Source of the DNA: Escherichia coli
Lineage (GTDB): Bacteria > Pseudomonadota > Gammaproteobacteria > Enterobacterales > Enterobacteriaceae
Length of the DNA stretch: 49,610 bases
Strand: one strand, 5' to 3'
NCBI GenBank assembly: GCA_036348995.1
Contig: GCA_036348995.1_4855.1
This document shows positions 1-49,610 of the stretch, in pieces (position 1 is the stretch's first letter; the number at the start of each line of letters is the position of its first letter). The translations under genes were made by a program, and so were the position numbers. A model generated the notes under the pieces. That model was given only the letters and a program-made list of their open reading frames with translations. It had not been told where the DNA came from and did not search any database.

Positions 1-127
1 CAAATATTCGGCGGGAAATGAATCAGCAAGCACCCATCCAAGATACACAGACATCGCCATTACCGGAATGAACACCAGAAACGCGACCATGCCAGTGCAA
101 GCGAAACCCAGCACATACATGATCATG
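1..127. repeat. terminal direct repeat, copy 1 (identical to 49484..49610)
   Basis: 127/127 nt identity between window start and end, read directly; implies circular or terminally redundant genome. Confidence 0.95.
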
Positions 128-316
128 ATGGCAACGTCTGCGCCGAACATTATTTTTTACCGCGCGATGGTGAACGAGCGGAACCGTTTGGCTTCACTGC
201 ACCAGTTTTGCCGCCAGTTTTTGTGTTGCCAGTGGCGCGTGAGCGAGACGGACCGTTTGTTGAACCCATGTTTAAATCTCCTGTTGTTTGATTAGCATGA
301 TTTTAGCATATTCCTG

Positions 317-345
317 TTGACGTAGATTGATGGGGTGTTTATAGT
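317..345 (+). promoter_or_regulatory. sigma70-like promoter (TTGACG-N17-TATAGT) for first plus-strand island
   Basis: TTGACG 317-322, 17-nt spacer, TATAGT 340-345; near-identical cassette at 12729..12757. Confidence 0.5.
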
Positions 346-385
346 AATGACGTAGAAACAACAATAAATGTTAGAGGTGATGAAG

Positions 386-904
386 ATGCCAAACCATGTA
401 ACAAACAGAATCACGATTGTTTGTGCTGACAAGCAAAGCATTGATGAATTTAAAGATGGATGTATTACCAATGGTGCCATTGATTTTAATAAAATAATCC
501 CATTGCCACCATTTATCGCAAATGGCAATGGTTTGACGGTCGGGAGCAGAGAGGATGGTACTGGGCGTAATTGGTACAAATTCCACCTGGATAAATGGGG
601 AACGAAATGGAATGCTTATGATTGCTCAATTGTAGAGCAAGAAAATAAAATGATTATTACATTTGATACTGCATGGTCAGAACCTGAAGAAATAGTACGA
701 GAAATCCACAAATGGTTTCCTGAATTTATGTTAACACACGAATATTTTGATGAGGGTTGGGGTTTCTTTGGGTGTAAAAGATATGGAGCGCTTGGTATAT
801 TTGGAGGTACATATAAGGATAGGGTGGAAAATGAAGATTTATTTATGAAATTGTGCATTGAATTAAAAGGATACAATCCGGACGAAGATGAGGATGAAGA
901 ATAA
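386..904 (+). CDS. hypothetical Trp-rich protein with poly-acidic C-terminal tail (DEDEDEE)
   Basis: ORF with SD GAGGTGA 374-380; in-frame ATGs at 368/380/386; stop overlaps next start (TAATG). Confidence 0.55.
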   Translation: MPNHVTNRITIVCADKQSIDEFKDGCITNGAIDFNKIIPLPPFIANGNGLTVGSREDGTGRNWYKFHLDKWGTKWNAYDCSIVEQENKMIITFDTAWSEPEEIVREIHKWFPEFMLTHEYFDEGWGFFGCKRYGALGIFGGTYKDRVENEDLFMKLCIELKGYNPDEDEDEE

Positions 905-1713
905 TGACAACCCTATCCAAACGTTACGCAAACGCAGAAACGCGCAACGGTATTGCTGTTAACAAAACCTATCTCGTGCCAGTGGAGCGAATCTATCTGG
1001 AGCCGGGATATAACATCCGTGAAGCAGATGAGCAGCATGTGGAGTATTTCGCGCAGTGCTGGGAGTCAGGTCAGCCGCTACCAGCATTAACAGTTATTCC
1101 AGATGAGAAGGGAATCCGCATTCTTGATGGTCAGCATCGCTATCTCGGCGCATTGCGTGCTATTGATCGTGGCGCACCAATCGTTCGCATTGAGTGCAAA
1201 GATTTCACTGGCGATGAGGCGGATAAAATTGCCTTCATGGTGTCATCCAGCCAGGGTAAGCAGCTTGACCCGTTTGAGCGCGCGAAGGCTTACACGAGAC
1301 TGAAAGGCTTTGGCTGGACGAATGAAGAAATCGCCAAGAAGGTAGGGCGCTCAGTGTCTGATGTGCAAATGCATCTGTCGCTGGGTAATGTGCCAGCGGA
1401 GGTGAAAGCGCGCATCAGTGCAGGGCAAATCAGCTATGCAAATGCCGTAGCGGTAACGCGAGAGCATGGTGATGATGCGGTTAAAGTTATCGATGAGGCC
1501 GTGGAAGAGGCGAAGGAGCAAGGCAAGGATAAAGTTACAGCGAAGGTGCTGAGGTCGAAAAAGATTAAGCCAGTAGACCGCCTGATTGAGTTATTGAAGC
1601 AAGCCGACCATGTAATTCTTCCCGCTGGCCATGAGTTGAAGGAGGATGAGGAATTTATCCAGATTCCTGTTGCTGATATTCACGAGGTTATGGCAATTCT
1701 GGAGAAGATGTGA
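904..1713 (+). CDS. ParB-like nuclease-domain protein with DGQHR motif (DndB/DpdB/DUF262-like)
   Basis: motif ILDGQHRYLGALRA; translationally coupled to flanking genes. Confidence 0.7.
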   Translation: MTTLSKRYANAETRNGIAVNKTYLVPVERIYLEPGYNIREADEQHVEYFAQCWESGQPLPALTVIPDEKGIRILDGQHRYLGALRAIDRGAPIVRIECKDFTGDEADKIAFMVSSSQGKQLDPFERAKAYTRLKGFGWTNEEIAKKVGRSVSDVQMHLSLGNVPAEVKARISAGQISYANAVAVTREHGDDAVKVIDEAVEEAKEQGKDKVTAKVLRSKKIKPVDRLIELLKQADHVILPAGHELKEDEEFIQIPVADIHEVMAILEKM

Positions 1714-1886
1714 TGACACCAGAACAATTCATCGAAAAACAGCTGCGCGCCAAACTTCCTGGAATCGACCAGATGGCAATTGATGCGGCAATCCAGTATT
1801 ACAAGAGCAATCAGAGCGCAAAGAAGGGCGGTATTTTTGAAGAATGCATGAAGGTTGCAAAGCAACATATGATTAAGGTGAAGTGA
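1713..1886 (+). CDS. small hypothetical protein (57 aa)
   Basis: ATGA overlaps at both ends; hand translation MTPEQFIEKQLRAK... Confidence 0.45.
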   Translation: MTPEQFIEKQLRAKLPGIDQMAIDAAIQYYKSNQSAKKGGIFEECMKVAKQHMIKVK

Positions 1887-2422
1887 TGAAACTAAAAATC
1901 AGCAAATTATTACTTGAGTCAGCATTAATATTTCAGGCGCGCAATGATGTGCGATATTACCTGAATGGCATCTGCTTTATGACTGATGGTCGTATTGCGT
2001 CAACTGACGGTCATCGCGCATTCATTGGTGGCAGCCATGACAATAAGCTGACAGAAAGTGTGATTATCAAGATTGGCAAGTCACCAACAAAACGCTATGA
2101 GTACGCCATACTTGATACTAAGTCGAAAATTGCAACGTATCATGATGAAGCTGGTGTGATGGTTGGCTCTGGTATCTGCGAAGAGATTGATGGTCGATTC
2201 CCTGATATTGATCGCGTGATACCAAAGGAAACGAAAGCAGCAGAGGAAATTAGCTTCAATTCTGGCTACCTTGTTGATATTGAGAAAGTGGCGAAGCTGT
2301 TTAACCCTAAATTCAGTAGCGTTAAGTTTGAACTGAATGGAAATACAAATGCCGCAGTTTGCTGTCTTAGTGCGCCAACTGGCGAGACTGCGAAGATTGT
2401 TGTTATGCCTATTCGCCTGTAG
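1886..2422 (+). CDS. truncated DNA polymerase III beta sliding-clamp (DnaN) homologue, about 1.5 domains
   Basis: motifs DVRYYLNG, STDGHRAF, DGRFPDIDRVIPKE, SFNSGYLVD and C-terminal IVVMPIRL match E. coli DnaN domain II and end of domain III (from memory). Confidence 0.75.
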   Translation: MKLKISKLLLESALIFQARNDVRYYLNGICFMTDGRIASTDGHRAFIGGSHDNKLTESVIIKIGKSPTKRYEYAILDTKSKIATYHDEAGVMVGSGICEEIDGRFPDIDRVIPKETKAAEEISFNSGYLVDIEKVAKLFNPKFSSVKFELNGNTNAAVCCLSAPTGETAKIVVMPIRL

Positions 2423-2464
2423 CAATCAAAAGACCCTGACTAGGTGTTTTGTTTATAATAAATA

Positions 2465-2506
2465 TTGACGTAGATACCTAATGACCGCAATATGAGTGAT
2501 GTAGAT
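2465..2506 (+). promoter_or_regulatory. promoter region with TTGACGTAGAT and GTGATGTAGAT motifs upstream of PP-loop gene
   Basis: TTGACG 2465-2470; GTAGAT 2501-2506; SD AAGGAG 2511-2516. Confidence 0.4.
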
Positions 2507-2526
2507 ATAAGAAAGGAGCGACGGAC

Positions 2527-3339
2527 ATGAATCAAGTTATTAGCTTTTCAGGCGGTAGAACTTCAGCGTTTATGACGCTGGAGGTGCTGAAGATACATCC
2601 AGAAGCAGAGGTTATATTTATGGACACTGGAGCAGAGCACCCAAAAACGTATGAGTTTATTCGCAACTTCGCAAAGCATTTCAATGTCGCCGTGACGTGT
2701 CTTCGTGTGGTGCCAAATCATGAGATGCGCAAAGCAAGTACGTATGAGCAGCTAACCGTCGATGAGATTGGTCCAGACCTTGAGCCGTGGCGGAGGGTGT
2801 TGCGCAAGTACGGTCATCCATATGTTGGTGGGGCGTTTTGCACAGACAGAATGAAGACTGTGCCATTCACGAAATACTGCAATGAAAAATACGGGAAAGG
2901 AAATTACGAAAGGTGGCTTGGTATAAGGATTGATGAGCCAAACAGACTAAAAAACCGGGCTGATGGTTTTCATTACCTTGCAGACATCAGCGACTTTGAA
3001 AAGCAGGATATCCTTGACTGGTGGTCAACGCAACCATTCGACCTTGGTATTCAGGAGCATCTTGGTAATTGCGTTTTCTGCATCAAGAAGAGCCTGCAGA
3101 AAGTTGCACTTGCTGCAAAGGATGAGCCGGAACTTGCTGCTGAATTTTGGAAGATGATTCAGGATGAAGATAAAAAACCAGACAAGATAATGTATCGTTC
3201 AAACAGAAGCCTTGGCGACGTTATAGCTTTATTTAACGATGTAAGCAGGAATGAACTGGCATCACGGATGACTTCAATGCGCCAGTACGATCCTGGTTCA
3301 TGCAGCGAGAGTTGCGAAGCATTTTCTAATGAGAATTAA
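2527..3339 (+). CDS. PP-loop ATP-pyrophosphatase superfamily enzyme (PAPS-reductase/DndC/QueC-like) with C-terminal Cys cluster
   Basis: N-terminal SFSGGRTS PP-loop; CxxC and CxxxC near C-terminus; SD AAGGAG. Confidence 0.75.
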   Translation: MNQVISFSGGRTSAFMTLEVLKIHPEAEVIFMDTGAEHPKTYEFIRNFAKHFNVAVTCLRVVPNHEMRKASTYEQLTVDEIGPDLEPWRRVLRKYGHPYVGGAFCTDRMKTVPFTKYCNEKYGKGNYERWLGIRIDEPNRLKNRADGFHYLADISDFEKQDILDWWSTQPFDLGIQEHLGNCVFCIKKSLQKVALAAKDEPELAAEFWKMIQDEDKKPDKIMYRSNRSLGDVIALFNDVSRNELASRMTSMRQYDPGSCSESCEAFSNEN

Positions 3340-3343
3340 TGAC

Positions 3344-3370
3344 AAGCCCTCAATCGAGGGCTTTATTTAT
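3344..3370. terminator. bidirectional intrinsic terminator
   Basis: hairpin AAGCCCTC-AATC-GAGGGCTT followed by T-run. Confidence 0.7.
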
Positions 3371-3591
3371 TCATCTTCGCTACCTGCGTGACGGCGACGT
3401 TTTGGCTTTTCATCACCATCTTTTTTTGCTGGCGTCGCAACCTCAAATGATTTTGGAAGCTCAGGCATGACGCGCAGTTTTGGTAGCAGATGCTCGTCTG
3501 GTTCGGTAATAACCTCGCCAAGCTGCAATTCACGAATCTTGCCTTTCTCTTTAACAAAGATTCCGCGAGCGATCACTTCGTATTTAGCCAT
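3367..3591 (-). CDS. hypothetical protein downstream of capsid gene
   Basis: ORF track; position in head module. Confidence 0.4.
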   Translation of the reverse strand: MAKYEVIARGIFVKEKGKIRELQLGEVITEPDEHLLPKLRVMPELPKSFEVATPAKKDGDEKPKRRRHAGSEDE

Positions 3592-3632
3592 TATTCACCT
3601 CAATTTATAAAGGGGCTTTCGCCCCCTTTTTA

Positions 3633-4703
3633 TTACACCGCAGTTTGCGTTCCGTAACCGTTGAACACTTTGGACTTACCAGTGAAATCCTTACGGATTT
3701 GCAGGCCCATAGCAGACCACACGAGGAAGTTGAAGTTATCGTGCGGGTTGACGCGAGCTGCCGCATAGGTGGAAACGGGCTGAGCAACACGCGGGCGGAT
3801 GTACATGTCGTTGCGAACATAGCCAACGAAATGGTTGCCAGTCAGCAGGAAGTTGGTGCCAATCTTGCCGATGCGACCATTGCCGAACTGCGTGATGTAC
3901 TGCTCAACTGTGCCACCTTTGAAACCAGCCGCATCAGAATACGGACGCATGAAGCTACGACGTACCGCCGGGGAAACCCACAGAGTCACCTGCTCAAATA
4001 CGTTCTGCGCATCCAGAATTGCCTGGAAATCCTGATTGAAGAAGGTCACGATTTCGTCTGGCGTTGCGGTTTGCAGGTCGATATTCAGGCCGCTGGAAGC
4101 ATTCAGGTTAACCTGAATAGTGTTCGGGTGGTTGGTGATACCATAGCCAGTGTAAACGCCGTTCACGTTCAGAGTCTGGTCGCCAGTCAGCAGATACTGC
4201 GCCATGTCTGAACGCAGATTAAAGGTGACGTTAGCCTGATCGTCCAACAGTGGGTCAAAACCTTCAGACTGCATACCCAGCAGTTCGCGCCATTCGCGAC
4301 TGTAGCCAGTCTTGAAGATTGGAATCACATCACCAGTGTAATCGTAGCGAGTTTTATCCAAATCTTCCGGTTCCTGACCAGACAGGGTGCGCACAACCTT
4401 GCCAGCATCGGAAGCAATGCGGCTGATTGCCACAGTCTTACCAATGTTGATGTTTGCCGCGATACCCATCAGGTCAGCCATCATGTCCTGACCAGCTTCG
4501 TTGCGGAAAACGCGGGTGGTTACGTTGTCCACGTCGCGCCAGTAATCTTTCGTTACCAGTGCGGTAGCGTTCACACCGTAAGTTTTCGCCAGTTCAGCTT
4601 CTGCATTGCAGAACACCTTACGGTCGATGGTGAGATGTTTCCATTGGTCAGCCACCACTGCGGAGTTGGCTACCAAGTCTTTGGTAAAAATAATCTTTTC
4701 CAT
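3633..4703 (-). CDS. major capsid protein (putative)
   Basis: 356-aa ORF in lambda-like order protease/scaffold - decoration - capsid; no specific motif recognised. Confidence 0.6.
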   Translation of the reverse strand: MEKIIFTKDLVANSAVVADQWKHLTIDRKVFCNAEAELAKTYGVNATALVTKDYWRDVDNVTTRVFRNEAGQDMMADLMGIAANINIGKTVAISRIASDAGKVVRTLSGQEPEDLDKTRYDYTGDVIPIFKTGYSREWRELLGMQSEGFDPLLDDQANVTFNLRSDMAQYLLTGDQTLNVNGVYTGYGITNHPNTIQVNLNASSGLNIDLQTATPDEIVTFFNQDFQAILDAQNVFEQVTLWVSPAVRRSFMRPYSDAAGFKGGTVEQYITQFGNGRIGKIGTNFLLTGNHFVGYVRNDMYIRPRVAQPVSTYAAARVNPHDNFNFLVWSAMGLQIRKDFTGKSKVFNGYGTQTAV

Positions 4704-4705
4704 TA

Positions 4706-6462
<1,757 letters not shown>

Positions 6463-6798
6463 CGCGTAGCTCCACGGTTAGTTTGTGGACGAATTATAAC
6501 ACAGGGAGATGTAGCACCATGAGGCGGTAGCCGGTGCAAATAATGGCGAATCAGTTAGTGCGTATAGCGTGAGAAAGAAAGTGATAGGGATTATGTTCAT
6601 GGGCCGCCTCCTGATTAAATGATAGCAGCCCATGATGAACAAAAGATATACAGGGTTAGTCTGAAATCACATCATCCATGAATGCAAGCGCAGCACCTGA
6701 CAGGCAGAACAGAGCGCCATAGCAAATCATCTGGTACAGACTATCAGCCTCAAATACCCGCGCGAATGCGTAGGCTGATAATATCCAAAGTAATGGAA

Positions 6799-6987
6799 TC
6801 ATAATCTACCTCTGTTTTCTTTGTAGAGTGCATCGCAGATTTTTTGGTACTCCCTCTGAAACCAGTCTATGTTCCTGTTGTAATCACTACCTATTGCCTC
6901 AATCTTCTTTGTCGCCATTGCACTTGCTGCATTAATCAATGCAACCTGAACCTCAACAGGCAGCTCTGGAAATTTTGGCTCACTCAT
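6799..6987 (-). CDS. hypothetical protein
   Basis: ORF track; overlapping stop/start with neighbour. Confidence 0.35.
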   Translation of the reverse strand: MSEPKFPELPVEVQVALINAASAMATKKIEAIGSDYNRNIDWFQREYQKICDALYKENRGRL

Positions 6988-7310
6988 AACCCAGCCTCCT
7001 GTTTTGCGCGATGCACGTATGACATAAACTTGCCAATCGGCATTTCCTTACGGATTTGCGCCAATATAGCCCCGTGGATCATCCTTTCCTCGCCAAAATA
7101 CAGCTTATCGAGTCGCGTTTTGATGAGTGCTCGCGTGCGCTTCATGTGGTCGCGTGCCTTAAGTGCTTTCTCATGCCAGACGCGATCATTCTTCTTATCT
7201 GCATATTGCAGCTGACGCTCGACGGTTTCGATTTCAAACGCCAGTTGCACGTCATAATCTTCAAGCTGAATGATGTCTGCTTTCATGATGTCGTTTAATG
7301 GGATAATCAT
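6984..7310 (-). CDS. hypothetical protein
   Basis: ORF track. Confidence 0.4.
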   Translation of the reverse strand: MIIPLNDIMKADIIQLEDYDVQLAFEIETVERQLQYADKKNDRVWHEKALKARDHMKRTRALIKTRLDKLYFGEERMIHGAILAQIRKEMPIGKFMSYVHRAKQEAGL

Positions 7311-7609
7311 TTACTTAACTCCTTCAACATATCGTAAGCACCGCGAGTATATGGATGGTCGTAAGGGTTCCTTTCCCAATCTTGAATTTGCTTCTTCTCC
7401 CATTCACTTAGCTTCTTGCTGTTTAAATACAAAGCTGGATTAACGCTCTTATCAAGCATGTACGGATTTCCAATCCACTTTTCAAATTCTTTCTGTGTCA
7501 TCTTCGCCTCCTCCACTATCCAGCCCATCTCTTTACGGTTATTGGCAATAAACTCATCCGCTGTTACAAACAGAGTTCTGCCAGATTTATGCTTAATAGC
7601 CCATCTCAT
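7307..7609 (-). CDS. hypothetical protein
   Basis: ORF track. Confidence 0.4.
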   Translation of the reverse strand: MRWAIKHKSGRTLFVTADEFIANNRKEMGWIVEEAKMTQKEFEKWIGNPYMLDKSVNPALYLNSKKLSEWEKKQIQDWERNPYDHPYTRGAYDMLKELSK

Positions 7610-7734
7610 TTAGTACGTCCTCAGCAAGTTTGCGGAACATGATTTGCACTCTTGCCACCTTGCGCCACTCAGCTTCGGTGAGAATCACGTCCTCCTGCTG
7701 TGGCATTCCTGACATTTCGCATGGCGGTAATGGC

Positions 7735-8223
7735 TCATACTCCTGCTTCTTGCGTTTCGCTTTCCCCATGATTACCTCTTACATTGCGAAGAAGTGAATT
7801 AAACAGATTGCTCACGTTTACTTCCTGCTCCTGCCATGAGTAACGCCATAGCTTCTTGTGGTGGTCATAGCTTCGCGTCACATCGCCGTTATGAAACATG
7901 ATTCGGATGCGGCTTTTCACGATGCGATAATCAATGCCAGTGGCAGCGCTGATTTCTTTCACCTCTGCGCCAGCGCTATCAAGCAAATGACACTTAATTG
8001 CATCATCAATACCAGCGGCATCATCAGAGATGAAATATTTATACTGCCACTTCCCACCGCGAATCACTGACTTCTCTCGGCGAATGAAGCCAAGTGCGAG
8101 CATCTCATGCAAACGATGCGTTGTGGTGCTTGAATGCTTACCGCCGCAATGCTTTTCAATGTATGCTCGCGTTGCGCCAGGATGATTGAGAATCACGCGC
8201 ATGATTTGTGACTTATAGTCCAT
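7735..8223 (-). CDS. hypothetical protein, possible DNA-binding
   Basis: ORF track, start moved to internal Met (MDYKSQ...) after HNH stop; DNA-binding role is a guess. Confidence 0.35.
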   Translation of the reverse strand: MDYKSQIMRVILNHPGATRAYIEKHCGGKHSSTTTHRLHEMLALGFIRREKSVIRGGKWQYKYFISDDAAGIDDAIKCHLLDSAGAEVKEISAATGIDYRIVKSRIRIMFHNGDVTRSYDHHKKLWRYSWQEQEVNVSNLFNSLLRNVRGNHGESETQEAGV

Positions 8224-8734
8224 AATCGCGCTCCGATGCTGCCTGGTTGAAGTCGTCGACGGTGTAGAGGTGTCCGTGATTTTTGAATTTCCCTTGTTTT
8301 TCACTCCTGTACTTAATTAACGCATTAATAGCATCTTGCTTTGTGTCAAAGTGACCAATTGTTTTTCTCATGCAATCAGCACGCCATTTTCCTCTACATG
8401 AAACAAACCACACACCCTTGACGCCAGACCTATTGGTGCTTGGCTGTGGCTTATTCCATTCATTTTGTTGTCTTGTTGCCTTTCTCAGATTGCAAATTCT
8501 GTTGTCATCCTTTACACCGTTAATGTGATCTATTTCATGTTCAGGCCATTCACCGTAAACATAAAACCATGCCAATCTATGAGCCAATCTCTTTTTTCCT
8601 AGCAGCCTTATGTGTATATATCCCCTGGATGTTTTTGTTCCGCATGCATTACCGTTCTTTCTCCTGAACTCACCTGTGTCCGGATTATAGTCAATTAACT
8701 GCAATACAGTATCGTGATTAAGATCGCATTTCAT
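8213..8734 (-). CDS. HNH homing endonuclease with AP2-like domain
   Basis: EIDHINGVKDDNRICNLR HNH motif; GVKGVW...GKWRA AP2-like. Confidence 0.8.
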   Translation of the reverse strand: MKCDLNHDTVLQLIDYNPDTGEFRRKNGNACGTKTSRGYIHIRLLGKKRLAHRLAWFYVYGEWPEHEIDHINGVKDDNRICNLRKATRQQNEWNKPQPSTNRSGVKGVWFVSCRGKWRADCMRKTIGHFDTKQDAINALIKYRSEKQGKFKNHGHLYTVDDFNQAASERDYGL

Positions 8735-8970
8735 TAGTATTCACCCTCAAAATCACTATCTTTATAAGTAAACCCCCCTCTCGTATTCCATGACTTCACC
8801 GCCGAAGAGGCAACAAGGTAGTCATCTGTGCGCACATTACATGATGAGCAATACACATGAGATAAAACCAATTCATCGGACAGGTAAACCTCAAGCGAGC
8901 TGCAGAAAGGGCACTCCAGCAATCCTTCATCGTTCATTATCGGCATATGTGGTGCGCTCATTTTAACCAT
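8734..8970 (-). CDS. zinc-ribbon protein, Lar-like (restriction alleviation family) candidate
   Basis: CPFC...CSSC pattern in about 78 aa. Confidence 0.4.
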   Translation of the reverse strand: MVKMSAPHMPIMNDEGLLECPFCSSLEVYLSDELVLSHVYCSSCNVRTDDYLVASSAVKSWNTRGGFTYKDSDFEGEY

Positions 8971-9152
8971 TCCCCCAAGTTGTTAAATTTAGGCATATCG
9001 CCAGACCAATCGATAACGTCTTTCTGCTGGCTGCGCTTACGTTGCAGTCGGTTACGCACCTCTCGCAATTCGCACTCCAACCATTCGCGAGTGCGCTCAA
9101 CTTCATTCAGTCGCTGGATTAACGATTTTTCGTACAGTTCGTCATGCGCCAT
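8958..9152 (-). CDS. hypothetical protein
   Basis: ORF track. Confidence 0.35.
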   Translation of the reverse strand: MAHDELYEKSLIQRLNEVERTREWLECELREVRNRLQRKRSQQKDVIDWSGDMPKFNNLGEWLK

Positions 9153-9212
9153 TTGTAATTTCTCCCGTAGAATTTAATAACAACGTGCTCAACGCACAGA
9201 TAACCTTCATCC

Positions 9213-9440
9213 TCAACCGTTACTGGTTGAACTATAAACCACCGCAGATATAAGCTCGTCAGCCTTTTCACGACCCGCAACCTCCGCTTCAAGTGCCAGT
9301 GAACACATGGCAGTTTCCACATACTTAATGGTATCCTCGCGAACGTTAAGGATTTCCATAACCTCGCGAACTTCCTTCTGATATCTCGCTGCTATTTCTT
9401 TGTATCGCATTTCCACATCACCTTTTTCGTTGTGGTACAA
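9213..9440 (-). CDS. hypothetical protein
   Basis: ORF track; divergent from plus island at 9511. Confidence 0.35.
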   Translation of the reverse strand: MYHNEKGDVEMRYKEIAARYQKEVREVMEILNVREDTIKYVETAMCSLALEAEVAGREKADELISAVVYSSTSNG

Positions 9441-9510
9441 TCTACGTCAATAAGTATTGACTAAATGATGTAGATTGGTCAACAATAATTTTCGAAAAGG
9501 AGTAGTAAAT

Positions 9511-9726
9511 ATGCCAAGACCACGACGCGAGCCGATGGACATTATCACCAGCATTGTGGAGAAGCGGCAGCCGCTGACACTCCGTGATGTTCGCTACTTT
9601 GCCCGTTGCTATGTGGCAATGGCTGATATGCCTAAAGATGAGATGTACCAGATGATTCGGGCCAACTTCAGTGTTGACGAGAATAATAAAGTCACAATGA
9701 AAAGGGGTGATGATGAATTGGAATGA
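9511..9726 (+). CDS. hypothetical protein
   Basis: SD AAAGGAG then ATG 9511. Confidence 0.4.
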   Translation: MPRPRREPMDIITSIVEKRQPLTLRDVRYFARCYVAMADMPKDEMYQMIRANFSVDENNKVTMKRGDDELE

Positions 9727-10210
9727 TGTATTCGAATACCGTGATGGTCAGTTGTATTGGAAGATAAGGCCTGCGAATAGGGTTAAGGTTGGTGACATTG
9801 CTGGGTCAAAAAACAATAAAGGCTATCTTTTATTTGATTTCAAAGGCAAAAAACACCCTGCGCACAGGGTGATCTGGGAAATGCATTACGGTACTATTCC
9901 GGATGGAATGGAAATTGACCACATAAACCACATCCGTGATGACAACAGAATTGAAAATCTTCGCCTTGCTAGTCATGCGGAAAATACCCGCAACATGTCA
10001 AAGCACAGATACAACACTAGTGGAGTGACTGGTGTGTGCTGGCATAAGCACCAAAGGAAGTGGGTAGCACAGATAATGTTTGACGGAAAGTATACATGCC
10101 TAGGTTATTTTGTCGATTTTGATGAGGCTGTAAGATGCAGAAAATCAGCAGAATTAAATTTAGGATTTCACAGCAATCATGGGGATTTAAAAAGAAATGA
10201 ACCTGAATGA
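9707..10210 (+). CDS. HNH homing endonuclease (NUMOD4-like N-term, HNH, AP2-like C-term)
   Basis: EIDHINHIRDDNRIENLR; GVTGVCWHKHQRKWVAQI. Confidence 0.85.
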   Translation: MMMNWNDVFEYRDGQLYWKIRPANRVKVGDIAGSKNNKGYLLFDFKGKKHPAHRVIWEMHYGTIPDGMEIDHINHIRDDNRIENLRLASHAENTRNMSKHRYNTSGVTGVCWHKHQRKWVAQIMFDGKYTCLGYFVDFDEAVRCRKSAELNLGFHSNHGDLKRNEPE

Positions 10211-10442
10211 CATTGATGTAGTTGAGACTGTTAAATACAACAAATACCTGCACGAGATTAAGCCCGGTGTATTTGTTGACGTGTATGATGTGCTCATGGC
10301 GTGGAATGTCACCAACCCAGCATTGCAGCATTTGGTCAAGAAGGCGTTGCAAGCTGGCGAGCGCGGACACAAATCACGCGAACAAGATTTACAGGACATC
10401 ATTGACAGCGCAATTCGCGCAAAAGAACTGGAGATTAAATAA
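10197..10442 (+). CDS. hypothetical protein
   Basis: ORF track. Confidence 0.4.
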   Translation: MNLNDIDVVETVKYNKYLHEIKPGVFVDVYDVLMAWNVTNPALQHLVKKALQAGERGHKSREQDLQDIIDSAIRAKELEIK

Positions 10443-10750
10443 TGGCATTCTGCGACATCACAATCGCGCAACGAAACGCGAACTACACCAATATTGCTGA
10501 CACATCAGCACAACTGGTATCGCTGAACAGCGACGGCAGCGCAGTGCTGAAAATCGGCACTGAAACAGCGCAATTCATCGTGCAGAATCTGTCACAGGCA
10601 AACGCAAAGCAGGTGCTGATTAGCACGGGTAGCGTTCTGTTTCTGGCTGGTAATTACAATGCACCTAATCTTGAGTGTTCACTGGTGCGCATCGTTGAAA
10701 CTGCGGTCGAGGAATTTGTTGATGAGTCAACAACCTTGCCAGCAGAGTGA
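10442..10750 (+). CDS. hypothetical protein
   Basis: ORF track. Confidence 0.4.
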   Translation: MAFCDITIAQRNANYTNIADTSAQLVSLNSDGSAVLKIGTETAQFIVQNLSQANAKQVLISTGSVLFLAGNYNAPNLECSLVRIVETAVEEFVDESTTLPAE

Positions 10751-10881
10751 GCCACCAAAACCATCAGCATGGTGTGAGCAAATGGAGCGCAATGCGAAAG
10801 ATGGTGATGAGGCGTACACTTATTTTCAGCTGAAGCAGATGTGGAAGCAGAGGGAAAACTCAGAGCAAACAAATTAAACAC

Positions 10882-10906
10882 AAGCCCCATTGCGGGGCTT
10901 TTTTTC
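10882..10906. terminator. intrinsic terminator
   Basis: hairpin AAGCCCC-ATTGC-GGGGCTT plus T-run. Confidence 0.7.
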
Positions 10907-11246
10907 ATCCCTTAAACTTTATCCAGCCGAACATTCTGACGCCAAGCCACATAACGCCAGCCCTCAACGATGATACTCCGCTATCCTTCAGCGCCTGCCT
11001 GAAGCAATCATCAGCGAAATGCCTGTCTGAATGGGTTGCATACAGATAATCATGAACGGCTGCCGCTTTCTGCCCCACATCACCAATAAAAGCAAACAGG
11101 TAAGGAAATCGCGGAACGCTGGCGAAATCAGTGCGAAATCCTGCTGGCACTTTTATTTCCTGATGCCGAAACTCATAGATTAGCGGCTCAATTAGTGTCC
11201 ACGTTGAGTTTTTGTTCAGCTTGACGATAAGGTCGGATTTGAACAT
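10905..11246 (-). CDS. hypothetical protein (DUF1353-like?)
   Basis: FRTDFASVPRF motif recalled from DUF1353; uncertain. Confidence 0.35.
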   Translation of the reverse strand: MFKSDLIVKLNKNSTWTLIEPLIYEFRHQEIKVPAGFRTDFASVPRFPYLFAFIGDVGQKAAAVHDYLYATHSDRHFADDCFRQALKDSGVSSLRAGVMWLGVRMFGWIKFKG

Positions 11247-11735
11247 TTATTTTTGTCTCCTTGTCAGTGATTCGTATTGCTTCTGGCAGGTCAATCCTGC
11301 TTCTCTTGCCTTGTCAGCATAATCTGCCAGTTGTCGATTTCTTTCGACAGATTTGCTGAGCACGTCGGAGAGCAAAACTCCGGTGTCTGCGGCTGGATTG
11401 CCAATGGACTCAGCGGTGGAATATCCGACGAGCTGCTTGCGGATGTTTGCGAGCTGTTGCTGCAACCTGCCAGACTTAGCAGCAGCATTGACAACATCAT
11501 TGCGCGCAGCATCAATCCTTTGCTGTGCGTCTGCCTGAATCTTTTGCAGTTCTGCATTGCGTCGTTGCTCCTCTTGTTCGTCTGCGGTCTTTTGTTCGGC
11601 GACTGCTTTTGCATATCCAGCGGCATATTGCTGTTCGCCGTAGCTGGATACTTTATTTGCCGCCCACAACACGCCAGCAGCAACAATTATAATAAGTGTC
11701 AGGGGTCGCCAGTATTTAGCGAGAATCGACATCAT
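11247..11735 (-). CDS. i-spanin (Rz-like)
   Basis: N-terminal TM, Q/A/R-rich coiled-coil; downstream of endolysin. Confidence 0.7.
   Translation of the reverse strand: MMSILAKYWRPLTLIIIVAAGVLWAANKVSSYGEQQYAAGYAKAVAEQKTADEQEEQRRNAELQKIQADAQQRIDAARNDVVNAAAKSGRLQQQLANIRKQLVGYSTAESIGNPAADTGVLLSDVLSKSVERNRQLADYADKAREAGLTCQKQYESLTRRQK
11291..11512 (-). CDS. o-spanin (Rz1-like lipoprotein) nested in the Rz frame
   Basis: LAGC lipobox then Pro-rich segment, embedded out of frame in Rz. Confidence 0.6.
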   Translation of the reverse strand: MLRAMMLSMLLLSLAGCSNSSQTSASSSSDIPPLSPLAIQPQTPEFCSPTCSANLSKEIDNWQIMLTRQEKQD

Positions 11736-11955
11736 TTCGCAGCCTCCGGTTTTCCTTCCTCATGCCGTGCATTTTGCCGAACATTGACAACACGAGCACG
11801 GAATAGCTTATCCCTTTGACTACCGAATCTGGTATCTCGGATTTCAGGTCATCTGGCATAAACATCCATACATGCGTCATGGAGTCAGGCCACAGCTCAA
11901 GGTACGAGCAAAATGAAAGCCAGACACCAATGAACCAGTTGCTTAGTTTTTTCAT
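11716..11955 (-). CDS. small membrane protein, possible holin
   Basis: two hydrophobic stretches; sits between endolysin and spanins. Confidence 0.3.
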   Translation of the reverse strand: MKKLSNWFIGVWLSFCSYLELWPDSMTHVWMFMPDDLKSEIPDSVVKGISYSVLVLSMFGKMHGMRKENRRLRNDVDSR

Positions 11956-12419
11956 GCCGCAGCTCCACCTGCGGCCTTATACACATCAATCAGCTTATCC
12001 AGTTTCTGCTCATGCTGACCATAACCAGCGCCCGGCAATGAAGCCCAGCGGGAACGGCACTTGTGAATAGCATCAGCGATGCGACCGGCCTCGATGTCGG
12101 CATTGGCTTTGCATTCGCGGATTAACTGCATTGCAATGGCATCCTGCGATGCAGGGGAGAAGTCCGGTAAACGCAACTGCTTTTTGTATGCGTCATAAAA
12201 CTTAGCCAGCACCTGATAGCGTCCGGCGGCAGTGGATTTGATGCCCAAATTAGGCAGGCTAATCAGCTTCCGTGGGTGATCGTAATAGTCGGTAAACAGT
12301 GAGCCACCAACAATCACATCATAGCCATGATTATTGGTTTTCTGTCGTCCGTTATCCGTGCCCTCGCTGTACGCCAGCATATCCAAAAACGCCTTCATGT
12401 TTTTGCTAATAGCCATACC
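11952..12419 (-). CDS. endolysin, lambda R-type lytic transglycosylase
   Basis: KAFLDMLAYSEGTDNGRQKTNNHGYDVIVGG...WASLPGAGYGQHE closely matches lambda R (from memory). Confidence 0.9.
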   Translation of the reverse strand, partial: GMAISKNMKAFLDMLAYSEGTDNGRQKTNNHGYDVIVGGSLFTDYYDHPRKLISLPNLGIKSTAAGRYQVLAKFYDAYKKQLRLPDFSPASQDAIAMQLIRECKANADIEAGRIADAIHKCRSRWASLPGAGYGQHEQKLDKLIDVYKAAGGAAA

Positions 12420-12684
12420 AGTAAACCTCTTTTTCAGCTTTGCGTTTTGCTTTGTCGCCAGTCTTCTCGCCCCACACGATGAAATGCGCAACAGCACATG
12501 AGAAACAGCGTAGATTGTGCTTCTTCAGAAGCGTTGATTTACGGAAAGTGTCAATACCAATGTCGGTGGCGAGGCTTGTCAGTGCGTCGAACTGATTCTG
12601 TGTTGTCTCGGTGGTGATGTAAGGCGATATATCCACGGTATCAGCGATTCCAAACGCATCTTTGCCGCGTTGCGATAGTTTCAT
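12406..12684 (-). CDS. hypothetical protein upstream of endolysin (not holin-like)
   Basis: ORF track; not hydrophobic. Confidence 0.35.
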   Translation of the reverse strand: MKLSQRGKDAFGIADTVDISPYITTETTQNQFDALTSLATDIGIDTFRKSTLLKKHNLRCFSCAVAHFIVWGEKTGDKAKRKAEKEVYWYGY

Positions 12685-12728
12685 TCTGCCTCCTGTTCAA
12701 ATAATAACTAATTCTATCACAACGGCTA

Positions 12729-12757
12729 TTGACGTAGATTGTGTGGTAGTGCATAGT
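12729..12757 (+). promoter_or_regulatory. sigma70-like promoter (TTGACG-N17-CATAGT)
   Basis: near-duplicate of the 317..345 cassette, including the downstream GAGGTGATGAAGATG leader. Confidence 0.5.
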
Positions 12758-12789
12758 ATCTACATCAAACGGTGAATGAGGTGATGAAG

Positions 12790-13104
12790 ATGAAAATTAA
12801 CAATAGAGAAGAATTAATTAAACTGCTGGAGTTAGCGAAAGAAAAAGGCGCATTGAAGTCAATTGATGATTTGAGCTTGCGCGATATACGCATAGAGACG
12901 CCTGATGGCGCAAGATTTCGTATTGAATGGTATTGCAATATATGCGCACTGAAGAACGCTGGCTTTTCAATGTGGTTTGACTGCATTGTATTTACGCAAA
13001 CTCACCCATGCTTCCTGAATGAGATCAGGTTGTCATATCAAGGGGTGGTAACTGGCGTTATAGGTAAGCCACTAGACCATTTAACAAAGTCATTCGAGGT
13101 GTAA
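12790..13104 (+). CDS. hypothetical protein
   Basis: leader identical to that of the gene at 386. Confidence 0.45.
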   Translation: MKINNREELIKLLELAKEKGALKSIDDLSLRDIRIETPDGARFRIEWYCNICALKNAGFSMWFDCIVFTQTHPCFLNEIRLSYQGVVTGVIGKPLDHLTKSFEV

Positions 13105-13246
13105 TCATGGTAATGGTCAAACTCAAAGAAAACGGACACTGCGGAGTGTTCAGCCTCGAGCAAATCAAAATCCGTCCGTGCGGCAAGGTGGTTGCGCCAT
13201 TTGGCCTTGTACAGATGCGTGAAGTTGAGATTGTTGAATATATCAA

Positions 13247-13555
13247 GTGAGGTTGGTGATGAAAGAATTTAAAGGCACGCCGGGTCCGTGGCATGTAAGT
13301 GACGAAGGTTGCGTCGTCATTCGAGATGACTACTTCTTTAGTCATGTAGCTAGTAACATTGGGTATCCATCTGATGAAGAGGATATGGCGAATGCTAATC
13401 TCATCGCATCATCACCGGAACTACTATCCGCACTCCAGCAACTACTGGAAATCTACGACGACAACTCAGGCAAAGTCTGGACAACATCAAGCAAGCGTCG
13501 CGCTCTGGATGGTGCGCGTGATGCGGTTAATAAGGCGTTGGAGGAAAATCAATGA
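13247..13555 (+). CDS. Ead/Ea22-like protein (putative)
   Basis: GTPGPW...ASSPELLSALQ pattern recalled from lambdoid Ead/Ea22 proteins. Confidence 0.4.
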   Translation: MRLVMKEFKGTPGPWHVSDEGCVVIRDDYFFSHVASNIGYPSDEEDMANANLIASSPELLSALQQLLEIYDDNSGKVWTTSSKRRALDGARDAVNKALEENQ

Positions 13556-13785
13556 ACTTATCCATAGACGAAATATATAGTTTATGCAAAAAGCAAGACA
13601 AGATGTTCGCATTGATTTTTGACCTTCCAGTTGATGGCTCTGTAACATTTGAGTGGCGCTGGATTGGATTAAATGACGGTAATAATTATAGATATTCAAA
13701 ATCAATAGCAATGAGCAATCTTAAGCAGGCTAGATTACCACAAACGTTAGTAGCCGATATAGCAAACGAGGATTATTGGAAATGA
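13552..13785 (+). CDS. hypothetical protein
   Basis: ORF track. Confidence 0.4.
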   Translation: MNLSIDEIYSLCKKQDKMFALIFDLPVDGSVTFEWRWIGLNDGNNYRYSKSIAMSNLKQARLPQTLVADIANEDYWK

Positions 13786-14390
13786 AACTTATCGACTTGT
13801 TAGTTCAAGAATTACCTAAGCGTGGTGGGTGGCCTGAGGGTTCGCTGTCAATTACTCAAGATAATGACGGTTCGCTGTGCGTATGGGACACAAATGACCC
13901 ACACTATGATGGGTTATCATGGAAACATCACACAGGAAATAGCCTTATGTATTTCTGGCACGGAGAAGGGTCTATGCCATTATCTTCCGACCACAAGGAG
14001 TCGATAGTAACCTACTGGCAATACAAAGCAGCGCTCTCCGCATCGCAAAAGCCAACATGGAACGGAGAAGGCCTGCCGCCAGTGGGGTGTGAGTGTGAAT
14101 GCTATGTTGATGAGGGTGTAATTCATTGCATTGTTGTTGGTTATGATTTTGACGGGAAGGCTGTTGTGATGCGCAACGTTCCTGCCCGCAAATACTTCTC
14201 CATTCAGGCCAGCTCAGGGCGCATAAGACCACTACGCACCGAAGCAGAAAGGAAGCGCGATGAGGCAATTGAGGCAATTCTATCTGATATGAGAACCATA
14301 CCATGTAACATAAGTCTGCGTGATGAGGTTGCTGTTATTTACGACGCCATCGCAGCAGGCAAAATTCCCGGCGTGAAACTGGAGGATTAA
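13776..14390 (+). CDS. hypothetical protein
   Basis: ORF track. Confidence 0.45.
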   Translation: MEMKLIDLLVQELPKRGGWPEGSLSITQDNDGSLCVWDTNDPHYDGLSWKHHTGNSLMYFWHGEGSMPLSSDHKESIVTYWQYKAALSASQKPTWNGEGLPPVGCECECYVDEGVIHCIVVGYDFDGKAVVMRNVPARKYFSIQASSGRIRPLRTEAERKRDEAIEAILSDMRTIPCNISLRDEVAVIYDAIAAGKIPGVKLED

Positions 14391-14391
14391 C

Positions 14392-14469
14392 ATGTGGCCT
14401 ATATGTAAGCATTGCGGTCGCATGTGCCTTACTAATTGGTGCAAGAAATGTGACAGGACATCAAAATAA
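14392..14469 (+). CDS. Cys-rich microprotein (25 aa, zinc-ribbon-like)
   Basis: GGAGG SD 6 nt upstream of ATG; MWPICKHCGRMCLTNWCKKCDRTSK. Confidence 0.35.
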   Translation: MWPICKHCGRMCLTNWCKKCDRTSK

Positions 14470-14479
14470 AACCAAGCCC

Positions 14480-16835
<2,356 letters not shown>

Positions 16836-16863
16836 TCACATTTCTGTAAGGGTCATTATATCA

Positions 16864-17376
16864 TCAAGCGCCGTGGTTCTCATGGAAGCCGAGTTTCCTT
16901 TCAGCCGATTTCCTCGCCAGTACAGCATCTTCAAATCGCGCATGTCTCCCGAGACTGTGCATCACACCATCTTTTTTTATGTATGCATACCACTTTTCTG
17001 TCAGATTGCACCACGATACACCAACAACACCTGACGTATTTCTTGATGTTTTACTCCTATTCATGGCGTTTTGCTGGCGAGACACGAGTCTTAAGTTTTC
17101 AATGTGGTTATCTGTTCTTATGTGGTTCACATGGTCAATCTCCATTCCATCTGGTATCTCACCATTGTGCATTTCCCATATAATGCTGTGAACAGATTTC
17201 ACCTCTTGATTTACTTTTACATACAAGTAGCCATTTGTCGGGGATAGTCTTCCAGCGATATCGCCTGGCTTATTGTATCTATTCCTGTTAACCTTTAACC
17301 AGAAAATTTTCCCGTCAGAGTAATGAAATATTTCATTCCAGTTCATCTCAGTCACTCCACCTTTCCAGTTTATCAA
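16864..17376 (-). CDS. HNH homing endonuclease (NUMOD4/HNH/AP2-like), start may be internal
   Basis: EIDHVNHIRTDNHIENLR; paralogous to 9707..10210. Confidence 0.8.
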   Translation of the reverse strand: MINWKGGVTEMNWNEIFHYSDGKIFWLKVNRNRYNKPGDIAGRLSPTNGYLYVKVNQEVKSVHSIIWEMHNGEIPDGMEIDHVNHIRTDNHIENLRLVSRQQNAMNRSKTSRNTSGVVGVSWCNLTEKWYAYIKKDGVMHSLGRHARFEDAVLARKSAERKLGFHENHGA

Positions 17377-17539
17377 TTACAACATCGCGACCTTTGCTTT
17401 CGTGGCCTTTCACCCTGTCGCAATTAAAAAACATATCAAATGCTCTTTCTGGGTCAGATGCAGTAGAAACAGCGCAAACCTTGGTAACAACATCGCCACC
17501 ATTAAGCACTTCAGCATGAATAAAATAAACGCTCATCAC
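17348..17539 (-). CDS. hypothetical protein
   Basis: ORF track. Confidence 0.3.
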   Translation of the reverse strand: MMSVYFIHAEVLNGGDVVTKVCAVSTASDPERAFDMFFNCDRVKGHESKGRDVVIDKLERWSD

Positions 17540-17701
17540 TCAATCTCCTCACCATTAACCCAGCGCTGCAGGACTTCGATTAGCTGCGCGGCTTGGTGCT
17601 TATCAATCTGAACCCAGTCGTCACACTGCCTTAAATTGATTACTCGCTCTGTATTTATATACAGACTGTAGCATTCATTTGTTTTTTCAATAACCATAAC
17701 A

Positions 17702-17908
17702 TCACCCCCTCAAAAAATCATTCTTGCAGCAGATACCCTTGTATCCACGCTTCTTTTGCAGGTTAACGAAAACATCATCAATAACGCGCAGCAGGAAATC
17801 CTCGTCGATGTCATACCGACGACAAATCACCTCATCAGGCACACCAGCGCGTGCCAGTGAATAAACCTGTTCTTTTTCCTCCTGTGTGAATCCTGCATAG
17901 CTGCGCAT
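17702..17908 (-). CDS. small hypothetical protein, possible DNA-binding
   Basis: internal Met start with GGAG SD; DNA-binding role is a guess. Confidence 0.35.
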   Translation of the reverse strand: MRSYAGFTQEEKEQVYSLARAGVPDEVICRRYDIDEDFLLRVIDDVFVNLQKKRGYKGICCKNDFLRG

Positions 17909-18006
17909 AGTGATATCTCCGATAAGCCTGATGTAGATTATACTATGCGCTCGGTGTAGATTGGTCAAGTGTGGTGATGCGGATTTATCAACAACAATAA
18001 TAAATG

Positions 18007-18035
18007 TTGACGATGGCATGCTGGTGATGTAGATT
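18007..18035 (+). promoter_or_regulatory. sigma70-like promoter TTGACG-N17-TAGATT
   Basis: exact spacing; preceded by two more GTAGATT motif copies at 17929-17964. Confidence 0.55.
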
Positions 18036-18070
18036 TAAATTAACCGGAAATACTTATGTGAGGTGATGAG

Positions 18071-18247
18071 ATGTTTGAAGCATACAAGTCAAAAATAACT
18101 GGCAGCACATATCTGTTTGCACCAGCTAATGGGCTGGTTTTTGTTCATCGTGATAGAGATAACATTGAATCCACGAGAATGACAAAAGAGGATATAGATG
18201 TGTATGTGCGAAACGGAGTTATGGAAAGAGTGGAGTATTCAGCATGA
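18071..18247 (+). CDS. hypothetical small protein (moron)
   Basis: SD AGGTGA; plus-strand island with its own promoter and terminator. Confidence 0.4.
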   Translation: MFEAYKSKITGSTYLFAPANGLVFVHRDRDNIESTRMTKEDIDVYVRNGVMERVEYSA

Positions 18248-18426
18248 GCCATACAAGACCAAGAGTTGACAGGAAGGTAAGAGAAAAGGCAATAGAGCAT
18301 TTTAAAAGTCACCATGGGAACCATTCCAACGAGGTGATTGTTGGTATAGATATAGAGAAGATGAAAGAAACCGCAAAACACTACAAAGGAAGGGTTAATC
18401 TTGCAGACTACGGAATAATGGAGTAA
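18244..18426 (+). CDS. hypothetical small protein (moron)
   Basis: ORF track; ATGA overlap with previous gene. Confidence 0.4.
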   Translation: MSHTRPRVDRKVREKAIEHFKSHHGNHSNEVIVGIDIEKMKETAKHYKGRVNLADYGIME

Positions 18427-18427
18427 G

Positions 18428-18458
18428 AAAAGCCCTCATTCGAGGGCTTTATTTTTAT
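18428..18458. terminator. bidirectional intrinsic terminator
   Basis: hairpin AAAGCCCTC-ATTC-GAGGGCTTT plus T-run. Confidence 0.7.
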
Positions 18459-20989
18459 CGCCTGCGCCGGATTAGCATCCCGCTACCGCGCTGAACGATA
18501 TGGTCATTGAGTGCGTAACGAACTGCATCCCAGTAGTGGTTGTATGCATCAACAATATCCGTGAGCACATTCCCTGTCAGCTTATCGACCTTGTAGCTGT
18601 ACATTGCTGCCTCATTCTGCATCTCCTTGCATCGTTCGTGAATGATGATGCTGTCGCAGCCGCGTAACCATGTTACTCCATCCTCGACACTTCCGGGCCA
18701 TTTCGTGCATGGGTGAATGTCAAGTCCTGAACGCTTGATGTGGCTGATGGTTTCTGGTCGTGCGCAGTCGGCATACCATCGCGCGCGCTTAGCCATCGGG
18801 AATGATTGCTCCATCGCAGCTGGCGTATCGGTAATTTCAAGGCCGACCTTGCCGTACTCGCGATTAATATAAATGTTGCGTCGTCCGACCGGTAATTCTT
18901 CGATATAAACCTCAACCATTGCGGTAGGGTCCGTACTGAATCCGAAGTCCATCCCGAAGTATGGTCCATGCCATTCAGGTTTGACCTCGAAGTTATCAAT
19001 GCGCCACTTGCCACCAAATACCTGCTCGTCATTCCTCTTGTTAAAGCGCCCACCCCAAACCCATTGATAGCGGTCGAAGTCTGTCTCTTTCATGCGTTGC
19101 ATTTGGCTTGGCAGTGGAGTATCCCAAAACCACGGATTATCTGAATAGTTACACTCAATAATCAGGTTTTCTTCGTCCTCGTAAATACCGCCATTGGAAC
19201 GCAGTTTACTGTAAAACGGCTCAACCCACGTCTTCCATGTAGGGTCGTGCTCCTTATTTGGGTTGAATGTCACCCATATCTCAGAGCCGTCTGCGCGAAT
19301 GGTTGGAGTGAGGATTTCCCAGCTTGTCTGGCTAACGTTTTCAGCCTCCTCAACCCAAGCAACTGTAATGCCAGCAAAACCTTTAACGGTAGTCTGGTTG
19401 CGATACAGACCTTTAAAGCGGAACTTTGCTTTCGTTACCTTGTGTGTTATTTCGTTGTTGATGACGCGAAACTCTTTTGTCTCGCCCTTCCTGTCAATCT
19501 CGTCTTTCAGCTCCTGATATGAACTATCCTCAATAGACTGCTGAATCTCACGAAAACAAGCTATCCTGTCAGGCTTAAAGCGTGCACGCTCGGTAAGTAT
19601 TGTAGTTACTGTTCTTGTTTTTCCGCTGTTATGTGTAACCGTGCCATCAGCAAGCAGGAAAAGATGATCGCCATCAAGAGTGAATCCAGCGTATTCACCA
19701 TGCCCGGCATAAGACAATGACACCTCAGTCATCTTTCCACGGGTTGACTTGGTTTTCTCTGCCATCTTCCTTTTTACTCGGCATGGGATTGTATGAAGGT
19801 CACCACTAACGAACACCTCCCACACATCCTTTTCGTATATTCTTTTCTCGCCTTTATATTCAAAGGTGACATCGGTCTTTTTAATTATGCTTGACTTGAA
19901 GCCAAGCGATCTTGCCACATCCATCAAAGAGAAGGCTATATCTTTATTTATTGATGTAAAACAATAGCTTTTCTTTTCTTTGTGGTAATGCGAATCAGTA
20001 TCCAATAGCCCAGCCAGAATCTGAAGTCTTACCTCTCTGCTGTTTTTGATATAGCAGTCAGGTATGTGTTTATTATTAATCACCCCAAGCTGCTGCATTT
20101 TAGTTAGTAACGGGTTGGTGTTTTTCCCCATACCAGCAGCTCGACCATTAGTTATCGCATAGACGGGGCATCTATCATCGTCGCGAACCTTTACCTGCAT
20201 CCCGTATTGGCTTGCCACGTTGTAAAGGTAGTCAACTATCTCTGGATCAGGTGTGCACACTTCAACACTACGAGATGAGCCATCACCTAACCATAAACCA
20301 AGAAAGTACGGGTCAACTGGAACGCTTTGCTCCTGAAAATCCCATCCTGTTCGCCAACCTTTAAAGACATGACGGAACTTTTTGGAAGTTGCGCGCGACA
20401 AATATTCTGAAACACCGATATTAAGTATTTCCGGGTCATTTGGGTAATAACGATAAATTCTTTTACCATCAGGTGTTTTCGTCTCATTACTGATGGCAGA
20501 TGGGACCTTTCGTAATGACAGTATGTGACTTGAATTGACGGTGTAGTCATCAGCATATTTTTGATGAACCGTGTACATGTCATCAAATCCACGGCAGATG
20601 CTTAAAACATTTCGTGGTTTACTGTCTGGCCCCATAACCTTATCGCCAACAACGATATCCTCTACGCGTTTTAGGCTACCATCAAACATCCTCACCATCG
20701 TGCCGATGGCTAAGCATCCGCGCCCGCCAAACACAATCTTATTTCGCTTGGGGTAAAGTAGCTTTTCCAGCTTTTCTGGTATCAGGTGGTCAACGTTAAT
20801 ATCAGAGTCGCTAACGTCATCAACTCCGCTTTGCGTCATTTTGAGTTTGCGAACAATCTTCTTATCTGTATTAACAACACCGAACACAGCAGATTCAGGC
20901 GTATCAATCACGCCATCGCCAATAATCTCTTCAAGTTTTTCAATTGCTGGTGCTGACAGTCTTTTGCGTGCCATATATAGATTCCTCAT
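18455..20989 (-). CDS. terL: terminase large subunit interrupted by an intein
   Basis: Walker A GGRG|SGKT split by a 363-aa insertion; 481-aa extein. Confidence 0.9.
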   Translation of the reverse strand: MRNLYMARKRLSAPAIEKLEEIIGDGVIDTPESAVFGVVNTDKKIVRKLKMTQSGVDDVSDSDINVDHLIPEKLEKLLYPKRNKIVFGGRGCLAIGTMVRMFDGSLKRVEDIVVGDKVMGPDSKPRNVLSICRGFDDMYTVHQKYADDYTVNSSHILSLRKVPSAISNETKTPDGKRIYRYYPNDPEILNIGVSEYLSRATSKKFRHVFKGWRTGWDFQEQSVPVDPYFLGLWLGDGSSRSVEVCTPDPEIVDYLYNVASQYGMQVKVRDDDRCPVYAITNGRAAGMGKNTNPLLTKMQQLGVINNKHIPDCYIKNSREVRLQILAGLLDTDSHYHKEKKSYCFTSINKDIAFSLMDVARSLGFKSSIIKKTDVTFEYKGEKRIYEKDVWEVFVSGDLHTIPCRVKRKMAEKTKSTRGKMTEVSLSYAGHGEYAGFTLDGDHLFLLADGTVTHNSGKTRTVTTILTERARFKPDRIACFREIQQSIEDSSYQELKDEIDRKGETKEFRVINNEITHKVTKAKFRFKGLYRNQTTVKGFAGITVAWVEEAENVSQTSWEILTPTIRADGSEIWVTFNPNKEHDPTWKTWVEPFYSKLRSNGGIYEDEENLIIECNYSDNPWFWDTPLPSQMQRMKETDFDRYQWVWGGRFNKRNDEQVFGGKWRIDNFEVKPEWHGPYFGMDFGFSTDPTAMVEVYIEELPVGRRNIYINREYGKVGLEITDTPAAMEQSFPMAKRARWYADCARPETISHIKRSGLDIHPCTKWPGSVEDGVTWLRGCDSIIIHERCKEMQNEAAMYSYKVDKLTGNVLTDIVDAYNHYWDAVRYALNDHIVQRGSGMLIRRRR
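19628..20716 (-). mobile_element. intein with LAGLIDADG homing endonuclease inside terL P-loop
   Basis: starts Cys (CLAIG), ends HN followed by Ser; LGLWLGDGS and LAGLLDTDS motifs. Confidence 0.85.
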
Positions 20990-21073
20990 CAGGGCATCAT
21001 TGAAGTGAATACGGCAGGCGGTGATGAGTCGCTTTTCGGGTGCCCCCTAGCCGCATTAATTATTATAAATCAG

Positions 21074-21517
21074 TTACTGTTGTTGCTCCAGTAACTTCTC
21101 CAGTCGCTCAAGGCGCGCAGCTAGTTCGGTTAATTCTTTCACGTCAAGCCCAACCTTAATCATAGACACAACCTGAGACGCAACATCAATTGGAAGCTCG
21201 CCACTGGAGACAGATTGAATGACATCCTCTATCTGCTCAACTGGCGTGGCGTCTTTGCGGTATTTAAAATTAACCGGAGGTGCCATGCTTTTTTGCACGG
21301 GGCTGATGCGCAGGAATATCTCCTTCAGCATTTGCACACCCTGAGTCGGGTTTTCCTCAGTCATTCTGATTGACGTCCTGATGAATGCGTCAAGGAATTC
21401 CTCCTCGCCAAGCCCGCATCGCTTTAATGCCTCAATAAGCCTGTTTCTGTAGCTTAATCCTCTGCCAGCAGGCTGGTATTCAGAGGAAAATTTCATGACA
21501 GGGTTTGGATTAGCCAT
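21074..21517 (-). CDS. terminase small subunit (putative)
   Basis: 147 aa immediately upstream of terL, coiled-coil C-terminus. Confidence 0.5.
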   Translation of the reverse strand: MANPNPVMKFSSEYQPAGRGLSYRNRLIEALKRCGLGEEEFLDAFIRTSIRMTEENPTQGVQMLKEIFLRISPVQKSMAPPVNFKYRKDATPVEQIEDVIQSVSSGELPIDVASQVVSMIKVGLDVKELTELAARLERLEKLLEQQQ

Positions 21518-21561
21518 TCTGTTTTCGTCTTTTCGTATTTCGATATCGTTAGTTTAACACA

Positions 21562-21590
21562 GATAAAAAAGAACCCGCACAAGGCGGGTT
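21562..21590 (-). terminator. intrinsic terminator ending the leftward early operon
   Basis: hairpin AACCCGC-ACAAG-GCGGGTT with A-run on plus strand (U-run on minus transcript). Confidence 0.6.
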
Positions 21591-22076
21591 AAAGGTTGGG
21601 TGATGATATGAGTGAAAGCAATGGTGGTTATGCGTTTATTGTACACCATCGTTATCGCGCTTGCCAGCATAGCACCATGCATTTTCTGTTCGCGTCTGCA
21701 CATGAACGATTTCAAACGCATCAGGGAATGTCTTTGCGACCTTCGCGATAAAATCGTCCAATTCGTGTTGCTTGGCGAGTTGCCAAACCTTCGCTTTAGT
21801 TGTTTGCATTCGCAAAAGCCCTCGTAGAACACATGCACTTGATGTCATGCACGCCACTGTCAGGAACAACCTCAATGCGATTGCTGAGTTGCACCATCAT
21901 GTAATGACAGGTCATCATGCCGCCCCAGTATCGTTTCCACATGAATTCCATTGCTTCATTGATGTCATCAAACATAATGCAAAACTCCCGCAATAGCTTC
22001 TACCAGCGCCAACACATAAACAGCAAGGAAAATTTTGGCGCCAGTGGTATACCGGCGTCGTTGGTGGTTGTTCATA

Positions 22077-22328
22077 TTACCCATTGCTAACCTCTCTTAA
22101 CTCAGCCGTAAGAGCCATAATCATCCCATCCTCTCTTTCCCATAAAATCTCACCACCCTCAGACATCACAAGCTGCCATACAATCTGTGCAGCCTCTTCT
22201 GTCACATCTCTTGGGGGTTTATTGCCAACACGAACTCTCATTCCTGACTTATGTTCTTTCATCATTGCAAGAACAATTTTTTTACTTAACGGAGAGAATC
22301 CAAGCTGTAATTTTGGTGTGCTGCTCAT
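22077..22328 (-). CDS. hypothetical early protein
   Basis: ORF track. Confidence 0.4.
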   Translation of the reverse strand: MSSTPKLQLGFSPLSKKIVLAMMKEHKSGMRVRVGNKPPRDVTEEAAQIVWQLVMSEGGEILWEREDGMIMALTAELREVSNG

Positions 22329-22391
22329 TCGTAAATCTCCACTAAAGCGTGCGCCACATAGAGCGCACTGATAATTAATATGAAAGGGTAA

Positions 22392-22607
22392 CTATTCGCT
22401 TTTAGCCAGGCTTTCGAATTGCTGGCTGGTGGTGTCATGCTCCGCCTCAATAAGCATGCCATCAATAATCTTCCTTGACTCATCAACGAGTCTGTTAAAT
22501 CCAGCATCATTAATGACAGGAACTGGCACAAACCTGATTCCTGCTGACGCAAGCGCATTAGCCATCTCAAGCAATTGCCTCAATTCAACTGGCGATGCTC
22601 TTTTCAT
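22392..22607 (-). CDS. hypothetical early protein
   Basis: ORF track. Confidence 0.4.
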   Translation of the reverse strand: MKRASPVELRQLLEMANALASAGIRFVPVPVINDAGFNRLVDESRKIIDGMLIEAEHDTTSQQFESLAKSE

Positions 22608-23053
22608 TGCTTGGCTCCTTGTTCTTCCAGAAAAATACGCATAGCCTCAAGCATCTCTCCCGTGTCATACGGAGACAACCTGTCACGCAGGATGTGCTCA
22701 ATGCTGTTAATGAACCTGCTGATTGCTTTGCGTTCAATTTCAGCCAGGAAGGCGTCGGTTGCTGGCGTTTCTTTGTCGCACATGAACTCAAGCGCGTCAT
22801 TCCCATCAATATTGCAGAACTCCCATGCTGACGAATAGAACTCGATTCCAGGCCAGACTAATAGTTTATTCATTTTGTAATTTAGCCCCGCATTCTCCGC
22901 AGCCAGCGCCGCGCAAGCTCGCTCTGCGATATCGAGTCTTGTTGCAAGAGCCTTGTAATCAGAATATTTAACATATGATTCGGAGATATCATCGCCATCC
23001 GTATTGAGCCACGCGTCGTTGCAGTTTACTGCGTATGTTTTAACTTCACTCAT
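22604..23053 (-). CDS. hypothetical early protein
   Basis: ORF track. Confidence 0.45.
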   Translation of the reverse strand: MSEVKTYAVNCNDAWLNTDGDDISESYVKYSDYKALATRLDIAERACAALAAENAGLNYKMNKLLVWPGIEFYSSAWEFCNIDGNDALEFMCDKETPATDAFLAEIERKAISRFINSIEHILRDRLSPYDTGEMLEAMRIFLEEQGAKQ

Positions 23054-23283
23054 ACCCTAACTCCCATAATTTCTTCGTAATAACCATCTTCTTTAAACTC
23101 AATCTTTGCGATTGTGAGCGCATCCTCATCAGTGATGTCAATCGCTTTGAATTTGCACTTCGCCAGCACGATGCAGACAGACATGATTAGCCACTTGTTC
23201 CACCAGCGCACTCGCCTGATTGTCCTGCTTGCATACATTGTGTTCTGCACTAACCAGAACTCGTATGTTTTTACTTTTTCCAT
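23050..23283 (-). CDS. hypothetical early protein
   Basis: ORF track. Confidence 0.4.
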   Translation of the reverse strand: MEKVKTYEFWLVQNTMYASRTIRRVRWWNKWLIMSVCIVLAKCKFKAIDITDEDALTIAKIEFKEDGYYEEIMGVRV

Positions 23284-23287
23284 ATCA

Positions 23288-23911
23288 TCACCCTATTTCA
23301 CATATCATATAAACTTTCCTCATTAGGCCGTCAAACAGCATTGGGTGTATAGAATCACATAACCCCTTCATTTGCTTTGCTTGCTTTATCTTTTCATTCT
23401 TCCATGCCTGATGCGCTTCAATCACCGAACTGAAATAGCCTAAAAATACTGTACGACCATTACCATCACCTATGTGCGCCTGATAAGCGCCAGAACACTT
23501 ATTAAATGACACACCTATAGGCAAGTCACCTCTCGAGGCATTCCTTGCTGTCACGAAGTTGTTTAGGTGTGGAGGAACGTAAACACATGCTTCAGGTGAG
23601 TAAGTCAAATTACCCGGAATCAATATATCCTTATCAAGGTGCCACCCTTCGACGTAATGGTTCTTCCACCACAAATTAAAGTTTGAAAACAGCAGCCACT
23701 CATTACAACAAGTAACATGCTCATAGGTTTTGTGTTGTTTTTTGTATTCATCATCAAAACACCTCCTGAGCATTTGATACCATTGGCTATATCCATAATG
23801 CTGCACCTTTTTACCATCAACTTTCATCGCCACACCGAAGCCACAATCATTAACTCCAACACCAAATATTGGCTTTCTTTTCCCTTTCTTTATATCTCTG
23901 TTAAGCTCCAT
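23288..23911 (-). CDS. divergent HNH/AP2-like endonuclease candidate
   Basis: C-terminal AP2-like GVSFNKCSGAYQAHIGDGNGRTVFLGYF; WHLDKD...SPEACVYV core. Confidence 0.4.
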   Translation of the reverse strand: MELNRDIKKGKRKPIFGVGVNDCGFGVAMKVDGKKVQHYGYSQWYQMLRRCFDDEYKKQHKTYEHVTCCNEWLLFSNFNLWWKNHYVEGWHLDKDILIPGNLTYSPEACVYVPPHLNNFVTARNASRGDLPIGVSFNKCSGAYQAHIGDGNGRTVFLGYFSSVIEAHQAWKNEKIKQAKQMKGLCDSIHPMLFDGLMRKVYMICEIG

Positions 23912-24038
23912 TTTTATGGAGAGATTTTTCTTTTGCATTTCTTTTCCTCATGGCCTTTAGTCTGCAATATGGACAGCAGTACTTCTTGTCACTTCTGCAT
24001 CCTGGCAACAGTTCTTTCCCGCACATCAAGCACTTCAT
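23901..24038 (-). CDS. zinc-ribbon microprotein (about 45 aa)
   Basis: MKCLMCGKELLPGCRSDKKYCCPYCRLKAM from hand translation. Confidence 0.3.
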   Translation of the reverse strand: MKCLMCGKELLPGCRSDKKYCCPYCRLKAMRKRNAKEKSLHKNGA

Positions 24039-24141
24039 TATTAATCCTCACAATAAAGATAACACATAGCTGTTATCATATCAAGATGATAATGCAAGCC
24101 ATTATCACAATAAAAATATCAAAAAGTGATAGCTTTCCCGG

Positions 24142-24324
24142 TCAGAACACGATAATCAGCTCATCCATTACTCTTCGCTTGCCTTCACCATTAAACACGC
24201 GCACAACGCGATTTACGCGTACAGATTCCATTGCATTGCGTGCCTGCTTGCTCATAAAGTTCTGCGCGCCAACGTGACCGAGTTCCTGTTCAAGCTTCTC
24301 ACGACGATAGATAGTCTTTGCCAT
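24142..24324 (-). CDS. hypothetical early protein
   Basis: ORF track. Confidence 0.4.
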   Translation of the reverse strand: MAKTIYRREKLEQELGHVGAQNFMSKQARNAMESVRVNRVVRVFNGEGKRRVMDELIIVF

Positions 24325-24504
24325 TTGTTAAACCTCATAAGAGTTAATGATTGCCTTAATGCGACGGCGATACCACTGCATGATGTGTTCGTTATGCCAG
24401 TTGCTCATTCTGTTACTCCTTATACCCTGATTTAGAAACTGCCACTGCGATAATGATGAACGCCACAATAACCAGACTGGCGATGAATTCGAATGATGCG
24501 CCTG

Positions 24505-24651
24505 TCATTTACTTAACCCATACGCCGAGATTAAAGCCTGCATTGCTGCATTCCAGAATGCTTCTGCAGGAATACTGTTGTTTGTGCGCTCAACTGCAAT
24601 GCGTGCCATAGCCTGTGCATCTTCAAATTCTTCACGGTCTTTGATTTTCAT
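24505..24651 (-). CDS. first gene of leftward early operon (48 aa)
   Basis: SD GAGGGTGA then ATG at 24651 (minus); hand translation. Confidence 0.4.
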   Translation of the reverse strand: MKIKDREEFEDAQAMARIAVERTNNSIPAEAFWNAAMQALISAYGLSK

Positions 24652-24681
24652 TTCTTCACCCTCAGTTGTTTCGATAAGTTC

Positions 24682-24710
24682 AATCTACATCAGTTGTGAT
24701 TCTACGTCAA
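24682..24710 (-). promoter_or_regulatory. leftward early promoter TTGACG-N17-TAGATT
   Basis: on minus strand: TTGACG at 24705-24710, TAGATT at 24682-24687. Confidence 0.55.
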
Positions 24711-24720
24711 CACACAGAGA

Positions 24721-25310
24721 AAGAAAAATCACGACTAAATGTTAGTGAACGTTAGCTTACATATATAGTTACATACATTACTAATAGTAACCTTTGTTTA
24801 TTACCTCTATAAAGTATATTAAGATCTTCTCTATATTTATTATAGATATTAGTAGCTTAGGTCGCAGAAACACGAAAACCAGCAATTAAGCTGGTTGATT
24901 TCAGTGGTTTCTATTTTTTTCTAATTTCTTCTACTTTCCGACCCGATGGGAAATGAAATTCCTTTTGTTTTTAGATGCTTCCAAGCGTTTTATTCTCTAT
25001 TTTCTATTTCCCGAGAATCATTTTGGTTTTTTTTCTTTCCAGAATTTTTTTTCAAAAGTTCTAGGTTTTTAGGAATTTAGAAATTAGAACTTAAACCTTT
25101 GATTTTACTGGTGTTCCATTTCCCAGTCATCTGGGAAATGGAAATTTGCATGTTATTGAAAATCAAGGTGAATTTCTATTTTCCACACCTTTATACTCCC
25201 GTCTGGAGGAATCGTCAATACTCATAACCAGAACAATCGACGTGGAATGTGTTGACTGCTCGTTTGTATTTTTTTATACTTTTATCAAAGTTCAGATCAA
25301 TGTGAGGCAA
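24721..25310. promoter_or_regulatory. AT-rich divergent control region with iterons and perfect inverted repeat; candidate origin
   Basis: no ORFs; repeated TTCTATTTTC and GGGAAATG(A/G)AAAT; 11-bp IR CCATTTCCCAG-TCAT-CTGGGAAATGG at 25116..25141. Confidence 0.45.
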
Positions 25311-25313
25311 GTG

Positions 25314-25532
25314 ATGAGTATTGAATACCGATTCGGGAGTGCGATAGCTGAGGTTTATGATTTTGTGTGCAACATGTCGGTTGGTGAAGAAAGGGTTTTT
25401 CATTTTGATGAATTTGTTGTTAATGATTTATCCAGTTTCAGAATGAGCCTTAGCAAGATTGCTGCAAGGAATGGATGGATGTTTAAGACGCGGGCTAAGG
25501 AAGATGGTTTGTGGGTGAAGAGAATTAAATGA
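25314..25532 (+). CDS. hypothetical early protein (paralogue of next gene C-terminus)
   Basis: ends ...GLWVKRIK; next protein ends ...TAYVERIK. Confidence 0.45.
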   Translation: MSIEYRFGSAIAEVYDFVCNMSVGEERVFHFDEFVVNDLSSFRMSLSKIAARNGWMFKTRAKEDGLWVKRIK

Positions 25533-25547
25533 AGAGTGGGGTGAGAT

Positions 25548-25970
25548 ATGAAGAAGTACTACATTGAGGTGGTTGGCGCTGGTGGTAAGAAAATGTATGT
25601 CTGCGGTCGCTATGGTTTTGTGCATGATTTTGCCTATGCAAGCCGCTTCAGGACAAAAGAAGAGGCTGAGAAGAATTTAGCTAAACGTAGAATGAGTCTT
25701 TCATACAAAATAAAATGTGATGAGCCACGAGTGAAAGAACTGGCTGTATCTGTACGTGAATCAAAGAGGACCATGGATGATGAGGCTCGCGGTTTCGTCT
25801 GGAGGCTTGGAGTTGGGCGTGGAAAGCATTTTGTTTTTGATGGATCTACCTTAATAAGTACGGCTAATCAGTTGCAAAAGGCTTTATACAGAGTTGGAAG
25901 GGAGTCAGAAAAAAAATTCAGTGTCAAGATGGTTACGCGCGATACTGCTTATGTGGAGAGAATTAAATGA
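25548..25970 (+). CDS. hypothetical early protein
   Basis: SD GGGGTGAG; ATGA overlap with primase. Confidence 0.45.
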   Translation: MKKYYIEVVGAGGKKMYVCGRYGFVHDFAYASRFRTKEEAEKNLAKRRMSLSYKIKCDEPRVKELAVSVRESKRTMDDEARGFVWRLGVGRGKHFVFDGSTLISTANQLQKALYRVGRESEKKFSVKMVTRDTAYVERIK

Positions 25971-28300
25971 TGATTGGTTATGAAGATTACCGTAGATGCA
26001 GCTTCCCTATTATCGACATTCATCCAATGGATGAGGAGCGCAACTGTACTTGTGGCGATCCGGAATGCAAGGCTGCGGGAAAACATCCGATTATGAGTAA
26101 CTGGCAGCTTGGTATCCAGTGGGATGATGAGCAGATTGAAAGCATGGCTAAGTATGGCAAGTTACAGTCATTCGGTGTTCTTGTGAATGGGTACCTTGTT
26201 GTTGATATTGACCCAAGAAATGGCGGTGATGATGGATATGAGGCGTTGTGTGATGCGTTAGATATTGAACTTGCTGATGAATCTGGTTTTACGGTTAAGA
26301 CTGGTGGCGGTGGTCGTCACATCTATTACAAACTTCCTGCTGGTGTGAAGTTGCGATCTCATGACAGGAGATTTAATGGCATTGACTTTAAATCATCTGG
26401 TTTCGTTATTGGCTGCGGCTCTTTCCATAAGTCAGGTAACTTTTATGAAGCTGAGCATGGTTCTCCTTCTGAGATAACTGAAGCTCCGTCTCAACTTATT
26501 GAACTTCTGCTTCGCCCTGAGAGAGCAGAAGATGAGGTTTTCTCGCTTGATAGTAAAAATTACAGCATTGCTGAAATGGAGGACATGCTCAGGTACATCA
26601 AGGATGGCGATGAGTACAATCCGTGGATAAATGTTGGGATGGCTATCCATGAAGCAACTGACGGTAATGGGTTTGACCTGTGGAACAACTGGTCATCACA
26701 GTTCAGCAAATACCGACCAGAAGAGATGGATGCCAAATGGCATTCCTTTGGTAAAGATGGAATTGACGACAAGATAACCGCAGGCACTCTTGTTTATCTG
26801 GCACAAGAGGGCGGATGGGTAAGGCAAGTAACTTTTGAGGCTACGCCAGAGGAAATTGAGAAACTTGAGTCTTTCGAGCGGGAAATGGCAATGGGTGTTG
26901 GTGAATGCCCTGTAGAGTACAAAAGCGTTGATGTCCGTTATCCGCCGGGTTTTGTTGGTCGCCTTGCTGCATGGATTAATAAGAACTGTGCAGAGAAGCG
27001 CGAGAATATTGCAGCACTTGCCGCACTACATGCCGCATCCATGATTTGCGGAGCGTCATCTGATATTTACCTTACAAACAGGAAGGCTTTACCAAATCTT
27101 TTTGCTGTTGGCATTGCGGGTTCCGGTTCAGGTAAAGGTGATGTTCTTGCAGCACTACAAAAGATAATTGATTGCTCAGGATTGAGTAAGACTGTCGCCG
27201 GTAAGATACGTTCAGAGCGTGCGATATATGAAGGTCTGTGTGCTAACCAGATGTTTAATATCATCATGGATGAGATTGGGATAAAACTTGGGAGTGTTGT
27301 TGGTCAGAAAGTAAGCGAATACAACATGGCAACCGCTGGTGCGATCATGGAGGCTTACACGTCAGAAGTTCTTTATTGTGACCAGCGTGTTACTGAGGAT
27401 TTCATTAAGTCTTTCGAAAAGAGAAAGGCTATGCTGTTGATGGCTATTGAGGAAAATGAGATACAGGCAGACCCAGTTGACATTAAGTGTCAGTTTGATG
27501 ATGTGATAAACAGAATTGACGGAGCTATAAGGAATCCATTTTTTTCAATCTTTGGTGTGTCTACTGATGATCAGTTTAAGCGCCTTATTACTGAAGAAAA
27601 CATTAAGTCAGGTCTTATGGGGCGCGCAATGATTATGCAGGAGTTGCAGGAGATTGCTGACGAAAACGAAAGCGTCAACTACTGTGATCTACCTATGGAT
27701 ATGCAACTGACCATAAAAACAATAATAAATGGCGGAACGGCTGGGCACAAAAACTGGACAGATTCAATCATCAGCCAAAAAGAAAGAAGGATTATAAAAG
27801 CTACACCTGAAGTTTCTCAGCTCGCTAAGGAGTTCTTCTCATGGATTAAAACCGTTGCAAGAAAGCATGTAGAAAACGGTACTGGTTATCACCCATTGAT
27901 AAACAGATGTGCTGTTAAAGTTGCAAAGATTGCTGGAATTCTCGCGTGCGATACCGGCGTCATAACCATGGAGCACTTGCGATATGCAGTAGCATTAACA
28001 ATTAAATCAACAAGCGACCTGATGATGCGTGCTGACAGCATTGCCGGAGCGAAGTCTAAAGCTATGGAGGAAAGGGTTGAAGGCCTGTTCTCCATGGTTA
28101 AAGAACATGTGAAACGCGGAATGACTAAAACAGCAATGATTAAAGGGGTAGCAAAAGATGGTGGATATAAGCGCGCAGATGTCGAGAGGTGTGTGGATAA
28201 GTTGCTATCCGATGGGGTTATTTGCATTGATGAAAGCGCAAAAAGAACATCCAACAGAGCAGTTATTTACAAATTAACAAATGATGAGGTTGAAATATGA
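25967..28300 (+). CDS. DNA primase (PrimPol-type N-domain) with C-terminal P-loop domain
   Basis: VVDIDPRNGG, GGGGRHIYY, GSGSGKG. Confidence 0.75.
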   Translation: MMIGYEDYRRCSFPIIDIHPMDEERNCTCGDPECKAAGKHPIMSNWQLGIQWDDEQIESMAKYGKLQSFGVLVNGYLVVDIDPRNGGDDGYEALCDALDIELADESGFTVKTGGGGRHIYYKLPAGVKLRSHDRRFNGIDFKSSGFVIGCGSFHKSGNFYEAEHGSPSEITEAPSQLIELLLRPERAEDEVFSLDSKNYSIAEMEDMLRYIKDGDEYNPWINVGMAIHEATDGNGFDLWNNWSSQFSKYRPEEMDAKWHSFGKDGIDDKITAGTLVYLAQEGGWVRQVTFEATPEEIEKLESFEREMAMGVGECPVEYKSVDVRYPPGFVGRLAAWINKNCAEKRENIAALAALHAASMICGASSDIYLTNRKALPNLFAVGIAGSGSGKGDVLAALQKIIDCSGLSKTVAGKIRSERAIYEGLCANQMFNIIMDEIGIKLGSVVGQKVSEYNMATAGAIMEAYTSEVLYCDQRVTEDFIKSFEKRKAMLLMAIEENEIQADPVDIKCQFDDVINRIDGAIRNPFFSIFGVSTDDQFKRLITEENIKSGLMGRAMIMQELQEIADENESVNYCDLPMDMQLTIKTIINGGTAGHKNWTDSIISQKERRIIKATPEVSQLAKEFFSWIKTVARKHVENGTGYHPLINRCAVKVAKIAGILACDTGVITMEHLRYAVALTIKSTSDLMMRADSIAGAKSKAMEERVEGLFSMVKEHVKRGMTKTAMIKGVAKDGGYKRADVERCVDKLLSDGVICIDESAKRTSNRAVIYKLTNDEVEI

Positions 28301-28692
28301 TTAACTACAAGTTCATCGTAATGAAAGGATTGTTTGATTACTTTGAATCCGAAGACCCTGAAGGTGGTCATCACAACGCAATCTCTCTGATGACAGGTAA
28401 ACACCTGATGGAGGTTTACTACTGGAAGTTTCCCGTATTCCGTTGCAATATGGGAGTCTGCATTGATGATGACGTTTTGTTTTGCAGGATAAAATACAAA
28501 AACAATATTGGCATAGTAACAGCTGCATACAGGGATGTTGCAAAAAAATCAGGGAACTGGCATCCAAGCGAAGTATTCGCTGGTGACGCACTATTTAATT
28601 TCTGTAAGGCGTTTGGTGTTTTGTATGAGGATGTAAGCAAAGAGTATAGCGGAAGGCGTGAGAAAGATAGCTTAAGCTCAAAAGGAGCATAA
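28297..28692 (+). CDS. hypothetical protein
   Basis: ORF track. Confidence 0.4.
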   Translation: MINYKFIVMKGLFDYFESEDPEGGHHNAISLMTGKHLMEVYYWKFPVFRCNMGVCIDDDVLFCRIKYKNNIGIVTAAYRDVAKKSGNWHPSEVFAGDALFNFCKAFGVLYEDVSKEYSGRREKDSLSSKGA

Positions 28693-28695
28693 CAA

Positions 28696-28724
28696 AAAGC
28701 CCGCAAACGCGGGCTTTATTATTT
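28696..28724. terminator. bidirectional intrinsic terminator
   Basis: hairpin AAAGCCCGC-AAAC-GCGGGCTTT plus T-run. Confidence 0.7.
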
Positions 28725-28964
28725 AACAATCCATTTTGTAACAGCTGGCCTTAAATCTTCCTTTCTGAAAACTCCACCAGTAAGTTTCTCGGCATCAATT
28801 GCTGCTGTAGCGCTAATTCTTCCTCTTGACACCCACTGATTGACAGCCTGTTTTGACACACCAAGAAACCTTGCCAGTTGTGATTGCCCTCCAACATAAT
28901 CAATCAGCTCTGATAGCTTTGTCTGTTCCATTTCTCTTATCTGTTCTGCGATGCTTTTCATGTG
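28719..28964 (-). CDS. Cro/YdaS-like helix-turn-helix regulator
   Basis: QSQLARFLGVSKQAVNQWVSRGR; lone minus-strand gene inside replication island. Confidence 0.55.
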   Translation of the reverse strand, partial: HMKSIAEQIREMEQTKLSELIDYVGGQSQLARFLGVSKQAVNQWVSRGRISATAAIDAEKLTGGVFRKEDLRPAVTKWIVK

Positions 28965-29095
28965 TTTACCTCTGCTATCTGTATGCAGCAATAATGAACT
29001 CAAAAAAAATTTTCGTCAAGGTATTGCGTTTACCATCACGTTGACGTATCTTTAAGTCACACCAGCGATATGCTGAGTTAAATCGAGAGGACACT

Positions 29096-29938
29096 ATGAG
29101 CTTATCAATGATTCAAAAACCAAAACCGGCAGCACCAATCATAACATTGGTTGGTACTCCAGGTGTAGGCAAGACAACTCTTGCAGCGCTATTCCCAAGC
29201 CCAGTGTTTATTCAGGCTGAAGAGATCACTGGTGTTTTTGACGACTGGGATGATGAAAAGAAACCAGATTCATTTCCTGTACTGAAGCGAGCTGATGCTA
29301 AACGCAAAACAAGCACAAAGGATGATTTGCTGTCACAGCTACGCGCATTAATTACTGAGGAACATAATTACAAAACGCTTGTAATTGACTCAATCACAAG
29401 CCTGCATTCAATGTTTGAACATGAGGTTTGTGAAAATTACGGTGTTGACAACGTTGGTTCTGCGGCTGGCGGTTACAATAAAGGATATATTGTTGTTTCT
29501 GAAATGCACGCTGAAATAATAAATGCATGTAAGTATCTTCGCAAAGAAAAAGGGATGAGCATTATTTATCTTGCACACGCAGGTGTTAAAAAGATGAAGA
29601 ATCGCCCTGATGCTGATGAATACACCGTTTACACACTTGACATGCATGATGCTTCAGTTTCTGGTTATGTGAATCTTAGTGATGCTGTTATTTACATCAG
29701 AAATGAAGAGTTTGTGAAAGGGACTGAGACTGATAAGAAAGGGCAAGTCACTAAGTTTGGGAAGGTTGTTCAGACTGGTCAGCGAGTTCTTATCACCTCT
29801 GGTGACGGTCGGGTTGGGTATGTTAATGCAAAAAACAGATACAACCTTGAACCTGAAATTCCTTTTGAAAAAGGTGAGAACCCACTTTTGAGTGAGATTA
29901 AATATTATGCATCTATACGAGATAACCAAACAGCTTAA
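29096..29938 (+). CDS. Sak4-like RecA-fold ATPase (recombination)
   Basis: Walker A GTPGVGKTT; adjacent to SSB-like gene. Confidence 0.6.
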   Translation: MSLSMIQKPKPAAPIITLVGTPGVGKTTLAALFPSPVFIQAEEITGVFDDWDDEKKPDSFPVLKRADAKRKTSTKDDLLSQLRALITEEHNYKTLVIDSITSLHSMFEHEVCENYGVDNVGSAAGGYNKGYIVVSEMHAEIINACKYLRKEKGMSIIYLAHAGVKKMKNRPDADEYTVYTLDMHDASVSGYVNLSDAVIYIRNEEFVKGTETDKKGQVTKFGKVVQTGQRVLITSGDGRVGYVNAKNRYNLEPEIPFEKGENPLLSEIKYYASIRDNQTA

Positions 29939-30386
29939 TGAACTGCTGGCGATGGAGGATATTCCACGTGAGCAGATTGAAGATACCATCAATCTTATTG
30001 AAGAGGAGTTTGAAGGAAAGGCTGAAATGGTTGCTGCTTACATTCGTGAGCTTGAAGCTGATGAAGCTGGACTTAAATCCGAGATTGACCGTCTTTCTGA
30101 GCGTAAGCGTGTCTTAGTTGCGAAGATTGATAACCTTAAAGATTATCTTCGTCAAAACATGATGGCGTCAGGAAAGACAAATATCAAAGGTAAGTTGTTC
30201 AGTATCACTCTTGGCAAACCGTCACCAGTTCTTGATGTGTTTGTTCCTGTTGAACAGCTTCCTGAGCAGTACCGGGTTGTGAAAGTGTCGGCAGATAACG
30301 CAGCAATTAAAAATGCGATAAAAGCCGGGATTGAAATTAAGGGTTGTGCCATCACCGACGGCAAACCGAAACTGATCATCAAATAA
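29907..30386 (+). CDS. hypothetical protein (Gp157-like?)
   Basis: position between Sak4-like and SSB-like genes. Confidence 0.35.
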   Translation: MHLYEITKQLNELLAMEDIPREQIEDTINLIEEEFEGKAEMVAAYIRELEADEAGLKSEIDRLSERKRVLVAKIDNLKDYLRQNMMASGKTNIKGKLFSITLGKPSPVLDVFVPVEQLPEQYRVVKVSADNAAIKNAIKAGIEIKGCAITDGKPKLIIK

Positions 30387-30403
30387 ATCGAGAGGACACA
30401 AAA

Positions 30404-30925
30404 ATGGGTTTCTGGAATCTTTCTGACGGTAAAGCTGTTGAATCTAAATCTGAATTTGAACTTGGTGGTGGTTTTGAAGTAATTCCTGATGGTAGCCGTG
30501 TTCTTGCTGCCGTTGAAGAATGTAAAGACGACCAGTGGGAAGGTGAGCGATTCTTCAATCTTAAGTGGCGAATCCTTGAGGGTGAGTATAAAAATCGCAT
30601 CATCTTCCAGAAGCTGAAAGTATTTAGCTCAAAAGAAAAGCAGCGCGACAATGCTATCACTATGCTTGCAGCAATTGACACAAACGCCGGTGGTAAGCTG
30701 ATGGCATCAGGGAAAGAGCCGACTGATTTTGCTATTGCCAGCGCGCTTGCAAATCGCCCAATGATTCTTCTTCTGCGCGTTTGGGAGTCTGAGGATAAGC
30801 AAAAAACTGGTAACTATGTGGCTGGCGTTTTCAGTCGTCAACAGACAAAAGCAGCACCTGCTCCTAAGCAATCTGCACCGTCTAACGAGCCTCCGATGGA
30901 CTTTAGTGATGATGTGCCTTTTTAA
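30404..30925 (+). CDS. ssDNA-binding-like protein with SSB-type acidic C-terminal tip (PMDFSDDVPF)
   Basis: C-terminus matches E. coli SSB tip; N-terminal domain divergent. Confidence 0.6.
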   Translation: MGFWNLSDGKAVESKSEFELGGGFEVIPDGSRVLAAVEECKDDQWEGERFFNLKWRILEGEYKNRIIFQKLKVFSSKEKQRDNAITMLAAIDTNAGGKLMASGKEPTDFAIASALANRPMILLLRVWESEDKQKTGNYVAGVFSRQQTKAAPAPKQSAPSNEPPMDFSDDVPF

Positions 30926-30978
30926 TTTAGATTGGAATGACAGGGCCATTCGTGGCCCTTTTTATTCGAGAGGACACT

Positions 30979-32847
30979 ATGAAAGTACAGCTTAGAACAT
31001 ACCAACAAGAAGCTGTTGATTCTGTTATAGGTCATATTCGTTCAAGCGTTTCATCGTGCATGATCATCTTGCCTACAGGGTCTGGAAAAAGCGTTGTTGT
31101 TGCATCAATCGCCGATTGGGTATTTAAAAATACTGGAAAGCGCGTTCTGTGTGTTGCCCCAACAAGCGAGTTAGTTGTGCAAAACAGGCAGCGTTATCTT
31201 TCTCTGACAGGAGAACCAGCCAGCATGTTCAGTGCAAAGGCTGGACCAAAGAACCTGCGTCATCCGGTGGTGTTTGGTTCACCAGTTACAATCAAGAACT
31301 CAATAGAGATGTTTGGTGACAAGTATGGTGCTGTCATTATTGATGAGTGCGATGGAATAACACCAACCATTAAATTTATTATTAATGAAATGAAGCGTCG
31401 CAATCCAAAGCTGCGTGTTATTGGAATGACTGCTACGCCTTACCGCCTTGGAACTGGATACATCTACAAAGAGCACTACCTCGATGGTCCTACAGATGAA
31501 GAAACTGCCATTGACCCATATTATGATAAGGTTGTTTATGAGCTTGAGGCTAAATTCCTCATTGAAAACGGATACCTTACGCCGCCAGTTACAGAGCCTG
31601 TTGTTGATGAATATGATACGTCTTGTCTTGAAAAGGATAAGTTGGGTCGGTACACAACATCTTCAGTTGAAAAGGCGATGGTTGGCAAAGGAAGGAAGAC
31701 ATCACGTATTGTTGAAGATATTATCCGTCGCTCTGTTAATCGGCGCGGAACGATGATTTTTGCCAGTACTAAGAAACACGCTATGGAGATAATGGAGTCA
31801 CTTCCTCCCGGTTCTTATAGTTATGTTTTTGGTGATATGCCAACAGCAGATCGCAACAAGGCAATATCAGACTTCAAGGCACAAAAAGTTAAATACATCG
31901 TTAACCAGAATATCCTTACTGTAGGGGTGGATGTTCCTCATTGTGATCATATAGCAGTCATGAGAGCCACAGAATCACCAAGGCTCTACCAGCAAATAAT
32001 TGGCAGAGGGACGCGCCTTTATGAAGGCAAGGAAGATTTTCTTGTCAGCGATTACGCAGGCAACATTCAGCGCCACTTTTCTGAGACTGGGGACTTATTC
32101 ACTCCAGAAATAAAAGCAACAAGGAAAAAACCATCCGTGCCAATGGATGTTAAATGCCCTCTTTGTGGCTTTATTAATGAATTTGGTGTGCGTCCAAATC
32201 CTGAAAATCTTGAAGTTGACAAGGAAGGTTACTGGCTTGATTTGGCTGGTGACAGGGTGATGATTGATATTTTTGATAAATCAGGTGAAAAAATTGGAAG
32301 CAAGCCTATGCCTGCTCATTTTGGGAGGAGGTGTAAAAACTACGTTATGCACGGGCCATTAAGGGAAATGCACAGGTGTACTTATAAGTGGTCGGTGAAA
32401 GAGTGTCCTGATTGTGGATTTGAAAATGATATAGCGGCAAGAAACTGCACATCATGCGGTGCTGAAATCATTGACCCAAACCAAAAGCTAAAAGAAGAAG
32501 CTGACAGGCTTGATTCTTCTCCTTATGCAACAAAGCAATCAAGCGTAACCATGATGAACATCATGAAGCATTACGTTTCAAGTGGTGAAGATTTGGTGCA
32601 CGTAAAATTTGCTATTGACCAGAAGCCATTTTTTGTTAGCAAGTTCTACAACCCAAACTCTGAGAAGGAATGGATGAAGAAGGAGTGGGAAGAGTTTTGC
32701 GGGAAGTGCTTTGGTGAATCTGACATGTCAATTGAGGATGCAATAGCAAGAAGAGATGAAGCTGTCGCGCCATCAGTGATCATGTTCAGAAGAGACAAGG
32801 GTAGTAAATATTTCAACGTTAAAGGCATGTATTGGGGGGTATTATGA
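30979..32847 (+). CDS. SF2 DNA helicase with C-terminal zinc ribbons
   Basis: LPTGSGKS, DECD, TATP, QIIGRGTR; CPLCGF and CPDCGF. Confidence 0.85.
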   Translation: MKVQLRTYQQEAVDSVIGHIRSSVSSCMIILPTGSGKSVVVASIADWVFKNTGKRVLCVAPTSELVVQNRQRYLSLTGEPASMFSAKAGPKNLRHPVVFGSPVTIKNSIEMFGDKYGAVIIDECDGITPTIKFIINEMKRRNPKLRVIGMTATPYRLGTGYIYKEHYLDGPTDEETAIDPYYDKVVYELEAKFLIENGYLTPPVTEPVVDEYDTSCLEKDKLGRYTTSSVEKAMVGKGRKTSRIVEDIIRRSVNRRGTMIFASTKKHAMEIMESLPPGSYSYVFGDMPTADRNKAISDFKAQKVKYIVNQNILTVGVDVPHCDHIAVMRATESPRLYQQIIGRGTRLYEGKEDFLVSDYAGNIQRHFSETGDLFTPEIKATRKKPSVPMDVKCPLCGFINEFGVRPNPENLEVDKEGYWLDLAGDRVMIDIFDKSGEKIGSKPMPAHFGRRCKNYVMHGPLREMHRCTYKWSVKECPDCGFENDIAARNCTSCGAEIIDPNQKLKEEADRLDSSPYATKQSSVTMMNIMKHYVSSGEDLVHVKFAIDQKPFFVSKFYNPNSEKEWMKKEWEEFCGKCFGESDMSIEDAIARRDEAVAPSVIMFRRDKGSKYFNVKGMYWGVL

Positions 32848-33299
32848 TTTTTCCAGAAGGCGTTAAGGTATATGGTGATTTAGATTACAGAAACAAAAAG
32901 TGCCCGTCAGAAGATGCTGAGCTGGAGACTTTTGTTAATCAGATAAGGAGGCTATATCCTGACTTTGCAAGAGTTATGATTCATGTACCAAATGAAGGAA
33001 AGCGTAAAGGGTATGAAGTTGAAAACCTGAAGAAAAAAGGCGCGCTAAACTTCGGGGCGTCAGACATCATCATCATAGGAAAGCAATCATTCGTTATGGA
33101 GATGAAAAGAATGGATCATACTTTATCAAAATGGCAGCCCGGTCAAATGGCATACTTAAAGGCGGCAAAAGAATTAGACTCATTCGCGTGTGTATGCCTT
33201 GGTTGGGAGGCTGCAATGATGGCATTTAATGACTGGAGAGCAATAAATTACCCAAACTATAAAAAACCATCAGAGCCATTGATATTTGATGGTTTTTAG
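32844..33299 (+). CDS. VRR-NUC domain nuclease
   Basis: PD-(D/E)xK-like GASDIIII...FVMEMKR; ends at TAG 33297-33299. Confidence 0.7.
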   Translation: MIFPEGVKVYGDLDYRNKKCPSEDAELETFVNQIRRLYPDFARVMIHVPNEGKRKGYEVENLKKKGALNFGASDIIIIGKQSFVMEMKRMDHTLSKWQPGQMAYLKAAKELDSFACVCLGWEAAMMAFNDWRAINYPNYKKPSEPLIFDGF

Positions 33300-33416
33300 C
33301 AACCACGCCAGCAATCAGGGCAACAATCGCAACGGCAACAGCAGCCACAAAAACAACAAAGCCAACAAGGAGGAAATGAGCCTCCGATGGATTTCGATGA
33401 CGACATTCCGTTCTAA
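33300..33416 (+). other. in-frame post-amber extension encoding Q-rich linker plus E. coli-type SSB tip (MDFDDDIPF)
   Basis: same frame as VRR-NUC; AAGGAGG at 33367-33373 and ATG at 33387; stop TAA 33414-33416. Confidence 0.5.
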
Positions 33417-33425
33417 TGATAAAAA

Positions 33426-33465
33426 TAACCCCGCTTCGGCGGGGTTATTGTTAAATGGTTTTTAT
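33426..33465. terminator. bidirectional intrinsic terminator
   Basis: hairpin TAACCCCGC-TTCG-GCGGGGTTA with T-runs on both sides. Confidence 0.7.
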
Positions 33466-35736
33466 TTGCCACCGTCGATCATAGTAATGGGCGAATCCGC
33501 TATACGTCAAAGTCATGTGAACAATAGCCATTGATATTGATGCTGACGGGCAGCTGACACGGATGAATGTTTGTCCGCCAGTAACTAACTTCTGCACATT
33601 AAACCCTGACAGGCTTTTATCCCCCGCGTCAATGTTACTCCATAAAGCCCCCGATGCTACGTTGGCCTGACTGCTCCCGGATATGCTAAACATTACGCGA
33701 CCCCCGGCCTCTTTACCACTAAGCCCATTTTTGTTTACTGGAATTATTGACATTTCCCCTGCGAGGAAACACGCACCATACCTTGATTCTTCGCCGACCG
33801 TGGTTAGCAGGATGTCTACAGCTCGGTTCCACGGCAGTATGAACGTTGCCGTCTCTGTTTTTACTTCGTTAAAGTAGGCGCCCGCCGTCACATTTATTGA
33901 TGAAAGAGTTACGCCGTCGTAGGAATTGCGTCCTTCTAATGGTGCGTGACCATACACCCTATTACCTGACTTAATACTCCGAACTCTGGTGTCAGATGAT
34001 CTTGAATTGTTCGTAACTTTAACGAATCTAAAATTATCTCCTAAAACCAGAGAGTTACCGTAAGACTCCACGTTTCCTGACGTATTTTTGTTTATTAAGT
34101 TAATATGATAATCCGCCTTAACGTAGCCGGAGTCCAGCATAATACTGCCACTCGGCATTCTTGCCTCGCTTGATGGCATTTCAATGAAATGGGTGACACC
34201 AGTATTCATTGAACTTTGAATCCAACATGACAATCCTTTAATGGTGAACTTAAACTGGTCATCTGTTTCGGCATAATCAGAGAAATCAATACCCACAGTG
34301 CCGTTTATGCCCTCGATACCCATGCCGTCTATGGTTACGGACCGCAACTGCCCGCCTACACGATGTGGTCGTATACAACCATCAGCGGCGATATTTGACG
34401 CAGTTACGTACATAACAGGGTATCCACCGGCTACAGGCTCGTATGTACTTCTGTCTATGGAATAACCCCACAGAAAGCCATCGTCACAGTGGTGCGCCCA
34501 TATAGAATTAATGTTGGTGCTGGTATTTCCGCTAAGAGCAAGTCCGTACTTGCAATCGTACATATAGATGTTTTCTATTGTACTGACGAAAGTAAGAGAC
34601 GGTAGCGCGAATTTATAATGATAGAACTCAACATTACGAATCGTGTACAGTTTACCTCCACCACCGGATAATGTGGACCCACTTATCATTAACGGGCATC
34701 CAACATAATCTGCGTCAGCATTTCTGAAAGCAATGTTTTCAACAGAAAGGTTATGCCCCCACGAGGTACTTACGAATCCACCAGTTGTCGATGTGTATAT
34801 AATGCTTTTACGGGGAGAGTCGCCAATAAGGTTAAGCATTACACCATCCCATCTGTACGCACTAATGTCAATCTGTGTGCTGCCGATATAGATGGGCTGT
34901 TCAATTAATAAAGGAATATTGTGCGCAATACTTGCGGTATACGCGGCCAGCATCGCGGCCCCGTCGTCATGGGTGGTGGAAAGATTAGCGGCTCCCATGC
35001 TTGGTGCTTTAGGGTACGGAGTTCCCTGAATGGTGTTGCCGTCGATATATGGGGCATCCATCCACGCACCAAACATCTTAGGGGTAATTCCGCGAACTTC
35101 TGACAAGTCTCTCTTCCAGCGTTTACCTCCACTAGTAACTATAACAACGCCGTTGTCATCATTGGTGGCAGAGTCTGTTAAGTCCGCATAAAACCACCCG
35201 CCACCAGAATCACCAGACTCATTTGGTGCAATTGATGTTGTATGTTTTTCTACAAAAATGCGCTGTCCATCAATATCAGGTTCAATAGTTCTTAATGTTG
35301 ATATATCAACGCATTTGCCGATTAACTTAAATCCATCGTTTTTATTTAATTGACTCCTTAATGAAGCATCGCCAACACTAACCCACGCGCCAAGACCAAT
35401 ACCTCCAGAAGTTTCTGGAGTTGAGCCAGCAGTTACTGTTTTAGGGAATTCACCATCCCAGCGATAGTATTCACCAGTTTCCTTATAACGAAGCACCTGA
35501 TTTGGAAGTGCCAATGAAGCGCCATCTTCAAAGCTGTCCATCGTGATATAGCCATAATTACGGATAGCTTCTTCTGCGGTGTACTGAAATCCAGCAATTG
35601 TCCAGCGGCGAACACCGAAGCGATCGGTGTAGTAATGCGCATCAGATGTCACTACCTCGTCGATTTTCCCTGCATTGAATTTCAGGTCACGAGGATCTTC
35701 TGACGGAATTGGTTTATTGGTTGGTGTGGTAGCCAT
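33451..35736 (-). CDS. tail fiber / tailspike (receptor-binding, possible beta-helix depolymerase)
   Basis: 761 aa, last gene of tail operon, Gly/Asn-rich repeats. Confidence 0.6.
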   Translation of the reverse strand: MATTPTNKPIPSEDPRDLKFNAGKIDEVVTSDAHYYTDRFGVRRWTIAGFQYTAEEAIRNYGYITMDSFEDGASLALPNQVLRYKETGEYYRWDGEFPKTVTAGSTPETSGGIGLGAWVSVGDASLRSQLNKNDGFKLIGKCVDISTLRTIEPDIDGQRIFVEKHTTSIAPNESGDSGGGWFYADLTDSATNDDNGVVIVTSGGKRWKRDLSEVRGITPKMFGAWMDAPYIDGNTIQGTPYPKAPSMGAANLSTTHDDGAAMLAAYTASIAHNIPLLIEQPIYIGSTQIDISAYRWDGVMLNLIGDSPRKSIIYTSTTGGFVSTSWGHNLSVENIAFRNADADYVGCPLMISGSTLSGGGGKLYTIRNVEFYHYKFALPSLTFVSTIENIYMYDCKYGLALSGNTSTNINSIWAHHCDDGFLWGYSIDRSTYEPVAGGYPVMYVTASNIAADGCIRPHRVGGQLRSVTIDGMGIEGINGTVGIDFSDYAETDDQFKFTIKGLSCWIQSSMNTGVTHFIEMPSSEARMPSGSIMLDSGYVKADYHINLINKNTSGNVESYGNSLVLGDNFRFVKVTNNSRSSDTRVRSIKSGNRVYGHAPLEGRNSYDGVTLSSINVTAGAYFNEVKTETATFILPWNRAVDILLTTVGEESRYGACFLAGEMSIIPVNKNGLSGKEAGGRVMFSISGSSQANVASGALWSNIDAGDKSLSGFNVQKLVTGGQTFIRVSCPSASISMAIVHMTLTYSGFAHYYDRRWQIKTI

Positions 35737-35775
35737 TATAATAAATGCTCCTTTGTGAATTTGATGTATATTGTA

Positions 35776-39116
<3,341 letters not shown>

Positions 39117-39122
39117 TTACTG

Positions 39123-40505
39123 TCAGACGTTGAATTTTATTGTTGTGATGTATTTGCTGCCCCACGCAGAATCTGCTTGGGGGATGGTAGCGTAATCTCC
39201 AACCGCCTGAACGTTTACCACGGATCCGTCTGAATAGGTAATGTCGATGCTTGTTGCGCCATTCATTGCTACTTTTGCGGATGAAGCCTGACGTGTAACT
39301 GGCGCTGCGTCGGTTACTATTGGTGATGTTGCGAACGCAGCTTTTTCTATTTGCATTGCACACGCAAGAACACCGCTGACACCATCCCCGGGAAAAGAGG
39401 GGGCTTGCGAATTATCGTACACCCAGGCTGCTAAAAGTAGAGAAGATGCGCCGCCGGTTTTGACCGCGACTGTTTCTGTAAATCTGTACCATCCGTTCCC
39501 GCAAGAAACGATGGTACTTTGTGCCGCGCCCCCAGAAATGGTTCCGTCGGCTAAATTTGCCCTACAATCGGAAATAAACCCCGCGTCATCGGCGGCCCGT
39601 AGGCGTGCATAATTATAGCCATTCGCCTTAGCCAAGTAACTAAGCGTGTATGTATCTCCCTCCGCAAAAGCGGAAGACACTGATTGCTGTACGATATGGT
39701 TGCCATTGGTGAGTGTTGGGGTTAAAGAAAATGCGCCGCCGTTAATAATCGAGTCGGCGATGCTAGCTACCGTTGTGCTAGCTACCGTTGTGCTAGTTTT
39801 ACTCCAGGATGAGTCAGATAATTGAGATGATTTAACTAGAATATTAGACGATGCCACCTCTGGTGGCACACGCCCAACAGCAACACCATCAATAAACGTA
39901 AGAGGCCATTCATTGGCTGCGGATTGTACAAGATTGCCGTTTCTGTTGATGTAGTAAACCTGTGGTCCATCATACACAATGCGGCTATCAAGCGTGGATG
40001 ACAGCATGTTAATTGGCATATGCAATATAGGTGTCATATAGACTTGCGGAAGTTCACGGTTAACAACTTCATCCAGCCAGCTATACCATCTGTAATCCAG
40101 TTCAACCAGAATATCATCGAACTCGTCCATCGTGTTGTTGAGTTTCTTAGCGATAACATTTCCAGTCCACGTAACCACTCCACCATCAATACTGGTCTGC
40201 ACCGGATAATCGGTAAAGTGCAGCGTCTGCTCCTGCAATCCGCTGCCGCCGAGGTCAATCATCATGGTGAACCAGTTGTTTGCCTTGTTGAGGTAGCTAG
40301 GACTACGCAACCACTGGATAAATGCACGCTCCTCCGCCAGCGTGAAAACCCACGTCAGACTCCATGTCGCCGCAATATCAGTTGTCAGCTTCTGAAAAAT
40401 TGGTGCTCCGACCGCAGGCTGGTCACTGCGGAACGGGGTTTGCTGTGTCATGTTTTTACTGGCACGCTGTGCGAGTGGCAGCCAGTCAGGGTATTTGACT
40501 ATCAT
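39123..40505 (-). CDS. minor tail protein with C-terminal extension
   Basis: 460 aa directly downstream of tape measure. Confidence 0.5.
   Translation of the reverse strand: MIVKYPDWLPLAQRASKNMTQQTPFRSDQPAVGAPIFQKLTTDIAATWSLTWVFTLAEERAFIQWLRSPSYLNKANNWFTMMIDLGGSGLQEQTLHFTDYPVQTSIDGGVVTWTGNVIAKKLNNTMDEFDDILVELDYRWYSWLDEVVNRELPQVYMTPILHMPINMLSSTLDSRIVYDGPQVYYINRNGNLVQSAANEWPLTFIDGVAVGRVPPEVASSNILVKSSQLSDSSWSKTSTTVASTTVASIADSIINGGAFSLTPTLTNGNHIVQQSVSSAFAEGDTYTLSYLAKANGYNYARLRAADDAGFISDCRANLADGTISGGAAQSTIVSCGNGWYRFTETVAVKTGGASSLLLAAWVYDNSQAPSFPGDGVSGVLACAMQIEKAAFATSPIVTDAAPVTRQASSAKVAMNGATSIDITYSDGSVVNVQAVGDYATIPQADSAWGSKYITTIKFNV
39771..39806. repeat. tandem 15-bp repeat (2.4 copies) inside minor tail gene
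   Basis: TGCTAGCTACCGTTG x2 plus TGCTAG; encodes repeated TTVAS. Confidence 0.8.
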
Positions 40506-40618
40506 GTGGAATCCTCTTTGCTTTGTTGATGTATTTTAGCACGGCGCAAGTTTCACCACTCCATCATGAGCTGGTTTAAAATGCATCCGTTCCATGATGT
40601 TTTGCCATCTAAAATAGA

Positions 40619-40648
40619 TTGCAAAAATTCTACATTTGAATGTAGGAT
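40619..40648 (+). promoter_or_regulatory. promoter with palindromic operator CTACATT-TG-AATGTAG
   Basis: inverted repeat at 40630..40645 between TTGCAA and TAGGAT. Confidence 0.45.
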
Positions 40649-40679
40649 TTAATTGTCACATTAAACAGGAGAAATAATC

Positions 40680-41250
40680 ATGAAACTGCAAACATTAGAG
40701 TTCCCGTACGGAGAGATCACTTTCGACCGTGAAAATTTTATTAACGTTAATGAGCTTGTTAACCAGATGAACCGCTGGAGACTGGATAATGGGATGGGGA
40801 CAAGAGAAATACGACAGGTAATGGCAACTGATGCATTTAAGGTCTTGCTTGCATCTGGCTGTATATATAGCAGAGCAATACAGCACATATTTCCATTTCC
40901 TTGTCATCGACCGATTCATTACGCAGAGACAGGTTGAGTTGCGAAATATTGGTGCGGTAAGTTTCGTGGAACTTAATGCTGCCGTCAGCAGAATGCTTGA
41001 ACGCACTGAGGGTAGAATTGGTCATAGTGGGCATTTCATTCAGGTGGCAAAGTCAGTCAAGGAGTCGATAGATATCCGTGAAGTTACTGGGTTTGACACA
41101 TGGGACTCTCAGGATGCAAAAACTAACCAGTTACGCAGTGATATCCAGAAGTCTCTTGTCACACTTCTGGATATGGAAGCGGTCAACTCATGGGATGAAC
41201 TGAAAGAAACGATACCGAGGGTCGTACGTAAATGCGCTGATAAGATTTAA
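40680..41250 (+). pseudogene. plus-strand moron gene split across two frames at a TATATATA run
   Basis: frame A 40680..40937 and frame B 40831..41250 overlap by 107 nt; junction near 40872-40880. Confidence 0.3.
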
Positions 41251-41254
41251 AGTA

Positions 41255-41280
41255 AAGCCCCGTGAGGGGCTTCTTTTTAC
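41255..41280. terminator. bidirectional intrinsic terminator
   Basis: hairpin AAGCCCC-GTGA-GGGGCTT plus T-run. Confidence 0.7.
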
Positions 41281-43655
41281 TCTGTTGCTCTCCTGTTGGT
41301 ATTAAAGTTCCTTGAGATGGATTGACTCATTGGGCCGCCTTCATTCATATCGGATATAAATGTCTCAATAGTTATCGAGCCATCACCGTTATCAGTGGCT
41401 CTGCTTGTTGCGCTGGCATTGCTTGAATTATTGTAAACATTATTATAAACCACAACTCCGCCACCTCCACCGGAAATATCCTTATTGCTGATAACCTTTC
41501 CTGAGTTACCAGGTATCATGTATTGCCTGCCAGTGCTCGCCTGGAATATTTCTGGTGCGTTTCCCTCGCCAACTTCGTACATGCTTCCGGCGCTAACAGG
41601 ACCGCCATTCTTGCGCTTGCCAGCAATCCCCATCGCCAGCGCCCCAAGGACAGCACCTACACCAATTGCAGCCGCCCCTCCGAATGAACCGATTGATGCT
41701 ACGATTGCCGCTGGAGTCCATGCTGCAGTAGTGGTTGCTGCCGCCGCAGTGGATGCTGCTGTTGTGGTTGCCAGCCCTGCTGTTTGCGCCGCTGTGGTTG
41801 TCGCTGTGGCTGCAACCTGAGCAGTCTGCCCCATGACCGCAGATTTAACCCACTGCACGCCCATTTCAACAAAGCTGTTTACCAGAGAATTCAGCACCGT
41901 AGAGCCGAGGCTGCGCATGGCATCCTGAACGCTCATTGTTCCGGTAAGCAATCCGGTAATGCTGTTTGACGCTGTGCTCATCGCTGAATCAAGAGCAGTG
42001 CCGAACAGTTGCGCCCCGAGGCTTTGCTGCTGCCATTCAGCCCACATAGCATCCATTCGCTGCTGGCGATATTGTGCCTCAATTGCTGCGCGAGTCCGCT
42101 CAATCTCCGTGATTTTCTGCGGATATGCTGCGGCGTAGGCGTCAAGGTCAGCCATGCGTTGCTGATATTCACTATCAATGCCAGTAGTTGGCGACGCAAT
42201 GGCGCGCAATCCCTGATATGATTTTTCTACGCGCTGCTTTTCTTTCTCCGCAGCTGCCTGTTCCTTCAGTGCATTCTTCTGGTCCCAAATCTTAGCCGCG
42301 TACTCACCAGCCAGTTTTATTTGCTCCTGAGTGGCAGCCTTGCCAAGCGATTGTTGCGCGTTGAGAATTGCTTGTTCTCGGGATAGTTCGCTGGTAGATG
42401 TGGCATTGAGCATGGTTTGCTGGCGTAATTTTTCCAGCTTTTCAGCTACTGACTCAGCTTGCCGTTCTTCGGCGCTTTTTCCCTTTCCTTTTCCTTTTTT
42501 GTCTTTTGTTGGCGCTTTAGGCACTGTCAAATGCGCCTGAGCTTTTGCTGCTTCTCCTGTTGACTTAGTTACGGCATCCATATCTGAGACCAAAGTTGCA
42601 GCCTGATTTGCCACCGCCGCTATTGCCTGATTTTGTGCCGCCCATCCGTCAATGCCAACCCATGACCAAGTTCTAGCCCTGCGACTGAACATTTCGGCTG
42701 TTGACGTCAAATCAGAAATAACCTCTGCTGCACTTACAGTTTGACCAGTAAGTCTGTTTATTGCTGAAGTGATAGAATCAATAACAGAAACAAAAGTGGA
42801 GCTGGCTCCGGTTGCATCGTTTATGCTTGCTATCATTTTTGCAAATGATGTTTCAAGACTGCCAGTAGCCTGAGATATAGAGCGCGGTAGTTTTGCGAAC
42901 TCAGCATTGACGACGCTTGTTCTGTCCTGAATAGCGTTCAGCGCATCTTCTGCCGTCAGTTTTCCGTCGAGCATTCTGGCACGAAGTTCACCCATTGAAA
43001 TGCCAAGTCCAGCGGCTATCTGGCGTGCAAGTTCAGGCATCTGTTCAAGGATGGAGTTGAATTCTTCGGCGCGGATTGTGCCAGATGCTATTGATTGACC
43101 GAACTGACGTAATGCGTTCGCCATTTCTTCGGTTGATGACCCACCGATTCGACCTATTTTTTGCAGGGTATCTGTAAGGTTAAGAACCTGCGCATTTGTA
43201 GCGCCAGCCTCTTTCAGTGATGACGTCAATGTTTCCCACAGCTTCGTGGTATCACTCAGGCTTGCGCCAGTGGTTGAGGCGATATTTGTCAGCGAATTGA
43301 AGGTTTCCTTCGCGGTCTCAGCATCTCCTGTTAACCTTTTTATCCTTGCCTGTAGCTGCGTCATGTTATCAGCTATATCAAGGAAAGCCTTACCCCATCC
43401 AATGATTAATGACACTGAGATTGCGCCAGCAAGCATCGACATGCTGGTTTTAAGCCCTGAAGCTGCGCTGCCAGCATTCTTCATTCCGCTGCCAGCATTT
43501 CTGGCATTTTTATCCAGTTTACCAAGCGCACTTGTGGTTTTGTTGGTTGATGATTCAAGGTCATCCAAAGTCTTATTGGCTGTTGTCGCGCCAGCTTTCA
43601 GACCTTTAACATCCATCCCGACTTCATAGACAATTCCGCCGACTTCTTCAGCCAT
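41277..43655 (-). CDS. tail tape measure protein
   Basis: 792 aa, Ala/Gly/Gln-rich helical repeats, between chaperone-like and minor tail genes. Confidence 0.85.
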   Translation of the reverse strand: MAEEVGGIVYEVGMDVKGLKAGATTANKTLDDLESSTNKTTSALGKLDKNARNAGSGMKNAGSAASGLKTSMSMLAGAISVSLIIGWGKAFLDIADNMTQLQARIKRLTGDAETAKETFNSLTNIASTTGASLSDTTKLWETLTSSLKEAGATNAQVLNLTDTLQKIGRIGGSSTEEMANALRQFGQSIASGTIRAEEFNSILEQMPELARQIAAGLGISMGELRARMLDGKLTAEDALNAIQDRTSVVNAEFAKLPRSISQATGSLETSFAKMIASINDATGASSTFVSVIDSITSAINRLTGQTVSAAEVISDLTSTAEMFSRRARTWSWVGIDGWAAQNQAIAAVANQAATLVSDMDAVTKSTGEAAKAQAHLTVPKAPTKDKKGKGKGKSAEERQAESVAEKLEKLRQQTMLNATSTSELSREQAILNAQQSLGKAATQEQIKLAGEYAAKIWDQKNALKEQAAAEKEKQRVEKSYQGLRAIASPTTGIDSEYQQRMADLDAYAAAYPQKITEIERTRAAIEAQYRQQRMDAMWAEWQQQSLGAQLFGTALDSAMSTASNSITGLLTGTMSVQDAMRSLGSTVLNSLVNSFVEMGVQWVKSAVMGQTAQVAATATTTAAQTAGLATTTAASTAAAATTTAAWTPAAIVASIGSFGGAAAIGVGAVLGALAMGIAGKRKNGGPVSAGSMYEVGEGNAPEIFQASTGRQYMIPGNSGKVISNKDISGGGGGVVVYNNVYNNSSNASATSRATDNGDGSITIETFISDMNEGGPMSQSISRNFNTNRRATE

Positions 43656-44371
43656 TATGTATTCCTCGCTTTTTTCGCTTTGCGTTCAGCCAGTGCCTTC
43701 ATGCGCTCGCGGTCTGCTTTAGCCTGATCGTACTCTGCCGCACGTTCTTCTTTCGTTAACCCTTTCGGCTCTGGATATTTATTCTTAATCATCATCTGAA
43801 ACTCTGTCATGGACAGGTTTTCAGCCTCATCGCGCGTCATGTCGAAATGCGTGCGTGCTGAGATGATGTATTGCGACGCATGAAACTCGTTTGTGGTTTT
43901 CTTACCTTGCCCTTCCAGACGCTCAGGCACTTTGAGTGGGGATTTGCCAATGATGCCGTGCTGCATCAGGTTGCGTGCAATAATAATAATGTCACTCACT
44001 GGCATGATGCCTGGAACATATCGCACGCCGCGCGGTGTTGGCTTCCATCCGCCAATCAGCACAGAAACATCATCTTCACAGCATGACTGCATGACGATAT
44101 AGGCTGCACTCAGCACATGGCGACCATACACAGGCTTACTGATAGTCTTCATGACCTGCATCTGCGCACCAAATGGCAGGCATTCTACGTGCTGTAATGG
44201 CGCGACATAATCAATGCCATTGAGTCTGGCGTATATCTCGACGATTTCTTTTGGTGTGCCGATTTCATTCATGGCGCGGAATGATGGCTTGAAGAAAAAA
44301 CTCCTGTCAGAAAGCGAGATGCGCATCTCCCCGATTTCTGTTAGTGGCGTGCGATTGCTCATGTTTTGCAT
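43655..44371 (-). CDS. tail assembly chaperone (putative)
   Basis: position immediately upstream of tape measure. Confidence 0.35.
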   Translation of the reverse strand: MQNMSNRTPLTEIGEMRISLSDRSFFFKPSFRAMNEIGTPKEIVEIYARLNGIDYVAPLQHVECLPFGAQMQVMKTISKPVYGRHVLSAAYIVMQSCCEDDVSVLIGGWKPTPRGVRYVPGIMPVSDIIIIARNLMQHGIIGKSPLKVPERLEGQGKKTTNEFHASQYIISARTHFDMTRDEAENLSMTEFQMMIKNKYPEPKGLTKEERAAEYDQAKADRERMKALAERKAKKARNT

Positions 44372-44411
44372 CCTGAATTTGACTGATGTTGATTATATCA
44401 TCTCAGTGGTG

Positions 44412-44440
44412 TTGACACCTGCAAGGCGGTGATGTAGATT
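44412..44440 (+). promoter_or_regulatory. sigma70-like promoter TTGACA-N17-TAGATT
   Basis: exact spacing; GGTGATGTAGATT block. Confidence 0.55.
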
Positions 44441-44479
44441 CAAGTCATCGAAACGAGTGATGAATAAATGAGGTGAGTT

Positions 44480-44773
44480 ATGAAAATTAAAACGTTGATT
44501 GCATCAGTGCTATTTGCTTCCTCCTTTGCGGTAAGCGCAACCTCTGAGGTTTGCAAAAACATCGGAGAAATCGCCATGAACACTGCCGATGCTCGCGATA
44601 ACGGCATCAGTAAGAATCTTGCTGAGGTGGTAGTTAAGGGTTCCACAAAAAACAACGAATCAGCAGAAATAATTGGCCTTGCTATCGTAGAAATGGTTTA
44701 TGCACGCAAGGATATGACTAAAGAGCAATTGCGTGATGTATCTATTGCTTTGTGCGAAAAGAATGGCATGTAA
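44480..44773 (+). CDS. secreted/periplasmic small protein (signal peptide)
   Basis: N-terminal MKIKTLIASVLFASSFAVSA; SD AGGTGAG. Confidence 0.5.
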   Translation: MKIKTLIASVLFASSFAVSATSEVCKNIGEIAMNTADARDNGISKNLAEVVVKGSTKNNESAEIIGLAIVEMVYARKDMTKEQLRDVSIALCEKNGM

Positions 44774-44805
44774 TATAAACAAGTTATTAACAGTTGAGGT
44801 TAGCT

Positions 44806-45000
44806 ATGGACGTTGTTATTTTGTTGTTTTTCGCTGGATTGGTTATATTTGCTTATCTTCTCCCGTCATTTGTGGCATTGCAAAGAAAGCACACAAATAC
44901 GACTGCAATCTGCGTACTGAATATTCTTGTCGGTTGGAGTTTTATTGGATGGGTTGCAGCACTTGTTTGGGCATTAGTTAACAGTGGCGACAAGAAATGA
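44806..45000 (+). CDS. superinfection immunity (Imm)-like membrane protein
   Basis: two TM helices with ICVLNILVGWSFIGWVAALVWAL pattern; SD GAGGT. Confidence 0.5.
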   Translation: MDVVILLFFAGLVIFAYLLPSFVALQRKHTNTTAICVLNILVGWSFIGWVAALVWALVNSGDKK

Positions 45001-45140
45001 ACGAACAAACAAAAGCAGACCTGATTTTCTACACTGAATTGTATGTCGATGCAGGTTACGATTACGAAGAAGCAGAGCGCATGGCGAAAGATTTGCTTCG
45101 TGTGATTGGTGTGATTTTTGAAGAGGATAAGGTGATATGA
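44997..45140 (+). CDS. hypothetical small protein (47 aa)
   Basis: ATGA overlaps at both ends; hand translation. Confidence 0.3.
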   Translation: MNEQTKADLIFYTELYVDAGYDYEEAERMAKDLLRVIGVIFEEDKVI

Positions 45141-45322
45141 GCCAATGGATTAAGTGTAGTGAGAAGATGCCAGAGCCTTATGTGTACGTTCTTGTAACCG
45201 ATGGTTTTGTTGGCTGTGAGGTTATGCGTGTTAATTCAGATGGCTACTGGGGTCCTGCAAAAAGTTTATATCACGGTGATATCACCCACTGGATGCCACT
45301 TCCAGAACCACCACAAGAATAG
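45137..45322 (+). CDS. hypothetical small protein
   Basis: ORF track. Confidence 0.4.
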   Translation: MSQWIKCSEKMPEPYVYVLVTDGFVGCEVMRVNSDGYWGPAKSLYHGDITHWMPLPEPPQE

Positions 45323-45326
45323 AACA

Positions 45327-45352
45327 AAGCCCCTTTCGGGGCTTTTTCTTTA
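45327..45352. terminator. bidirectional intrinsic terminator
   Basis: hairpin AAAGCCCC-TTTC-GGGGCTTT plus T-run. Confidence 0.7.
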
Positions 45353-46069
45353 TCAGGATACAGTGCACGCCGTGCTGATAATAATTTCAGGGTCAGTAGA
45401 TGAGTCTGTCACCGTGACGGTATACACGCCAGCGGTAGGGCTTGCCAGAGATGCGCCAGATTCGCCTCCTACAACCACACCATCTTTGCGCCATACATAA
45501 GTGTAAGGAGAGACACCACCTTCAACAGCAACGGTTAACGGTCTGCCAGCAGTGCCAGTTGATGGCAGGTCGGTGGTGAATGCCAGAGGTTCAAGGCTTT
45601 CGACGGTAACGCTGTCAGAATCGTAAACCTTGAACTCAAGGCTACCAGTTACGATGTCGTTAGTGCCACCTTCATAGCTGATACTGGTGATGTTGCAGTA
45701 CGCAGTAACGATAGTCGCACCAGTCACCTGACGCACCCACAAGGAAGGCTGGCGACGCGCTTTCAGTTCAGTGGCGTAAATTTCAACCAGACGATGGAAA
45801 CCAAACTCATCGCTCGGGTCATTCTTGCGGATTTCAACCTCTGCACTGATGGTCATATCAGAGCTGGTAACGAGAGTGGAAACAAAGCCGCCAGTGGTAT
45901 CAGCTTCCGACGTGGTAGTCTGCGGGGAGTAGTCAACGCCTTTACTGGTGGTTGAGCCTAAATACTTCCAGTCTCCTGCTTCCGGAACTGCGTCGCCGCA
46001 CCCTTCAGCAAGGAACAGTCGGGTCATGCGACCGACCAGAACGCCTTTATCATTTGCACAAATAGCCAT
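45353..46069 (-). CDS. major tail protein with C-terminal Ig-like domain
   Basis: 238 aa; C-terminal GVYTVTVTD Big-like segment; position upstream of chaperone and tape measure. Confidence 0.65.
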   Translation of the reverse strand: MAICANDKGVLVGRMTRLFLAEGCGDAVPEAGDWKYLGSTTSKGVDYSPQTTTSEADTTGGFVSTLVTSSDMTISAEVEIRKNDPSDEFGFHRLVEIYATELKARRQPSLWVRQVTGATIVTAYCNITSISYEGGTNDIVTGSLEFKVYDSDSVTVESLEPLAFTTDLPSTGTAGRPLTVAVEGGVSPYTYVWRKDGVVVGGESGASLASPTAGVYTVTVTDSSTDPEIIISTACTVS

Positions 46070-46208
46070 TTCGATCTCCGAATTGTGTTAGCTGCTAACG
46101 TGGTGATTATATCACAGCAGTATAAGCAACCTTGCTTGTCACGATAAGCAGATTGATTTGATGAGTTTGTGTTGATGTAGATAATGGAGTTAAACAAAGG
46201 AGGAAATC

Positions 46209-46880
46209 ATGAACGCATTAATGAATGTTGGTAAAGTGCAAACCATGTCAAGCCGTGAGATTTCGGAGTTGACCGGGAAACGGCATGACAATGTTTTGGC
46301 TGACATACGAAAAATGTTAGCTGAAATTCAATCTCCTGAAAAGTTAGGAGATTACAAAGACAGCAGAGGGCGCACGTATCAAATGCTTCTTTTGGATAAA
46401 GAGGAAACGTTAATCCTGATTTCAGGGTACAGCATAAAAATGCGCGCGGCTATCATCCGGCGCTGGCAGGAACTGGAATCACAAGTGAGCAAACCAGCAC
46501 TACCTGATTTCACCAACCCGGCGGAAGCTGCGCGTGCGTGGGCCGCTGAGTACGAACAGAAATTAATTGCGCAGGAGAAGCTATCGATAGCAGCACCAAA
46601 AGCCGAGGTTTATGACCGCATCATCGACCGAAACAATCTTTACAATGCAACACAGGTTGCACAGAAGTTTGGACAGTCAGCAGTATGGCTAAACAGACAG
46701 CTTGAGCAATTCGATGTGTACAATCGCTCTGTTAAGCGTGGACGAGTCTTCCAGCAATGGTTCATCGACAAAGGATACGGCATTATGCGCGAGACAGAAA
46801 CAGGGCACTCACAAGCTATGTTTTATGCTGAAGGAGAGATGTGGATTATCGGCAAGCTAACTGACGAAGGCTTGATTTAA
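46209..46880 (+). CDS. antirepressor (Rha N-terminal domain + KilA-C/AntC domain)
   Basis: SSREISELTGKRHDNVLADIRKM; C-terminal AQKFGQSAVWLNRQL...WFIDKGYG. Confidence 0.75.
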   Translation: MNALMNVGKVQTMSSREISELTGKRHDNVLADIRKMLAEIQSPEKLGDYKDSRGRTYQMLLLDKEETLILISGYSIKMRAAIIRRWQELESQVSKPALPDFTNPAEAARAWAAEYEQKLIAQEKLSIAAPKAEVYDRIIDRNNLYNATQVAQKFGQSAVWLNRQLEQFDVYNRSVKRGRVFQQWFIDKGYGIMRETETGHSQAMFYAEGEMWIIGKLTDEGLI

Positions 46881-46888
46881 CATCATAG

Positions 46889-46917
46889 TTGACAGTGATT
46901 ATTTTGTGGTGTAGATT
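46889..46917 (+). promoter_or_regulatory. sigma70-like promoter TTGACA-N17-TAGATT driving leader and tRNA
   Basis: exact consensus spacing; no terminator between it and the tRNA. Confidence 0.55.
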
Positions 46918-46924
46918 TGGATTT

Positions 46925-47287
46925 AACAGAGATTGGTTCCCTGATTTAATTTAATTACAGCCAATCCTTCAATTACAATTAGCGGTCGAGAGACGCCGGA
47001 CGCGTAACCGGCACACAACAGGTAAGAGCATTGGGTAATGTCAGCCTTGGTTCGAAGTTGAAAGACATGCGGTAATACCCAGCCCAAGTTCCAGTGCTCT
47101 TTCCGTTGAGGTGAATGAGCTAGATGGTGATGTAAAGGCTCACCATGGCGACGAATGCAGTCCGGGATAGCACCGGACACCACAACACTTAATATCCAGC
47201 ATTATCGCAATCATATGTAGGGGTATGTATGGGTTACGGGGCTGGGTGTTAAGAAAGCACGCTGGCAATGCTTAAACCAGCACTTAT
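46925..47287 (+). ncRNA. candidate structured leader RNA upstream of tRNA
   Basis: about 360 nt without convincing ORF; local hairpins such as GCCGG-ACGCGTAA-CCGGC. Confidence 0.25.
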
Positions 47288-47364
47288 GGACGCGTAGCTT
47301 AATTGGTTAAAGCAACCGAATCATAATCGGATGATTGAAGGTTCAAATCCGTCCGTGTCCACCA
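47288..47364 (+). tRNA. tRNA with anticodon CAU (Met or Ile2-type), CCA encoded
   Basis: hand-folded cloverleaf: 7-bp acceptor stem, D-arm GCTT/AAGC, anticodon loop ATCATAA, T-loop TTCAAAT. Confidence 0.75.
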
Positions 47365-47369
47365 AATTA

Positions 47370-47396
47370 AAAGCCGCTTTATGCGGCTTTATTTAT
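47370..47396. terminator. bidirectional intrinsic terminator
   Basis: hairpin AAAGCCGC-TTTAT-GCGGCTTT plus T-run. Confidence 0.7.
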
Positions 47397-47767
47397 TTCA
47401 CAACACGCAAAAGCAACTCATGCACAGGGCGCTTCTCTTCCGTCAACATTGGTCGTCCGAGAGGAGCCTGCAACTGGATGTAGTTAACGCATGAATCAAT
47501 CGGATGGGTTTTGATGTATTCGATAATCTCCAGCGCCTTCGCATCAACATCCGACACGTTATATTGCCCTTGTTTGCCTACAACATACAGCGAAAAATAG
47601 AAGTCACCGCCGAGGTCATCCATAACCTGCGTTCCGCCGTTGGATTGCAGGACAATAAATTGCTCGTTTCCGTCTCCGGTGTCATTCCAGAACTGCAACT
47701 GCGAAGTCCAGCCATCATACAATCCTGCATCCTGAAGATATGCATCAACCAGTTCAAGCATATTCAT
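47393..47767 (-). CDS. tail terminator / tail completion protein (putative)
   Basis: position upstream of major tail gene. Confidence 0.4.
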   Translation of the reverse strand: MNMLELVDAYLQDAGLYDGWTSQLQFWNDTGDGNEQFIVLQSNGGTQVMDDLGGDFYFSLYVVGKQGQYNVSDVDAKALEIIEYIKTHPIDSCVNYIQLQAPLGRPMLTEEKRPVHELLLRVVK

Positions 47768-48165
47768 TAGAGTGTCATCTCCTTCTTAATCACGCCATCA
47801 ACAAGGTCTTTTGTGCGCTGCGCTGCTTTGGTCAGGAATTGTGGCTCCCCTCCCGGACTCCAATATGTGCCATTGCCGTTGCTACGCGGTTTGCCTGCAA
47901 GTTTTCCGCTGGCGTTATGGACGTACAGCGCATATTTTGCAGAGTAGCCAACCTTGCCAGTGATTCGCGTTCCGCTAACTTCCACGGTGTCAAACTGACT
48001 GTTAATCAGAGTCGATGTATCAATCGGCGTCAACGTGGCTGATTCGGTGCGGATGATGTATGTCGCTGACTTGATTGCCCTCACCGCTTTTTCTGCCGTG
48101 ATAGTGCCGACTATCTGCTCAGTTTTCCGAATCGCCTCCTGAATGCCCCTTAATTTCGCTGGCAT
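47767..48165 (-). CDS. neck protein (HK97 gp10-like, putative)
   Basis: position and size. Confidence 0.4.
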   Translation of the reverse strand: MPAKLRGIQEAIRKTEQIVGTITAEKAVRAIKSATYIIRTESATLTPIDTSTLINSQFDTVEVSGTRITGKVGYSAKYALYVHNASGKLAGKPRSNGNGTYWSPGGEPQFLTKAAQRTKDLVDGVIKKEMTL

Positions 48166-48512
48166 TATGTCACCAGTGCAAAATCAGGCGGCTCACTTCT
48201 TTGGAAAGTGTTGCCATAATTGATCACATTCAGAATCTGGTTTGCGCCAGCATCCAGCGGGTCAGCCTCTGTCACAGCGCCAATCATGATGTAATCACCT
48301 ACCTTAGCGCCAGTGTATTCTGTCCAGAATGTATTCTTCTGCACAATCTCATTGCCTTTCGCATCTGTCGATACATCATCATTAAAGCCATAATCGCACA
48401 TGATGCTTACTGGCGCGTCAAAAGTCGGCTTGCCGTACTTGTCAGTGCCGCTTTTGTGCCAGATGGTGCATGGTTGCGTGTAGGAAAATCGAGCCAGTGA
48501 AGTCATTTGCAC
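48165..48512 (-). CDS. head closure / head-tail adaptor (putative)
   Basis: position and size. Confidence 0.4.
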   Translation of the reverse strand: MQMTSLARFSYTQPCTIWHKSGTDKYGKPTFDAPVSIMCDYGFNDDVSTDAKGNEIVQKNTFWTEYTGAKVGDYIMIGAVTEADPLDAGANQILNVINYGNTFQRSEPPDFALVT

Positions 48513-48931
48513 TTACTCCCAAGCACAACCGCAAACCACGGTTTGCCGCCGCCGTCCGGGTCTTCCACCAAATCGCCAGTACATCCGGCTGTATCCAGTA
48601 GCTTCATCTGGTTGTACAGCGCCACCCACGGCTTGCTGCCGTAAGCAAATGATTGTGACGCGCCAGAAGGTGCACTTTGACTGGTAACGTATCGACCAGC
48701 AGTATTTGCGCTAATCAGGATTGAAGCCCACAGCATGATCGCATTTTGTCGGCATTCATCATTTGGATAGTTCAGTTCAAGGCACTCACTGATTGATGCC
48801 ACAAGACATAAAATTCCAGACGCATCCGTTGTGGTGATAGTCATTCCACGTGATGCCATCTGGCTTACTAATTCTTCAGGTGTTGGTGCTGCCATTTTTT
48901 TTCGACTCCCGTACCTTCCACCACATCTCAA
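48503..48931 (-). CDS. head-tail connector protein (putative)
   Basis: position and size. Confidence 0.35.
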   Translation of the reverse strand: MRCGGRYGSRKKMAAPTPEELVSQMASRGMTITTTDASGILCLVASISECLELNYPNDECRQNAIMLWASILISANTAGRYVTSQSAPSGASQSFAYGSKPWVALYNQMKLLDTAGCTGDLVEDPDGGGKPWFAVVLGSKCK

Positions 48932-49160
48932 ACAGGTTTTTTATTACCAGTGACAGAGCGCCGAGGATTGATGCTACTGCCGCCCACTCTGTCAGGCTGT
49001 GTGGAATCATAGCCTCAAAATAAGATTGCGTGACAGGTGTTTGCTCTGCGACTTTCAGGCCGATGCCAGTGCCAATAGAAGCATATCCAGCCTTATCAAT
49101 CACCTGCCCTGCCGTTCCGCTTATAATCTGCTCTGCGACTTGCCTTAGTGCTCCGTTCAT
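48876..49160 (-). CDS. small membrane-anchored protein
   Basis: C-terminal hydrophobic helix. Confidence 0.3.
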   Translation of the reverse strand: MNGALRQVAEQIISGTAGQVIDKAGYASIGTGIGLKVAEQTPVTQSYFEAMIPHSLTEWAAVASILGALSLVIKNLFEMWWKVRESKKNGSTNT

Positions 49161-49192
49161 TGCGTGTCTCGCTGATGATATGTTTCCAGCAC

Positions 49193-49609
49193 TTATAGAT
49201 TTGAATCAGCGAAAAAACAATGGCGACCACGCCAAGAATAATGTCCAATTTCGCCGCCCCATTTAAAAGTGATGGAAAGGATGAACAGATGGATGCCGAT
49301 AATAATAAATGCGTACTGCGCATGAAGCGGCGTTTCTACAGGCGTGATAAATTCCCATACGAATGACTCTATCGCAACCAGCCATTCGTAAAGGCTCATT
49401 GTCAGCACGCAGAGCGCCATCTTTGTACTTTTGCGCAGTGCAATAGCCGGGAACAACCAGACCATAGACTGCGCAAGGTAATACAAATATTCGGCGGGAA
49501 ATGAATCAGCAAGCACCCATCCAAGATACACAGACATCGCCATTACCGGAATGAACACCAGAAACGCGACCATGCCAGTGCAAGCGAAACCCAGCACATA
49601 CATGATCAT
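49193..49609 (-). CDS. multi-pass membrane protein, 5-prime end runs off the window into the terminal repeat
   Basis: 3-4 hydrophobic segments; in copy 1 an upstream in-frame ATG lies at 148-150. Confidence 0.4.
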   Translation of the reverse strand: MIMYVLGFACTGMVAFLVFIPVMAMSVYLGWVLADSFPAEYLYYLAQSMVWLFPAIALRKSTKMALCVLTMSLYEWLVAIESFVWEFITPVETPLHAQYAFIIIGIHLFILSITFKWGGEIGHYSWRGRHCFFADSNL

Positions 49610-49610
49610 G
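49484..49610. repeat. terminal direct repeat, copy 2 (identical to 1..127)
   Basis: exact 127-nt match to window start. Confidence 0.95.

Follow-up and report, generated by a model that had tools for sequence, protein, structure and literature searches.

Two overlapping reading frames in a phage tail module are very likely one KilA-N gene carrying an 80-nt deletion, set in a small cassette with a putative dyad operator

In this study, we asked why a coding sequence in the tail module of a phage genome is read as two overlapping open reading frames (ORFs) instead of one. The window, by which we mean the whole 49,610-nt stretch of DNA that was analysed, contains a plus-strand transcription unit wedged between two minus-strand tail genes, namely the tape measure gene at 41277-43655 (Pfam TMP_3, E=3e-58) and, on the other side of the unit, a gene for a 460-aa tail protein at 39123-40505. 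Frame A (40680-40937, plus strand, 85 aa) starts with the ATG at 40680, which lies 7 nt behind a ribosome-binding site AGGAGA (40667-40672) that is conserved in relatives, and frame B (40831-41250, plus strand, 139 aa) follows with a 107-nt overlap, the two frames being one base apart. These two ORFs had been recognized correctly in the initial annotation, which placed the junction between them at a TA repeat and left four explanations, namely a programmed frameshift, a phase-variable slippage site, a sequencing error and a recent pseudogene. Of these, the recent pseudogene fits best, as 80 nt have been lost and the sequence that was retained is nearly identical to that of the related phage KFS-SE2; the split coding sequence is thus very likely a deletion allele of a conserved and already annotated KilA-N gene.

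Alignment with KFS-SE2 and Vi II-E1 revealed an 80-nt gap between 40842 and 40843 as the only indel. The frames part at this gap and not at the TA repeat as had been proposed, the TATATATA run lying 19 nt further downstream. Four close relatives were aligned and about 23 records were compared by hit geometry. In a megablast search of 40560-41290 against phage genomes, 23 records covered at least 80% of the query; the top 21 records (coverage 90-100%, identity 94.6-99%) match in two pieces, with 801-811 nt of the record per 722-731 nt of query, with the exception of one end-cut record, and the two SB28 records (85.6%) match from the coding region onward only. The locus in those relatives is one 651-nt ORF encoding 216 aa, which is the continuous ORF that it had been suggested to look for in related phages. 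As 80 is not a multiple of 3, all sequence downstream of the gap is one base out of register in the window. The part upstream of it (40680-40842) comprises native codons 1-54, read from the frame A start and with 0 differences from KFS-SE2 in 163 nt, and the part downstream (40843-41250) comprises native codons 82-216 and the stop codon, read in frame B (tblastn, 99% identity over residues 82-216); the two ORFs accordingly match positions 1-61 and 83-216 of one and the same 217-position profile, PHROG 6095. The window has T40843 where the relatives have G, and from here frame A continues out of frame (40843-40937) with 31 non-native residues and a TGA, showing no similarity to homologues after residue 54. 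The missing segment corresponds to residues 55-81 (DFKAECEKQLGIDSAIKSTRGRNGSTF), which form the core of the KilA-N/APSES-like domain.

The two-frame arrangement is not conserved. In a search of 5.8 billion proteins we found 35 homologue clusters, and all members are 216-218 aa long save contig-end fragments and one frameshifted copy, every full-length homologue being encoded by a single ORF. Codon differences from KFS-SE2 are overwhelmingly synonymous (synonymous/nonsynonymous, 11/1 for E1, 24/1 for ASO78B and 58/26 for SB28), which shows that purifying selection acts on the intact gene in relatives. In the window, the 80-nt loss at 40842/40843 would have removed the DNA-binding core of the protein and shifted the frame, so that one gene would read as two overlapping ORFs, and the expected product would be a 54-residue N-terminal stub with 31 junk residues attached; a C-terminal fragment, if made at all, would be poorly initiated. 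The window gene is probably dead, that is, a null allele or pseudogene.

With regard to the age of the lesion, 570 of the 571 retained coding nucleotides are identical to KFS-SE2, the sole exception being T40843 at the junction. This indicates that no decay has taken place since the deletion, which appears to be very recent in origin. The junction sequence is absent from IMG/VR, where the intact junction is present, as well as from the one-genome-per-species set of GTDB and from the JGI metagenomes, and no gene on record encodes the exact product of either window ORF; on these grounds the lesion is private to this genome. The deletion end points share no microhomology and one odd base, either non-templated or substituted, is located at the junction, so that no simple deletion mechanism is evident, and this speaks against a real deletion.

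These same observations bear on whether the deletion is real, which the indirect evidence makes likely. It is unlikely that the phage carries the intact 651-nt gene and that 80 nt were dropped in assembly or a minority variant path was chosen. Such an artefact would agree with a junction that is seen in none of the other public assemblies searched and with ORF products that are not on record, and identity of the retained sequence to KFS-SE2 without decay after inactivation is equally expected under it; moreover, in a relative, MET_P1_001_43, the same gene is frameshifted by 1 nt in an A-run, which resembles a sequencing error. However, the loss of 80 nt from unique, non-repetitive sequence is atypical for errors of short or long reads. 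In addition, when all ORFs of at least 80 aa of SB28 and Akira were translated and searched against the window, 95 of them matched and the gene discussed here was the only internally split one, so that the rest of the genome holds no other split gene among those tested. The other ORF flagged in this check belongs to a gene running across the contig ends. The window contig closes on itself by an exact 127-bp terminal overlap, and such an overlap is what remains when a circular or circularly permuted genome is assembled cleanly from short reads with a de Bruijn graph. Lastly, the same cassette carries a second private change, located in its putative operator, which is described below.

A further explanation accepts the deletion as real and proposes that the locus is nevertheless functional, with the C-terminal domain expressed alone from the ATG at 40831 and acting as a DNA-binding-deficient effector or in a dominant-negative manner. 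Residues 82-216 are indeed intact in frame B, they form the most conserved part of the family and the domain occurs in proteins with other N-terminal parts. However, in the intact gene the ATG at 40831 is a chance occurrence, out of frame within codons T-D-A, and it is not a start in intact relatives, the only sequence resembling a ribosome-binding site upstream of it is a weak AGGT at 11 nt, and its position 106 nt before the frame A stop means that the two frames are not translationally coupled. The databases, moreover, contain no free-standing C-domain homologue besides contig-end fragments or frameshifted copies, and we therefore regard this explanation as highly improbable.

The TA repeat, finally, is ordinary coding sequence. 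The TATATATA run at 40862-40869 is part of GTA TAT ATA GCA (V-Y-I-A); its length is identical in the window and in the intact genes of KFS-SE2, E1, ASO78B and Segz_1, without any variation in tract length among these five, and in SB28, L013, L120 and L003 it is interrupted by synonymous changes. No conserved slippery sequence is present at the frame junction, which is the 80-nt gap itself. A programmed +1/-2 ribosomal frameshift or phase-variable slippage at TATATATA joining frames A and B, both raised in the initial annotation and suggested by the position of the repeat inside the overlap of the two frames, has practically no probability left, because the homologues are single continuous ORFs, the gap 19 nt upstream of the run accounts fully for the frame change, the run does not vary in length among intact relatives and its nucleotide sequence is not kept in more distant ones, and any fusion would still be without 27 core residues of the DNA-binding domain.

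What, then, has been lost in the window? The intact protein is a two-domain protein of 216 aa, with a KilA-N/APSES-like DNA-binding N-terminus and a helical C-terminus. The intact homologue matches the KilA-N profile over its N-terminal ~105 residues; for a full-length close homologue the Pfam match (E=2.4e-4, 21.3 bits) lies just under the curated cut-off of 23.8, and the distant members P0039 (31.1 bits) and P0063 (26.4 bits) exceed the threshold for KilA-N (PF04383). Neither window ORF alone gives a KilA-N match. In an AlphaFold2 model based on 28 homologues (mean pLDDT 82.7), residues from about 10 to 110 form an alpha/beta N-terminal domain with an APSES/KilA-N-like fold, and the C-terminal domain consists of helices only. 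In the modelled KilA-N domain, the helix at 51-64 and the two beta strands at 70-72 and 80-82 are lost through the deletion, so that the domain encoded in this genome is not intact. A Foldseek comparison with the PDB returned nothing significant, with no hit below E=0.07, NCBIfam gave no match and our literature search found nothing specific on this gene in Salmonella phages.

Several members of the family are named 'KilA-N domain-containing protein' in UniRef and NCBI, and RefSeq and PHROGs use the name 'amidase'. We found no amidase catalytic domain or fold anywhere in domain and fold searches, and we reject the amidase function implied by the PHROG 6095 and RefSeq label, as support from both domains and fold is absent. 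The C-terminal domain is nearly invariant within the 216-aa family, and an exhaustive phmmer search with this part retrieved about 50 distant representatives with roughly 30% identity, in which the domain is always C-terminal. When 10 distant representatives were scanned against Pfam, KilA-N was found upstream of the C-domain in 5 of them, and 4 begin with a GIY-YIG or T5orf172 nuclease domain, two of these having KilA-N too. It follows from these combinations that the pair of KilA-N and C-domain behaves as a DNA-targeting module.

Inspection of the sequences flanking the gene supports the view that the locus is a small cassette, predicted to be independently transcribed, and thus a moron as had been proposed. 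The promoter consists of a -35 hexamer TTGCAA (40619-40624) and a -10 hexamer TAGGAT (40643-40648), which is TAGAAT in relatives. A consensus scan with a threshold of 9/12 matches gives TTGCAA-N18-TAGAAT at the homologous place in KFS-SE2; the window version, TTGCAA-N18-TAGGAT, is below this threshold, and the -35/17-18 nt/-10 geometry is constant across all cassette lineages. The unit ends with an intrinsic terminator on the plus strand (41255-41279), consisting of the hairpin AAGCCCCGTGAGGGGCTT (41255-41272) and a T-run, which is shared tail-to-tail with the tape measure gene and for which there is a both-strand prediction in KFS-SE2 and a both-strand annotation in ASO78B. At the level of consensus matches, the gene therefore has a promoter and a terminator of its own. 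The cassette is polymorphic in presence and location: in the window lineage it is inserted on the opposite strand at the tape-measure junction; in Akira, a genome without a homologue of the moron, the tape measure gene and the next tail gene adjoin without an insert; in Jersey-like phages the cassette is flanked by the portal and Mu-F-like genes; and in the metagenomic phage L011 it is found upstream of the small terminase gene. On the minus strand, an extended -10-like element, TGCTAAAAT (40541-40533), is located approximately 25 nt upstream of the downstream tail gene, and it is kept even in SB28, where the remaining intergenic region differs. This element may serve to restart transcription of the tail genes past the insert.

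The promoter contains a dyad. The near-perfect palindrome CTACATT-TG-AATGTAG reported previously is present as an exact 7+2+7 repeat at 40630-40645, and it extends to 12+2+12 at 40625-40650 (AAATTCTACATT-TG-AATGTAGGATTT) with one mismatch, G40646, covering the promoter spacer and the -10 hexamer. In KFS-SE2, E1 and ASO78B the dyad is a perfect 12+2+12 repeat, AAATTCTACATT-TG-AATGTAGAATTT, which begins right after the -35 and holds the -10 TAGAAT. The 26-bp dyad occurs once in the window. Because simulated sequences of the size of the window contain about 1.3 inverted repeats of this kind (12-nt arms, one mismatch or none), the palindrome alone is within chance expectation and its significance derives from the relatives only.

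In these relatives, homologous cassettes have different dyads over the same 26-bp span and at the same distance (-55) from the ATG. The dyad is AAATGGTATAT-N4-ATATACCATTT in SB28, L007, L176 and L188, AAATACTAC-N8-GTAGTATTT in L009 and GAATACTAT-N8-GTAGTATTC in L020, and a 16+2+16 version of the first type is found in L013, L014 and L120. Scans of IMG/VR with 14-16-base dyad cores gave mostly chance hits, and the 7 loci with the gene were used. In an ungapped alignment of eight distinct dyad versions, arm pairing was 95.8% and changes on both sides were seen in 5 of the 12 pairs, a covariation that was matched in none of 500 column shuffles; when the partner was slid by 1-3 columns, pairing fell to 25-51%. 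The invariant positions of the dyad are T1, A2, A5 and T6 of the -10 hexamer and their mirror images. A 26-bp dyad over the spacer and -10 is found in all lineages but one; the Jersey-like class with the stretch QPRNLAQILKT (L003), which is the most abundant, has a weak 6+6+6 repeat only. In the window, the dyad carries a private A to G change at 40646, which falls on pair 5/22, a class-discriminating position, and turns TAGAAT into TAGGAT; the G40646 variant is absent from IMG/VR, where the A version is present.

The compensatory changes, which preserve the symmetry of the dyad across relatives, support the earlier view that the promoter is operator-controlled and suggest that the 26-bp dyad (40625-40650) is a protein-binding operator of the cassette. 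As the right arm coincides with the -10, the predicted transcription start comes only after the dyad; this points to a DNA-level operator rather than an RNA hairpin, and for the same reason a role as a hairpin of the moron transcript is unlikely. The dyad would be present in antisense read-through RNA from the tail operon.

It had further been proposed that the half-site ATGTAG of the palindrome recurs in a promoter block found throughout the genome, and that both are recognized by a shared regulator. The first part of this proposal is borne out, as the 12-mer GTGATGTAGATT is enriched in the window, with 23 sites against 4.9 expected when up to 2 mismatches are allowed. These sites lie in promoters that read TTGAC(A/G)-N17-TAGATT, some of the -35 elements being overlapped by a related sequence, TTGACGTAGATT. 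The second part is not, since GTGATGTAGATT is equally enriched in SB28 (19 sites against 4.0), the moron of which has the unrelated class B dyad described below, and in Akira (22 against 4.3), which has no moron homologue; GTGATGTAGATT is therefore independent of the cassette, and a regulator common to the moron dyad and GTGATGTAGATT finds no support in these two genomes. The shared ATGTAGA(A/T)T seems best explained as the common -10 region (TAGAAT/TAGATT) of the promoters of this phage group.

Which protein might then bind the dyad? We found that the class of the dyad co-occurs with residues 41-50 of the adjacent KilA-N domain. The class A dyad CTACATT..AATGTAG is found with TRE[IL]RQVMAT, the class B dyad TGGTATAT..ATATACCA with FKHLRQLMTT and the class C dyad ATACTAC-N8-GTAGTAT with [TE]KNLSQLL[AS]T. 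Three pairings were forecast from the protein before the DNA was retrieved, namely class A for P0011, class C for P0032 and class B for proteins of the P0012/P0014 type; the forecasts for P0011 and P0032 were confirmed at their own loci, and that for class B at other loci with the same stretch. Classes A and B are each found in two backbones, at the E1-like tape-measure site and at the Jersey-like portal/Mu-F site, and the cognate factor must therefore travel with the cassette, which has one gene. A dimer of the KilA-N protein encoded by the cassette would bind the 26-bp dyad and repress its own synthesis by occluding the promoter, which is the simplest reading, and we lean slightly towards such autoregulation on the basis of these sequence associations. 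The association between dyad and N-terminal domain could alternatively reflect plain linkage, as the two elements lie 100-200 bp apart, and the weak repeat of the abundant Jersey-like class as well as the promoter arrangements at L040 and L009, described next, also count against autoregulation.

Two loci carry what may be traces of exchanges between classes. In L040, a class A dyad with a damaged -35 is located directly upstream of a class B gene, but the promoter region is duplicated in tandem and includes an intact class B promoter at a further 59 nt upstream; in L009, a class-A-like remnant is found upstream of the class C promoter. These tandem promoter scars are consistent with class swaps by recombination. 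More tentatively than for autoregulation itself, and with a confidence that stays a little short of even, we suggest that the 216-aa KilA-N family may be a mobile, self-contained cassette in which a dimer of the protein binds the dyad at its own -10, and that at least 3 classes of operator and recognition stretch (residues about 41-50) may have been swapped between backbones by recombination. If this were true, both the DNA targets of a phage KilA-N domain and the determinants of its specificity would be defined, and the window phage would be a natural double mutant in which the DNA-binding core is deleted and one operator position is mutated.

For annotation purposes, the two ORFs should be treated as one disrupted KilA-N gene, which is to be labelled neither as two genes nor as a frameshift site or 'amidase', and with regard to the tail module, no recoding signal is present at the moron locus. 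While the split coding sequence is an ordinary finding, the position-conserved putative operator with its compensatory evolution is mildly interesting: three operator classes paired with three variants of the KilA-N stretch offer a hypothesis that is cheap to test for a poorly characterized domain, and the window phage provides a natural knock-out for the contribution of the cassette to the phage.

Several known systems show similarities to this locus. The likeness to the programmed -1 frameshift of tail assembly chaperones (lambda G/GT type), the genes of which lie just upstream of tape measure genes, is limited to the location in the tail module beside the tape measure gene and to the two overlapping frames; here the gene lies on the opposite strand, there is no slippery site, the homologues are single ORFs and the frame change is due to a deletion. 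BstA, a prophage abortive-infection protein of the Salmonella phage BTP1, starts with a KilA-N-like domain and is paired with a cognate DNA element that provides self-immunity (PMC8585504), and a cognate DNA element in the locus itself is a feature that the cassette would share. However, the protein described here is 216 aa and not about 307 aa long, the annotations examined for the phages that host the moron list no integrase, the DNA element is a promoter dyad and not intragenic, and there is no evidence of a defence function. A PADLOC scan gave no BstA match, on which ground we reject membership in the BstA family, and returned only a weak partial match to PDC-S22 (E=0.0017). Similar to the morons of lambdoid and other siphophages, which are units of promoter, gene and terminator embedded in late operons, the cassette has its own sigma-70-type promoter and intrinsic terminator, lies on the opposite strand in the tail module and is absent at the same junction in a related phage; it is not a lysogenic-conversion gene, as its host phages are without an integrase in the annotations examined, and its cargo is broken here. 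With the KilA-N proteins of phages and large DNA viruses (PF04383; for example the N-terminal domain of P1 KilA, with a fold shared with fungal APSES factors such as Mbp1) it has the N-terminal profile match in common, but here a separate, unnamed helical domain makes up the C-terminus and the copy in the window is without residues 55-81. Lastly, the 216-aa family differs from the free-standing GIY-YIG/T5orf172 homing endonucleases with KilA-N in that it is without a nuclease domain, yet distant relatives of its C-domain (about 30% identity) are such fusions, and the cassette resembles these elements in its presence/absence polymorphism, in its opposite-strand position between conserved structural genes and in its occurrence in several phage backbones.

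The moron, the KilA-N gene cassette with its own promoter, belongs to a gene family in which we found a second broken copy. This disrupted gene lies in Salmonella phage MET_P1_001_43 (OP389270.1; positions 2242-2893 of the homologous cassette locus L003), where a single additional base in an A-run has led to its being called in two pieces, of 93 aa and 130 aa. The site of this lesion differs from that of the lesion in the window, and within the gene family the disruption is an independent one.

Two further homologous cassettes carry tandem promoter scars. In L040 (3983-4140, minus strand), a promoter unit of about 60 nt is duplicated, the first copy with a class B dyad and the second with a class A dyad, these classes being types of the putative operator over the promoter -10. 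In L009 (1335-1500), a class-A-like dyad and the remnant of a ribosome-binding site are located upstream of a class C promoter. Both the duplication and the remnant point to cassette exchange by recombination. At the moron itself we noted two additional inverted repeats, each with 12-nt arms and one mismatch, either of which could be a chance occurrence. One, TTTTGCCATCTA-AAA-TAGATTGCAAAA (40600-40626), overlaps with the moron's -35 element, and a private C->A change at 40618 gives it greater symmetry in the window than it has in the relatives. The second (41142-41173) is found inside the coding region.

The next gene after the moron (39123-40505, minus strand) encodes a 460-aa tail protein, the first 152 aa of which are 91% identical to a 156-aa, tail tip M-like protein of the moron-bearing relative KFS-SE2. 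This N-terminal part is fused to a 305-aa C-terminal extension with best matches, at up to 91% identity, to Kagunavirus and E. coli phage proteins, which makes this tail protein a mosaic. An extended -10-like element, TGCTAAAAT (40533-40541, minus strand), precedes the start of this gene by about 25 nt and lies within a block that is kept in all moron-bearing relatives, SB28 included; transcription of the tail genes that follow the moron insert may restart from this element.

Across the window, the motif GTGATGTAGATT / TTGACGTAGATT is present at 23 sites (for example 18024-18035, 44429-44440, 9439-9476 and 12729-12792) and is 4-5x over-represented. The promoters that hold it have the form TTGAC(A/G)-N17-TAGATT, and in divergent promoter regions it sometimes occurs in inverted pairs with a spacing of 16-18 nt. 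The motif is equally enriched in SB28 and in Akira, a related phage without the moron, and may be a promoter or regulator signature specific to this phage group. The window has an exact 127-bp terminal repeat (1-127 and 49484-49610) and one gene spans both ends; the assembly appears to be complete and closed into a circle of about 49,483 bp, the overlap having the size of a k-mer.

Homologues of the moron protein bear the product name 'amidase', category lysis, in RefSeq and PHROG 6095 (e.g. YP_010053510.1 and YP_001742071.1). Domain and fold searches gave no support for an amidase domain or fold in these homologues and we rejected this identity for want of such support; the name appears to be a propagated mis-annotation, and the original record of phage E1 states similarity to P1 KilA instead. 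The moron-type C-terminal domain also occurs in four distant proteins of about 290-330 aa (P0039, P0053, P0055 and P0072) behind a nuclease domain of the GIY-YIG or T5orf172 type at the N-terminus, and a KilA-N domain was detected between the two in P0039 and P0055. These fusions suggest that homing-type endonucleases also use the module to target DNA.

What the first reader, a model, noticed from the sequence alone, without database searches (positions are those of the whole stretch)
44412..45352. Superinfection-exclusion moron inserted antisense between major tail and chaperone genes
A self-contained plus-strand cassette (TTGACA-N17-TAGATT promoter, four small genes, hairpin terminator) interrupts the minus-strand tail operon. 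It encodes a signal-peptide protein followed by a two-helix membrane protein whose pattern (NILVGW..IGWVAALVWAL) resembles the Imm superinfection-immunity family. That combination suggests a periplasm/inner-membrane block to DNA entry by competing phages, analogous to T4 Imm/Sp.
Basis: partly seen in the sequence, partly recalled or inferred. Interest (0 to 1): 0.6.

Follow-up and report, generated by a model that had tools for sequence, protein, structure and literature searches.

The report
T4 Imm-like gene cassette in a siphovirus
The cassette is real, and its two-helix membrane protein is a true relative of the phage T4 Imm protein that blocks entry of a second phage's DNA, but the identical protein is already annotated that way in public phage genomes, so the finding is correct and ordinary.

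Summary
A plus-strand unit lies between the minus-strand major tail protein gene and the DUF6246/tape-measure genes. It has a TTGACA-N17-TAGATT promoter (44412-44440), four small genes and a hairpin terminator (45326-45345).

Gene 2 (64 aa) is a member of Pfam Imm_superinfect (65.9 bits, cut-off 27.9). It aligns without gaps to T4 Imm at 36% identity. It is 100% identical to the protein annotated "imm" in Escherichia phage Sa179lw.

The window is a complete 49.5-kb virulent siphovirus of the Skatevirus cluster.

Three parts of the interpretation need correction:
- **Not a recent insertion.** The slot, its promoter and its terminator are conserved across the whole clade, out to Klebsiella and Vibrio phages. 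Only the gene content varies.
- **Gene 1 is not a Spackle relative.** The exported 97-aa protein shows no sequence or fold match to T4 Spackle. It belongs to a small separate family with invariant C..RD..C residues.
- **Genes 1 and 2 are independent.** Relatives carry either one without the other.

No exclusion phenotype has been tested in this clade. The most likely function is an inner-membrane block of DNA entry by superinfecting phages, inferred from homology only. Interest is low.

The parts
44412..44440 (+). Sigma-70-type promoter of the cassette (TTGACA, 17-nt spacer, TAGATT)
   Evidence: Consensus scan gives 10/12 matches. Both hexamers are invariant in 11 of 11 related phages, including Klebsiella and Vibrio phages whose remaining intergenic sequence is 39-43% identical.
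44480..44773 (+). ORF1: 97-aa exported protein. Signal peptide with predicted cleavage after VSA at residue 20. Mature part of about 77 aa forms four helices and has two invariant cysteines (C25, C92) and an invariant R39-D40.
   Evidence: phrog_2315, E 1.4e-18, no Pfam family. AlphaFold2 model has pLDDT 82-93 over the mature part. The family alignment shows the invariant C, RD and C. Substitutions fall mostly on third codon positions. It is not Spackle.
44806..45000 (+). ORF2: 64-aa Imm-family (superinfection immunity) membrane protein. Two-helix hairpin with a short basic loop (QRKHTNTT).
   Evidence: Pfam PF14373, 65.9 bits against a 27.9 cut-off. phrog_1039 'immunity to superinfection'. 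36% identical to T4 Imm. 100% identical to the Sa179lw 'imm' product. Kyte-Doolittle windows and the AlphaFold2 model show helices 2-28 and 32-63.
44997..45140 (+). ORF3: 47-aa acidic protein (pI 4.2) of unknown function, translationally coupled to Imm (ATGA overlap). It is the one gene found in the slot of every relative examined.
   Evidence: phrog_17424, E 4.7e-36. Found in 205 phage records: 95-98% identical within the Skatevirus cluster, about 60% in Klebsiella and Vibrio phages. Substitution pattern 0/0/9 against Skate.
45137..45322 (+). ORF4: 61-aa DUF551 protein. The N- and C-terminal motifs are conserved; the middle is hypervariable among relatives.
   Evidence: Pfam PF04448, E 1.6e-15. 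Translations of the relatives' genes were compared. The homologue is deleted in the viable mutant seszw_290L.
45326..45345 (.). Bidirectional intrinsic-terminator hairpin. It closes the cassette on the + strand and follows the major tail protein gene on the - strand.
   Evidence: Terminator scan finds it on both strands. Fold energy -15.5 kcal/mol, z = -3.5. Conserved in 11 of 11 relatives with one compensatory pair change.
44392..44400 (-). Extended -10 promoter element (TGATATAAT) on the minus strand, 29 nt upstream of the DUF6246 start codon. With the cassette promoter it forms a divergent pair.
   Evidence: A TGnTATAAT motif is present at the same distance from the start codon in 12 of 12 genomes, including the Klebsiella and Vibrio phages. 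Its function is inferred, not shown.
43655..44371 (-). Flanking gene: 238-aa DUF6246 protein directly upstream of the tape measure gene, in the position of a tail assembly chaperone.
   Evidence: Pfam PF19759, E 1.1e-72; phrog_791. One relative annotates it as a tail assembly chaperone (H67).
45353..46069 (-). Flanking gene: major tail protein with a C-terminal Ig-like domain.
   Evidence: phrog_853, E 1.1e-87. Annotated as major tail or tail tube protein in relatives.

Best explanation
The cassette is the accessory-gene slot of a virulent Skatevirus-type siphovirus. It lies at the boundary between two tail transcription units. One unit ends at the terminator after the major tail protein gene. 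The other probably starts at a minus-strand extended -10 promoter in front of the DUF6246 and tape-measure genes. The cassette is read in the opposite direction from its own host-type promoter, so it can be expressed independently of the tail genes, presumably early.

Its functional centre is a 64-aa homologue of T4 Imm. By analogy, this two-helix inner-membrane protein alters the cytoplasmic membrane of the infected cell. DNA ejected by a later-arriving phage of the same or a related type then fails to cross the membrane and is lost in the periplasm.

These phages use the abundant O-antigen as their only receptor. The BASEL authors argue that such a receptor probably cannot be fully modified within a lytic cycle. 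A block at the entry step would therefore be the practical form of exclusion; this step is my inference.

The exported ORF1 protein, the 47-aa ORF3 and the DUF551 protein are separate accessory modules of unknown function that share the slot.

Shown here: the anatomy, the conservation, the family membership, and that the promoter and ORF4 are dispensable in a close relative. Inferred: early expression, membrane location and the exclusion activity.
For: - Family membership: Pfam PF14373 above the gathering score; phrog_1039; ungapped 36% identity to T4 Imm across both helices and the loop; tblastn hit on the T4 imm locus (confirmed as imm). The T4 record states the function of imm: DNA of superinfecting phage is left in the periplasm.
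- Shape: two-helix hairpin.
- Purifying selection: Imm shows 0/0/10 substitutions by codon position.
- Promoter and terminator are conserved well beyond the background.
- The phage is virulent: no match in 5,426 complete E. coli genomes. The BASEL paper describes the Skatevirus cluster as small siphoviruses that depend on O-antigen through a single tailspike, and notes that complete modification of so abundant a receptor during a lytic infection is probably futile.
- Accessory nature: lower G+C. In the viable genome-reduced mutants of phage seszw, one has lost the -10 element of this promoter and another has lost the DUF551 gene.
- A separate lysis cassette exists at 11253-12684, so Imm is not the phage's annotated holin.
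Against: - No experiment on any Imm homologue outside the T-even phages turned up in the papers I could search.
- Identity to T4 Imm is only 36% over 53 residues of a largely hydrophobic protein. T4 is a myovirus with a very different entry apparatus, so the molecular target need not be the same.
- Some close relatives lack Imm altogether (Seszw_1, Vi II-E1). It is therefore not needed for the lifestyle.
- Timing of expression is inferred only from a promoter consensus.
- T4 Imm itself has no known molecular mechanism.
Confidence: 0.6

Rival explanations
1. Two-layer Imm/Spackle-like system. The exported ORF1 protein acts in the periplasm as a functional analogue of T4 Spackle, inhibiting a wall-degrading or penetration activity of incoming tails. 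Imm blocks the inner membrane step. The two work as a pair.
For: - ORF1 has the same gross format as Spackle: 97-aa precursor, signal peptide, mature helical bundle of about 76 aa with two cysteines that are invariant across the family.
- It sits directly upstream of Imm under one promoter.
- The tail carries an NlpC/P60 wall-hydrolase-type domain that could be a target.
Against: - No sequence relation to Spackle: hhalign probability 0.5%.
- ORF1 and Imm occur without each other in close relatives.
- In Klebsiella phage ZC2 the ORF1 homologue lies beside the lysis genes, far from the slot.
- No lysozyme domain was found in the tail proteins.
Confidence: 0.15
2. Envelope protection rather than exclusion. 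The Imm homologue stabilises the inner membrane of the infected cell against damage from many secondary adsorptions (lysis from without, 'secondary traumatisation'). This protects burst size, and any exclusion of DNA is a by-product.
For: [quoted passage not shown] It suggests Imm may prevent membrane damage by secondary adsorptions.
Against: - The same data fit exclusion equally well.
- No information exists for siphoviruses.
- The T4 genome annotation and the Spackle paper describe Imm as an exclusion factor.
Confidence: 0.15
3. Lysis-timing regulator. The small two-helix protein acts as a holin or antiholin-like factor rather than against incoming phages.
For: - The same review notes that Imm 'reportedly molecularly resembles a holin'.
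- Small two-helix membrane proteins are typical of that class.
Against: - The phage has its own endolysin-holin-spanin cassette more than 30 kb away.
- The gene lies under a conserved host-type promoter at a tail-operon boundary, not with the lysis genes.
- Family membership points to Imm.
Confidence: 0.05

Closest known systems
Phage T4 Imm (gene imm, 83 aa; Pfam PF14373 Imm_superinfect)
   Same: - Homologous: 36% identity, ungapped, over the region holding both hydrophobic helices and the basic loop.
- Passes the Pfam gathering score.
- Encoded by a virulent phage.
- Preceded by a host-type promoter, consistent with early expression as for T4 imm. That T4 imm is an early gene is from my own knowledge.
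   Different: - 64 aa instead of 83: a shorter N-terminus and no extended C-terminal tail.
- Carried by an O-antigen-dependent siphovirus rather than a contractile-tailed T-even phage, so the excluded entry machinery must differ.
- Lies antisense inside the tail gene region instead of among early DNA-metabolism genes.
- No phenotype data.
The same cassette in published Skatevirus-cluster genomes (Skate MH321493, Sa179lw MH023293, Akira, Sf11, BASEL phages Bas77-81)
   Same: - Same position, promoter, terminator and gene order.
- About 90-95% DNA identity.
- The Imm protein is identical to that of Sa179lw.
- Already annotated as 'superinfection immunity protein' or 'imm', and filed under the 'moron' functional category in Bas77.
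   Different: - Only the fourth gene differs (a DUF551 protein with a different middle part; some relatives carry an extra NinX/DUF2591 gene).
- Nothing else in the cassette differs in kind.
Phage T4 Spackle (gp61.3), periplasmic inhibitor of the gp5 tail lysozyme
   Same: - ORF1 shares the format only: 97-aa precursor, signal peptide, small helical mature protein with a cysteine pair.
- Co-located with an Imm gene.
   Different: - No detectable sequence or structural relationship.
- In T4 the sp and imm genes are about 6 kb apart.
- ORF1 is not consistently linked to Imm.
- No tail lysozyme was detected here.
Morons of temperate phages (independent promoter-gene-terminator units between late genes; concept of Hendrix and colleagues, cited from my own knowledge)
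   Same: - Own promoter and terminator.
- Lower G+C than the flanks.
- Sits between two late structural genes.
- Content varies between relatives.
- Parts are dispensable in the laboratory.
   Different: - The carrier is a virulent phage, so there is no prophage expression.
- The slot itself is ancestral and always occupied. Only its contents are exchanged.

Membership tests
Imm_superinfect / T4 Imm family (PF14373) | Scores above the curated Pfam gathering threshold | tested here: met
   65.9 bits against a 27.9 cut-off, E 3e-18, covering profile positions 2-42 of 42. PHROG phrog_1039 'immunity to superinfection', E 1e-23.
Imm_superinfect / T4 Imm family (PF14373) | Direct similarity to the founding member, T4 Imm | tested here: met
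   BLASTP: 19/53 identical, no gaps, pairwise E 6e-12. tblastn of the phage collection hits T4 record M37159 at ORF 42.1, which is imm: E 3e-4 against 2.3 Gb.
Imm_superinfect / T4 Imm family (PF14373) | Small protein with two hydrophobic helices joined by a short basic loop | tested here: met
   Kyte-Doolittle windows above 1.6 over residues 1-21 and 39-59. AlphaFold2 model has helices 2-28 and 32-63, pLDDT 83. Loop sequence QRKHTNTT.
Imm_superinfect / T4 Imm family (PF14373) | Located in the cytoplasmic membrane | not testable with these tools
   Needs fractionation or reporter fusions.
Imm_superinfect / T4 Imm family (PF14373) | Expressed early in infection | tested here: inconclusive
   A conserved host-type promoter precedes the cassette. 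No transcript data are available.
Imm_superinfect / T4 Imm family (PF14373) | Prevents DNA of superinfecting phage from entering the cytoplasm | not testable with these tools
   Requires plating-efficiency and DNA-entry assays. No such data for this clade were found in the literature searches.
T4 Spackle (for ORF1) | Sequence similarity to Spackle | tested here: not met
   hhalign of the ORF1 family profile against T4 Sp: probability 0.5%, 8 aligned columns. phmmer of ORF1 against PDB sequences gives no Spackle hit at E up to 10.
T4 Spackle (for ORF1) | Spackle fold | tested here: not met
T4 Spackle (for ORF1) | Exported small helical protein with a disulfide pair | tested here: met
   Signal-peptide-like N-terminus with a VSA motif. 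The Vi II-E1 homologue is annotated with SignalP probability 1.000. The model has four helices. C25 and C92 are invariant. This is a resemblance of format, not membership.
T4 Spackle (for ORF1) | Inhibits a tail-associated lysozyme | not testable with these tools
   No lysozyme domain was found in the tail proteins by Pfam. Only an NlpC/P60 domain is present, at 38174-38761.
Moron (independent transcription unit inserted in a late operon) | Own promoter and terminator, transcribed independently of the neighbouring genes | tested here: met
   Both elements are present and conserved, and the unit is in antisense orientation. Their activity is inferred.
Moron (independent transcription unit inserted in a late operon) | Composition differs from the flanking genes | tested here: met
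   37-42% G+C inside the cassette against 47-52% outside.
Moron (independent transcription unit inserted in a late operon) | Present in some related genomes and absent in others, leaving the flanking genes adjacent | tested here: not met
   The slot is occupied in all 12 relatives examined. Individual genes (ORF1, Imm, NinX, HNH) come and go, but the major tail protein and DUF6246 genes are never adjacent.
DUF551 (for ORF4) | Scores above the Pfam gathering threshold | tested here: met
   PF04448: 58.2 bits against a 22 cut-off.

The most novel reading that the evidence does not exclude
The exported ORF1 family may be a new class of periplasmic phage-against-phage or envelope-targeting factor. 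Its features are a signal peptide, a helical domain of about 76 aa, and invariant Cys...Arg-Asp...Cys. Only 22 cluster representatives were found among 1.8 billion proteins, and fold relatives occur among uncharacterised exported proteins of Burkholderia, Xanthomonas, Bordetella and Pseudomonas phages. It would work like Spackle without being related to it. The slot framed by a conserved promoter and terminator would then be a dedicated exchange site for exclusion genes in O-antigen-dependent siphoviruses. The universally present 47-aa ORF3 would be its fixed component.
Probability: 0.12. Interest if true: 0.5.

Novelty: already known. Interest (0 to 1): 0.15.

Why it matters
It matters little as a discovery. 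The gene is a routine, already annotated homologue of T4 Imm in a well-sampled group of virulent Salmonella, Escherichia and Shigella siphoviruses.

It has some practical relevance. These phages are used in biocontrol and in cocktails, and an entry-blocking protein made by one member could interfere with others in a mixture.

No Imm homologue outside the T-even phages appears to have been tested in the literature I could search. The BASEL phages Bas77-81 carry the same cassette and grow on E. coli K-12 with restored O-antigen, so they offer an easy system for a first test.

The conserved promoter-terminator frame with exchangeable contents, and the uncharacterised exported ORF1 family, are minor descriptive additions.

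Tried and rejected
- ORF1, ORF3 and ORF4 in NCBIfam and PADLOC: no significant family. Imm gave only sub-threshold noise (YobI, 2TM-TIR).
- Prophage origin: no match in complete E. coli genomes.
- Imm as the phage's holin: rejected because a complete lysis cassette lies elsewhere.
- Recent insertion: rejected by comparing the slot across 12 relatives.
- AlphaFold database fold search: the library was unavailable.
- The original T4 Imm papers (PMC237878, PMC250924) are not held. Statements on T4 Imm topology were therefore left out.
- The supplementary tables of the seszw genome-reduction paper are not held. I used the deposited mutant genomes instead.
- A first literature search was too broad to be useful, and one had a malformed term.

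Full report
**What is there**

The window is a complete circular assembly of a phage genome of about 49.5 kb. Its first 127 bases are repeated exactly at 49484-49610. It is about 90% identical over long stretches to Shigella phage Sf11, Escherichia phages Sa179lw and ECO95, and other members of the Skatevirus cluster. It has no counterpart in 5,426 complete E. coli genomes. The BASEL collection paper describes this cluster as small siphoviruses that depend on O-antigen through a single tailspike.

- a TTGACA-17-TAGATT promoter-like site;
- four short ORFs, the first two preceded by a Shine-Dalgarno sequence and the last two overlapping the preceding stop codon (ATGA);
- a GC-rich hairpin followed by a T-run.

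The cassette runs opposite to its neighbours. On one side is the major tail protein gene (45353-46069, phrog_853). On the other is a DUF6246 gene (43655-44371), which directly precedes the tape measure gene.

**Is it more than chance?**

A promoter-like match of this quality is common by chance: 5 were found against 4.0 expected. Conservation settles the matter.
- In an alignment of 11 related phages both hexamers are invariant. In Klebsiella phage VLCpiS13d and Vibrio phage pYD38-A they are 12/12 identical, while the rest of the intergenic region is only 39-43% identical.
- The terminator hairpin is present in all 11. In the two distant phages one G:C pair is flipped to C:G on both arms. It folds at -15.5 kcal/mol, z = -3.5.
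- Substitutions against relatives fall overwhelmingly on third codon positions. By codon position: ORF1 4/2/15, Imm 0/0/10 and ORF3 0/0/9. Even the 47-codon ORF is a real gene under purifying selection.

**What the genes are**

*ORF2 (64 aa)*
- It passes the Pfam gathering score for Imm_superinfect: 65.9 bits against 27.9. It also matches PHROG 1039, 'immunity to superinfection'.
- It aligns without gaps to T4 Imm at 36% identity over the 53 residues that hold both hydrophobic helices and the basic loop. A tblastn search of the phage collection reaches the T4 imm locus directly.
- The model is a two-helix hairpin.
- It is 100% identical to the protein annotated 'imm: immunity protein' in Sa179lw. 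The gene is annotated 'superinfection immunity protein' in Skate, Akira and Bas77-81, and Bas77 files it under the 'moron' category.
- Homologues occur in 1,792 phage records: T-even phages, Jersey-like and G7C-like phages, mycobacteriophages and others.

*ORF4* is a DUF551 protein.

*ORF3* has only a PHROG of unknown function.

*ORF1* has no Pfam family.

**ORF1 is not Spackle**

- T4 Sp is also a 97-aa precursor whose mature 75-aa form is a disulfide-bonded helical bundle.
- The ORF1 family profile does not align to Sp: hhalign probability 0.5%.
- An AlphaFold2 model of ORF1 has four helices, with pLDDT 82-93 over the mature part.
- In the viral structure library its relatives are uncharacterised exported proteins or lipoproteins of phages of Burkholderia, Xanthomonas, Bordetella and Pseudomonas.
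- An exhaustive profile search of 1.8 billion representative proteins gave only 22 hits. Aligned together, they share invariant C25, R39, D40 and C92.
- The 'exported phage protein' VIP0031 of Salmonella phage Vi II-E1 is a distant member of the family.

**The slot is old and modular**

Every relative examined has an antisense cassette at this position, but the contents differ.

| Contents of the slot | Phages |
|---|---|
| ORF1 + Imm + ORF3 + variable genes | window, Skate, Sa179lw, Bas77 |
| Imm + ORF3 + variable genes | IME207, 6947, VSt472 |
| ORF1 + ORF3 + DUF551-like gene | Seszw_1 |
| Distant ORF1 + ORF3 + small ORF | Vi II-E1, CHRF_10023.1 |
| Imm (99 aa, 52% identical) + ORF3-like + HNH + DUF7740 | Vibrio phage pYD38-A |
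| ORF3-like + NinX + others | Klebsiella phage VLCpiS13d |

- ORF1 and Imm are therefore independent modules.
- ORF3 is the constant gene of the slot.
- Imm was probably already in the slot in the common ancestor with Roufvirus.
- In Klebsiella phage ZC2 the ORF1 homologue sits beside the lysis genes instead.
- The cassette has lower G+C than its flanks. This fits accessory, exchangeable genes.

**Transcriptional setting**

On the minus strand an extended -10 element (TGATATAAT, 44400 to 44392) lies 29 nt upstream of the DUF6246 start codon. The motif is present at the same distance in all 12 genomes. The hairpin also reads as a terminator for the major tail protein gene. The cassette therefore occupies a natural boundary between two tail transcription units and diverges from the second one. 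This is inferred from sequence only.

**Experimental hints from public records**

About 70 deposited genomes of phage seszw are wild type or CRISPR-driven genome-reduced mutants (paper PMC9825161).
- Nearly all keep the cassette.
- Clone seszw_290L has lost the DUF551-type gene.
- Clone seszw_180S carries a 45-bp deletion that removes the -10 hexamer and the 5' leader of the cassette.
- Both clones are viable. At least the promoter and ORF4 are therefore dispensable in the laboratory, as expected for accessory genes.
- seszw has no imm gene, so these mutants say nothing about Imm itself.

**How it most likely works**

By homology, the 64-aa protein inserts in the inner membrane soon after infection. 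It prevents DNA from later-arriving phages from crossing that membrane, which is the role recorded for T4 imm.

The BASEL authors note that receptor masking is probably futile for phages that use the very abundant O-antigen. A block at the entry step is then the plausible alternative; that link is my inference.

The phage has a separate endolysin-holin-spanin cassette at 11253-12684. This argues against a lysis role for Imm.

I give this explanation a confidence of about 0.6, for three reasons:
- no Imm homologue outside the T-even phages has been tested in the literature I could search;
- identity to T4 Imm is modest;
- the entry machinery of a siphovirus differs from that of T4.

Rivals:
- an Imm plus ORF1 two-layer system (0.15);
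- membrane protection against secondary adsorption (0.15);
- a lysis-timing role (0.05).

**Verdict**

The 'inserted moron' and 'Sp-like partner' parts are not supported. The feature is already annotated in close relatives. Interest is low (0.15).

Noticed in passing
window 1-127 and 49484-49610: The first 127 bases are repeated exactly at the end of the window. This looks like the overlap of a circular assembly, so the window is a complete phage genome of about 49,483 bp.
   Followed up: yes
window 46209-46880 (+), 46889-46917 (+), 47288-47364 (+): A second antisense island lies upstream of the major tail protein gene. It holds a Rha/ANT-type antirepressor gene in this virulent phage. Next comes a second exact TTGACA-17-TAGATT promoter-like site, then a tRNA-Met gene. 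Vi II-E1 and CHRF_10023.1 also carry an antirepressor here; Skate instead has small ORFs and a tRNA-Ile.
   Followed up: partly
window 45137-45322 (+) and homologues in L001, L002, L009, L011-L014: The DUF551 protein has nearly invariant ends (MSQWIKCSERMPE... and ...THWMPLPEPPQE). Its middle differs completely in sequence and length (60-88 aa overall) between phages that are otherwise about 90% identical. This suggests cassette-like exchange or diversifying selection.
   Followed up: partly
window 44997-45140 (+): The 47-aa acidic ORF3 is the only gene found in the slot of every relative examined and is its most conserved one: 95-98% identical in the Skatevirus cluster, about 60% in Klebsiella and Vibrio phages. 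It is retained in the genome-reduced seszw mutants listed by the searches. Its function is unknown.
   Followed up: partly
window 44392-44400 (-): An extended -10 promoter element (TGATATAAT) lies 29 nt upstream of the DUF6246 start codon and is conserved in 12 of 12 genomes. It implies that the tail genes downstream of the major tail protein have their own promoter, divergent from the cassette promoter.
   Followed up: partly
L016 (MZ375330.1, seszw_180S) 309-373; L015 (MZ375351.1, seszw_290L): Two viable laboratory mutants of the relative seszw carry deletions in this cassette. One is a 45-bp deletion between short AGGTG repeats that removes the -10 hexamer and the leader. The other is a clean loss of the DUF551-type gene.
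   Followed up: yes
window 11952-12684 (-); Bas77 (L017) 8200-8932: The endolysin is encoded as two overlapping ORFs: 92 aa carrying a partial Phage_lysozyme domain, plus a second ORF of 154 aa in Bas77 (181 aa as listed in the window). The arrangement is the same in the window and in Bas77. It could be a split gene, a frameshift or a programmed event.
   Followed up: no
L006 (Klebsiella phage ZC2) 2507-2797: In Roufvirus-like Klebsiella phages the ORF1-family exported protein is not in the tail slot. It is transcribed divergently from the endolysin-holin-spanin cassette.
   Followed up: no

Follow-up and report, generated by a model that had tools for sequence, protein, structure and literature searches.

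A promoter-to-terminator unit among phage tail genes most likely encodes a non-coding RNA operon with an exchanged hairpin family upstream of its tRNA

What does a phage make from a transcription unit that has a promoter, a tRNA gene and a terminator, and no credible gene in the several hundred nucleotides between promoter and tRNA? The question arises in the window, the 49,610-nt stretch of DNA analysed here, where such a unit lies on the plus strand among minus-strand tail genes. The initial annotation described a leader of about 360 nt co-transcribed with a tRNA of anticodon CAU, and offered three readings of it: a processed non-coding RNA, a degenerate tRNA array or a regulatory leader. 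The locus is laid out as follows.

45353-46069, minus strand: major tail protein gene
46209-46880, plus strand: Rha/Ant anti-repressor gene
46889-46917, plus strand: predicted sigma-70-type promoter, TTGACA-17-TAGATT, 10 of 12 consensus positions
47288-47364, plus strand: tRNA with anticodon CAU (47322-24) and encoded CCA (ARAGORN; Rfam RF00005)
47370-47390 plus a T tract, to 47399, plus strand: stem of a predicted intrinsic terminator, directly next to the stop codon of the tail terminator gene
47393-47767, minus strand: tail terminator gene
47767-48165, minus strand: tail completion gene

The outline given by the initial annotation holds. Although the promoter match is by itself not above chance (4 such sites in 2 kb versus 3.1 expected), both hexamers are invariant in an alignment of five phages (the window, LPSTLL, LPST10, HC6 and Aeromonas phage pIS4-A) while the flanks diverge. 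The same promoter type heads a second plus-strand unit at 44412 and is found in many relatives, and the transcript of the present unit should start near 46924. The gap from promoter to tRNA is about 370 nt, and the open reading frames within it (46918-47287) all lie on the minus strand, at 86, 42 and 29 aa; the two longer ones match no Pfam or PHROGs family, in agreement with the view that the leader holds no credible ORF. ARAGORN and Rfam both accept the tRNA cloverleaf, the Rfam score of 60.2 bits lying above the gathering score of 29, and relatives differ in the terminator stem by compensatory changes that keep its pairing. The Rha/Ant gene is an insertion in the window, placed between the conserved ...TATATCACAG and the promoter. 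Folding of the leader is somewhat better than that of shuffled sequences (z = -2.7 for the plus strand, -1.65 for the minus strand), and its modules have no match in Rfam, either when the leader was searched (E up to 10) or in searches of the window as a whole, the relatives and the lambda region. Positions 46889-47399 are most likely a self-contained non-coding RNA operon with a transcript of about 475 nt, which forms part of the overall best explanation of the locus.

Conservation bears out the view of promoter, RNA, tRNA and terminator as a single unit. The region is found in about 170 records in a BLAST search against phage genomes, and the unit is kept from promoter to terminator, at the same position, across Skatevirus-, Segzyvirus- and Roufvirus-like siphoviruses. 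The intergenic alignment took in LPSTLL (Segzyvirus), LPST10 (Skatevirus), HC6 and pIS4-A (Roufvirus), and in these the unit lies between the same two tail genes, major tail protein and tail terminator. What follows the RNA varies. LPSTLL, LPST10, INT59 and Bas78 have the RNA and then only the terminator; HC6 and seszw have the window's tRNA body with anticodon AAT, L101 (labels beginning with L are our own) and PSH-1 have it with CAT, pIS4-A places a tRNA-Arg and a tRNA-Met 3' of the RNA, and NX263 a tRNA-Ser and a tRNA-Arg. In a genome-reduction study of seszw the locus was retained in all listed mutants; only annotated genes were targeted there, so the result is uninformative on essentiality. 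Since the tRNA is absent, swapped or of anticodon AAU in sister phages, the upstream RNA appears to be a conserved product itself, and the tRNA a passenger in an RNA operon. This disposes of much of the regulatory reading, in which the leader would be an attenuator or a sensor of the synthesis or maturation of the downstream tRNA. Its place upstream of the tRNA within one transcript is what such a leader would show, but the four tRNA-less phages, the different tRNAs elsewhere and the lack of any riboswitch, T-box or leader family match in Rfam leave that reading scarcely credible.

The leader itself resolves into a chain of predicted structural modules, all on the plus strand.

46931-46966, plus strand: M0, a hairpin in the minimum-free-energy fold, GAUUGGUU (46931-38) pairing with AGCCAAUC (46959-66) around an A/U-rich loop
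46981-47012, plus strand: M1, a GNRA hairpin GUC-GAGA-GAC (46985-94) and a hairpin GCCGG-ACGCGUAA-CCGGC (46995-47012)
47014-47033, plus strand: 5' strand of the central "frame" hairpin, reading CACAAC, a bulged A, GG, U, AAGAGCAUUG
47034-47091, plus strand: apical cassette of 58 nt, a proposed pseudoknot
47092-47110, plus strand: 3' strand of the frame hairpin, reading CAGUGCUCUU, U, CC, GUUGAG
47119-47149, plus strand: M3, a predicted hairpin, AUGGUGA (47124-30) pairing with UCACCAU (47140-46)
47160-47182, plus strand: M4, a predicted hairpin GUCCGG-GAUAGCA-CCGGAC followed by ACCA
47183-47285, plus strand: M5, a conserved 3' domain with an irregular long hairpin (47188-47200 with 47241-47253) and a second hairpin, GCUGG (47261-65) with CCAGC (47277-81)

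Between relatives this sequence is replaced block by block, and each block has its own set of matching phages: Sashavirus and others for 46977-47033, and, at 92-98%, Lastavirus, Gamaleyavirus (N4-like), Jedunavirus and Skatevirus-like phages for 47010-47112. The 5' domain with M0 is specific to the Skatevirus type, and in seszw/L109 both of its strands have changed with pairing kept (G-C to G-U, U-G to C-G). M1, whose second hairpin sits directly 5' of the central stem, has counterparts in Sashavirus, CF-SP1 and Kpn BU9 phages as well as L049 and L094; its first hairpin reads GCC-GAGA-GGC in LPST10, a compensatory change, and other arrays carry at this place a hairpin whose stem differs and whose loop is GAUUAAUAA. 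Klebsiella phages SBP and SCNJ1-Y share the block around M3 (47115-47154) at 92-95% identity; the block recurs at unannotated sites in six E. coli chromosomes and is shared in part with L039 and L047. At the place of M4, whose hairpin-ACCA resembles a tRNA 3' end in our reading, relatives carry either GCCGG...CCGGC-C-ACCA or another small hairpin with (N)CCA-CAACAC after it. M5 is near-identical in HC6, LPSTLL, LPST10, NX263, INT59, PSH-1 and Bas78 whether a tRNA or a terminator comes next, and its inner hairpin, AUAUGUAGGGGUAUGUA, also occurs in the N4-like phage ShWW44; its variation is too small for covariation analysis. An H-type pseudoknot considered at 47255-47281 (AAGCA...UGCUU crossing GCUGG...CCAGC) was rejected, as the informative variants, L112 and Bas78, each break its first stem.

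The frame hairpin carries evidence of selection on RNA structure. Its architecture is 6 bp, a bulged A, 2 bp, a 1x1 mismatch and 10 bp, making an 18-bp interrupted stem around an insert, and its arms, ACAACAGGTAAGAGCATTG ... CAGTGCTCTTTCCGTTGTG, bracket a block shared between phages. In the window one A-A mismatch interrupts the basal helix, where relatives read GUUGUG. A covariance model of the stem, R1, was built in this analysis from nine hand-trimmed examples. It has one match in the window, full-length at 47010-47114 with one non-standard pair (54.2 bits, E = 3e-12), and 101 matches in 100 sources overall. Across these 101 matches 98.5% of cells are paired and 12 of the 18 pairs show compensatory changes, in an alignment that was fitted to R1 and is thus biased toward the structure; the diverged copies L112, L094 and L022 had been recognisable by eye beforehand. 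None of 500 shuffles was as good, and sliding one strand against its partner reduced pairing to 38-61%. The Jedunavirus copy (phiYH65) adds four further compensatory pairs. Conserved structure among related phages, which the initial annotation had named as a check by covariance, is thus found in the frame stem.

A scan of viral contigs with the 5' arm gave at least 120 loci, in which the inserts between the arms run from 35 to 171 nt and comprise at least 102 distinct sequences of at least about 50 unrelated types by our own grouping; the arms hardly vary. Near-invariance of the stem sequence beyond what pairing needs suggests a sequence-specific partner. In bacterial genomes the frame arm is found in Enterobacterales; other bacterial matches, on contigs of about 48.4-48.5 kb or on tiny low-coverage contigs, look like lambda contamination. 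A literature search with the frame stem sequence gave no match.

Inverted repeats of this kind could also act as DNA. In such a case the 20-bp imperfect repeats would terminate a miniature transposable element, or form a recombination site, with the 35-171 bp variable insert as cargo, and the exact swapping of cassettes at the repeat borders would follow. Against this, every frame with a neighbouring tRNA lies on the same strand as that tRNA (40 of 40 pairs), and no target-site duplication was seen on reading the flanks. The frame also keeps a U-G pair, shows 11 G-U variants, and holds fixed both its bulged A and its U-U mismatch, features that argue for pairing as RNA rather than as a protein-bound DNA repeat. 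Exchange of cassettes is accounted for by the conserved arms alone, via short-homology recombination, and we regard a DNA element as very improbable.

A decayed tRNA array deserves rather more weight. The leader would then be a non-functional remnant, transcribed only for its position between the promoter and the surviving tRNA. Frames do occur within tRNA arrays, in one of which the frame starts 3 nt past a tRNA; relatives hold tRNA-like remnants at the same place (GGCGACA...GCAGGUUCGAUUCCUGUCGCCA in seszw, INT59 and PSH-1), some cassettes contain T-arm-like hairpins, and the hairpin-ACCA motif of M4 (47160-82) would fit as well. A decaying sequence, however, would drift and lose pieces, whereas the modules have sharply defined borders and 92-98% identity between unrelated genera, phages that lack the tRNA have kept the RNA, and the frame combines compensatory evolution with near-invariant sequence across very distant phages. 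We consider this origin rather improbable as an account of the RNA. What survives of the degenerate-array suggestion is that the leader consists of non-tRNA modules of phage tRNA arrays, with tRNA-like remnants in relatives; degeneracy does not agree with selected pairing in the frame.

The family also extends to phage lambda, whose allele, along with the sequence downstream of it, was among those in the scan. In lambda (NC_001416) the frame hairpin lies at about 44,788-44,864, directly after tR', the terminator of the pR' 6S RNA, and it is annotated neither in lambda nor in 163 E. coli genomes; contigs of lambdoid prophages likewise have it after tR'-like terminators. The lambda copy shares with the window the sequence of both stem strands, the bulge, the mismatch and the match to the same covariance model, and differs in having a cassette of 37 rather than 58 nt. 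When the lambda late leader is folded, the hairpin is present in the centroid structure but absent from the minimum-free-energy structure of the whole leader. By its covariation, the frame is a widespread RNA family, absent from Rfam and reaching into lambda.

The lambda copy bears on another explanation, in which the plus-strand promoter, taken to be strong, is directed against the minus-strand late operon and the RNA, by transcriptional interference or by pairing with read-through mRNA, tunes the tail genes. The unit is always opposite the flanking tail genes in Skatevirus-like phages and Jedunavirus, the terminator is called on the plus strand only, so that late transcripts may cross the locus, and a precedent is known in the antisense RNA STnc6030 inside structural genes of prophage BTP1 (PMC7067206). 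In lambda, by contrast, the hairpin is in sense orientation in the late mRNA leader under pR'/Q, where the window has a separate promoter-terminator unit antisense to tail genes, and the same modules are in sense orientation in the late leaders of other lambdoids and the tRNA regions of N4-like phages. An antisense function would require neither selection on intramolecular pairing nor exchange of cassettes, and the locus overlaps no coding sequence. We hold such a role to be improbable, to about the same degree as decay of a tRNA array.

On top of the frame stem, the window's cassette is predicted to fold through the following pairings.

47034-37 with 47076-79, plus strand: cassette stem P2
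47038-42 with 47064-68, plus strand: cassette stem P3
47051-54 with 47059-62, plus strand: cassette hairpin, UUCG/YGAA
47046-50 with 47084-88, plus strand: crossing (pseudoknot) stem, CUUGG with CCAAG

This allele is found with 92-98% identity and sharp borders in Lastavirus, Gamaleyavirus, Jedunavirus and Skatevirus-like phages; it occurs in 13 viral contigs, and in isolates of at least four named genera plus two further contig types. It was sought in 185,579 species-representative bacterial genomes and found in none, and a host origin was rejected on this ground. Comparison of eight variants gave one double change from U-A to C-G in the crossing stem, wobble-preserving changes at three places in P2 and one in the hairpin, and two changes at unpaired positions; a single mismatch, in ShWW44, contradicts the model. 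The cassette therefore probably folds as a pseudoknot, as far as a model weighed against eight variants can tell. It matches no Rfam family, including the self-cleaving ribozymes. A T-loop had been suspected at GGTTCGAAG (47049-57). A T-arm has a 5-bp stem closing a 7-nt UUCRANY loop, and GGUUCGAAG at these positions has no matching 3' strand: its GG belongs to the pseudoknot stem and its UUCG pairs with UGAA. Since the motif straddles the crossing helix and the small hairpin of the variation-supported structure, it is not a T-loop. Other cassette alleles show internal compensatory changes in our reading, and one (L084) resembles a type I hammerhead: no core base is missing, and its score of 24.7 bits is below the gathering score of 34.

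Sister phages hold something else at this locus. In HC6, Bas78, pIS4-A and many contigs the same promoter heads AUAAAU-GCA-AAC-GAU..., a 10-codon tag frame that has no in-frame start codon. Its consensus is AN(D/E)(D/E)xxL(M/A/I)(A/V)A followed by a stop, in ten alleles with synonymous changes: ANDDVVLMAA, ANEEMYLAVA, ANDEQFLAVA, ANDDQFLAVA, ANDDLMLMAA, ANDDVVLIAA, ANEERFLMAA, ANEEAYLMVA and two more with synonymous codons. A helix-5-like hairpin, varying in sequence while its pairing is kept, holds the stop in its loop, and both stems of a pseudoknot 3' of this hairpin covary. Against the Rfam models tmRNA_permuted and beta_tmRNA the tag part scores 18-31 bits, below the gathering scores and covering that part only. 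In lambdoid prophage contigs such arrays come directly after tR', and the 3' strand of the frame runs straight into the tag domain. The likeness to the two-piece (permuted) tmRNA of betaproteobacteria, which holds for the sister loci only, thus consists of the tag frame, the resume-codon context AUAAAU-GCA, the helix-5-like hairpin and the pseudoknot. It ends at the tRNA-like domain, an acceptor stem with G3-U70 plus a T-arm and a CCA end, which neither ARAGORN (in 1.1 Mb of loci) nor Rfam (in the complete HC6 genome) finds. Forms of tmRNA that have no tag frame are described in a 2025 tmRNA database paper, and the passages available from it do not describe the converse form, a tag frame without a tRNA-like domain (PMC11915505).

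The window's RNA could accordingly be thought a tag-less derivative of a permuted tmRNA-like gene, still acting on ribosome rescue or its factors. That tag frames occupy this locus in sister phages, behind the same promoter, speaks for such a descent. The window, however, has none of the tag features: the motif AAATGCNAAYGA is absent from its unit, its 5' region shows no significant similarity to the HC6 tag domain (z = -0.1), and neither ARAGORN nor Rfam reports a tmRNA in it. The window's 5' hairpin was also tried as a homologue of the post-tag pseudoknot and rejected, its alignment score being equal to that of shuffled sequence. With the tRNA-like domain missing from the sister loci as well, we judge a tmRNA derivative distinctly improbable. 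A broader version is unlikely too, if less so than any of the other alternatives: an RNA toolkit shared by enterobacterial phages, in which a conserved stalk, which may go back to the connecting helix in an RNA of permuted tmRNA type, displays interchangeable effector cassettes and the window's RNA is an active member with one widely shared allele. If true, cassettes such as pseudoknots, hammerheads and tRNA-shaped inserts would be traded as anti-defence weapons or translation-reprogramming tools.

The tRNA at the end of the unit was left between initiator Met, elongator Met and Ile2 by its CAU anticodon, and this choice can be narrowed. In initiator tRNA-fMet positions 1 and 72 are unpaired, and three G-C pairs in a row form the base of the anticodon stem. 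The window's tRNA pairs G1-C72 and has the anticodon stem A-A, C-G, C-G, G-C, A-U, in which the three G-C pairs are missing, and the initiator is thereby excluded. The remainder of its body has A73, C4:G69, U12:A23, C29:G41 and A37/A38, which we take to be identity elements of E. coli tRNA-Ile; elongator tRNA-Met has U4:A69 and U29:A41 instead. Weak matches in E. coli genomes all fall on genes annotated as tRNA-Ile, and the AAU anticodon of the sister alleles, usable only by IleRS, likewise favours Ile2. ATA makes up 20% of the isoleucine codons in the window (13.5 per thousand codons), which is also rich in AGA and AGG codons. Taken together, the identity elements, the AAU sisters, the tRNA-Ile matches and the ATA usage indicate that the tRNA is probably a tRNA-Ile2 that would read AUA via lysidine. 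A similar gene is ileZ of Stx phage 933W, which shares the CAU anticodon, a similar anticodon arm and T-loop, a position in the late or structural region and an upstream promoter of its own (pT in 933W); 933W differs in having a short leader only, with no frame hairpin.

From these elements a path from gene to product can be proposed, and as a whole, as a self-contained RNA operon with a modular precursor, a stalk, a cassette payload and a tRNA-Ile2, we give it somewhat better than an even chance. The constitutive-type promoter would transcribe about 475 nt to the terminator, on the strand opposite to the tail genes. The transcript would string together autonomous hairpin modules, with the tRNA after them, the modules being drawn from a pool exchanged horizontally among enterobacterial phages, mostly in or beside tRNA arrays. 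The frame stem would serve as a stalk for recognition or processing by a double-strand-specific enzyme, most likely the host RNase III. Cuts in the stalk would divide the precursor and leave the 58-nt pseudoknotted cassette, freed or exposed, as a small stable RNA. The tRNA would be excised by RNase P and 3' trimming and, after presumed conversion of its C34 to lysidine by TilS and charging by IleRS, would serve as tRNA-Ile2 at the frequent AUA codons of the phage. The cassette would be the variable, selected payload. As many discrete, conserved alleles move between unrelated phages that share hosts, a role in interaction with the host is suggested, which might be counter-defence or the manipulation of translation or RNA metabolism. 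Of the three readings first offered for the leader, a processed non-coding RNA fits best, in that the RNA is non-coding and structured, and it is the processing itself that we infer.

RNase III sites reported for the lambda late leader may coincide with the lambda frame hairpin, and the proposed RNase III link draws on this possible coincidence and on the geometry of the stem. An RNase III substrate has about two turns of duplex RNA, with no disallowed pairs at the contact boxes. At about 18 bp, with a bulge and a U-U mismatch, the stem is at the short end for the enzyme; P2 and P3 of the cassette would stack on top of it. The frame resembles the RNase III hairpins of T7 early mRNA and of rRNA operons, which are likewise interrupted duplexes of about two turns with an internal mismatch, set between functional RNAs; it differs from them in that its sequence is conserved beyond the need for pairing and in that its apical part is a conserved, structured payload. 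A further parallel lies in T4, whose tRNA cluster co-transcribes small stable RNAs, species 1 and 2 (rnaC/rnaD). These are non-tRNA structured RNAs that come from one precursor with phage tRNAs, and no T4 record was found among the matches listed in the phage searches. To our knowledge, a scaffold with a variable cassette exchanged between phage families has not been described for T4. RNase III processing sites in the lambda late leader were the subject of an in vivo study (Daniels et al. 1988, Virology 167:568, as cited in PMC7547250, reference 49).

Annotation of phage tRNA regions usually names the tRNAs and treats the remainder as junk or fills it with spurious small open reading frames, as in several GenBank records of this very locus. 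In sister phages the same loci hold tag frames of the tmRNA type but no tRNA-like domain, and in the window the point of interest is the RNA upstream of the tRNA rather than the tRNA, since it links the phage to a previously unrecognised, exchanged RNA family. By its covariation, the supposed junk holds a widespread family of scaffold-plus-cassette design, with dozens of alleles moving between unrelated phages.

The anticodon loop of the RNA operon tRNA (window 47320-47326) was compared with the corresponding loci L006 (1620-1696, phage HC6), L109, L132, L101 and L135. The window tRNA has the loop AUCAUAA; in L101 and PSH-1 the same tRNA body carries CUCAUAA, and in HC6 and seszw it carries CUAAUAA, with the anticodon AAU. 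The anticodon is polymorphic on a single tRNA scaffold.

In sister loci, the relatives' versions of the RNA operon locus, there is a tag frame of tmRNA type: 10 codons reading AN[DE][DE]xxL[MAI][AV]A, plus a stop. Ten alleles were found, with synonymous changes among them, and the frame is accompanied by a hairpin resembling helix 5 and by a pseudoknot that shows covariation. The frame lacks an in-frame start codon, and neither the array nor the complete HC6 genome contains a tRNA-like domain.
L006 (phage HC6), 1109-1300: tag frame; further loci are L007, L002, L084, L131, L194 and others

One of these loci also carries a ribozyme-like allele within the frame hairpin, the near-invariant interrupted stem that encloses a variable apical cassette.
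L084, 7921-7967, minus strand: type I hammerhead ribozyme-like cassette allele
This allele, shared by L111, has a complete set of core bases and scores 24.7 bits against the hammerhead model in Rfam (E = 0.003), below the gathering score of 34. It resembles a type I hammerhead ribozyme.

Three further features lie near the RNA operon or elsewhere in the window.
46117-46888: Rha/Ant anti-repressor gene with its own promoter-like site (Pfam Phage_pRha plus ANT)
44412-44440: second promoter of the same type as that of the RNA operon, TTGACACCTGCAAGGCGGTGATGTAGATT, with a plus-strand block of small ORFs downstream
20994-21057, minus strand: int-alpA RNA (Rfam 40.1 bits, above the gathering score of 35.8)
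The Rha/Ant gene is inserted exactly between the conserved sequence ending in TATATCACAG and the -35 element of the RNA operon promoter; the gene is missing from relatives. The second promoter is kept in at least five related contigs.

The lambda hairpin, the frame hairpin after tR', was also found in species-representative genomes of unrelated bacteria, including Pseudomonas, Shewanella, Oceanobacillus and Bradyrhizobium (L140, L164, L175 and about 25 further genome contigs). The contigs bearing it are either about 48.4-48.5 kb long or tiny with low coverage, and very likely represent phage lambda contamination of the genome assemblies. GenBank records also place small 'hypothetical proteins' over the non-coding RNA locus, and these annotations are probably spurious.
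Minus strand: L005, 1649-1816; L131, 936-1600; L133, 749-862; L134, 810-923

The window hairpin module at 47115-47154 recurs with 95% identity at unannotated sites in six E. coli chromosomes, and with about 92% identity in Klebsiella phages SBP and SCNJ1-Y. It is another independently moving module. In two IMG/VR contigs (L098 and L117), the frame hairpin begins 3 nt after tRNA-Thr in an array ordered Asn-Tyr-Thr-[frame]-Ser, where it fills a tRNA-gene-like slot.
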